Source: Salpingoeca rosetta (lineage: Eukaryota > Protista > Choanoflagellata). Taken from it: a DNA stretch of 64,000 bases. Position 1 is the first letter of the stretch, and the number at the start of each line of letters is the position of its first letter. The notes beneath the pieces are model-generated. The model was not told the DNA's origin, searched no databases, and saw only the letters and a list, made by a program, of their open reading frames with translations. Shown here piece by piece: positions 1 to 64,000 of the stretch. A program made the translations under genes and the position numbers. The stretch covers positions 1,357,917-1,421,916 of the forward strand of contig JAWQFM010000004.1 of assembly GCA_033442325.1 (NCBI GenBank), given 5' to 3'.

Positions 1-518
1 GCCCAATGCACAGGCCAACCTACCGACAAAAAGATGGGGTACACGCGTGTGTTTGGTGTGTTTGGTGTGTGTGTGTGTGTGTGTGTGTGTGCAAGGGTGG
101 TGGAAGTTTTGAGGGAATGTCATGCAACACAGCTTTACACCACACGCACACGCACACATACGCACATAAGCACAGACGCATACGCACAGACGCAAGCACA
201 CATGCACATGCACGCATGCACGCACCATGCGTTTGGGTGTGTTGCGGCTGAGGGCTTCGTAGTATGTGACGCGCAGGATGCTGCCGGGGTAAAATTCGGG
301 AATGGGGTTATCCTGGGTGCGGAGATACATCTCCTCCCGCTCAACAGCGGTCAGCACATCGCACTTGAGAGCCTTGGAGAGTAAAGGACAACGAGGGAAG
401 GGAGGGCAACGTGTGAGGTGACGCACAACCAATGCTTCTGTTCGCAAGATGGCCTGGAACTGTCCCCACACACACGCGCGCGCACACGCGCACGCACACA
501 CACACGCACACAAACGCA

Positions 519-554
<36 letters not shown>

Positions 555-826
555 TGTGCAGTACCTTTGGCGAAAAGTCCTTTGCCTTCTCCGGCTTGCT
601 GGTTTGCTGGCGTTCGGCCTGTGCCTGTGCAGCAGCTTGTCTCTTCTCCAACAACATCTGACGCTTCTTACTCCGACCTGGCCACAAGCAACACCACCAC
701 GCAGCATGAGTTGGAGCGACGCAGATACAAGTACAAATGCAAACACGAATGCACACAAGTACGAATGCGAATGCGAATGCGAATGCGAATGCACACAAGT
801 ACGAATACGAATGCGAATGCGAATGC

Positions 827-894
<68 letters not shown>

Positions 895-1377
895 ACACAA
901 TCACACACGCACACACGCACCCACACGCACACACAAACACACACACACACACAAGCACGCACACAACGGACACGCAAACACACCGGGTGGACCGTCGCTG
1001 GCACCAGCCTTCTTCTTCTTTTTGTTGCCGGCCTTCTTTGAGGCATATCGCCGAGCCGACGCCAACACCGCAGGCTCTTTGTACAGTGGCAGCAACGATG
1101 ATGACGACGACCATGGTGATGACGACGGCCTGGCAACTGCCAAGCATGTGCACAGGGATGAGGACGCCCTCGTTGCAACCGTTGCCGCGACCCCACTGAA
1201 CCCTGTCACTGTCTGCTCATCAAACCGCACTGCTGCTGCCGTCACAGGAGCAGCCGCACGCCGCGCCAGCACGACCCCGGTTCTCGCCGTCGCCGCTGTC
1301 ACCAGTGCCCGCTGCTGGCTGCGCACCAACACGCCACGAGCAGCACCCCCCATCACCCTCATCCTCATCGCCAGCAT
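1..1377 (-). CDS. MRPL19: Mitochondrial ribosomal protein bL19m, multi-exon, 3' end outside window
   Basis: Arg/Ala-rich presequence-like N-terminus from ATG 1377 (MLAMRMRVMGGAARG...). Exon ~228-374 reads ALKCDVLTAVEREEMYLRTQDNPIPEFYPGSILRVTYYEALSRNTPKRM and splices to VGLCIG at 1-19, matching the MRPL19 'IPEFYxGSILRV...F.G.CI' signature. Confidence 0.85.
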
Positions 1378-1514
1378 CCTACTTCACTGCTTGATTCAGG
1401 TCGAAAATCTACGACTCGTGGCGCTGAAAGCAAAATGTGCGGCTAGTGCGCACTTATTTCGTGTCAGCGCTGATATCCACCACCATGAGGTTGGCAATAC
1501 GGACAACCCCAGCG

Positions 1515-2291
1515 ATGCTGCTGGCTCGTCGCTGGTGTGCCAGTGCACGCTGCACACCACTGAGGCCAGCTGGCACACGCACAGCAGCACAGCCGCCTTG
1601 TGCGGTGTCTTTGCAGACACACGGGATTGCCCGGGGGTGCGGCCGCGCTGTTGTGATGCCACACGTGCACCGCCGCAGCATGCACGATGAGCCGTCACTG
1701 AAGGACGAGGCTGTGCGCGCATATCTGGACCGCGTGTTGGAGCGGAGGCGCGATCTGCAGACCACTATCGTCCGCCTGGCAGAGGTCACCCACTTGCGCA
1801 TGCACAGGCGTTCTCGTGTTCGTTGTGTCCCCAGCTCGGTGGCCCATTCATTCGAAGAGCCTTTCTCAATGCGGAAGCGCTGCACGCGAGCTCACACAAG
1901 CAATCGCCACATGCATGTCCACTGACAGGAAGGTGATTCTGAAAGCGTCGTGGAGAAGACGCAGCTGCTAGCAAAGACAGACGCGCTGGCCGAGGCTGCC
2001 AGTGCCTGGTTTGATCTCTCCAAGGTGCGTGCATGTGTGTGTGTGTGTGTGTGTATGTGGGCGGGAGGGGTTTGCGTGAGTGGTGCTCACTATTCACCAT
2101 TCGCCATCACCATTCACCGTTCACCATTCGCCATCGCCATTCACCATGCACCATTCTGCACCATCACCACTTCCTCTCACTAGGAAATGGAGGAGCTTGA
2201 ACACATGCAAAGAACAGAGACGGATCCCGATCTCAAAGCAATGGCTGTCAGCGAGCTCAAGTGAGATGCGCTGGCTTTGGAGTTGTGTATG

Positions 2292-2323
<32 letters not shown>

Positions 2324-3111
2324 CGTGTGCGTGTGCGTGTGCGTGTGCGATGCTTGCTCACTCGGCGCAATCACCCCCTTCCTCGTCACCCTCACCCCAA
2401 CTTCTCCTCCGCGCAGGGAGGTGCGTGCGCGGGCCCCCGAGGTGGAGCAGCTGCTGCTTTCAGCGATGGTCCCGCACGACGACGCCGACGACGGCAGTGC
2501 CATTGTTGAGATTCGCGCGGGAACCGGCGGCACAGAGGCCGCCATATTCGCCAAGGACTTGTACAAGCTGTACCAGCACCTGGCTGTGCGGCGCGGGTGG
2601 CGTGTACAGGAGATGACGACGAGCTACACAGAGGGTGTTGGCTCTGACGACGGTCTCAAGGAGGTGACCTTCTCCGTCAACGGCCAGGACGCGTTTGGAT
2701 CCCTCAAGGTTTGTGTGTGTGTGTGTGTGTCTGTGTGTGTCTGTGTGTGTCTGTGTGTGTCGTTGTCTGTAGCAGTGCCACGATGTGGTATTCGATCCTT
2801 GTGCGAGAGCCTCACCGGCATGCCCTCATGTCCTTTGCGCCCATATGAACGTGCGATTGCGCTTTGTGTGAGCAGTTTGAGAGTGGGGTGCACCGTGTGC
2901 AACGAGTGCCGATCACGGAAGCAGCGGGACGCATCCACACGAGCACAGCAACAGTCGCCGTCCTCCCACAGGCGTCAGAGGTAACGACGACGATGGTGAT
3001 GTGGTGGTTGAGGGTGGTGGTGGTGATGATGAGCAGGGATGAAGTATTGGGCATGCAACGGTCCAATGCACGCAACACATCACACTCACTCGCATACACA
3101 CACACAGATCA

Positions 3112-3186
<75 letters not shown>

Positions 3187-4023
3187 TCACACACACACCC
3201 CCCCCCTTCTTTGCACAGGTGACGGTGTCGATTCACGAGCGGGACATCAAGATGGACACGTACCGGTCTGGCGGCGCCGGCGGGCAGCACGTCAACACCA
3301 CCGACAGCGCCGTGCGCCTCACACACATCCCAACAGGCATTGTCGTTGCTGTCCAGTCAGAACGCTCCCAGCACAGGGTAGGGCGTGGTTGTGANNNNNN
3401 NNNNNNNNNNNNNNNNNNNNNNNNNNNNNNNNNNNNNNNNNNNNNNNNNNNNNNNNNNNNNNNNNNNNNNNNNNNNNNNNNNNNNNNNNNNNNNTGTGGC
3501 TGTGTGTTTGTGTGTGTCTGTGTATGTATGTGTGTATGTATGTGTGTTTGTGTGTGTGTGTGTGTTTGTTTGTCCACATCTCGTCTCACTGCTACAAACC
3601 AATGTCTCACCATGACTCCCCCCGTTCCCCGTTCACCCTTCCCCACCCCACTTCCTCGCATGTGTGTGTGTGTGCACAGAACCGGGATGTGGCGATGAAG
3701 ATGATTCGTGCGCGTGTGTACCAGCAGGAGCGCGAGAAAGCGCAGCTCGAACGCGCAGAACAGCGACGCGCCCTGGTGGGATGACGATGATGACGATGGC
3801 GATGATGACGATGGCCGTGGTGGCGGTTGTGATTAGAAATGGCTGTCTGCTGTGCATGCGCACACTGTATCTCACCACCACCACCACCACCGCAATCATC
3901 GCTGTACCAACAGATTGGAGGAACGCCTGGCTCGCGCTCTGATCGAATTCGCACATACAATTTCCCGCAGGACCGCGTCACAGGTGACGATGATGGGTGT
4001 GGCGGTGGTGGCGATGCGTTCGC

Positions 4024-4095
<72 letters not shown>

Positions 4096-4362
4096 GAGAC
4101 AGCATATGCGGAAGCAAATAGATGCTCGTGTACTCACACACACGCACACACATACGCACACATACACCCATCCCCCCCCCCTCACACACACACATTCACA
4201 CATGCAGACCACCGCGTGAATGTGCGGGCGTCGCTGTCGAGCGTGCTTGAGGACGACGGCCTGGACGGGATCATCTCATCGCTTCGCCAGCACGACAACA
4301 TGGAGCGACTGCTGCACGTCTTGGAGGAGGACGCCGCTACACCACACACACACAGCGCTTAG
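1515..4362 (+). CDS. Mitochondrial class-I peptide chain release factor (RF1/mtRF1a-like), ~9 exons
   Basis: Exons encode [48 protein letters not shown] (PxT codon-recognition motif), [26 protein letters not shown] (GGQ) and [19 protein letters not shown]. Presequence-like N-terminus [12 protein letters not shown]. Confidence 0.95.
3395..3494. other. Assembly gap (100 N) inside a release-factor intron
   Basis: Run of N. Confidence 1.
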
Positions 4363-4760
4363 CATCATCGTTACAGTGGCACGGGCTGTGTGTGTGTCCG
4401 TTTGTGCGTGTGTGTGCATGTGTGTGCGCGCGTTTCTGTCTGTGTAAGCTTACATTTATGCGCCGCACACACACACACACCCTCGCTCATATGATCACCT
4501 GTTCGCATGTTTACTTCTTGTTGACGCCGCTGTTGTTTTACGATTGTACTGCTTGTATTTAATGATGTCTCACGTGCGTGTATGTACACATGCGCATATT
4601 AAAGAAATGGTAACTGGCCAGCAAGCCATGGGGGCGTGACGAGCGAATCGAGCGTGGCTGGCACAACTCCACACAGCCGGAACATGGCGTAACTTATCGA
4701 TGCGGTGCACACACAACGTTGCATCACCACATTCATCACACCTCTCCCCCGCCCCCTCCT

Positions 4761-4957
4761 CTACACCTTGTCTTGCGCGTGTGCTTGTGATGTGGATGGA
4801 GGCGAGCGGTTCGACGTGCCTGCAGGCATCATCCAGATGAGCGCACAGCAGCCCGCTGTTGCCCGTTGGTGGCGGTGAGGGGCGGTGATGGCAATGGTGA
4901 TGATACGATTCATGCGAACCAACGTGAATCAGACCAAAGAGTCATCCGAACAGCTTG

Positions 4958-4990
<33 letters not shown>

Positions 4991-6756
4991 CGATGTGTGT
5001 GTGTGACGATGTGTGTGTGTGTGACGATGTGTGTGTGTGTGTGACGATGTGTGCGCTCATCTGCGCTGGATGTGCAAAGTGAATTGTAAGGCGCCACACG
5101 TGTCACCTTGCGTTGCGGCGAGGAGGAGGCAGACGGTTGAGATGGCCAGCTGCCCCACATAGAGCAGGATCACACACACCATCACGTTTAAGGGGACACG
5201 AAACAGATTGAGGATGGTCGCACGCACACGCTCGTCCACACACGCAGCGCGCAGCGTCCCCATACCCGGCCAGAACACACCCACGGCCACCTGATAGTGG
5301 TGGTGGTGGTGAAGACGGTGACGTGCGAGGGCGGTGTTAATACATATGGGACGTGGTGTGTATTGGTTGGGTTGTGCACACGCGCACAGATGTGCATGTG
5401 AACAAGCACTCATTGACATACAAATAATATGCACGCTCACACACCTCGTAAAGAAGAAAGGCTGCGAATCTCGCATGTGTCGCTGTTGTGATGGCGGGAA
5501 CAGCGAGAGAGACGGTTGCGCAGAGGAACACGCCAAACAGAACAGATCGCATATCCACAGCTGCACCGCCACTCGAAGACACCCACTGCACATGTGTGTG
5601 TGTGTGTCAAGGTGTGTGTTGGTGTCGTGAGTGAGAGACGGCGTACACGTGACACAGCGCCGTGTTGATGCCACATCTTACAAGCTAATAAGGTCGAGAC
5701 AACAACCCCTTCAATCTTCACCATCACGCTGCCATCATCACCGCCAATCCCACCTTGAACAGGGCGCCACCGATGGCGCAGCAGATCATGAATGTGGCGA
5801 AGATGGTGCCGAGGGGAAGAGAGGTGGTCGCCCCTTCCTGTAGCGCCGGTGTCCAGATGAACACAAACGTGTACATGGCGCCCTCAAACAGCGACTGCAG
5901 CGTTCCAAGCAGCAGCACCTGAACACCCATGAATGAATGGGTGGATGATGCATGAACAGTGTTATTGATTGCATGAAATTCACAATTCACACACACACAC
6001 ACACGCAACTACGCACATACACGCAACTACGCACATGTACGCACATACACACACACGCACACACCAGCACGTGCATCGCTTACGCTGCGGTCTGTGCGAA
6101 TGGCGCGCCAGGCGTCTGCCAAATTCGACTGGAGATCACTTCCGGCCTGGCCAAAGTTTTCGCCCCACGTGCTCCAAACGGCAACGGTCCCCACAGCCAG
6201 CAGCGCGAAGGAAAAGTCAAACGGTGCAACAGGGTGACCAGCAAGGTCCACAGCAGCCTGAGCCACAACAACACACAAGCAACAAGTGTGAACCGTGGCT
6301 GAGAGAGAGGGAGAGTGTGTGGGGGGTGTTGCACCTCATCTTGATGCTGTTATTGCAGCAGACCTCATGCGCAAGATTGCATGCCTGCATGCACAAAGCC
6401 ACCAGCAAACAGCATGCACGTACACTCCCTGTCTCATCTGAAGCTGACCTGTGCGGCCCATCCGGCCAAGATGGCGACGATGCCGTTGCCTACAGACATG
6501 TACGCGAACGTGGAAGCGAGCCACGTGCTGTCGAAGCCTGCCTTCTCGTGCTCTGCAACCTGAATAATCCCCGAAGTACACACAAGCAGATGCAGGAGAA
6601 CGACAGGGTGTACGTGGGTGTACCAATTTGAGATGGAGAACATAGTCAAGCAGCAACGCCACAAGCACTGCGTCGTGACATGAACGTTTGACTTGACTAC
6701 AGCCGCTTCCATTGATCCCCCTCTTCAAACACACACAGGCCCTTGTGCTCGTCTGC

Positions 6757-6804
<48 letters not shown>

Positions 6805-7665
6805 GGTGCGGACCACTGACCATCCAGGCCTCAAACACGGAGAAGAGGAGCGACGTGGCAATGCCGCCGAGCACACGCCCGACAATCAAGACGGGGAAGC
6901 TGTTGAAGTGCTTGGTGACGCAGGACGCCATGTACAGCAGCCCATACAGCACAGCACCTAGGCGAGCAGCAACCGTGGTGGCAGGCAACAGTACACAGGC
7001 AAGCACACAACGTATGAGCTCGTGTGGGGAATCGAAGATGCAGCCGCTGGGCTGCACGTAATGTGTGGTTTTATACGCACACCACTCTCACCCGCCAGGC
7101 ATGCGACGACGACAACAACATCATGCAAGCGAGAGCCGATGGGTTGTGGGCCTGACATCTCACCAAACTTTCGACCACGCTTGTCCGCGAGGCTGCCGGC
7201 AATGGTGCCCAGCGTGAGGGATGCACCGAAGCCAGCGATGAACAGCTGTCCGTTCTGGGCAATGGAGAACCCGTAGTGCTCGTACAAGTTGTAGACATAG
7301 GGCCCTTGCGCCCAATCCGCGGCCGTCATCACCAGATACACCGTGAGAAACCGCCACTGGAACTGCCTGAGCAAGGCGCAAGGTATGCGCATTACAGTGT
7401 GTATATGTGTATGTGTGTGTATGTATGTGTGTGTGTATGTATGTGTATGTGTGTGTATGTGTGTGTGCGTGTTGGAGTGAGGCCATGGAAAGCTGAAGCA
7501 TTGACGAGCATGTCAGTCGCAAGAACTCACTCCTTCGAACCTGAATGAGTTGGATGCGGCCGTGTGGGTGCTATTCGCTGCTGCAGATGACGACGGCTTG
7601 CGCTGTGCAAACAGCAACAGTCCCAGCACAACAGCGGTGCATGCACTCACATACGAGTACACCAT
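4761..7665 (-). CDS. MFSD5: MFS molybdate-anion transporter (MFSD5/MOT2 family), multi-exon
   Basis: Exons encode FLTVYLVMTAADWAQGPYVYNLYEHYGF, GRVLGGIATSLLFSVFEAWM, QSLFEGAMYTFVFIWTPAL and RVRATILNLFRVPLN, all MFSD5 signatures. Last exon ends AHAQDKV* at 4761. The start could be a slightly upstream ATG. Confidence 0.92.
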
Positions 7666-7825
7666 CGTCGGCGTGGGTTGCAGGGAGGACATGTCTGCAT
7701 TGATCAGCTTCAATGGTTGTAGAAAATCATGTACATCTCCAGCCACTTTTCACAACTGCACTGACCAAAAAAGAAAAACGCGCGGTGGTTGGTGGTGTGT
7801 TGTTGTCAAGAGAAGAAGAGGCTGC

Positions 7826-7921
7826 TGTGTTGTTGTTGTTGTTGTTGTTGTGGTTGTTGTTGTTGTTGTTGTGGTTGTTGTTGTTGTTGTTGTGTGTGTT
7901 GTTGTTGTTGTTGTTGTTGTT
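7826..7921. repeat. (GTT)n trinucleotide microsatellite in the divergent MFSD5/SAXO4 intergenic region
   Basis: Direct reading of the sequence. Confidence 0.95.
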
Positions 7922-8030
7922 CCCCTCGCTCAAGTTGGCTCACCTTGTTGGCGTGTTCATTCCTTGCTCGCTGTAGGAACATCAGCAGAGAGCATCAAAC
8001 GCTAGGAATCAAGCGCTTTTGTCTGCCATA

Positions 8031-10920
<2,890 letters not shown>

Positions 10921-11078
10921 GCGAGCAGGGAAGCGACCGCACATGGATAAAATAAGTCTATCCACACGACGCACACATGCACAAAGGAGACGTGGCTTCT
11001 TCTTCCATTGACTTTGTTGTTTGCTGCCCAAAAGCGCGAAAACCTTCGAACAAACTTTGCGGACAGCAACGAAGGAAG

Positions 11079-12359
11079 ATGAACAACCCTGGCCTGACGT
11101 TGGTGGTGGTGGCAAGTTGCTCGCTGTTGTTGACGATGATGCCGTTCATCGGCGTTGTTGGAGGGGTGACGCTGAAGGAGGACGGTGCGGGCGCGTTTCA
11201 CATCAACACTAGCGATCCAATGAGCCAGCCCGTGTTCGTGAACGGGATGCAAGTGGATGGGCTGTTCGAGACAATGGACACGCTGTTGCGGGCATTCTCA
11301 ACGCAGCAGAGTACCATCGACGCGCAGCAGAGCACGATCGATGCGCTGCAGAGCACGGCCTTCGCGCAGCAAAGCGCAATTGATGGACTGTGTCGTCGGG
11401 TGGAGCCGAGTGCAAAGACCTTTGGGCAACTTGGCTCGCAGGCTTCAAAATGGGCAGATGGTGTGCTTGGGGGCAATGGTCTGATATACGCCGCGCCGCA
11501 CTTTGCATCCTCCGTGCTTATCATTGATCCCAGCACCAACACCGTCGACACAACCACAATCTCCGGACTTGGGGCAGACGATCGCAAGTGGGCTGGTGGG
11601 GTACTAGCTGACAACGGGCTCGTTTACATGTTTGCTGCTTCCAGGCCAACAATGCTCATCATCGACCCAGACACCAACACCATTGACATCACAAGCATTC
11701 ACTCGCTTGGTTCCGGGCAAAACAAGTGGTTTGGTGGCGTGGTCGCCAGCAACGGCGTCATCTTTGGCATCCCATTGTCTGCGACCTCTGTTCTCATCAT
11801 CGATCCAGAGACCAACACAGCCGACATCACCTCCATGGCTGGTCTCGCTTCCGACTATGACAAGTGGTTCGGCGGTGTGCTGGCAGACAACGGCCTTATC
11901 TACTGCACACCAATCCGTGCAGCCTCTGTCCTCATCATCAATCCACAGTCCATGACCATGGACCTCACCACCATCAGTGGCCTCGGCACGAGCGCCAAGT
12001 GGCTTGCCGGCGTGCTTGCAGGCAACGGACTCATTTACACGATCCCATTTCTTTCGGCATCGACGCTTGTTATTGATCCAGCCACCAACACGACCAGCCA
12101 GGTTCGTGCTGTTTCTCAGTCCTCCATCAGGGACTGGGCGGACGGTGTGCTGGCACCCAACGGCAACGTCGTTGGCATTCCTTTCGACTCCTCATCCGTC
12201 TTCATCATTGATCCAACGACCAACACGATTGATACAACGAGTATCAACGACCTTGGCGGGACAGGCAAATGGTATGGCGCGGTTCTCGGTCCAAACGGCC
12301 TCATCTACGGCATTCCACACTATGCGGAGTCCGTCCTCGTCATCGATCCGGGATGCTGA
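11079..12359 (+). CDS. Intronless predicted secreted protein: signal peptide + short conserved module + Gln-rich coiled coil + 7 x ~46-aa beta-propeller repeats (paralog A)
   Basis: Uninterrupted 426-aa ORF from ATG 11079. Hydrophobic N-terminus, AFHINTSDPMSQPVFVNG module, QQSTIDA heptads, seven KWxGGVLAxNGLIYxxPxxAxSVLIIDP repeats, ends DPGC*. Confidence 0.9.
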   Translation: MNNPGLTLVVVASCSLLLTMMPFIGVVGGVTLKEDGAGAFHINTSDPMSQPVFVNGMQVDGLFETMDTLLRAFSTQQSTIDAQQSTIDALQSTAFAQQSAIDGLCRRVEPSAKTFGQLGSQASKWADGVLGGNGLIYAAPHFASSVLIIDPSTNTVDTTTISGLGADDRKWAGGVLADNGLVYMFAASRPTMLIIDPDTNTIDITSIHSLGSGQNKWFGGVVASNGVIFGIPLSATSVLIIDPETNTADITSMAGLASDYDKWFGGVLADNGLIYCTPIRAASVLIINPQSMTMDLTTISGLGTSAKWLAGVLAGNGLIYTIPFLSASTLVIDPATNTTSQVRAVSQSSIRDWADGVLAPNGNVVGIPFDSSSVFIIDPTTNTIDTTSINDLGGTGKWYGAVLGPNGLIYGIPHYAESVLVIDPGC

Positions 12360-12400
12360 TGTGTGTGTGTGTGCGTGTTTTTGCGTGTATAGGTGTATGG

Positions 12401-12453
<53 letters not shown>

Positions 12454-12697
12454 CTTCTTGGTTGTCCTTGCCCAATCTGTCATTCATCTGATTCCTTAAC
12501 CCTCTCTTAGCGTCAACTTTCGTTCTTTCAACTCTGTGACTGCATCCTGTACGCCTACCACTGTTCATTGGTCCTTGACTTTCACCACCAACTGTCATGT
12601 CACAACAACAACGACAATAGAAGGCGGACACCACAACCAAACCAACCACAAGCCCCCCCCCCCCATGTCGACGTAAACGTCTTCCCGAACGCACGCG

Positions 12698-12794
<97 letters not shown>

Positions 12795-12808
12795 CAAAAC
12801 AAAGCACA

Positions 12809-12843
<35 letters not shown>

Positions 12844-12882
12844 CACACACAACAAAACAAAGCACAACACACACACACACAT

Positions 12883-14139
12883 TCACTGCTCCTGGTCCGC
12901 GTGTGCTGCTGGAGCAAGGGAGAAGGTGTCCTGGCTCACGTGGCGGTTCACCACCCACGTGTATGCGCTGTCAAACGCCGCCGGAAACGCGGTCCGGGCG
13001 TCCACAGCCAGCCCCGCGTAAAGGGGGAAGTACGCTTCCCGCATGCGGCGGTACGCAGCCCACAATACGGACGCGGCACACTCGCGCGATGACGCCAGGA
13101 GGTAGGAGGGCATGCTCAGCTCCATGTGCCGGTGGCGGTCGTCCGCGTGCACAAACTTGCGCTGCACTTCCGTCTTCACGCCGCCCGGGCAGTGCACGGT
13201 GACGCTGACGCCGTGCGCGGCCAGCTCCGGTCGCAGCGTGTCGAAGAACCCGTGCAGGGCGTGCTTGGTGGCTGCGTACCCGGCCTGGAAGGGCGCTGGT
13301 ATCCGCGCGTAGAACGAGCTCACAACCACCACCCGCCCGCGCGTGCGCTTGAGGTGCGGCAGTGCGGCGTGCGTCGCCCGCACGTACCCCCAGTAGTTGA
13401 CCTCCATCAGCCAATGCAGCGCGTCTGTGTTCGGAAGGTCTTCCAGCCGCGACCACGTGCCGGCCGTTCCCGCGTTCAAGATGAGCGTGTCAATGCGGCC
13501 GAGCCGGGCAGCGGCCGTCTCGACGAGCGACATCGCGTCCTCGGGTCGCGTCGCGTCGTACCGCACAATGTGCACCGATGTAGCGCCAGCTCGGCGGCAC
13601 TGCTCTGCAACCTGCTCCAGCCTCTCCATCCGCCGCGCCGCCAGCAGCAGCGCAGCGCCGGCTTCCGCAGCCAACAGCGCCACGTCCTTCCCGATGCCTG
13701 AGGATGCTCCCGTGATCACCACCGCCTGGTTCAGCATGCCCGGCACGACGCCCGCTTTAGTCCAGGCAAGAGCGTCATTGCCGCTCGCGGCGTCGTCAAA
13801 GGCGGAGATGTCGTGGCGTGCTGCAAGCAGCGCCTCCTGCCAGCTCACGTCCACGGAGCGCTGCTGCTGTGCCTGCTGATGCGGTGGGGTGGGGACGTGT
13901 TCCGGGTTGTAGACCTGTAAGCCAGCACGGGCAGCCGCGAGGCACAGCTCCACGACAACGAACCCGGCGTGGTAGGATGCGTCGATGACCAGCGCCGCGG
14001 CCTTGCCCAGGTGAACGGGGATCAGCAGCACGGCTTGCAGAGTTGCGGCCGTGTCCAGTGGGGCCACCTTGTACCCCAGCGTCAGCAGCACCGCCAACAC
14101 CCCCACGCCAACACCCACTCGCCACCAACTCACCACCAT
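12883..14139 (-). CDS. Intronless membrane-anchored short-chain dehydrogenase/reductase (11beta-HSD1/DHRS7-like)
   Basis: 418-aa ORF with VVITGASSGIG (TGxxxGxG), ILNAG, VNYWG, catalytic YAATK and a hydrophobic N-terminus. Confidence 0.9.
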   Translation of the reverse strand: MVVSWWRVGVGVGVLAVLLTLGYKVAPLDTAATLQAVLLIPVHLGKAAALVIDASYHAGFVVVELCLAAARAGLQVYNPEHVPTPPHQQAQQQRSVDVSWQEALLAARHDISAFDDAASGNDALAWTKAGVVPGMLNQAVVITGASSGIGKDVALLAAEAGAALLLAARRMERLEQVAEQCRRAGATSVHIVRYDATRPEDAMSLVETAAARLGRIDTLILNAGTAGTWSRLEDLPNTDALHWLMEVNYWGYVRATHAALPHLKRTRGRVVVVSSFYARIPAPFQAGYAATKHALHGFFDTLRPELAAHGVSVTVHCPGGVKTEVQRKFVHADDRHRHMELSMPSYLLASSRECAASVLWAAYRRMREAYFPLYAGLAVDARTAFPAAFDSAYTWVVNRHVSQDTFSLAPAAHADQEQ

Positions 14140-14240
14140 GTCTTTGCGTTGTTGTCAGTGCTTGCTTGCTTGTGAGAAAAGAAGAGCAAGCAAAAACGCA
14201 ACACAGTCATCAACAACAACATTCAAACGAGCAAGAAAGC

Positions 14241-14284
<44 letters not shown>

Positions 14285-14310
14285 CACACACACAGACACA
14301 CACACACACA

Positions 14311-14367
<57 letters not shown>

Positions 14368-14407
14368 CGCTGATCAACCGACACACCACACCTTGATTCA
14401 CTCTCTG

Positions 14408-17245
<2,838 letters not shown>

Positions 17246-17883
17246 CCGCCACATTGTGTGTCTTGCGTGTGTTTGTGTGTCTTACGTGTGTGCGTGTGAC
17301 TTGTCATGTCTGTTTGCTGTGTTGCTCCATGTCTTCTCCCCTCTCCCTTCAATCTCTTCTCTCGTCTCGTCTCGTCTTCTTCAGCTCGTGCACCATCTGC
17401 AGAAAACCCGTGTCTTGATAAAAATATGCGACTGGTCCACAATTTATTCTTCCACTTGCAAGTGGCAGAAAAAAAGTACACAGAGCACACACAGAGCGAA
17501 CAACCGACAGGCAGACAGTTTGTTTGTGCCAGTTCCAATCCACACATCCACTGCCACCGCTCACCGTAGCCACGCATCCCATACCATCCAATCCAAGCAA
17601 CGCACTGGTGGTACACGACCTTCTCTTCCTTTTCGTGGCTACGCCACGCATTGGTCTCTGTCGTTGTTCCAACAGCACGCTTTCCTCCCGTTTGTCTTCG
17701 TTTCCCGCGCCAGAAGCTTGGCCCCTGTTTCTGTTTCGTGCGTGTCGCGTGCGCTTCTGTTTTGTCGCCGTTCCATCTTTTGGCTTCCTCCTCGCCGTCA
17801 TCTTGCTGGGCAGCGGTTCGGTTCTCAGTGCCCCCACGTTTGTGCAGAGCAACAATTCCTGAGCAGAGGAGCATCATCGCAGC

Positions 17884-18115
17884 ATGCTTCGACCCCACGT
17901 TGTGAGTGCCCATGCTTGTCGACAGTCAATGTGTGTATGTGTGAGTGCGTGTATTGTGTGTGGGCAAGTGAGTGAATGAGTGTGTGTGGGTATAGTGTGT
18001 GTGTGTGTGTGTGAGTGTGTGTGTGTGTGTGAGTGTGTGTGTGTGTGTGTGTGATTGCCTGTCCCTGTGTCTGTGTGCGAGCGTTGTCGTGTGTTATCGA
18101 CTGCCAACGTGTCAG

Positions 18116-18161
<46 letters not shown>

Positions 18162-18383
18162 GATGGACCGGCCGCGCTAGTTAAGTTTCTACTCGAAGGT
18201 ATAGCCCGTCCTACAGCTGTTGTTCTCACGTCGGAGGACTATGGTATGTTTACTCACGAAAAATTAAGTCACAGGAATGTGAGACTTCCTTAATGCATCC
18301 AGGTCTGATTGATCCATATTGCAAAAAAAAACACACAGAAAAAAAAAAAAAAAGCAAAAGAAAATTAAAATTACGAGTACCGT

Positions 18384-18476
<93 letters not shown>

Positions 18477-19405
18477 GTCACTCGCCGCGTTTGCTCACCT
18501 CTTCGCTTCGCTGTTCCTTGTGCAGCCCGTGATACCACGGGAGCCCAGAGACGTTTGGGCGTTTAATCTCGAGGATGAGATCGCGCTCATCCAGGAGACG
18601 GCCATCCACTATCCATACGTGGCCATGGTGCGTTGCTGTACATTTGCCTTCCTCAGAGCTGCTGCTGAATCAGTGCCTGCGGCCGCACACTGCAACAGCT
18701 GGTGCACGGCTCCTGTTTTCGCGGGCGCATACATACTCTCACCGCTGCGTTTCTGCGCTTTGTTTGTGTCGTTCCCACAGAACACGGTGTTCCCTGGCGT
18801 TGTCGGCAAAGTGCTTGGTGATTTCGACTCGGGTAGCGAGCTTGTATTGCAGGAGATAATCGCCAACGTCAACCTGTACGTGTGTGCGCATGTGTGTGTG
18901 TGTGCGTGTGCGTGTGCGTGCGTGTACGTGCGTGCGTGTGTGTGTGTGTGTGCGTGTGCGTGTACGTGTACGTCTGTCTGTCTGTCTGTCGTTTCGACAA
19001 TCGGTGCATTTCCAGCAATTCGCCGTCCTTCCACCCTCACACTCTTCCCGCCTGTGCTACCATCACTCACATTTTTTGTGTCAACCACCACCACCACCAC
19101 CACCACCCCATCCCCGCAGCATGAACATGCTGCAGCTTGGCATCACGCTGCTGGACGAGCAGGGCAATCTCCCGCCAAAGTGCTGCTCGTGGCAAATCAA
19201 CTTCAGAATCGACCTTGCGGCCGACACATACAGCCAGTCGTCGCTGGACCTGCTGCGGTCGACCGGGTTTGACCCGCTGCGTAACGAGCGGGACGGCGTG
19301 TCCCACGAGCAGTTTGCCAGCCTCCTCACCTGCAGCAACCTCGTCCTCTCCGACGACGTCACCTGGATCACCTTTGGAGGGTGCGCGCCCTATGTGTGTG
19401 TGTGT

Positions 19406-19469
<64 letters not shown>

Positions 19470-19721
19470 GTGGGTGGTTGTTGGTGCACACGTCAGTAGG
19501 CGAAGGGCATTGGCATTGTTCATGTGGCAGTTGAACCCACTAGCGCCCTTGAGTGCCTGCCAATCATTGTTCAACTCAACTCACGTCGTGCGCGCGCGTG
19601 TGTATATATGACAGCGGCTTCAACATGGCGTACCTCCTCAAGATTTTGCTTGGCGAATATCTCCCTTACAACTCCAGAGAGTACTTTGAGAACCTCTTGT
19701 ACGTCCTCCATCTCTGGCTGT

Positions 19722-19787
<66 letters not shown>

Positions 19788-20688
19788 TGCGTCCGTTTGT
19801 CTGTCTGGTTGGCTGGTTTTCTGTGGTTGTCTTTGTGAGTCGATCCAATCGCCCATCCCTCACCACCATCTCTCATCACCACCACTACCCTCACCATCAT
19901 CGTGATTGTGACAGCCTGTACTTCCCGCAGTTGTATGACGTGCGGTATCTGGCAGATTCTGTGAAGAATCTCAAGGGCGAACTCCTCGAGATCTCCGAGC
20001 ACCTCAAGGTGAACGATGATGACGATGAGGAACAGGAGCAGGAGGGGTGAGGGGGGATGATGATGATGATGGGTGGTGGAGGTGGTGGTGGAGGTGGAGG
20101 TGGAGGAGGAGGGTGCTGCTGTTGAATAGGTGGAGGTTGAAAGGGCAGCATCGCCTTGGCTGTTTGTGGAGTTGATTCTGCTGCACCGTCGCACTTTCGG
20201 GGTTGCATGTGCACGCCGTTCACCACCATGCCATCCCCGGCACACTCATTGACACGTGCATCTGCCTGTGTCACCATTGCAGATTCCGCGGATGCAAGGA
20301 AACCACTCGGCCGGCAGCAACAGCTACCTCGCCGGGATGGCCTTCTTCAGGATGAGACAGGTGGGCTCATGCTGGTTCGAAAGGTGTACACACACACAGG
20401 CACACACACACACACATCCACACCCACACATATACACACACACACATCTACACCCACACATACACACACACACACACATCCACACCCACGCACACACACA
20501 CACACACACACACCTCCACACACACCTCCACACACACGCACACACACCCACGCACACACACACTCCTTCTCTCACCCAACACACACACACACCTTCACAC
20601 ACATGCGCAGTCGTACTTTGAAGGGGTGATTGATGAGAAGTTCAATGGTGTGCAGCACCTGTTGGAAGGTGCCATGCCCCTCATGTAA
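17884..20688 (+). CDS. CAF1/POP2 (CNOT7/8)-family protein with all four DEDD acidic residues substituted (predicted pseudo-deadenylase), 8 exons
   Basis: Exons encode [18 protein letters not shown]|[44 protein letters not shown]|[42 protein letters not shown] and [15 protein letters not shown]. All junctions examined are GT-AG and in frame. Confidence 0.92.
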
Positions 20689-21887
20689 ACGACACACTCA
20701 AGCACAGGTGTTGTGCGTCGGTGCTTCCCTTGCTTCGCTTGTTCTGTTGTGTCGTTGTGCGTTTTCTTTGTTGTTTCTTTCTTTCTTCTTTTTCTGCGGT
20801 TACACCATGTTCCCAAGTTGCTGCGCCCAGTTCGATGTGTGCAGCAGCAAAGCCCCCCTCCCATCTTTTCATCTTTGGTAATTCGTTGTTTTCTTCCCAT
20901 CACTGTGTGTCACTTCCATTCCTTCCTCCCCTTTTGTCTTTGCTAATTCAACCATGCCCCCCTTCCACCTCCGTTGTCCTTGTTGTTATTGCTGTGCGTG
21001 TGTATGTGTGGCGATGCATACAGTTGCTGCGCTACATTCGCTTGCTCGGTCCCTTCTTTCCACTTCTCTTCTTTGTCTCCTTGCCTCTTTCCTCTCTCTC
21101 TCCCTCCTCTACTCTCTCTTCGTCCCGTGCACTCCCTTGTCTCTCTTCTCTTCACTACCTGCCTCCGTTATTCGGATTTCGCTTCGCGTGCATGTGTGCG
21201 TGTATGTGTGCGTGTGTATGTTGTGTGTGTATGTTGTGTGCGTGTGTGTGTATGTTGTGCGTGTGTGTTTGTGTGTAAACTGCTAAAGCGCTTGCAGCGC
21301 GATTATTTCACCCATTGCGTGCTGCACTGTTCATATCTGTGTTGTGTGCGCACCCTGTCCACGCTGTTTGGTGGCGCTGTTTGTTGCTGTTCTTCCTGGT
21401 GGCGGTGCTTAGGTTCGTGATTGCCACCTGTGGAATGAATGGTCAATTGTTGAGCCCTCCACGCGTTGGACACGTGTGCTGTGTGCGTGGTTTTGTTTCA
21501 TTGGTTAGTCGAAACCTCTGATGGTGATGCTGGTGCTGATGGTGTGCTGACTGAGATGGTTGTGGTGGCTAATACACCATGTGTTGGTGTTGGTGCATGT
21601 TGCGTGTTGACCTGCCCTGCCATATCTCCTCTTGGAGGATAGAGGGCCAATGCATGGCCTCAGCACGGACAACAATACATGCGCTCTCTTCCATCTTGAC
21701 ACGGACACCGTTGAAGACGCTGATGTATGTTACGTGTATTATCGATCATTATGCACACACACACGCACACCAGCAAGCAAAGGGAGGTGAGACAACCAAA
21801 CAAAAGCAAACCAATCAACAGTAGCAGCAACCACAACAAACACGACAGCACGTCACCACCACCACCACCACCACCACATCACCGTCA

Positions 21888-23536
<1,649 letters not shown>

Positions 23537-23649
23537 CGTGCTCAAGAGGGGTGGTGTGATGTCGTGCGGTCGCTCTTCTCCTCTTTCTCCTCTTTTCTCT
23601 CTTGTTGTGGTTGTGGAGGATTCATGGAAGATATGAACATTTATCGACC

Positions 23650-23700
23650 ATGGATGAGGCCGTTATCGCTGTGCGTTCATGGCAGGACTTTGCTGTGCTC

Positions 23701-23771
<71 letters not shown>

Positions 23772-23827
23772 TGTGTCTGTGTGTGTGAGTGTGTGTGTGT
23801 GTCTGTGTGTGTGTCTGTCTGTCTGTC

Positions 23828-23860
<33 letters not shown>

Positions 23861-24313
23861 GTCTTTCTCTCTGTGCCTACATGTACAAAGTGCTTCTTCT
23901 CTGCACTGTTGCTTCCAACTCAACCCACCACTGCAATGTGCGCGACAGTTGGTTGGCCACTCGTTGGCCGAGAAGAAGGCCATCGCTGCCAGGCTGCGAC
24001 TTCACTCGCCGCTACAGCTGGAAATGTGAGCGCAGTGTATCTTTGGGGTTTGTGTGCACACGATTCTCCGACCACAGACGTGTCTTGCTTCAATTCTGTC
24101 ACCACCCACGCGTCTCTTTCTCACGCCCTTCCTCCCCTTCCCCTCGTCGCACTCGTCGCACTCTTCCCACTCACCATGAAGCCACTCTGCACCGACCTTG
24201 TCGGCAGCGCCAGTGGCCAGTGATGCATACATCATCTTGCTGGATCTCTCCCAGCCCGCACAGTGAGTGACGCGCCCTGTGCTTGCCTTTTCAGCGAGCA
24301 ACCGCCAAACAGC

Positions 24314-24366
<53 letters not shown>

Positions 24367-25035
24367 ACACCGCCATGCTTACAAGTGCATGCACATGCCA
24401 TGCCGGACAGGATTGAGGATCTACAGTCGTCAATATCAGCGTCCATGCTGAACAAGACCTTACTTGTCTTCTACGGTGCGTGCGTGCGTGTGTGTTTCTG
24501 TGCGTGTGCTATCACATGGGAGAGTGCGTACCAGCGTGTCAGTGCTTGTGCGCATCAGTGTGTCTTCATGATTCCTGTGACCAACCTCATGCCATGTATT
24601 TGTGTCAATTACCAGTCCCGCAGCAAGGCTCCCAAGTGGTTGAGATGGACAGCATACTTGATCTAATCGACTTTGACATTCCGTACACCTTCGTCGACTT
24701 TGCAGTCAGTCACAGCTGCGTCTGCATGAACGAGACCCCGCATGCGTGCGTCCGTGTTTGCGTGTGTGCATGTGTGCATGGCTGCATGCAACGTGTGTGT
24801 GTGCGTGTGTCATCTTGAATCCCTATGACCACTCACACCCATCCCCACCCATCCAAACACCCTGCAGGCCGAGTCCAGCGTGCGTGCGCTCGTGCAGCGT
24901 ATCGAGTCGCTAGTGCAGGTGTCGACGGGCGCGTGTCTCGGTTACAGCGTTGCCCTCGCCCGCTCCGCCATACAGCAGCGCACGCGCGCAACAGTCGCCA
25001 CAGAACACGCCAGCATGGACACGTCTGCTCCATGA
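23650..25035 (+). CDS. Probable centromere protein M (CENP-M) pseudo-GTPase, ~6 short exons
   Basis: Spliced product ..DFA/LVGHSLAEKKAIAARL..EIDAYIILLDLSQPAQIEDLQSSISASMLNKTLLVFYVPQQGSQVVEMDSILDLIDFDIPYTFVDFAAESSVRALVQRIESLVQVSTGACLGYSVAL is collinear with recalled human CENP-M over ~170 aa. Confidence 0.6.
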
Positions 25036-25400
25036 AACGAAAGAGGTGTTGTGTGTGTGTGCTTGTGTGTGTGTGTGTGTGTGTGTGTGTACGTGCGTGT
25101 TATGTTTGTGTTTGTATGTGTGCGGTTTCAACTTTGTCGCCACGCTCGTCTCTCAGCTCTCAGGGTCATGGTTCCGTCATTTGCAGCTGTCAGTGTTCGT
25201 GTGTGTACTTGGGGAGGGAGAGTGGATGGAAGGAAAGGAGGGAAGAGCAAGACAGAGCATGACACGCGTTCGTGCAGCAAATGCGGGTGCACAGAGCACT
25301 TGCATCAGCAGCGCTCACATGCAAGCGATGCGTGCGTGCGTGCGTGGTGCAATTTTGTGCTTGTTGTTTGCTGGCATTTGCTTGCAGGCACGGGGCGCAT

Positions 25401-29130
<3,730 letters not shown>

Positions 29131-29458
29131 CTTGAGGGAGACACAACACACAAGAGAGAGAGGAGAGAGAGAAGCTTGGCTGGCTGTGTATTGGGTTGGT
29201 TAACGAAAATTGCGTGTGTCTTCCACAACATTCGTGCCTTTCTGGGAATAGTGGCGGCAGTTGTGGCGAGAGCGAACAAGAACAAGAACGACAGCGGCTG
29301 GGGTGGCACGCTGGTGGTAGACAATTGCTTTCCTCTCTCTTGTCCTACTTGAGGGCTTTTGACAGACAAAGGGACGTTGAGACGAGCCTGTGAAGAAGAG
29401 GTGTGTTTTGTTTGTGTGTGGGATACGTGCGCCGTTACAGTCACAAGCTGACTGCGTC

Positions 29459-29775
29459 NNNNNNNNNNNNNNNNNNNNNNNNNNNNNNNNNNNNNNNNNN
29501 NNNNNNNNNNNNNNNNNNNNNNNNNNNNNNNNNNNNNNNNNNNNNNNNNNNNNNNNNNNNNNNNNNNNNNNNNNNNNNNNNNNNNNNNNNNNNNNNNNNN
29601 NNNNNNNNNNNNNNNNNNNNNNNNNNNNNNNNNNNNNNNNNNNNNNNNNNNNNNNNNNNNNNNNNNNNNNNNNNNNNNNNNNNNNNNNNNNNNNNNNNNN
29701 NNNNNNNNNNNNNNNNNNNNNNNNNNNNNNNNNNNNNNNNNNNNNNNNNNNNNNNNNNNNNNNNNNNNNNNNNNN
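29459..29775. other. Assembly gap (317 N), probably hiding the 5' exons of importin-alpha
   Basis: Run of N. Confidence 1.
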
Positions 29776-29831
29776 GCATTGGTGTGCGTGAGCAAGTGTA
29801 GTGCGTGTGTGCGTAGCATGTGTATGCGCGT

Positions 29832-29920
<89 letters not shown>

Positions 29921-30026
29921 AACCTTGGCTTGTTTTCTTTGTGCATGTACGCTTGCAATCACAGCTGCCGCATTTCTCACATACGCACACACGTACCACC
30001 ATCACCGCCACCGCTATTGTTGCTAG

Positions 30027-31641
30027 TTTGAGGCCATCTGGTGCATCACGAACATTGCGGCGGGCGACACGTATCACACGCAGGTCGTGGCGGAGTGCGA
30101 GGCCGTGCCCACCCTCATCTCCCTCCTCTCACGCGGCACAGACCGCATCAGGGAACAGGTGCGCCGGGCACACATTTACTAGCTGTGGCTGTGTGTGTGT
30201 GTGTGCGTGTGTGCGTGTGTGTGCGTGTGTATGCATGTGTGTGCTTGTGTGTGCGTGTGTACATCGGGCGATGAACATGCTCATCTCGCCACAGTTCATC
30301 TCACCACCATCATCATCATCACCACCATCATCATCACTGCACGTGCGTGCGCGTGTGTCATCAGGCCGCGTGGGCGCTGGGAAACATTGCGGGCGACTCT
30401 GAGATGATGCGCGATTACGTGATTGAATGCGGCGTGGTCGAGCCGCTCAAGAAGTGAGAACAGCGGCAGCGGCGGTGGAGATGGTGGTGATGGGGAATTG
30501 TGATGAGGTGTTTGTTGGCGGTGATCGCGATGATACTGCTGCTCACATGCATCTACCCACATCCTCGACATCACCACCAACACCATCATCATCATCATCA
30601 TCGTCACCATCACCACCTTTGCAGGTTGATCCAGACGAGTGGGCAGGTGCCGCTGCTGCGCAATGCGTCGTGGGCGGTGACAAATCTGTGCCGCGGCAAC
30701 AAACCGCCGCCAGCACCGGCAGCCGTCCGCCCGTTTCTCGCCACCCTCCTCAAGCTCCTGCACTCTGGCGACGACGAGATTGTCATCAGTGCGTGGCTGC
30801 TGATGGTGGTGGTGGTGGTGGTTTGTGTGTCTTTGGTGTTGTGTGTGGTTGATTTGGTTTGTTCTTGTGTGTTGTGTGTCGTTGACTGAGCTGCAGGAGG
30901 TTTCCACCGCCTTGTACTGCTCGCAATCACAACACCTCACACACATCACACATAATACCTCACACACAATACCTCACAACACACACACACACATCCACCT
31001 GTGTGGCGCAGACGGGTGCTGGTGTGCGGTGTTCCTGAGCATCGGCTCCACAGACAACATCCAGCAAGTTATTGAGACGGGCGCATGCGCAAAACTCGTC
31101 GAGCTCCTGCTGTACGTTCCTCCTTTACTTCTGGTGATGAGGGTGGTGGCAGTGGTGATTGATGCCCACATGCGTGTAAGTTTGGTGTTTATTTGTGCCC
31201 GCGTGATCATGTGTTCATGCGTGTCCAGTGTGCACCTCACGGAATACCCGTTTCTTTGTGCTGTTCAGACACGACAAGTGGGCGGTGGTGACGCCGGCGT
31301 TGCGGGCCCTTGGAAACATCGTCACAGGAAACGACATCCAGACACAGGTCTGCACACATGCACATGCCTTCATGTGCACACATGTGCTCATTTATTGTGC
31401 AGTGCCTTGTGTAAATGTGTGCATGTTGTGGAATGTGTGTTGTGTGATGTGTGTGTGTGTGTGTGTTTCCTGTATGTTCCATGCGTTGCGCCATCCCTTC
31501 ACACCGCCACAAACACATGCCTGTTGTCGCCGCTTGTGTTCAGGTCGTTATGAACAACAGCATTTTGCCAGCGCTGCACTCCGTAATGAAGCGTGCATCG
31601 GTGAGCCTTTTTGAATCCAGTCCTTGTGCTTGTGTGTGTGT

Positions 31642-31685
<44 letters not shown>

Positions 31686-32840
31686 AGCATGAACTTGCCA
31701 AAGTGGCCTAACGACTTTGTTGACGTTCGTCCCACCGAACCTTGACATAAGCTACCATTCCCTACAACTACGGCCACAAGACTCAGCGCCCCTGTTCTTA
31801 CTACACTGTGGGCCTCATATCTCTAATACAATGGCCCAAACAGTATAACCGCGATAGTTCCCCCAAACTTCCAGTTCGGTGCCCCAACCGTTAAATCCTC
31901 GGCAAAACTACATCCAGCCCCGTATGTTGCTCCCTGATTGCATGGTGATTGAGACTACTATGCGATGCGTTGCTAGTGCGACTGTTATCAGCCCTTCTCT
32001 CTCGACAAGTTCCTGTCTCATACCATCCCGCGGAGTGAAACTGCGGGATAGCTCAGGGTGTCAGCCGCGCCTATTCGCGGAAAATCTTTCCATGTTTCTG
32101 ACATACGAACCTATCTCCCGCTAAGGTAACCAAGAACAGAACGCCTCGTGGCACACCCGTATAAATCATACTAGTGAGACCAAGATGGTGTGTGTGTGTG
32201 TGTGTGTGTGCATGAGCTTGCCTCTCCATCTCCATCTCCGTCCGCATGTCTCGTTGGAGCACACGAACACGTGCCTGCTGCTTACCGCCCCCCTCCCCAT
32301 GGCTTTAACTGCTGCCAGCGGGCTGTCAAGAAGGAGTGCCTGTGGGTTCTCTCCAACATTCTCGCCGGAACAGACGCACAAATCCAGGTGCGTGCGATGT
32401 GTGTGTGTGTGTGTGTGTGTTGGGCTGTGATGACACTGAGCACTGGAAAGCCCAAGTTCTCGCGTTCACCACCCTTATCCCTTGCCCCTCCCCACCGTGC
32501 ACTGCAGGCTGTGATTGACGCGAATTTGATCCAGCTTGTGCTTGATTCGCTCGAGCACGGCGAATTCCGTGTGCAGCGTGAGGCCGCGTGGGCGCTCTGC
32601 AATGCCCTCGCCAGCGGCGCCGACGACCAAATCAGGTCAAGTCGTGGGTGGGTGTGTGTGTGTGTGCGCCCGCCCTTTTGAGTCTGCATACCCCTCTCTT
32701 TGTGTGAATGTTCATCTCCTCATGCGCTCTTTCCGCTCCGTCACACCAACAGGTTCATGGTGTCACAGGGATGCATCCCTCCCCTCTGCGCAATGCTCAA
32801 GAAACACGACGCCAAACTCGTCGGGGTGAGCACCTGCAGT

Positions 32841-32923
<83 letters not shown>

Positions 32924-33701
32924 ATGTCTGAGTGTGTGCATGTCTGAGTGTGTGCGAGGCTCATTATGCTCTCATTGTTCTCTCTTCTCCTTGTCTCACC
33001 GCACCCCCCTCCCACACACACACACTTCCACTCCCCCCCCACCCCCAATCTCTCCTTCAGGTTGTGCTGCAAGGGCTGTACAGCATATTGACGGTTGGAA
33101 AGCGCCCGGCCGGCGAACAAAACGACTTCCACGACGCCATTGAGCAGTGCGGTGGTGAGTGCAAGACAGTGGTGGTGGTTGCAGTGATGGCCGGTGTAGT
33201 GGTGGCTGTAGAAAGTGGTGATGATGGTGATGATGGTGGTTGTCGTCGTGATGGCGTTTACACATTACACGTCAGCGTGTTCACTTCAAGACCTGCCCGT
33301 TCATGCATGGTCACACGACGTGCTCCCAATGTTAAACCATTCCAACCACCTGGCCAACTGTTCAGGTCTTGAGACACTGATGCTGCTGGCCGTTGATGAG
33401 AACGAGAACATCAGTCGTCGCAGCCGTCTCCTGCTCGAAAAATTCCTCCAGCCCATGCACGACGCCATGGTCGAGTGAGTAGTTGACTTGGGACCCGGGT
33501 GGGGGGGGGGCTCTTGTGTCTGTGTGTGTCTGTGTGTGTCTGTGTGTGTCTGTGTGTGTGTCGCCTCTGTTTCAACCTTTTCTCCTGACCGTCATTTCTG
33601 ACCGAAACGTTTGTTTCGTCTGCAGGTTGGATCCGGACTTTGACGGACACATGTACTCGGTGGATCAGATGCACGTCACCCCAAGCAATTACCACGTCTG
33701 A
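30027..33701 (+). CDS. Importin-alpha (karyopherin alpha) family ARM-repeat protein, 5' end not visible
   Basis: Exons encode [73 protein letters not shown] and [11 protein letters not shown]. Confidence 0.92.
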
Positions 33702-33839
33702 CAACGACGCCGACGACGATGATGGTGGTGGTGGCCATGGTGGTTGTGCTCGTGATGTGATGTGATACGATGGGTGCTCAACAACGTGCATTTCTTGTGT
33801 TGGTTTGTGATGTGAGCCGCTCTCAGCAGCATTAATTGC

Positions 33840-33933
<94 letters not shown>

Positions 33934-34164
33934 TTGTCGCATGGCTTATGATTCGTTCCAATTTATGACGAGAAAGTAAAGAGAACGCAAACAACCATTC
34001 CACACTCCCATCCCGTGCTGTTAACGTAACGTGTCGATTGATCAGAAAGGGGGTCACACAACGCATGCACACAAAACTCGCTGATAAGCGTAAGCACCAC
34101 CACCACCACCAGCACACAGAAACAGGCGTCACCATCATCGGTGCGCGTGCAGCCATGAGCATGG

Positions 34165-43303
<9,139 letters not shown>

Positions 43304-43913
43304 GGTCCCGGTCAGGCAGGCGAACAGTGGTGCGACGTGGTGCGACGTGTCAGCAGCAGTAGAACGGGCGTGTGTTGTGTCGCTCGCTGGCTGTTGTGGT
43401 GGCTGTTGTATTGGGTTTTGCGCGCGAACACGACTCAGCAGGCGACACGACGACATGCGGAAATATTGTAAGATGTGGGGAGGATGAGGATGAGATCGAG
43501 ATCGAGAACATGCGGCCGCAGTTGTCTGCCACCTGCTCTCTGTTTAGACCTGCGCCTCGTCACCCGTTCACTGCGCGAGATGCAAGGAGATCAAATAACT
43601 GAGGGGGGTGTCGCTCTCTGTCGCTGTGCATTACTGAAGTGCAGTTGTGTTGTTGTACTTGAAGACTTGTTCTACTTGTTGTGACAATGGGGAAGTTGAA
43701 GTTGGGGCGGTTGAGGTCAAGGAGGAAACAAAGAAACAAGGAGCGAAGTCAGGGACGCAAAGGACAATAATGAAAGGTAGAGGAACTGAGGGAGCAGTGG
43801 TTGAGTTGACTTGAGGAACACAACATGAAAGAAGAGAGCAACAACGACGCAAATGATAAAAGAAGTGGGTGAACAAGACTACAAGAGACGACAAGAGTAA
43901 ACATGCAGACGTC

Positions 43914-45200
43914 TCAACATCCCGGATCGATGACGAGAACAGACTCTGAGTAAAATGGGATGGCGTAGACGAGGCCATTGTCAGTGAGCACGCCGCCGTA
44001 CCACTTGGCATCCCCGTTAAGGTTTTGAATTGTCGTCGTGTCGGTGGTGTTTGTGGTTGGATTGAAGATGAAGACTGATGGTGATTTGTATGGGATGCCG
44101 ATGATGTTGCCGTTGGGTGCAAGCACGCCGCCGACCCACTTTCCTGAACCCGTGGAATCGGGCACGGCGAGGGTGTCTGCAGTGTTGGTGGTCGGGTTGA
44201 GGACGAGGGTCGTCGCACTAAAGTATGGGATGCCATAGATAAGGCCGTTGCCTGCAAGCACACCACCATACCACTTGGCGCTTGTATCGAAGCCGCTGAT
44301 GGTGGTGAGGTCCATGGTCATGGACTCTGGATTGATGATGAGGACGGAAGGGGCCGTCGTGGGAATACAGTAGATGAGGCCATTGTCTGCTTGCACACCG
44401 CCAAACCACTTGTCACCCTGGCTGGACAGCCCTGACAGCGTGGTGACGCCGGCTGTATTGGTCTCTGGATCAATGCTCAGCACAGAGGTGGCGAAGTAGG
44501 GTATGCCGAAGATGAGGCCGTTGCTGGCTGCCACGCCACTAAACCACTTGCGTTCACCGTCACCAAGTGAATCGATGCTCGAGGTGTCTGCGGTGTTGGT
44601 GTCTGGGTCGATGATGAGCATCGTCTCCCTATTTGAAGGAAGCATGTAGATGAGGCCGTTGTGTGCCAACACGGCACCAGCCCACTTGTAGCTGTCTGTG
44701 CCAAGTCCGGAGATTGTGGTTGTGTCAACGGTGTTGGTGCTGGGGTCGATGATGAGCACGGACGGGGAGTTGAACGGCGCCGCGTAGATCAGGCCGTTGT
44801 TCGCCAGCACACCTCCAAGCCACTTCACACTCAGTGAGTCAAGCTGCCCAAACGTCGTGGCACTTGGGGTGCACACTTCGCCACGGACACGGTCGATGGT
44901 GTTCTGCTGCGCCTCAATCGCCCTCTGCTGCGCGGAGACAGTAATCTGTAGCGCAGCATTGATGCTCTGCTGCGCCGACACGGTGCTCATCAGCGTGCTG
45001 AGCGTCTCGTGCACATTCACGCCGTTCACAAACACTGGCTGGCTCATTGGATCGCTGGTGTTGATGTGAAACGCGCCCGCATCATCCTCCATCAGCGTCA
45101 CCTCTCCACTGGTGGTGAACGGCATCATCGCCAGCAACACGAAAAGCTGCAGCATCACGTGTGCCTGCAGGCCCCCCATCGCTGTCCTTATCAGCGCCAT
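43914..45200 (-). CDS. Intronless predicted secreted coiled-coil + 7-bladed beta-propeller protein (paralog B)
   Basis: 428-aa ORF with the same architecture and repeat order as 11079..12359; ends DPGC*. Confidence 0.9.
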   Translation of the reverse strand: MALIRTAMGGLQAHVMLQLFVLLAMMPFTTSGEVTLMEDDAGAFHINTSDPMSQPVFVNGVNVHETLSTLMSTVSAQQSINAALQITVSAQQRAIEAQQNTIDRVRGEVCTPSATTFGQLDSLSVKWLGGVLANNGLIYAAPFNSPSVLIIDPSTNTVDTTTISGLGTDSYKWAGAVLAHNGLIYMLPSNRETMLIIDPDTNTADTSSIDSLGDGERKWFSGVAASNGLIFGIPYFATSVLSIDPETNTAGVTTLSGLSSQGDKWFGGVQADNGLIYCIPTTAPSVLIINPESMTMDLTTISGFDTSAKWYGGVLAGNGLIYGIPYFSATTLVLNPTTNTADTLAVPDSTGSGKWVGGVLAPNGNIIGIPYKSPSVFIFNPTTNTTDTTTIQNLNGDAKWYGGVLTDNGLVYAIPFYSESVLVIDPGC

Positions 45201-45517
45201 CTTGTTCTTCCTTGTGGACAGGTGGATGCTGTCCTGGCCTGAGGTGAGTGAGACACAGGATTGAAAGATTGGTCTTCTTCTTTTTGTTGTTGGAAGGGAA
45301 GAAAAGGACCGAAATCACAACACAGAAACACGCTTCACAAGTGTGTTGAGTGTGTGAATGAGTGAGTATGGTTGTCCGGTTGCGTGTTGAGACGAGGTTG
45401 ACTGTGCTTGTGCGAGTGTGAGTGCATTGCTGGCATTGAGCACTCACAGGCACAGCGTGTGCTTGGTGACGATGGCGGTGACGTTGTCCACCTTTGTGAA
45501 CGCTTTGAACGCGACTA

Positions 45518-45573
<56 letters not shown>

Positions 45574-46057
45574 TTGTTTGTGCGGGCGAAGAATCTAAGA
45601 AACGAACGTGCGACTCAGGCGACTGTAGGAGGACTGTCCCGCCCCTTGTTCTCGCTCCCTGAGGGCCATGAAGATCTTGAAGATTGCATCGGTCAACTGT
45701 CGTGTCGTGCTTTCGCTGTCAAGCAAGCGAGGCGCTGCTCGTGCTGCTGTCCCCGTGTTCAATCGGATCAAGAAGAGGAGAACAGTGGACGGGATGGAGC
45801 AAAGCAGCAAGAGGAAACAGGCCAGAACAGAGAAACAGGATGGCACTCATTGGGAGAGGATGAGGTCAGGGAATCCTGAGAGAGAAGCAACGCGGGCTCG
45901 TGGCGACAGCGACACAAGACAAGGAGAAGGAGAGAAAGGGGATGAGGAAAGGAAAGAAAGGGTTGAGAAGGACTGAAGGAGAGGGGTGCACAGTCTGATC
46001 CAACATACACACACACATACATACACACGCACGCACGTATGCGCGCGCGCGCACACA

Positions 46058-47341
46058 TCAGCATCCCGGGTCAATGACGAGAACAGACTCAGAGGAAGAC
46101 GGAATGCCGTAGATGAGGCCGTTTGGACCGAGCACGCCATCGAACCACTTGTTGTCGCCGGCAAGACCGCTGATGGTTGTTGTATCAGTGACGTTTGTTG
46201 TTGGATCGATGATGAGAACTGAGTGTGATTTGTATGGGATGCCGATGATGTTGCCGTTGGGTGCAAGCACGCCGCCGACCCACTTTCCAGAGCTTGTTTG
46301 CTCGGCCACGACGAGCTCGTCAGTGGCGTTCGTGGCTGGATCGATGACGAGTGCGGTTGCCGATAGCAATGGGATGGTGTAGATGAGCCCGTTGCTGGCA
46401 AGCACGCCACCATACCACTTGGCGTTACTGTCCAGGCCGCTGATGGTGGTGACGTCCATCGTCAGGGACTCGGGATTGATGATGAGGATCGAAGAAGTCG
46501 CACGTGGGATGCAGTAGATGAGGCCGTTGTCTGCTTGCACACCACCGTACCACTTATATTCTTGACTCAACACGCCAGACAGCGTGGTGAGGTCGGCTGT
46601 GTCGGTCTCAGGGTCGATGATCAGCACGGAGGTTGCAGAAGCTGGGATGCCGAAGACGAGGCCGTTGCTAGCCACAACACCACTGTACCACTTGTTGATA
46701 CCAGAGCCGAGCGAATCGATACTTGATGTGTCGACGGTGTTGGTGTCGGGGTCGATGATGAGCATTGTCTCCCTGTGCGAAGGAAACATGTAAATGAGCC
46801 CGTTGTGTGCCAGTACAGCGCCGGCCCATTTGAAGTTGTCGGTTCCCATCCCGGAGATTGTGGTCGTGTCAATGCTATTGGTGCTGGGGTCGATAATGAG
46901 GACAGAAGGGGAGTTGTGCGGGGCGGCATAGACCAAGCCGTTGTTTGTCAGCACCCCGCCAATCCACTTGTACGCAGTTGAGCCGAGCTGGCCAAACGTC
47001 CTTTCATGAACCCTGTGACAAAACGCAGCGTTCAGGGTTTGCTGAGCATCGATTGCGCTCTGCTGTGCATCGATCGTGCTTTGCTGAGCAGCATTGATGC
47101 TCTGCTGTGCCGAAACGGTGCTCATCAGCGTGCTGAGCGTCTCGTGCACGTTCATGCCGTTCACAAACACGGGCTGGCTCATTGGATCGCTCGTGTTGAT
47201 GTGAAACGCGCCCGCATAATCCTCCACCATCGTCACCTCTCCCATAGTGGTAAACGGCATCGAACAGACTGCCACCACCAGCAGCACGGACACCAGCATC
47301 ACACGTGCCTGCAGGCATCCCATCGTTCTCTTTCTCATCAT
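46058..47341 (-). CDS. Intronless predicted secreted coiled-coil + 7-bladed beta-propeller protein (paralog C, tandem with B)
   Basis: 427-aa ORF. Shares HETLSTLMSTVSAQQSINAA and KWVGGVLAPNGNIIGIPYKS exactly with B; ends DPGC*. Confidence 0.9.
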   Translation of the reverse strand: MMRKRTMGCLQARVMLVSVLLVVAVCSMPFTTMGEVTMVEDYAGAFHINTSDPMSQPVFVNGMNVHETLSTLMSTVSAQQSINAAQQSTIDAQQSAIDAQQTLNAAFCHRVHERTFGQLGSTAYKWIGGVLTNNGLVYAAPHNSPSVLIIDPSTNSIDTTTISGMGTDNFKWAGAVLAHNGLIYMFPSHRETMLIIDPDTNTVDTSSIDSLGSGINKWYSGVVASNGLVFGIPASATSVLIIDPETDTADLTTLSGVLSQEYKWYGGVQADNGLIYCIPRATSSILIINPESLTMDVTTISGLDSNAKWYGGVLASNGLIYTIPLLSATALVIDPATNATDELVVAEQTSSGKWVGGVLAPNGNIIGIPYKSHSVLIIDPTTNVTDTTTISGLAGDNKWFDGVLGPNGLIYGIPSSSESVLVIDPGC

Positions 47342-48095
47342 CGTACTCCAAGTTCAAGAAGAGAAGACGTGAAGACGAGCAGAAGAAGAAGGAGAACAGG
47401 AGAACAAGAGAAGTAGGAGTTAAGTGTGCCTTCCTCCTTCAGTCCTTCCTCGTTCGCGTGTCTGTTCGCAGGACAGGCGCAGCTCCAAGAGAAGACGAAG
47501 ACAGGATTGGTTTGTTGTTTGTTTGTGGCGTTTTGGCTGGTTGTGGTTGTGGACGATTGTTGGGAATCATGCATTGGATTTCCAGCCACACACAAGCAAG
47601 TTCACTGTTGTTTGTTGTGTTGTTGTGGAAGGCAGCACGTTGAAACGCATCCATCCCTCAGCCTTCCTTCAACAGCTCATCATTGGACCAACAAGGACAG
47701 AGCACACACCACACGATGTCGAAGTTAACGGCATGAGCTCATCTTGAGGCTTGTTCTGATTACGACCTGTATCTCGCTTCCTCCTCCCTTCTCCACACGT
47801 CTATCTGTGCGTGTCAAAACACCAACACCAACCACATGCCTGCCATTCTTCTTCATACTGTTGACTGTGCGTTCCGACAATGCAAATGTCCAAGGCAGGG
47901 ATGCCAGCATCAAAGGGCCCACTCAATACACAGCAACGAAGAAGACAAAGAACACCCACCAACGGAACAGGAACAGGGTGGGTATTGGAATAACGCTCAG
48001 CAACAAGCAAGAAGAAATGACGCGTTTGTAGATGTAACCAGAGAGATACGAGGTGTCCCGAGGACAGGACACACACACACACACACACCTCCCGC

Positions 48096-49124
48096 CTACT
48101 GAGCGTAGTACTGGAGCACGTGCTGTGCACACGTGTCAATGTCGCTGCGGGTGACGTAGGCCTGGGCGGAGAGGCGCAGCCACGCCTTACCATCCACCAT
48201 CTGCACTGCCACGGCGGTGTTGTGCTGTTCCATCATGTGCGCGTACAGGTTGGCGGCCTTGTCCGCGTCGTCGCTCGGCAGCCGCACCGTGAACATGCAC
48301 GGCTGCATGTCGGCAGGGCACGCGGCCTCTGTTCCAAACAGCTCCACCAGGCGCTCCCGCCCCCATTGCGCAAGGTCCAGGTTGCGTTGCATGAGGTCGC
48401 CGCCGCCGAGCCGCGTGTGGAAGGCAATGCCATCGGAGATGCAGCACATGGCCGTGTAGTCGCGCGTGCCCGTGTACACGTACTGGCGAGCGGTCGTGCC
48501 GTGCGCTTCACCCTGCGTGCCGTCGTCGGCGTCGTCTTGGTACAGGTGCCACTCGCTGGACACCACCGTCGGGTAGACCTGGTAGCCCGGAGCGAGGCAG
48601 AGCACGGCAGTGCCCTTGGGGCAGAACAGCCACTTGTGGCAGTTGCCAATGTACGCATCGACACCCGCGTCGAAGAGCGACGCCACGCTGATGGGGAGGT
48701 GGCCCGGCACGTGTGCGCCGTCAATCACCACGCGCGACACGCCGTGGTCCTTGGCGATGCGCGTCAGCTCGGCAACGGGCAGCGTCATGGCGGGGAAGCT
48801 GACAATGTGGGAGAAGATGGCCACCTTGAAGTGGCCCTTGGGGTGCTTCTGGAGCTCCTGCTCGACAGCGGACGTGACCTCCTCTTGTGCGGAGATGGGA
48901 AACGCCACGGGAACGCTGACGACGTCCCCGCACAGCCCTTGCCGCTGCAGCGCACGTGTGGTGTTCTTGACCATCGGGTATGCACAGCCGAGCAGCAGCA
49001 CGCGGTCGTCCTCGCGCACGCACGTTGCCCGCAGGCACGCGTTCACACCCGTGCTGCCGGCCGGGGGGGATGAAGTGACAACGGGGGAGGGGGGGGGTTG
49101 AGGTGGGACGGTGTGAGAGAGTGG

Positions 49125-49186
<62 letters not shown>

Positions 49187-49632
49187 GGCGGTGTTGGTGA
49201 GCAGCAAGCGAGCGAGCATTGCCCGAGCGGACTCTCTCCCCTGTGCTACCTTGTGTTTTCCACCAAGCAGACAGACTCCAGTGGTGCATCGAGGAAACTG
49301 GCGAGACCTGAACGGCTCTTGGCCACAATCTCCTGGTACTGGCCCTAAAAGGGTGGAGATGGGTGCGAGTATGAGTGAGTGTGTGTGAGTGGAAGGGAGG
49401 GGGAAATCGACAAGCAAACACACACACATGCACATGCAGACAGACACACACGTACACACACGTACGTACGTACCCGGAACCAGACATCGGGCCGTTGCTC
49501 TTGGCGTTGGAGGTACTTGACGTGCTTGTCCATGACCACCTTTGGCACTGTTCCAAACGAGCCATGGTTCAGGTTCACGTAGCCAGGCTCCAGCAGCAGT
49601 TCCGCTTTCACCTCCTCAGCAGTGGGCGCCAT
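48096..49632 (-). CDS. Class-V PLP-dependent enzyme (Egt2 hercynylcysteine sulfoxide lyase / L-cysteine desulfhydrase / isopenicillin-N epimerase-like), 3 exons
   Basis: YVNLNHGSFGTVP, VCLVENT, VVIDGAHVPG and YIGNCHKWLFCPKGTAVL (PLP lysine). Confidence 0.88.
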
Positions 49633-49828
49633 GATCACAGACGGCCTCCGTCGTGTGTGGTGTATGTGTGTGTGTGTGTGTTGTGATGAATGGATCAGGT
49701 GATGATGGTCAGCGAGGCAACACAGTGCAAGGCAACACAAGCAGGCGATGTCGTTTATGGTTTGTGGTTGTTCGCCTTCCAGGGCAGTGTGCATTGCGGA
49801 GCATTTGCTGTATCTTCCAACGAAAATC

Positions 49829-50621
49829 ATGGCCGAGCCAAAGGCGAAGAAGTGCGTGTGCGCGCTGGTGGTCGCTGTGGGGTGTTGTTGTGGACTGGCT
49901 GGATGGATGGTTGTGATGGATGCATGGATGAGGCACGAAGCAAAGGGGGAGCGGAGAAGAGGATATGGGAACAGCCAAGACGATAAGGCACACACGTGAT
50001 TGTAGAAGCATGACCAGCACTCATGTGAAACACCGCATGCGCACACGCACACAGGGCGCGCATGGACCTGGGCGAGCTCACGCCCCACAACGTGAAGCAG
50101 TTCAAGCTCATCAACAAGATCATCTTTCCAGTCTCATACAGCGACAAGGTATTGCGTGTGTGTGCGTGTGTGTATGTATGTGTGTATGTATGTGTGTATG
50201 TATGTGTGTGTGTGTGTGTGTAAGGTTTGGCACGTGGGTTGTGCTGTTTTGCTTGCGCGCTGACACTCTCACAACACGTTCGTGTATGCTTGTGTAGTTC
50301 TACAAGGATGCCGTTGCAGCAGGCGAATACGCAAGGCTCGGTGAGTACTTATTGACAGTGATACGCGTGTGGATGCCTGTGGACGCCTGCGTATGCTTGC
50401 GGATGTGAGGTCTCTCTACTCTGCAGTTGAAAGAAGGAATTGGCACTGCTCCGCTCACGCGATGCATTTTGTTCCTTCCATGACGACCACTATGATGAAT
50501 GTGCAGCGTATTTAGACGACCTTGTCGTCGGTGCCGTGTGCTGCCGCGTCGATGGCACCAAGATCTACATCATGACCCTCGGGTGCTTGGCGCCATACCG
50601 CCGCCTCGGCCTCGGTCAGGG

Positions 50622-50674
<53 letters not shown>

Positions 50675-51629
50675 CGTGTGCGTGCGTGTGTGTGTGCATG
50701 TGTGTGTGTGTGTGTGTGTCTGTTTGTTGCGCACACTTTCCTGCGCTCCGGTCTGTCTGCTTGATCCTCACACTCTGTGTTTTCCCTGTTTGCTTCCCAC
50801 GCCTTTGCTCAGGTCGAATGATGGTGGAGCACGTGATGAACTTGGCGCGGAAGGATAAGAAGGTCACCGCCGTCTTCCTGTACGTCAACGGTGCCGCTGC
50901 TCTGCGATTGTTCCACCGCTGTGTGACTGCACTGCTCCTTTCGCACTCGCATGTGTGCGTATATGTATGTGTGTGTGTGTGTGTGCGTGTGTTGTTGTTC
51001 CATGATGACTTTGCTTCTTACGCCGTTGACGTTGTCATATTGACCCTAACACGTTCAGGCACGTGGACGTGAACAACGAGGACGCCGTTGAGTGAGTGGA
51101 AATGCACATGTGATGATGTTGTGTTGTGTTGTGTTGTGTTGTGTTGTGTTGTGTTGTGTTGTGTTGTGTTGTGTTGTGTGTGTGTGTGTGTTTGCATGCG
51201 GGGTCGTTTTGTTGTTCGTGAATGTGGTCTTCGGCATTCTCCGACCATCTACATCTGGTCTGGCGTGCTCACCTGACGCGCTCTGTCGTTACAGGTTTTA
51301 CAAAACGTTTGGCTTTGAGGTGACAGAGACGGTGAAGGGCTATTACAAGGTGCGTGCATGCGTGTGTGCATGCGTGTGGTGTGTGTGTGTGTGTGGATGA
51401 TACAACACACGTACTCATCATAACCGCGTGTGCTCACCACAAACACACGTGCCCACCCTTGTTGCTTCCCCCCTTGCCATCCGCGCGTGTGCAGAAACTG
51501 TCCCCTGGCGACGCGCATGTGCTGGAGAAGAAGGTGACGCACGAGAGCGAGGGCGACAGCAGCAGCAATGGTGATGATGATGAGACCAAGGCGGCTGCCA
51601 AGGCCGACAAGGACAAGGACGCAAAGTGA
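49829..51629 (+). CDS. NAA50: N-alpha-acetyltransferase 50 (San/Nat5), ~8 exons
   Basis: DLGELTPHNVKQFKLINKIIFPVSYSDKFY, VVGAVCCRVD..YIMTLGCLAPYRRLGLG, LHVDVNNEDAV, FYKTFGF..YYK and DAHVLEK. Confidence 0.95.
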
Positions 51630-52069
51630 CGTGTCTGCGTGTGTGTGTGTGTGCTGTGATGTGTTGTGTGTGTGTGTGTGTTTGTGGTGATGTGCTGTTG
51701 TGTGAAGGATTGGAACTCAGTGCGAGAGCATTGGCTGGAGCCACTTCCACTTGCTTGTTGTTGGTGCTGTTTCGTTCCGTTGTTCGTTCATTGGCGGACC
51801 AAGTACAAATAGATTGGCAGTAGTGATCGCAGTGCAATACAGTGATAGCAACGGCAGCCACAGTGGTGGTGAGAAGAACGAGGGGAGGGGAGAGGGGTGG
51901 TGAGAAGAACGAAGAGGGAAGAGGGATGGTGAGAAGAACGAAGAGGGAAGAGGGGAGGGGAGAAGAAGAGTGAGGAGGAGAAGAAAGGGATGGCGGTATT
52001 GACTGCCAACATTCACACAAACACCACCAAGATAATTATCACACGACACGTGTGTGTGTGTGTGCACGG

Positions 52070-52941
52070 TTAGACGGTGATGTTCTTCATCTGTTTGAAG
52101 GCCGGGAGCGACACCTTTCGCATCATGCTCTGCACAGCCAAGAGCGATTGGGGGGGGGGGATGGTGAGGAGGGCGTGTGTGTGTGTCCGTGTGTGTATGT
52201 GTGTGTGTGTGTATGTGTATGTGTGTGTGTGTGTGTATGTGTATGTGTGTGTGTGTGTGTGTGTGTGGGAGAGAGATGGTATTTTCTGGTTTCGCGGCAT
52301 GAGCCCCACCAGGCGAGGGTGAAGCTAAGTCAGCACCAGGATAGGATGCGCCCGCCGGGTGCAATATCCGAGGGAATGGGGGGATAGCGGGATGCGAGGG
52401 GAGAGTGAAACCCGCCCCCGGGTCTGCTTTCTTGAGTCACGAAGAAAAAGATAAAAACGTAAGTCTGTAATGCTCGCCCCAGCGCCGCAGAGGGAGGAGT
52501 GAGTGGNNNNNNNNNNNNNNNNNNNNNNNNNNNNNNNNNNNNNNNNNNNNNNNNNNNNNNNNNNNNNNNNNNNNNNNNNNNNNNNNNNNNNNNNNNNNNN
52601 NNNNNNAAAAGAAGCAAACTATGTCTGCTTATAATTCCCTCTCGTCCGCGATCTGCAGTGTCTTATTACATCCGACTTAATATAGAATTCTATGTCTATC
52701 CCTACCATGTCGCACTCAGCTATGTCGCTCACTATGCGTCGATATGATCAGAATCAGAAATCATCTATCTCATCTCTAGAACTACAAACACATACCCTAT
52801 ATGTTAGTTATATTTACAGACGTAAATTGTGATTAGATGACTTTATATTGTTAAAAAAAAAAAAAAAAAAAAAAAAGTAGTAACAGAAACACATACTTCA
52901 CCTAATATATTTCCAGCTGTGATTCTGCCGTATCTACTGTG

Positions 52942-52994
<53 letters not shown>

Positions 52995-54817
52995 ATGGGA
53001 GACGATCAAGTGCACAGTGGTGGAAGTGATGATGATTTCGGGGATGATCAATAACATTGAGGGCAATCAAGAATCGAGCATGTGTGCGTAAGCTGGTCAC
53101 TTCCAGCTCAGCAGTCATGGTCACGGTCACATTCGCAGCATTGCATGTCATTGCATGGTGTGCACTGTGAGCACCTCATAAGGGCGGCCGAGCGTGTTTG
53201 CGTACACGTTGATGTGTGGCATGCGAATCTGTGTGTATGTGTGTTGTGTGTTGTGTGTGCAAAGGTGAGGGGAAAGGTGGAGATGGAGCGAGGTATGGGC
53301 AAGAAAGGGGACAAGAAGAAGGTGTTAGAATGTCAGAGTGACACGGCACAGATGCAACCAGCGAGCAGAAGTGATGTGAGTTGCACCACACGAGCGAACA
53401 AACAGCAACAAGAGCATCCACCAATCACCACCACATTCACCACCAATCACAGCCCCTCTCCCCCTTTAACTTCTAATAAGAGTACGCACGTCGATGTGGT
53501 CGAGGGCGGATCTGAGCGCGTCCACAGCCGGCTGCATCAGTCGCGTGTGGAACGCACCGCTCACAGCCAGGTACTGCACCTGGTAAGACAGTGGTGGTGG
53601 TGGTGATGTGCGTGTGTGTGTGTGAGGTGTGTGTGTGTGTGTGTGAGGGTGTGTGAGGGCGTGTGAGGGTGTGCGAGTATTAGTGGGTAACGTGAGAGTG
53701 TGTGCGAGAGAGGAACACACACATACACACACATACACACACATACACACACACACGTACACACACGTACATGTACACACATGCCTCAAGTCGACACGAT
53801 TACCTTCATTGCCTTTGATTCGATGCGAAAGCGCACCATCTCCACCGCTTCCTCATCGCCTGTCGCGCGGGAGAGAAATTGGAAGGGAGAAAACGAAGTG
53901 CATGAGCGGTTGCGTCGCACACGCAGTGTACACGTGCACACACAGGCAAGCACAGACACAGACACATACACACACGTACCTGAGATGACGCGAATGCCTG
54001 GGCTGAGAAAGTTGCTGATCTCGGCCGTCTGTGTCATCCACACATGTACACGCACACATGTGAGGGGATGCCAACTCGCCATGGTCGCAGTTGAGCCACC
54101 AAATACACACAGACACACAGACACACAGACACACAGACACACACACAGACAGACAGACACAGACAGACAGACACAGACACACACACACAGACACACACAC
54201 AGACACACACACACACACATACACGCACACCTGTCGTGTGGCTGCTGCGACCTCCTCGCAGGCGGCGGCGAGGGTGGCGTCATCTACGCCAATGACAGAC
54301 AGCATCGTGCCCTGCAGCAAAGGGGAACCAGCGGACCAGTGGTGAGCAGTCCAGCACGCGCACGTGTGCAGCACACGCTTTGACGTGTGTGCAGATACAC
54401 TCAAAAGGTGACAAGCAGGTGACAAGCAGGTGACATTTGTACAAACAGCCACCCACAAACAGACATGCACAGACAGACACAGACAGAAGCCCCGACACAC
54501 ACACACACACAACAAACACACACAACAATTACACACACAGACACACACACGCACCCAACAAACACACACACACACGCACCCAACAAACACACACACACAC
54601 ACACACACACAGACACACCCTGCACACACCTTGTTCTGCTTTGATGCCTCTAGCATCATCTCGCCACGGATCTTGACAATCTTGAGCGCGTCCTCAAAGG
54701 TGATGGCGCCGCCCGCCACGAGCGCCGTGTACTCGCCGAGCGACAGCCCCGCCGCAGCCGTGCACCGCTTCACGGCGTCCGGGTCATCAAGCCGCAGTCG
54801 CTCCAGCGCAGCCAGCC

Positions 54818-54878
<61 letters not shown>

Positions 54879-55719
54879 GTGTGTGTGTTTGTGTTGAGAA
54901 AGTGTGTGTGTATTTGTGTTGAGAAAGGTGACTGGAAGGGCTGCACAACATAAACACGTTTGCATTCACGCGTGTGCGTACGTGCTGTCAAGAGCCTCCT
55001 GGCTGTCTCCCATCACAATCTGCACGTGGTCATGCGGCGCGTCGGAACACACAAAGAGAGTGGGGTGGGGTGCGCGGGGGTTGCGCATGGTCAAGACACA
55101 ACGCATGTGATTGAAGCAAAGCTCGCACAACAACGCAGCAGCCACGGCACTAACACTCCCACCCACCCACAGCAGTCACGCACCTCTCCCCAAGCCCACC
55201 CCCCACACGCACACACTCACACACCTTTTGGATGTCGTAGCCGAGGACGTCCTTGGCCTTGGCGTACATGACTTGGACTGCCGGAATGTCCAGCTCCTTC
55301 TTGGTCATGCCCACCTTCTGCGCACCCTGGCCCGGGAACACAAAGGCGGTCGGAGTCGCGTCTGCCTGCTCAATCCCAGGCATGCGCCGTGGCGTCGTCG
55401 TCAGCATGCTGCGTGTTCTTGGCAAGAGATGCGGTGCCCGTCGTCGTTGCTCTGATAATGCTCGATGGAAATGAACAACTCGCCGCTGCTGCTGCTGCTG
55501 CTGCCCAGGCACGCCGCCACCACCCTTGCTTCTCAACCCACTGTTCACACTGCTACTGCTGGTCCTGCTAATACGACGACCACAACGGCAAGTACTGCCA
55601 CTTATCGAGAAGAAGGTGCGCTGCTGGCGCGCAAAGGCTATCAGAGACCCATTGTTCAGCCCAAGTCGAACAGCGGCCTTTGTTCCGCTCAACACGCAGC
55701 GTCGCATCGTCATCTTCAT
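52070..55719 (-). CDS. MCAT: Mitochondrial malonyl-CoA:ACP transacylase (FabD-like), multi-exon, with a gap in the 3' part
   Basis: Long presequence-like N-terminus, [26 protein letters not shown] (GxSxG), [21 protein letters not shown] and terminal [17 protein letters not shown]. The expected 'QPA' segment was not found, so an exon may be missing. Confidence 0.88.
52507..52606. other. Assembly gap (100 N) flanked by low-quality sequence
   Basis: Run of N, with atypical AT-rich flanks. Confidence 1.
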
Positions 55720-56213
55720 CGTTGTTGTTGCGCCACTGAACAAGCGCTGCAATTTGTGGTGACGGTTATTGGAGATGGGGCCGGTCGATGATGACGCTTG
55801 TGAGTTTGGCGCAGTTGTGACAATGACACATGGCTGGCGCTGGAACTGACACAAGAGCACGCGGAAGGCGCGAGAACCCCCCCCCCACACACACACTTAT
55901 GTAAGAGGAAGATGGCGTGTCACACATGACGGTTACACATAGCGTTGACAGGCACACATCGCCGAGATACCGACGTCGGTTTTAGTGGTGTGTCATATCA
56001 CAGTTACACATGGCTGGCGCTTGAACTGACTCTTTCACACAAGCGCACTTGCAAGGCGCAAGAACCTTTTGCCCACGCCCGCTGTCCTTTGCGACAAGAA
56101 GCTCATCATCCCCACCAAATGGATGCCATTTTCCCGTTCCCCTCCACATCAACGGCAACACATCCTCGTTTTCCTTGTGCTACCTGTTACCCTTATCAAG
56201 TAAGTCAGCCAGC

Positions 56214-56960
56214 ATGACGACATACATCTTCGTTCACGGCTTTCAAGGGTCCCTTGAATCTACCTTCTGTCGCCTGCCGCAAAGCCTCGCTACCACAGTT
56301 GCTGACGCTCGATGCGAAGCCGTCGAGTACGGAGACCTAACTTCTTCCAACATCATGACTGCGGTAGCCGATCTCGTGAACAAAGTGGACGCGTCGGTTC
56401 AAGCTGGCCAGCGCGTTGTCATCGTTGCCCACTCATTCGGCGGCATCGTGACGGGATTGGCCCTACAGCAACACACAGAGCTCATGCACCAGGTGGATCG
56501 GATCATCCTGTATGACTCTCCCATTGGTGGAGTGAATGCGGTGAATCTGCTGCAATCCTCGGTGCGGTCACTCTATCATTATGCGCGGCAACAACCTGTG
56601 CTCGCAGTCGCGGGCCTGCTCACCTTGACGGCAGCTGTTATCGGACTGAAACGGAAGATCCAGCGCTTCATTTCTGCACACGTGGATGGCATTCGCATGC
56701 TAACTGGTGGCGATGAACAGGTCAGCCTCCACCAACTTCGCGACGCCCTTGCGGACTATGCCGAGACACAGCACTTGCACATCGTGAATGTGCAGCCCCC
56801 TGAAAGGAGCCTGCACTGGCTGCGACCTTACCACGTTCCAAACAGTGAGACCGTGTTCTTCCCCTCTGATCAGCCGGCAACATTCGTTCACGCCATTGAT
56901 GTCCACACCCAAATGTTTATCGAAGAGCATCTCGAGTGGCATGTGCAGTTGCTGCGCTGA
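56214..56960 (+). CDS. Intronless alpha/beta-hydrolase-fold protein (DUF676/PGAP1-like serine hydrolase)
   Basis: 248-aa ORF with YIFVHGFQG oxyanion motif, VVIVAHSFGG nucleophile elbow, IILYDSP and a candidate catalytic His in IDVHTQMF. Confidence 0.75.
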   Translation: MTTYIFVHGFQGSLESTFCRLPQSLATTVADARCEAVEYGDLTSSNIMTAVADLVNKVDASVQAGQRVVIVAHSFGGIVTGLALQQHTELMHQVDRIILYDSPIGGVNAVNLLQSSVRSLYHYARQQPVLAVAGLLTLTAAVIGLKRKIQRFISAHVDGIRMLTGGDEQVSLHQLRDALADYAETQHLHIVNVQPPERSLHWLRPYHVPNSETVFFPSDQPATFVHAIDVHTQMFIEEHLEWHVQLLR

Positions 56961-57374
56961 CATCGGCTCATGCCTGTCCTATCGACCGTTGCACACACAC
57001 TTGCTGTGTGAAGTACATTACATATTGTGTTATGTGACATTACCCATCATTAAACGAACATCTGAACCACCAAGTCATGGCCTCACACTTGTCGTTTAAT
57101 GCACAACACAAACCAACCAAAGATGAGAGAGAGAGAGAGAGCGAGCAGAGGGGCTCAAAACTAGACGATCGAGAGAGAGAGAGAGAGAGAAAGGTCGCGA
57201 GACGAGGAGCGACGAGAGCAGATGCAAGCAGGATGGGAGAACGGACGCACACCTTCATCAGATGGACACATCACATCCTCATCACACCCCACTCACAACA
57301 ACCTCAGGCCGCCACCGCACCGCCAAGCGAGGAAGAAATGCTCGTGATGGTGGTGGTGGAGAGCGCTGTGGGGC

Positions 57375-58247
57375 TTACTCGTAGACCCAGGACTCGGTGA
57401 CCTGCTGCCAGTCGTTAAGCTCCTCGGGGGTGAACCAGAGGGCAATCTCCTTCTCGGCGCTCTCGACGGCGTCGGAACCGTGGCAGATGTTGCGGCCAAC
57501 CTCGACGCAGAAGTCGCCGCGGATGGTGCCGGGGGCAGAGTCGTAGGGGCGGGTCTCACCGAGGAGCTTGCGGCCAAAGTAGACGGCATCCGTGCCCTCC
57601 CAGACCTGCAATGACAAGTTGTTTTGTGAGTGAACATGATGGGGATGTGTGTGTGTGTGTGTGTGGGGGGGGGGGGGGGGAAGAAGCGCAAGCATCGGTG
57701 TGCAAGCATCGGTGACAGGAAAACAACTTGTTTGGGTTGCGTGTTTGGGTGGTTGTATAACAAGTGGTTGTGTAATGAGGGGTCATACGACAACTTGTGT
57801 GCAGGAGCAATGCGCACGCTGTAACGCACCATGCAGCAGACAGGGCCGGAGGCCATGTACTTGACGAGGGAAGGGAAGAACTTCTTGCCCTTGAGGTCGG
57901 CGTAGTGCTCCTCAAGAAGCTCGGTGGAGGCCTGCAATACGATAAGGTGGAAGAGAACAAGGTGGGTGAGGTGGCGGGGTGGGGGGAGAGTGAGGGAACA
58001 CACCACGTGGCGACCACAAACACACGCACAGGCACACACACACCCACGCAAACCATACGGTGTCAACGCTGCACACCACCAAACACCCACAAAACACACC
58101 CACACCCACACGCATCAAACGCACCGTCTTGAGCTTGAGAGCGACGAGCTTGAAGCCCTTCTGCTCAAAGCGCTTGATGATCTCGCCAACGAGACCACGC
58201 TGGACGCCGTCAGGCTTGATCATGATGTAGGTGCGCTCGCGAGGCAT
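57375..58247 (-). CDS. ndk: Nucleoside diphosphate kinase, group I, 3 exons
   Basis: [60 protein letters not shown] (catalytic His) and WVYE*. Confidence 0.97.
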
Positions 58248-59176
58248 GGTTGCTTGTTTGAAGGTAGGAGAAGAGGAGGAGGGTTTCTGTGTGGAGGAGC
58301 GCGGTGTTTGTTGCGTGGGCGTGGGCACAACCAAAGACCAGAGACGCGAGGCAGCCGCGACAAGAGTGAGGAACATGATAAGGAAGAAATAAAACAGAGA
58401 GGCAAGAAGCTGGGCGATGAGAGAAGAGCAGATGGAAGGGAAAGGGAAGGGAGAGGGGGAGAGGGTTGAAGAGGGGGGAAGAGGGTGAAGGGGGAAGAGG
58501 GAAGGAGTGAGGAGAACAACACAGTACGCGACGCGAGACACGAGGACACGAGACACGACGCCCAACAAACACCAAGGAAGAAACCGCGGAGAGGGAGAGG
58601 ACGATGTCGTGAGACAGGAAGAAGAAGAAGAGGCAGCAAGAAGAGGAAAGGTGGAAGAACGGAAGGCGGAAGGAAGGAAGCAAGGAAAGCGAGTACACAC
58701 AGAAGCACAGACTGCGATCAGCTCAGCCCAATCACCATCGATACGTATCAGGCAAGAAGGCAGCACCAGCACACGCATACACACTTACGTTGGTTGACGA
58801 TTGCGTGAGGGGGAAATGGCCTGTAATGGATGGCATCAAGGTGTGCGTGTGTGTGTTTGGTGGTGGGAACGCACTTTGACGTGGCCGTTTTGAGGGGTTC
58901 GTATCCACCGCACGTCAAATTTGACAGGTCAGGGTTTGAGTGGTTGGCGCGCCAAAAGTTTGAAGCGCGGTGTGGTGGTGTTGATGGTGGTGTTGATGGT
59001 GGTGTTGATGGTGTGGGCGCTTCCAGTGCAGTAGTGTGTGCAGTGTGCGCTTCCATGCTCACCATGCTCACCATGCTCGTCATGCTCACCGTGCTCGTCG
59101 TGCTCGCCTGTGCTCGCTCATGAGCCGCTCACAACATGTTGTATGAACTGCAACAACATACGACATGAACAGAGAC

Positions 59177-59207
<31 letters not shown>

Positions 59208-59234
59208 CGAAGCGGAGGAGCCACGACAGCCATC

Positions 59235-60322
59235 ATGGATGACGGCGGCTTGAACTTTGCCATCAAGGCAGTACAAGATGACACCGTCGTCTCGCTCATG
59301 TCACGGTGCGTGTGTGTGTAGTTGTGTGTGAGTGTGTAGTTGTGTATACGTGATGGTTGGACACTTTTCTCTGCCTCCGTCTGCCTCCGTCTGCCTCTCC
59401 CTGTCTCTCTCCCTCTGCGTCGTGAACATCGCACTCACACGTACATGTGTGTGTGTGTGTGTGTTTGTGTGTTGGGCGCCATGCTCTTCCTGCTGCTCTT
59501 GTGTATCCCTTTCCCAAAGTGTGCGGCCGGCGGTGGATGGAGAAGGAGGCGGCGTGGGCTGCAAGTTCTATTGTCGCCTGCGCCTGCCGCTGCCCGAGTA
59601 TCTGGTGCTCTTTGGCGTGCCCAGCACCAAAGGCACCACACCCTCCAGCCACGTGGGCCTGGCCATGTCCCTCCAGTTGTCCTCTGCGGCCGCGCCCGTC
59701 GACTTGGGCGCCATCAATGACACCGTCCCCTTTACATCCCTCATCGACCTCAGGTGTGCGTGAGTGGGTGGGTGGGTGTCGAGAGTGACAGCGGTTGTGG
59801 TGGTTGGTGGTGGTGGGAGTGGAGGGTGGGAGTGGAGGGAGGGAGTGGCAATGAACGAGCCAGGGACAGCAAACAACCATGGCGCACGCGCTTTACTGCA
59901 GACACACACACACACTCTCAACTCACACACTCACACTCACACACATACACACACACACACTCACACACTCACAGGTCTGTGCTGAAGGACCGGCAGGATG
60001 ACATGAAAGAGCTGCAGGAGATGGGCTTGTCGTGCAAGCTGGTGCTGGATGGCACAGTGGATGGAGCCATGGGCGATGACGAGCCCGCGTCCCCGGCATC
60101 GCAGCCGCTCACGCAGTGCGTCTGGACCACCATCAGCACCCCGCCAGAACAGAAATACGCGATGGTGCGTGAACACGTGCGCGTGCGTTGTGTGTGTCTG
60201 TGTGTCTGTGTGTCTGTGTGCGTGTGTGTGTGCGTGTGTGTGTGTGTGTGTCTGTCTGTCTGTCTGTCTGTCTGCGTGTGCAGTGATTGTGACCACTATC
60301 ACAAATGCGCCACCCCCCCTCT

Positions 60323-60362
<40 letters not shown>

Positions 60363-61370
60363 CTGACTCTCTGCATGTGCTGCCCACACTTGTGCAGATG
60401 CCGCCTGTCACCGAGACGCCGGATGCCAAACCACGTTCAGCCACGTCAGTTCACAGCAATATGTACTCGTATCAATGCCACCTGGGTGCATGCCCCATCT
60501 CTTCATTTGCTCCTTTGTGCCCCTCACACACACACACACACATACACACTTACACAACTGTAGAGGTGCCCAGCGCCCCATGAAGAAGAACCGCAAGCGA
60601 AACGCCAACGACGACAACGACGACACCGACGACAACGGCAACGATGATGATGATGACAATGACAACACCGCTCATGATGCTGTGGAAGAGCACGACAAAC
60701 GCGATAGCGGCTGCCATACACTCGCTAGTGCAGATCACAGCGACAGTATGCTGTCGGGTGCGTGCGCTGACGTCACGCGTGATGGCGACGACGACAAGGG
60801 GATGCCTGCAGGCACGGATGATAGTGACACTGCATCGACGAGCGCATCACAGGCCACTCCCACCTCAAAACGCGCCAAGCGGTCAGCAGCAACACCGCGG
60901 GGGAAGACGCGCAGCACACGCGCATCCCCAAAACAACAGCAACACCAGCAACAGCAACAGCAACAGAGCGATGACGAGATCACCCCGACGAACAGCAGCA
61001 GTGGAAGCAGCAGTAACAACAGCAGCAGCAGTAACAGCAGCAGCAGCAGTAACAGCAGCAGCAGCAGTAACAACAGCAGCAGCAGTAACAGCAGCAGCAG
61101 CAGTAACAGCAGCAGCAGTAACAGCAGCAGCAGTAACAGCAGCAGCACAGCGAGAACGGCACGGCGCGTGCGTGGACGAGGAGGAAGAAGTGGCGGCGAT
61201 GACAGCGCGACGCAATCGCAGACGCCGGTGGCAGTGGACGAAGACCTGGAGGGTGCGTTGGTCTTTGGTGCTGCCTTCTTTGTTGCAGTGTGAGTGTGTG
61301 TGTGTGGGGCGGGTGGGGGTGGGGATGAAGGTGGATGACTTGTTTGTGGAATTGTAAGGGTGATGTTTTT

Positions 61371-61407
<37 letters not shown>

Positions 61408-61590
61408 CCGCCCCACGAACAGGAGCGCGCCCGTCTGCGCGCTGGGGCCACACGATGTGCAGCGCGGGCGATGATGCCGTGTTTCTGTTTGGTGGACAGG
61501 GATTCGAACAGCTGTGCAAGGACGCATTCTGGATGTTTGATGGCGGTGAGTGGGGATGTTGTTGTTGTTGTTGTTGATTGTTGTTGTTGC

Positions 61591-61660
<70 letters not shown>

Positions 61661-61807
61661 GCTGTTGTTGTTGTAGATGTTGTTGTTGTTGTAGATGTTG
61701 TTGTTGTCGTGCGTGCACACACACACGCGCTCACTCTCTTCTTTCCTCCACTCCACTCGCGCCACAATCTCACGTGCCTGCGTCCCTTCTTATCACTGCT
61801 TGTATCC

Positions 61808-61862
<55 letters not shown>

Positions 61863-62203
61863 CGTGCATGCACGCACGCACGCACACACACACGCTCACT
61901 CTCTTCTTTTCCTCCACTCCACTCGCGCCACAATCTCACGTGCCTGCAACCCTTCTCACTGCTCGTATCCTCGTTGTTGCTGTTGTTGTTTCAGAGCGCT
62001 GGGTGCAGCCAGAGACGAGCGGATCGTCGCCGGGCGCCAGAATGGGCCACTCGTGTGTCTACGACCCGGTGCGAAGCCGTGTTGTGTGTGGTGACTCTCA
62101 AGGCATTCACTCGACGACCTTCATCGCTTTTCATTACGCTTTATGCCGTTGTCCACGGGATCCCACCTCTCCTTCACGTCGTTCTCACCACAATCCCTTT
62201 CCA

Positions 62204-62277
<74 letters not shown>

Positions 62278-62788
62278 CCCATGCGGGCAGGAGTGCGAGC
62301 GGCTGATTCTGTTTGGCGGCGCCAAGTACCGCCGGTTCTTCAAGGACGTGCAGTGCTACGACATCAAGACACAGGAGTGGTCGTGCCTCAAGGTGACTGC
62401 TGCTGCTGTAGGGTGATGAGGGGTGACAATGGTGTTGGTGGTGGTGGTGGTGCAAGGTTGAAGCATTGAGGTTCATTCGAAAGGATGAGTGCATCACTGC
62501 TCACACGTTACGCTCGCGCTTGTCGTCGAACACAGCCTAACGCGTGCAACCCCACGCATGCAACACACCACACCACACCACGCTTCCTCGGCTGTTCAGG
62601 TGCAAGGCGGCAAGGCGCCGGCGCTGTCGTACCACAGCTGCGTGCTGTTCCATAATCAGCTGATGATCTTTGGCGGGAACTATCCAAACCCAGACCCCAT
62701 CCCCGACGGCTGCAGCGCACAGCTCTACTGCTTTGACCTCGGTCAGTGTGTGTGTGTGCGTGCGTATGCGTGTGTGCGTGCGTGCGTA

Positions 62789-62838
<50 letters not shown>

Positions 62839-63608
62839 TGAGTGTGTGTGTGTTTGTGTGTGGAAAAGGTCTGCATCTTACGTGGCCTTCGCGTGAACTA
62901 TGACCACCACCTCATCATGGCCCACTGACTGCCTCCTCACATCCATTGTACTCATTCATTGCACTGCGTTGCGTTGCGCCGCAACAGAGAAGCGGCTTTG
63001 GTGCAAACCGATCCTCGTCGGCGACATCCCGCCAGCACGATCAGGGTACACGCGAACTGTGCTGTCGCTGCCGCCAAGCTCATGAGCAATTGCACAATCT
63101 CTTGTTCTTCTCTGTTTCTTCATGTGCTCGAAACGTCCCTTCCATCCATCAACACACATCCAACTCACCATCCTCATTCCCCCCGCACACCATCACCAAC
63201 ACCACCACGTCCGCCCCCCCCCCCCCAATTTGCTGCTGCAGCCACTCTGCGACGGTCGTGGACGGCGAACTCATCATCTTCGGTGCGGCCACAATGAACA
63301 TCGTTGATGCGTGATGATGGGTGGTGGGTGTTGCTGACTGGCTTCGTTGAGCGTTACGCGCCTTGATCAGCCTTGATTCGCTTGTCCTCACACGCACAAC
63401 ATAACCTAACACAACACACCGCTGCCATAGGCGGGTGGGATGCGCCCGAGTGCTACAATGACGTCTACAAACTCGACCTGACCCTCATGGAATTCAGCAA
63501 ACTCAACGTCGCCGGCACCCCGCCCCCGCCCAGGTGCAGAAATGCTGCGTGTTGTGTGTTGTGTGTGTGTGTGTGTGTGTGCGTTTGCGTTTGCGTGTGT
63601 GTGTGTGT

Positions 63609-63642
<34 letters not shown>

Positions 63643-63965
63643 TGTTGTTGTTGTTGTTAGTGTGTGTGCGTGTGCGGGTGTGAGTGTGTGCGTTTGCGCG
63701 TGGTACTCTGTTGACATGGCTGTAGAGTCTTGCACGTCGCTTTGATCTCCATCATCCTCATGAGCACCACCTCCCCTCCACCCTTCGCATTCAACGGTAA
63801 TCAGGACGTGGCACATTGCGTTCCACGCCGTGTACAAGAGCCATGACGCCGTCTTCATCCACGGCGGTTACAACGGCGACGAGGTGATGGTGATAGTGGT
63901 GGTGGTGATGGTGATGACTGCTGTGATGGTGGTGGTGGTGGTGGTGGTGGTGATGGTGATGATGA

Positions 63966-63999
<34 letters not shown>

Positions 64000-64000
64000 G
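59235..64000 (+). CDS. Kelch-repeat protein (RABEPK/KLHDC-like) with an N-terminal globular domain and a Ser/Asn/Gln/Asp-rich linker; runs off the window
   Basis: Kelch exons PSARWGHTM..LFGGQG, PGARMGHS..LFGGAK, LSYHSCV..IFGG, PPARS.HSA..IFGGWD and FIHGGYNG. Upstream exons MDDGGLNFAIK and CRLRLPLPEYLVLFG. Confidence 0.85.
60930..61148 (+). repeat. Coding trinucleotide repeats (polyGln, then Asn-interrupted polySer) in the kelch-gene linker exon
   Basis: (CAA/CAG)n followed by repeated AAC-(AGC)n-AGT units, in frame in ORF 60475..61293. Confidence 0.9.
61557..61990. repeat. (GTT)n tracts plus a ~110-bp intronic tandem duplication
   Basis: 'gctcactctcttcttt(t)cctccactccactcgcgccacaatctcacgtgcctgc...' occurs at ~61729-61810 and again at ~61894-61975, each copy preceded by (GTT)n. 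Confidence 0.9.

Follow-up and report, generated by a model that had tools for sequence, protein, structure and literature searches.

One-faced variation under net purifying selection in a large, recombining family of predicted stalked beta-propeller proteins of Salpingoeca rosetta

The window analysed here was the whole of a 64,000-nucleotide stretch of the Salpingoeca rosetta genome (GCA_033442325.1, JAWQFM010000004.1:1357917-1421916), and three paralogous intronless genes, named A, B and C, were located in it (Table 1). Gene A lies within an open reading frame of 460 amino acids that spans 10977-12359 on the plus strand, and the ATG at 11079 corresponds to residue M35 of this frame in the ORF list. 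The start of A was placed at this ATG because the alignment with the paralogs begins at M35 and because an unrelated, abundant polyadenylated RNA, covering about 10853-11054 and bearing non-templated A tails at 11054/55 in the RNA-seq reads, ends before it; no credible match to this RNA was obtained in Rfam. The A frame was transcribed at a low level, with continuous and strand-consistent coverage from three stranded RNA-seq runs at an identity of at least 97% (depth about 1-10, using a quarter of each of the three runs). The exact sequences of the three window proteins were absent from the protein collection searched, which suggests that public records either lack an annotation of these intronless genes or model them differently. 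The closest named database relatives were Salpingoeca rosetta proteins.

The hydrophobic N-terminus of A was read from its sequence as a putative signal peptide or type II anchor. The beta motif that follows is among the better conserved parts of the family (entropy 1.22 bits, near the values of the propeller strands and bottom loops), and the long helix of the stalk, predicted at 47 residues, is as variable in sequence as the top loops of the propeller. The range 11400-12359, to which attention was first drawn, is the C-terminal propeller of A. The propeller ends in ...DPGC, and the terminal Cys was invariant in 81 of the 81 sequences of the family alignment, which was also used for the propeller entropies, the structural model and the signature counts. 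A Cys139-Cys460 staple was predicted in A.

Table 1. Features of gene A and locations of its two paralogs, counted from the first nucleotide of the window.
Feature	Position	Strand	Evidence or remark
Paralog A gene	11079..12359	+	intronless; start most likely ATG 11079, stop 12357-12359
Hydrophobic N-terminal segment (LTLVVVASCSLLLTMMPFIGVV...)	11094..11165	+	read from translation
Conserved N-terminal beta motif (..AGAFHINTSDPMSQPVFVNGM..)	11166..11252	+	alignment; short strands in model (model residues 1-29)
Coiled-coil stalk: long helix, QQSxID-type repeats, ends at Cys139	11253..11393	+	model residues 30-76
Seven-bladed YVTN-type beta-propeller of A	11409..12356	+	AlphaFold2, Foldseek, TIGR02276
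Blade 1 D-A loop tip SQAS, before KW, hypervariable	11436..11447	+	entropy alignment
Blade 1 B-C loop, P+1/P+2 = HF	11499..11504	+	entropy alignment
Blade 2 D-A loop tip ADDR	11574..11585	+	entropy alignment
Blade 2 B-C loop, two variable positions AS after A157	11637..11642	+	entropy alignment
Blade 3 D-A loop tip SGQN	11712..11723	+	entropy alignment
Blade 3 B-C loop, P+1/P+2 = LS	11775..11780	+	entropy alignment
Blade 4 D-A loop tip SDYD	11850..11861	+	entropy alignment
Blade 4 B-C loop, P+1/P+2 = IR	11913..11918	+	includes R314
Blade 5 D-A loop tip GTSA	11985..11996	+	entropy alignment
Blade 5 B-C loop, P+1/P+2 = FL	12048..12053	+	entropy alignment
Blade 6 D-A loop tip SSIR	12120..12131	+	entropy alignment
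Blade 6 B-C loop, P+1/P+2 = FD	12183..12188	+	entropy alignment
Blade 7 D-A loop tip GGTG	12255..12266	+	entropy alignment
Blade 7 B-C loop, P+1/P+2 = HY	12318..12323	+	entropy alignment
Paralog B, 428 aa, 65% identical to A	43914..45200	-	tblastn, alignment
Paralog C, 427 aa, 65% identical to A	46058..47341	-	tblastn, alignment

The AlphaFold2 model of residues 64-460 of A, made with the 81-sequence family alignment, had a mean pLDDT of 93 and contained 28 strands (7 x 4), with the N-terminal strand (model residues 82-86) added to blade 7 as its outer strand, which closes the propeller. Foldseek matched seven-bladed propellers and ranked streptogramin B lyase first (Vgb; 2z2n was also matched), to which the identity of A was only 10-11%. 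The archaeal YVTN S-layer propeller 1l0q was matched with a probability of 1.0 and the highest sequence identity (22%), and the target-normalised TM-scores to 1l0q and 2z2n were 0.59-0.85. The TIGR02276 profile gave 29.2 bits for A and 28.5 bits for C, marginal scores above the cut-off of 27.85, and no match in B. Pfam PF21959 (DUF6923) was matched by C (38.9 bits) and B (29.8 bits) at a cut-off of 27, while A passed PF16819 (DUF5074) rather than DUF6923, at 32.8 bits against a cut-off of 27.2. Assignment to the YVTN/DUF6923 propellers is based on these HMM scores above cut-off and on the seven four-stranded blades of the predicted closed propeller.

Where a four-stranded blade has up-and-down topology, its B-C and D-A connections share a face, called the top by the WD40/propeller convention, and its A-B and C-D connections occupy the opposite one. 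The faces of A were assigned from the strand order (DSSP) of the AlphaFold2 model together with propeller topology, and the top loops were taken as the B-C loops plus the last six residues of the D-A loops. In blade 7 of the model, strand D starts and strand C ends at the bottom, which puts the junction with the stalk, like the C-terminal Cys, at the A-B/C-D face and would leave the B-C loops and D-A tips as a distal top face. The variable face described below would in that arrangement point away from the stalk junction.

It had been claimed from the window sequence that the blade scaffolds are conserved position by position among the paralogs and that their divergence is concentrated on one predicted face, and the alignment bore out both. 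All the scaffold strings quoted for the paralogs were present: the blade 2 strings were YMFAASRPTMLIIDPDTNT, YMFPSHRETMLIIDPDTNT and YMLPSNRETMLIIDPDTNT, and blade 4 reads LIYC.P....(V/I)LIINP.S.TMD in A, B and C alike. The loops at the conserved Pro were PHF, AAS, PLS, PIR, PFL, PFD and PHY in A, PFN, PSN, PYF, PTT, PYF, PYK and PFY in B, and PHN, PSH, PAS, PRA, PLL, PYK and PSS in C, and these, as well as the tetrads before Lys-Trp, all matched what had been reported. The top loops varied at 60% of their sites between A, B and C, compared with 18% in the bottom loops (Fisher OR 7.1, p=2e-7). Of the 48 propeller sites that varied most across the 81 sequences, 35 fell in the top loops (OR 13, p=5e-14; Fisher OR range 13-15), and the entropies of top and bottom loops differed strongly (Mann-Whitney p=1e-12). 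Mean entropy was 2.23 bits in the B-C loops and 2.53 bits in the D-A tips, compared with 1.09 bits in the A-B loops and 1.15 bits in the C-D loops; it was 0.8-1.6 bits in the strands, 2.2 bits in the stalk and 1.2 bits in the N-terminal motif. Variable sites are not spread evenly over the surface loops (2.2-2.5 bits at the top, 1.1 bits at the bottom), and by the strand topology of the model they gather on the D-A/B-C face.

In the 81-sequence alignment, the entropy peaks recurred at equivalent places of every one of the seven blades. High-entropy positions were the 4-5 residues that precede Lys-Trp, and others were found at the residue following the Trp, at P+1 and P+2, and at one residue two positions beyond. 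A few variable single positions were found on the other face (the x of xNG and the x of DPxTNT) and at W+1. The variability is focused on the presumed ligand-binding surface of the propeller, binding by this face being an assumption.

Gene A is one of about 90-100 intronless Salpingoeca rosetta genes that form an old family. A six-frame search of the genome (55.4 Mb) gave 108 matches, and after all loci had been fetched 95 related open frames were obtained, at least 86 of which were full length and ended in ...(D)P-G-C-stop; in-frame stops were present in only two or three copies. Identity to the nearest paralog was mostly 50-80%, and the family is therefore considered old; identities above 90% were found in only three pairs. 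The 81 aligned copies carried 80 distinct signatures at 42 hypervariable sites, and an average pair of copies differed at 83% of these positions. The repertoire suspected in the first-pass annotation was recovered in the genome and is very large. One clade member, PTSG_02868 (locus L039), is encoded elsewhere on the same contig (98-100% identity) and bears the same propeller on a TM-TIR protein, which implies that the head is used extracellularly for signalling in at least one case. No paper describing this Salpingoeca rosetta propeller family was found in the literature search; the TRPW paper on choanoflagellate WD40 channels deals with intracellular propellers that belong to another family.

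Selection was assessed by codon likelihood in two clades. Clade 1 comprised 27 sequences, including A, B and C, and the whole-gene fit to its codon alignment (GY+F3X4+G4) gave an omega of 0.225, a kappa of 2.2 and a tree length of 7.0 substitutions per codon. Site and mixture tests were computed by pruning, summed over internal states, on a grid of 24 omega by 13 synonymous-rate values, and the likelihood code agreed with IQ-TREE within 0.004 (lnL -18776.628 and -18776.632, respectively). Omega in clade 1 was 0.3-0.4 in the top loops, 0.1 in the bottom loops, 0.1-0.15 in the strands and 0.6 at the 42 hypervariable sites of the first-pass annotation. Clade 2, an independent set of 18 sequences, gave 0.3 in the top loops, 0.4-0.5 at the hypervariable set and 0.1 in the bottom loops, and in both clades the omega of the top loops and that of the hypervariable set were significantly below 1 (2dlnL 20-36). 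Pairwise Nei-Gojobori estimates among A, B and C gave a top-loop omega of 0.23-0.37 where dS could be estimated, and serve as a rough check only, dS being about 0.8-1.1 with some classes saturated. Of the two outcomes that the first-pass annotation had named as contrary to its reading, an even spread over the surface loops was not observed, but dN/dS of the variable sites as a class was at most 1. Net purifying selection acts on the top face, whose dN/dS is 3-6 times that of the bottom loops.

The one-faced profile was also found in other organisms. The propellers of 97 homologues from outside Salpingoeca rosetta, mostly metagenomic or bacterial and including Spirochaetota and Leptospiraceae records, were aligned to the same positions as a control. 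Per-site entropy in these 97 homologues correlated with that of the Salpingoeca rosetta family at a rho of 0.80, and the top loops were again more variable than the bottom loops (p=1e-12), by a ratio of 1.8 compared with 2.1 in Salpingoeca rosetta. Since the foreign homologues have the same profile, it belongs to the whole propeller family, and the pattern alone marks no special immune-like repertoire.

This agreement would be in line with a purely structural explanation, in which the top loops are the least constrained part of the fold, drift near-neutrally and have no bearing on specificity. Function would then reside in what is conserved, be it the Lys-Trp ring or central channel, the bottom face or the N-terminal motif, or in catalysis of the Vgb-lyase type. 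It also accommodates the presence of an enzyme, streptogramin B lyase, among the best structural matches, and the equal variability of a stalk that has no obvious role in specificity. However, omega is significantly below 1 at the most variable sites, and the B-C loops hardly vary in length, deviating from A in 0.7% of the sequences (20% for the D-A tips). Unlike neutral exposed loops, the variable positions are rich in aromatics, with F, Y, W or H at P+1 in 50% of cases (background 9%) and an aromatic residue at W+1 in 39%; the Lys-Trp beside them was conserved in all blades (K 82%, W 98%). The low identity to Vgb also counts against a shared catalysis, and about 90 intact frames, with in-frame stops in so few copies, indicate that each copy is maintained. 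On this evidence a purely structural origin of the pattern appears unlikely; the fixed B-C lengths, the omega below 1 and the aromatic P+1 fit a maintained, paralog-specific binding surface better than drift.

Results showed that the copies have exchanged sequence. The trees of blades 1-2, 3-4 and 5-7 had no bipartition in common, and each segment rejected the trees of the other segments and of the whole gene (AU p<=0.007, dlnL 51-117). Between L046 and L047, the N-terminal motif and stalk differed by 2.1% and the three propeller segments by 32.7%; the respective values were 0.5% and 30.2% for L064/L070, and 0% and 8% for L058/L067. In these neighbouring genes the 5' modules are near-identical (0.5-2% in the first two pairs, whose propellers are 30-33% apart), so that either the 5' module has been homogenised by gene conversion or the heads have been swapped behind a common stalk. 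This mosaic structure, in which homogenised common stalk modules are joined to divergent heads and the blade blocks have separate histories, is the more informative lead on the diversification of the repertoire.

Recombination also bears on the claim of diversifying selection on the binding surface, since it is a known source of false positives in tests for omega above 1. Pervasive positive selection driving the top-face loops apart, as in arms-race receptor repertoires of the MHC, plant NLR LRR or fungal NLR WD40 type, would agree with the large family, with its one TIR-linked member and with the single-tree mixture test of clade 1, which placed about 6% of sites at omega 1.5-3.3 (2dlnL 22-24) and, of its 22 candidates, 17 in the top loops and none in the bottom loops (Fisher p=2e-7). 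Four to seven sites were nominally significant, mostly in D-A tips and B-C loops; in clade 1, seven reached a nominal p<0.05 for omega above 1, the best being 0.0037 among 368 sites. The top candidate was R314 (nominal p 0.0017-0.029, not significant after correction), and no site with omega above 1 survived correction for multiple tests (best p 0.0017-0.0037 over 316-368 sites).

The single-tree LRT of 22-24 was rejected as evidence of selection because the segments have significantly different trees. With three segment-specific trees, the codon likelihood rose by 367 units and the LRT fell to 7.9, for a nominal p of about 0.02 by chi-square(2); the sites at omega 2-4 then made up about 3% of the total, and the class values were unchanged (top loops 0.4, hypervariable set 0.6, bottom loops 0.1). 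Clade 2 gave an LRT of 2.0, no significant site-wise test and no candidate site in common with clade 1. There was no excess of replacements in two pairs at 98.6-99.5% identity (L053/L054 and L036/L043), and in L058/L067 (91% identity) 57% of the replacement changes were in the top loops, at an omega of 0.66. With 27 taxa and 7 substitutions per codon, the tree of clade 1 has a length at which pervasive selection would be expected to show. The apparent signal of positive selection is largely produced by recombination between copies, and a small class of sites (3-6%) at an omega of about 2, or episodic selection directly following duplications, may exist beside it. An arms race acting throughout the top face is therefore quite unlikely, given that its hypervariable class evolves at an omega of 0.4-0.6 in both clades, and the proposed diversifying selection was not upheld.

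The proteins are probably extracellular binding heads with specificity residing in the top face, diversified by old duplication and recombination without detectable pervasive positive selection. Ligand specificity would differ from head to head, being set by the top-face loops that surround a Lys-Trp framework common to all, and the heads would be displayed on a common stalk and anchor module, in an architecture consisting of a hydrophobic leader, the N-terminal beta motif, a coiled-coil stalk and a propeller that ends in the invariant Cys. The diversity would derive from old duplication and divergence, with recombination adding mosaic blades and either homogenised 5' modules or swapped heads. 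Differences between paralogs gather on the distal face because purifying selection is 3-6 times weaker there (omega 0.3-0.6 vs 0.1). As for the variable-receptor-like repertoire put forward in the first-pass annotation, the large family, the one-faced variation and the recombination agree with it, whereas dN/dS does not exceed 1.

Comparison with known systems showed the following likenesses and differences. The family shares repeats of about 45 residues and the seven-bladed fold with YVTN proteins (TIGR02276, the Methanosarcina S-layer protein 1l0q) and with DUF6923/DUF5074, and the propeller has many bacterial and metagenomic homologues at 35-55% identity. It differs from YVTN proteins in that the propeller follows a eukaryotic leader, N-terminal motif and stalk, ends in an invariant Gly-Cys (a GC C-terminus was found in only 6 of the 97 foreign homologues), and is present in a single choanoflagellate genome as an expanded set of about 90-100 intronless copies.

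The WD40 propellers of fungal NLRs (HNWD/NWD) have hypervariable top-face positions, and both omega above 1 and concerted shuffling of near-identical repeats within a gene are documented for them. The Salpingoeca rosetta family resembles them in being a large paralogous family with a few variable positions per blade on one face and with recombination. Unlike them, it has an omega below 1 and keeps blade-specific signatures across paralogs, and its proteins are of a predicted extracellular type with repeats other than WD40, whereas the fungal NLRs are cytosolic.

As an analogy of design, collectins, ficolins and the tail-fibre or receptor-binding proteins of phages combine an N-terminal anchor or oligomerising module with a helical stalk and a distal C-terminal head; a comparable arrangement is predicted in Salpingoeca rosetta, where the heads differ while stalk and anchor modules are common or exchanged. 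These proteins have no sequence relationship to the Salpingoeca rosetta propellers, in which no collagen, CTLD or fibrinogen domain was detected (Pfam, E<=1). Beta-propeller lectins such as tachylectin-2, Photorhabdus PLL and AAL/RSL have one site per blade around conserved aromatics; the Lys-Trp of each blade, flanked by aromatic-rich variable positions, may be a compositional hint of a similar arrangement. The 50 top-ranking PDB matches from Foldseek included no lectin propeller.

Recognising and eating bacteria is the way of life of choanoflagellates, the sister group of animals. The one-faced variability of this family is real and strong, yet it is no evidence of an arms race. With its roughly 100 putative binding heads, secreted or on the cell surface and in one case part of a TIR protein, the family is a candidate system for telling bacteria apart. 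It is conceivable, though unlikely, that about 100 extracellular stalked propellers recognise bacteria, be they prey, cues or pathogens, or distinguish self from non-self, their distal face having been diversified by mosaic gene conversion or head swapping together with positive selection at a few loop positions, and that they are wired to TIR in at least one member. If this were true, innate immune repertoires built on LRRs would have a counterpart built on propellers.

The RNA mapped to paralog A, an intronless gene of the seven-bladed propeller family, showed apparent joints at 11653 and 12313 of the window, where reads went back 661 nt and the two sides were separated by 20 foreign letters. 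A rearrangement at these positions was rejected because the joint reads come from other paralogs and match two different blades of A. Upstream of the gene, a polyadenylated RNA about 200 nt long was abundant, with a depth of approximately 290 against 1-10 across gene A. The RNA carried non-templated A tails at 11054/11055, its 3' end lying 24 nt upstream of the likely start codon of A. The sole Rfam match in 10200-11300 was upstream, at 10561-10663, and far under the gathering score. This RNA could be a short non-coding transcript, or the 3' end of some gene lying upstream.

Location of the features described
Feature	Position	Strand	Remark
Neighbouring family genes L046/L047	G000:C15:644652-650484		
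Neighbouring family genes L064/L070	G000:C35:478609-484452		
Family copy L020	G000:C4:1470187-1471377		in-frame stop
Family copy L061	G000:C12:113245-114246		in-frame stop
Further family copy	G000:C23:1180232-1181434		in-frame stop
L039/L090, TIR-domain protein PTSG_02868	G000:C4:1718090-1720098		annotated
418-aa ORF	window 12883-14139	-	tail-to-tail with paralog A
Polyadenylated RNA, ~200 nt	window 10853-11055	+	RNA-seq reads

In the 418-aa ORF, VVITGASSGIGK ... YAATKHAL are classical motifs of short-chain dehydrogenases/reductases. The intergenic DNA of window 8000-18000 and beyond is crowded by long microsatellites of the types (TG)n/(CA)n and (AAC)n, and therefore the mechanical ORF list holds many spurious Cys/Val- or His/Thr-rich ORFs.

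Across the family, the three listed copies interrupted by TAG or TGA are likely pseudogenes, and such copies were rare against about 86 intact ones. The propeller of PTSG_02868 nested within the clade of paralog A, with 67% identity to A and 73-75% to the closest members predicted as secreted. In the neighbouring pairs L046/L047, L064/L070 and L058/L067, DNA divergence was 0-2% in the N-motif and stalk (the 5' module) and 8-33% in the propellers. This difference suggests either that gene conversion was confined to the 5' module or that propeller heads were swapped.

What the first reader, a model, noticed from the sequence alone, without database searches (positions are those of the whole stretch)
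43914..47341. Uncharacterised family of intronless, secreted coiled-coil + 7-bladed beta-propeller proteins (3 copies: 11079-12359, 43914-45200, 46058-47341)
Seen: three 426-428-aa ORFs with identical architecture: signal peptide, a near-invariant G(E/G)VTxxEDxAGAFHINTSDPMSQPVFVNG module, ~5 Gln-rich heptads (QQSTIDA), then seven KWxGGVLAxNGLIYxxPxxxxSVLIIDPxTNT repeats ending DPGC*. Two copies are in tandem and the third is ~32 kb away on the other strand. The repeats lack the kelch GG...Y...W spacing and I cannot assign them to a characterised eukaryotic family. Inference: a neck + oligomerising stalk + multivalent head layout parallels collectin/ficolin-like pattern-recognition proteins. 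This could be an expanding extracellular recognition or adhesion system (bacterial prey capture, ECM/theca, colony formation) in a close relative of animals.
Basis: partly seen in the sequence, partly recalled or inferred. Interest (0 to 1): 0.85.

Follow-up and report, generated by a model that had tools for sequence, protein, structure and literature searches.

The report
Secreted stalked beta-propeller gene family
Three intact genes in this choanoflagellate (Salpingoeca rosetta) window belong to a family of about a hundred probably secreted proteins with a predicted three-stranded stalk and a seven-bladed wheel-shaped head, a head also found at the tips of phage and giant-virus fibres, which makes them likely surface-binding proteins, although nothing has been tested experimentally.

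Summary
Three intact, intronless ORFs of 426-428 aa share one architecture: a hydrophobic leader, a near-invariant 30-residue beta module with a conserved N-glycosylation sequon, a Gln/Asn-cored helix, and a 7-bladed propeller ending in IDPGC.

- The family has at least ~98 loci in this 55-Mb S. rosetta genome, not three. 38 of them lie on the window's 2.5-Mb contig.
- The repeats are assignable. They match Pfam DUF6923/DUF5074 and the YVTN repeat (TIGR02276).
- At 42-57% identity, the same propeller is the C-terminal head of phage tail-fibre-like proteins (Mtd_N fusion, collagen fusions), of a Hokovirus collagen-repeat protein, and of many Leptospiraceae proteins.

Supporting results:
- A three-copy model of the module plus stalk scores 0.81 against 0.01 for the best control.
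- Paralogue variability concentrates in the D-A and B-C loops, which lie on one face by standard propeller topology.
- Pairwise omega is about 0.25, so the copies are under purifying selection.
- One paralogue (PTSG_02868) joins a TIR domain and a TM helix to the same propeller.

Best reading: a diversified family of secreted trimeric binding proteins, collectin-like in layout only. Ligand and function are inferred. Expression of these three copies was not shown.

Other first readers of this scan noted the family elsewhere in this genome.

The parts
46058..47341 (-). Copy B, complete intronless CDS (427 aa + stop); the copy that was modelled
   Evidence: ORF. AF2 pLDDT 89.7. DUF6923 at 38.9 bits.
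47243..47341 (-). Copy B residues 1-33: basic N-terminus (MMRKR) plus a hydrophobic core, read as a signal peptide ending just before GEVT
   Evidence: Highest 19-residue Kyte-Doolittle mean 2.26, and no other hydrophobic 19-mer after residue 40. The family-wide hydrophobic core has a median of 15 residues, and 66 of 81 copies have K/R before it. No SignalP run was available.
47150..47242 (-). Copy B residues 34-64: conserved beta-hairpin N-module GEVTMVEDYAGAFHINTSDPMSQPVFVNG with the N-T-S sequon at N49
   Evidence: Invariant among the window copies. Entropy is 1.09 bits against 2.0-2.2 for the leader and stalk. The sequon N-[TS]-[ST] is kept in 81 of 81 module-bearing copies. Strands 58-61 contact 46-49 of a neighbouring chain in the three-copy model.
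47009..47149 (-). Copy B residues 65-111: helix forming a parallel in-register coiled coil (core L69 L72 V76 Q79 N83 Q86 I90 Q93 I97 Q100 N104 F107 V111), with Cys108 at its base
   Evidence: Helix 65-106. In-register contacts 72:72, 86:86, 90:90, 93:93 and 97:97, score 0.81 against 0.01 for the best control.
46061..47008 (-). Copy B residues 112-427: seven-bladed propeller with C-terminal Cys427. Strand 112-116 is read as the fourth strand of blade 7.
   Evidence: DSSP strands. Foldseek TM 0.81-0.85 to Vgb lyase at 8-11% identity. 42% identity and rmsd 1.2 A to a Hokovirus collagen-repeat protein.
43914..45200 (-). Copy A, complete intronless CDS (428 aa + stop), in tandem with B. Leader 45108-45200, N-module 45015-45107, stalk 44862-45014, propeller 43917-44861.
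   Evidence: DUF6923 at 29.8 bits. Mature Cys at 110, 278 and 428.
11079..12359 (+). Copy C, complete intronless CDS (426 aa + stop). Leader 11079-11159, N-module 11160-11252, stalk 11253-11402, propeller 11403-12356.
   Evidence: DUF5074 at 33.3 bits. TIGR02276 at 29.2 bits.
47342..47700 (-). Upstream region of copy B, shared at the DNA level with 17-19 of the 87 other fetched family loci; read as a conserved 5' UTR or promoter
   Evidence: blastn coverage of the window against the other loci. About 15 of the 29 closest paralogues share 400-500 bp upstream of the ATG. Copies A and C have unique flanks.

Best explanation
The three ORFs are working members of a large choanoflagellate gene family (at least ~98 loci here). 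It encodes extracellular, probably N-glycosylated, homo-oligomeric (most likely trimeric) 'stalked propeller' proteins.

Proposed mechanism:
- An N-terminal signal peptide sends the chain into the ER.
- The 30-residue beta-hairpin module intertwines with the same module of the sister chains.
- The following helix zips into a parallel coiled coil with Gln/Asn core layers.
- The stalk then holds three seven-bladed propellers at its far end. Each propeller is closed by an N-terminal 'velcro' strand and probably by a Cys108-Cys427 disulfide.

The propeller is homologous to the distal head of phage tail-fibre proteins, giant-virus collagen-like fibre proteins and spirochaete surface proteins, so its job is binding. 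Paralogues keep the scaffold and the A-B and C-D loops and vary the D-A and B-C loops. By standard propeller topology these variable loops lie on one face. Each paralogue therefore offers a different binding surface, and oligomerisation adds avidity.

The likely role is recognition of, or adhesion to, particulate or polymeric ligands outside the cell, such as bacterial surfaces, prey or matrix. It is analogous in layout to collectins, ficolins and C1q-domain proteins, but not homologous to them.

Shown: ORFs, family size, fold, homology of the head, the pattern of variability, purifying selection.
Predicted: oligomer state.
Inferred: secretion, glycosylation, the disulfide, binding function, ligand class.
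For: - ORFs and shared architecture.
- At least ~98 loci, and 81 of 85 extracted proteins carry the leader and the N-module.
- Confident 7-blade model.
- The three-copy model of residues 33-125 scores 0.81 (best of 3 controls 0.01; runs agree in at least 91% of contacts; partner pLDDT at least 84). The mark was reached by 21 of 30 proteins solved as pairs of one chain and by 0 of 23 solved as single chains. The calibration used two copies, not three.
- The N-glycosylation sequon is kept in 81 of 81 copies. Cys before blade 1 and a C-terminal Cys occur together in 69 of 81.
- Entropy is 2.18 bits in B-C loops and 2.44 in the last six D-A residues. It is 1.07 in A-B loops, 1.23 in C-D loops and 0.8-1.0 in strands A-C.
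- Median omega is 0.25 for the propeller, 0.39 for the variable loops and 0.19 for the rest.
- Head homologues: 162 in viral contigs. They include Mtd_N + propeller beside a tape-measure gene, collagen G-X-Y + propeller, and fibres of about 2000 aa. Others are the Hokovirus collagen-repeat protein at 42% identity, phage Cr-LKS4 g13 with the head at its C-terminus beside a virion structural protein, and 172 prokaryotic relatives, mostly Leptospiraceae.
- Beta-propeller 'lectins' on collagen shafts are described for eCIS tail fibres (PMC12923769). The Mtd N-terminal prism is described as the presumed point where the Mtd trimer attaches to the tail fibre (PMC10743442).
- The same propeller sits behind a TIR domain and a TM helix in PTSG_02868.
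- The family is present in transcriptomes of Microstomoeca roanoka (full architecture), Hartaetosiga gracilis and Salpingoeca kvevrii.
Against: - No experimental datum exists for any member, and no ligand is known for any homologue of this propeller subfamily.
- No solved structure is related by sequence.
- Expression of the three window copies is not shown. Two RNA runs gave 57 and 47 reads, mostly partial and carrying paralogue-specific bases.
- The signal peptide was judged by hydrophobicity only. A leader core of 15-17 residues could also be an uncleaved signal anchor.
- The oligomer test asked for three copies only, so a dimer or tetramer is not excluded.
- Pairwise omega stays below 1 even in the variable loops, so diversifying selection is not demonstrated.
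- The closest solved fold is an enzyme, Vgb lyase.
Confidence: 0.6

Rival explanations
1. The proteins are extracellular or periplasm-like enzymes. The propeller is a catalytic domain of the Vgb-lyase or lactonase type that acts on a small molecule or polymer, and the stalk only oligomerises it.
For: The best PDB fold matches are streptogramin B lyase (TM 0.81-0.85). Several database relatives carry the automatic names 'streptogramin lyase' or 'SMP-30/gluconolactonase/LRE-like'.
Against: - Identity to Vgb is 8-11%, which is fold level only.
- Pfam Vgb_lyase does not hit at E up to 1.
- The invariant columns of the 45-sequence alignment are hydrophobic or proline (W172, L194, P233, V239, L331, P369, P414). 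The near-invariant polar ones (D, N, K) sit at repeat-motif positions that recur in several blades (KW, NG, DPxTNTxD).
- The face where propeller enzymes usually hold their active site is the most variable one.
- Viral homologues are fibre tips.
Confidence: 0.1
2. They are structural or adhesive building blocks of the choanoflagellate's own extracellular matrix, theca or rosette matrix. They would be self-assembling cross-linkers rather than receptors for foreign ligands.
For: The same secreted oligomeric multi-head layout suits cross-linking. S. rosetta builds a theca and a rosette ECM (general knowledge). The family is old and under purifying selection.
Against: About a hundred paralogues that differ mainly in one set of loops is more than a structural role would seem to need. 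The propeller also serves as the ectodomain of a TIR-TM protein. The homologues are fibre heads of viruses that bind foreign cells.
Confidence: 0.2
3. The hydrophobic N-terminus is an uncleaved signal anchor, so these are type II membrane proteins that display stalk and head on the cell surface as receptors rather than as soluble factors.
For: The hydrophobic core is 15-17 residues and is preceded by basic residues. Relatives in the genome are membrane-anchored type II proteins with the same head, for example PTSG_02868 with TIR + TM + propeller.
Against: A median core of 15 residues is short for a TM span. Small residues precede the conserved module (TTS|G, TTM|G, GVV|G), as at signal-peptidase sites. 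There is almost no cytoplasmic tail in most copies.
Confidence: 0.15
4. The copies are remnants of integrated giant-virus or phage DNA, or passengers of a mobile element, with no function for the host.
For: The head is shared with viruses at up to 57% identity. The genes have no introns. Subsets of paralogues share 0.4 to more than 1.5 kb of flanking DNA.
Against: - Omega is about 0.25 over 93 pairs, and there are almost no stops among ~98 loci.
- The G+C of the genes (0.56-0.57) matches the flanks.
- A eukaryote-type leader and an N-module and stalk are found only in choanoflagellate-type proteins.
- Homologues are transcribed in three other choanoflagellates.
- No transposase or viral ORF appears in the shared flanks.
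- Copies A and C have unique flanks.
Confidence: 0.04

Closest known systems
C-terminal propeller heads of phage tail-fibre or receptor-binding proteins and giant-virus collagen-like fibre proteins (IMG/VR contig with Mtd_N + propeller; Hokovirus HKV1 A0A1V0SG21; Cylindrospermopsis phage Cr-LKS4 g13)
   Same: The 7-blade propeller is homologous: 42-57% identity and the same 46-residue repeat KWxGGVLAPNGxIYxIPxxSxSVLIIDPxTNTxDTT. It sits at the C-terminal end of a trimer-forming shaft.
   Different: Viral and bacterial copies end in a ...Y[LF]NK[FYL] tail after the last blade and lack the two Cys. Choanoflagellate copies stop at IDPGC. The shafts differ: Mtd_N prism, collagen or long fibres against signal peptide + beta module + coiled coil. 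The N-module profile finds no viral or prokaryotic ORF in the fetched loci.
Leptospiraceae / Spirochaetota DUF6923 proteins ('putative Ig domain-containing protein', 'Vgb family protein')
   Same: The same propeller at 45-56% identity, present in several copies per genome.
   Different: They are bacterial lipoprotein-like proteins with Ig-like N-terminal parts and an FNKF-type tail. Their function is also unknown.
Collectins, ficolins and C1q-domain proteins (animal soluble pattern-recognition proteins)
   Same: The layout is alike: a secreted chain, an N-terminal oligomerising part, a trimeric stalk and globular C-terminal heads. Invertebrate C1qDC families also undergo large lineage-specific expansions (PMC6835236).
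   Different: There is no homology. No collagen, C-type lectin, fibrinogen or C1q domain hits at E up to 1. The stalk is an alpha-helical coiled coil and the head is a propeller.
Virginiamycin B (streptogramin B) lyase Vgb, PDB 2z2n / 2qc5
   Same: It is the best solved fold match, also a seven-bladed propeller of about 300 residues (TM by target 0.81-0.85).
   Different: Identity is 8-11%. There is no Pfam Vgb_lyase hit, no PDB sequence hit, and no blade-specific conserved polar residues.
Archaeal and bacterial YVTN beta-propeller surface proteins (TIGR02276; S-layer protein PDB 1l0q)
   Same: The repeat signature is recognised just above the cut-off (28.5 and 29.2 against 27.85 bits). 1l0q is among the Foldseek hits. 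These are cell-surface proteins.
   Different: The match is marginal and found in only two of the three copies. YVTN proteins lack the stalk and module.
PEGA domain (PF08308)
   Same: The N-module G-LHINTS-P--QPVFVNG aligns with the first hairpin of PEGA repeats (GTLHINSTPSGASVYLNG) in long surface proteins.
   Different: Only about 24 of the 70 PEGA positions are covered. Pfam PEGA does not hit the window proteins, and a helix follows the module instead of the rest of the sandwich.

Membership tests
Pfam DUF6923 / DUF5074 propeller repeats | Whole-protein score above Pfam's gathering cut-off | tested here: met
   DUF6923 scores 38.9 bits (copy B) and 29.8 bits (copy A) against a cut-off of 27. 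DUF5074 scores 33.3 bits (copy C) against 27.2.
YVTN beta-propeller repeat (TIGR02276) | Score above NCBIfam's cut-off of 27.85 bits | tested here: met
   28.5 bits (copy B) and 29.2 bits (copy C). Copy A has no hit at E up to 0.1. The match is marginal.
Kelch repeat proteins | Kelch_1 or Kelch_6 profile match above the cut-off | tested here: not met
   Kelch_1 gives E 0.26 and 11.3 bits against a cut-off of 20.1, in copy C only.
Vgb (streptogramin B) lyase | Sequence membership (Pfam PF24684, or a PDB sequence match) | tested here: not met
   No PF24684 hit at E up to 1. A profile of the propeller finds no PDB sequence at E up to 0.01. The similarity is fold only, at 8-11% identity.
Vgb (streptogramin B) lyase | Conserved catalytic His/Glu and metal site on the top face | not testable with these tools
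   Model coordinates and a residue-level superposition were not available. Indirectly, no blade-specific invariant polar residue is seen.
Collectin / ficolin | Collagen Gly-X-Y stalk plus a C-type lectin or fibrinogen-like head | tested here: not met
   No Collagen, Lectin_C or Fibrinogen_C match at E up to 1. The stalk is a helix and the head a propeller.
Viral / bacterial fibre-head propeller (same domain family as the Hokovirus, phage and Leptospiraceae proteins) | Full-length alignment of all seven blades with significant sequence identity | tested here: met
   Identity is 45-57% over 308 residues in A3. tblastn E reaches 1e-93. Foldseek gives 42% identity and rmsd 1.2 A over 312 columns.
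Viral / bacterial fibre-head propeller | C-terminal ...Y[LF]NK[FYL] tail after blade 7 | tested here: not met
   Most viral and prokaryotic ORFs end in YLNKF, YFNKF and the like. The window copies end in IDPGC.
Secreted trimeric coiled-coil protein | Self-association of the stalk as a parallel in-register bundle | tested here: inconclusive
   The prediction alone passes: score 0.81 against 0.01 for the best control, with the caveats given by the tool. The stoichiometry was imposed as three copies, and there is no experiment.
Secretory-pathway protein | Cleavable N-terminal signal peptide | tested here: inconclusive
   A hydrophobic core follows basic residues and is followed by small residues. 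No other TM-like segment is seen in copies A and B, and there is a conserved N-X-S/T sequon. No dedicated predictor was available.
PEGA domain (PF08308) | Pfam profile match over the roughly 70-residue domain | tested here: not met
   No PEGA hit at E up to 1. Only the first hairpin aligns with PEGA arrays.

The most novel reading that the evidence does not exclude
Choanoflagellates hold a diversified, germline-encoded repertoire of about a hundred soluble trimeric receptors. Their binding head was taken from, or shared with, virus or bacterial fibres. The repertoire would be used to recognise bacteria (prey, cues or pathogens) and would be coupled to membrane-bound TIR-TM-propeller relatives that signal. 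That would be a non-LRR, non-lectin-fold innate recognition system in the sister group of animals.
Probability: 0.2. Interest if true: 0.85.

Novelty: new variant of a known kind. Interest (0 to 1): 0.62.

Why it matters
S. rosetta is the main laboratory model for the unicellular relatives of animals. Its life history (rosette formation, mating, feeding) is governed by bacteria, yet few of the proteins it uses to sense bacterial surfaces are known.

A family of about 100 probably secreted, probably trimeric proteins fits that role as a candidate recognition or adhesion repertoire. The heads are homologous to viral receptor-binding fibre tips, they vary in the D-A and B-C loops, and one paralogue is fused to a TIR domain.

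The family also offers a clear case of one binding domain shared among phages, giant viruses, spirochaetes and a eukaryote. In addition, this propeller subfamily (DUF6923/DUF5074) has no solved structure related by sequence, and I found no paper that describes its function.

If the family turns out to be merely structural matrix, the finding is still a sizeable unannotated part of the S. rosetta secretome. The exact window proteins are absent from the 15-billion-protein collection.

Tried and rejected
1. Homology of the N-module to the viral fibre motif (G-x-M-G-I-N/G-T-x-x-P...L-x-V-x-G in P0043 and L095). The N-module profile found no viral or prokaryotic ORF among 6887 sequences with E below 5, so this was rejected as untestable or unsupported.
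2. Feature search of the ESM Atlas with residues 30-118: no usable hit.
3. PHROGs: no family for the window protein.
4. Literature. There were no papers for DUF6923 or for six PTSG ids of paralogues. Searches combining S. rosetta with propeller, secreted and expansion terms found nothing on this family.
5. Expression. The runs that hold the stretch look like DNA, with flat depth over intergenic DNA. The RNA runs gave too few specific reads to decide.
6. Positive selection. Pairwise NG86 on 93 pairs gives omega below 1 everywhere, and 4% of pairs exceed 1 in the variable loops. dS is 0.57 or more and partly saturated, so this is inconclusive. No codon site-model software was available.
7. Direction of transfer. 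In the tree of 110 propellers most choanoflagellate rows fall on one side and the viral and prokaryotic rows, intermixed, on the other. The deep branches are weak (SH-aLRT 0-82), so neither donor nor root can be named.
9. The first attempt at search for related loci in genome contigs with A2 failed for lack of a conserved stretch. It was repeated with A3.
10. The exact window proteins are not in the protein collection, so I cannot say how they are annotated.


Full report
**1. What is in the window**

The third frame stays open from an upstream ATG at 10977, but the hydrophobic leader starts at the 11079 Met. The copies are 74% and 65% identical to the first. The block from G32 to G60 (GEVTxxEDxAGAFHINTSDPMSQPVFVNG) is invariant apart from four positions, and all three end in VLVIDPGC. 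Database hits to paralogues are named Salpingoeca rosetta PTSG_xxxxx. The genome is 55.4 Mb in 68 contigs, and the window is C4:1357917-1421916.

**2. Fold**

An AlphaFold2 model of copy B, built on a 45-sequence alignment, is confident (mean pLDDT 89.7, pTM 0.76). It shows:
- a leader helix at 14-26;
- a beta hairpin at 36-50 with a short strand at 59-63;
- one continuous helix at 65-106;
- a strand at 112-116;
- seven blades beginning at residues 126, 172, 218, 264, 309, 354 and 399.

Blade 7 has only three listed strands. The mature protein has three Cys. One is just before that strand (C108), one is in blade 4, and one is the last residue (C427). C108 and C427 sit where the missing C-D loop of blade 7 would be, so a ring-closing disulfide is plausible. 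Across the family, both Cys are present together in 69 of 81 proteins. Most of the exceptions are truncated or have altered ends.

**3. The family is large**

A six-frame search of the whole genome gives 108 matches, about 98 distinct loci, nearly all near full length with no stop. The tool states this is a lower bound (251 first-look candidates, 98 scored). By my count from that table, 38 loci lie on the window's 2.52-Mb contig C4, 14 on C25 (1.07 Mb) and 7 on C35 (0.75 Mb).

I fetched 90 loci and extracted 85 proteins.
- 81 have the hydrophobic leader followed by the N-module.
- In all 81 the module keeps an N-[TS]-[ST] sequon (NTS 66, NTT 12, NSS 3).
- The distance from the module to the first blade varies from 54 to 169 residues, so stalk length differs between paralogues.
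- The four without the module include L039, where a TM helix and low-complexity linker precede the propeller, and L090, where an S/T/P-rich linker does.

The exact translations of the window ORFs are not in the 15-billion-protein collection, so their annotation status is unknown to me.

**4. Are the genes alive?**

Nei-Gojobori estimates on a codon alignment of 70 full-length paralogues gave 93 pairs with dS of 0.57-0.8. There are no younger pairs, so the expansion is not recent. Median omega is 0.25 for the propeller and 0.21-0.22 for the module and helix. This is clear purifying selection, so these are maintained protein-coding genes. The G+C content of the genes (0.56-0.57) matches that of the flanks.

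**5. Where the paralogues differ**

The table gives mean column entropy over the 70 paralogues.

| Region | Entropy (bits) |
|---|---|
| B-C loops | 2.18 |
| Last six residues of the D-A loops (just before each KW) | 2.44 |
| A-B loops | 1.07 |
| C-D loops | 1.23 |
| Strands A-C | 0.8-1.0 |
| N-module | 1.09 |
| Leader, helix, linker | 2.0-2.2 |

In the standard propeller topology the D-A and B-C loops lie on one ('top') face, which is the usual ligand face. The scaffold and the opposite face are therefore kept, and one face is diversified. Omega in these loops is twice that of the rest (0.39 against 0.19) but remains below 1. Diversifying selection is thus suggested, not shown. Another first-reader note on this window (s1-436187) made the same point, and my computation agrees with it.

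**6. Oligomer**

Three copies of residues 33-125 were folded together with controls.
- The score was 0.81 in all three runs, against 0.01 for the best of 3 controls.
- The runs agreed in at least 91% of contacts, and partner pLDDT was at least 84.
- The mark was reached by 21 of 30 proteins solved as pairs of one chain and by 0 of 23 solved as single chains. The calibration used two copies, so the counts hold only roughly here.
- Contacts are in register and parallel (72:72, 86:86, 90:90, 93:93, 97:97).
- They define an a/d core of L69, L72, V76, Q79, N83, Q86, I90, Q93, I97, Q100, N104, F107 and V111.
- Strands 58-61 of one chain pair with 46-49 of the next, so the N-module forms an intertwined cap.

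This supports self-association through the module and stalk. It does not fix the number of chains, because I imposed three.

**7. What the head is related to**

- *Profile matches.* Pfam recognises DUF6923 or DUF5074 above the cut-off. NCBIfam recognises the YVTN repeat just above the cut-off in two copies. Kelch is not met.
- *Solved structures.* No solved structure is related by sequence. By fold the nearest are Vgb lyase (TM 0.81-0.85 at 8-11% identity), sensor propellers of Bacteroides hybrid two-component systems, a YVTN S-layer protein and leptospiral Lp49.
- *Viral relatives.* Sequence relatives of the propeller are abundant, with 162 in IMG/VR viral contigs. In a 36.6-kb phage contig the propeller follows an Mtd_N domain (E 6.7e-14) and lies next to the tape-measure gene. 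Mtd sits at the distal end of the Bordetella phage tail fibre, and the N-terminal prism is presumed to attach the Mtd trimer to the fibre protein (PMC10743442). In other viral contigs the propeller follows collagen Gly-X-Y repeats, tail-fibre-like repeats or fibres of about 2000 aa. A 110-kb contig with an intein-bearing ribonucleotide reductase has four tandem copies.
- *Named viruses.* The best hit among predicted viral structures is a 'collagen triple helix repeat' protein of Hokovirus HKV1, a giant virus, with 42% identity and rmsd 1.2 A over 312 columns. In the cultured Cylindrospermopsis phage Cr-LKS4 the domain ends a 1130-aa protein next to a virion structural protein.
- *Prokaryotes.* 172 relatives were found, overwhelmingly Leptospiraceae and other Spirochaetota, with several per genome.
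- *Literature.* A catalogue of contractile-injection-system fibres describes 'beta-propeller lectins' on collagen-like shafts (PMC12923769). I did not test whether those are the same subfamily.
- *C-terminus.* Viral and prokaryotic copies end in a ...Y[LF]NK[FYL] tail that the choanoflagellate copies lack.

**8. What is specific to choanoflagellates**

A profile of the N-module finds only S. rosetta proteins, Microstomoeca roanoka P0030 and environmental proteins of the same architecture. It finds none of the viral or prokaryotic ORFs. One of the environmental proteins lies on Tara Oceans metagenome contigs.

Against 1.84 billion representatives the profile gives 68 hits.
- The single-stretch hits that I could check (P0003, P0005, P0014, P0016, P0018, P0020, P0030, P0036, P0038, P0044, P0046, P0064, P0067 and P0072) are S. 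rosetta proteins, M. roanoka P0030 or environmental proteins of the same architecture. The remaining single-stretch hits are mostly short and were not examined.
- Three of the multi-stretch hits (P0126, P0149 and P0160) are PEGA-domain arrays. In P0126, whose alignment I inspected, the module aligns with the first hairpin of each repeat.

This is a motif-level resemblance only, since Pfam PEGA does not hit the window proteins.

Propeller-bearing proteins with other N-terminal parts occur in the transcriptomes of Hartaetosiga gracilis and Salpingoeca kvevrii. The family is therefore transcribed in other choanoflagellates and predates S. rosetta.

In a tree of 110 propellers the three window copies fall in an S. 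rosetta-only clade (SH-aLRT 97). Most choanoflagellate rows lie on one side, and the viral and prokaryotic rows, intermixed, lie on the other. The deep branches are weak, so neither the donor nor the direction of transfer can be named.

**9. Link to TIR**

PTSG_02868 (612 aa) has an N-terminal TIR_2 match (E 2.3e-5, 25.3 bits, just under the 28-bit cut-off), a TM helix and the same propeller at 75% identity to copy B. In the genome the TIR exon (29.3 bits in the six-frame search) lies about 650 bp upstream of that propeller ORF on the same strand.

Of 38 TIR_2 matches, about six lie within 10 kb of a family locus. My rough expectation is about 1.3, giving a Poisson tail of about 0.002, but this is not corrected for the clustering of either family. 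None lies in this window. An earlier follow-up in this scan (s1-431392) described a similar reversed-order TIR receptor with a propeller elsewhere in the genome. The PTSG_02868 layout that I checked is of the same kind.

**10. Expression**

The sequencing-run search found no holder on record as RNA. The runs that hold the stretch show flat depth over the intergenic DNA and look like DNA. Two RNA-seq runs of the species, each about 26% read, gave 57 and 47 reads on 4.3 kb. Most were partial, with paralogue-specific bases (T>A at 44118, 46262 and 46738) and loose ends. About 12-15 reads at 99% identity or more fall on 43932-44219, the 3' end of copy A, in the orientation expected for a minus-strand RNA in a stranded library. 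Paralogues are therefore transcribed, but expression of these three copies is at best a trace in those samples and is not shown.

**11. Duplication unit**

Copies A and C share nothing with other loci outside the CDS. Copy B shares about 350 bp upstream (47342-47700) with 17-19 loci. Among the 29 closest paralogues about 15 share 400-500 bp upstream, and about 7 share at least 1.5 kb on both sides, with no convincing ORF in it. Codons 1-60 keep 0.79-0.84 identity at synonymous third positions, against about 0.6 elsewhere. This points to gene conversion of the 5' end or to a constraint on the mRNA.

**12. Reading**

The evidence fits a family of secreted, glycosylated, oligomeric (probably trimeric) proteins. 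Each holds propeller heads of a type that viruses and bacteria use at fibre tips, and the paralogues differ mainly in the D-A and B-C loops. I take binding of extracellular ligands as the function (confidence about 0.6).
- A recognition or adhesion role towards bacteria or matrix is the likeliest use.
- An enzymatic role is unlikely (about 0.1).
- A purely structural matrix role (about 0.2) and a membrane-anchored variant (about 0.15) remain open.
- Selfish viral remnants are very unlikely (about 0.04).

The collectin/ficolin comparison holds for the layout only. Membership is excluded.

**13. Novelty**

I found no paper on this family or on DUF6923. It is a new variant of a known kind: soluble oligomeric stalk-and-head binding proteins, and fibre-tip propellers. 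What is new is the cap and coiled-coil stalk found only in choanoflagellate-type proteins, the Cys pair replacing the viral tail, the roughly hundred-fold expansion in a eukaryote, and the TIR-linked membrane relative.

**14. Operators' limits**

Read laying was given 4301 letters.

Noticed in passing
window 47162-47341, 45021-45200 and 11079-11258 (codons 1-60 of the three copies); also L001-L026: Synonymous third positions are much more alike in the first 60 codons (0.79-0.84) than in the rest of the CDS (about 0.6). In the window pairs, dS of the N-module is 0.18-0.30 against 0.8-1.2 for the propeller. This points to gene conversion of the 5' end or to a constraint on the mRNA.
   Followed up: partly
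window 47342-47700; L002, L007, L009, L011, L013, L014, L016 flanks: About 15 close paralogues share 400-500 bp upstream of the ATG. About 7 share at least 1.5 kb on both sides, with no convincing ORF. The duplication unit is larger than the gene for a subfamily, and its limits were not reached.
   Followed up: partly
G000:C4:1718159-1720098 (L039; PTSG_02868, P0001): The layout is reversed-order and receptor-like: a TIR exon, a TM helix, a Gly/Pro-rich linker, then the same propeller at 75% identity to copy B. About six of 38 TIR_2 matches in the genome lie within 10 kb of a family locus.
   Followed up: partly
L093:5440-10534 (IMG/VR contig of 110,927 bp): Four tandem 372-379 aa propeller genes lie beside a ribonucleotide reductase interrupted by an intein with a LAGLIDADG endonuclease, and beside a eukaryote-like Ser/Thr kinase. 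This is probably a large virus of a eukaryote or a jumbo phage.
   Followed up: no
P0126, P0149, P0160: The choanoflagellate N-module aligns with the first hairpin of PEGA-domain repeats in long bacterial surface proteins (GTLHINSTPSGASVYLNG). Whether this reflects common origin or convergence is open.
   Followed up: partly
window about 10350-10700, 12400-12950, 43400-43460, 45850-46000: Long (TG)n/(CA)n microsatellites and a poly-A/T-rich tract flank all three copies. They show up as CVCVCV... and NNNN.../TTTT... ORF translations.
   Followed up: no
L014 (C4:1470184-1471434) and L058 (C12:113245-114135): These are the only two near-full-length family loci with an in-frame stop (one TAG, one TGA). 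They are probable pseudogenes among ~98 loci. (A third stop lies in a short split match at C23:1181063-1181434.)
   Followed up: no
P0116 / P0121 (722 aa; contigs up to 324 kb, JGI name 'eukaryotic-like serine/threonine-protein kinase'): An N-terminal protein kinase domain is fused to the same propeller. This is another case of the head joined to a signalling domain. The organism is unknown.
   Followed up: no
window 12883-14139(-) and 48096-49565(-): The neighbouring ORFs look like ordinary host genes. From the translations alone, one resembles a short-chain dehydrogenase and the other a PLP-dependent aminotransferase or desulfurase. Neither was run against Pfam.
   Followed up: no
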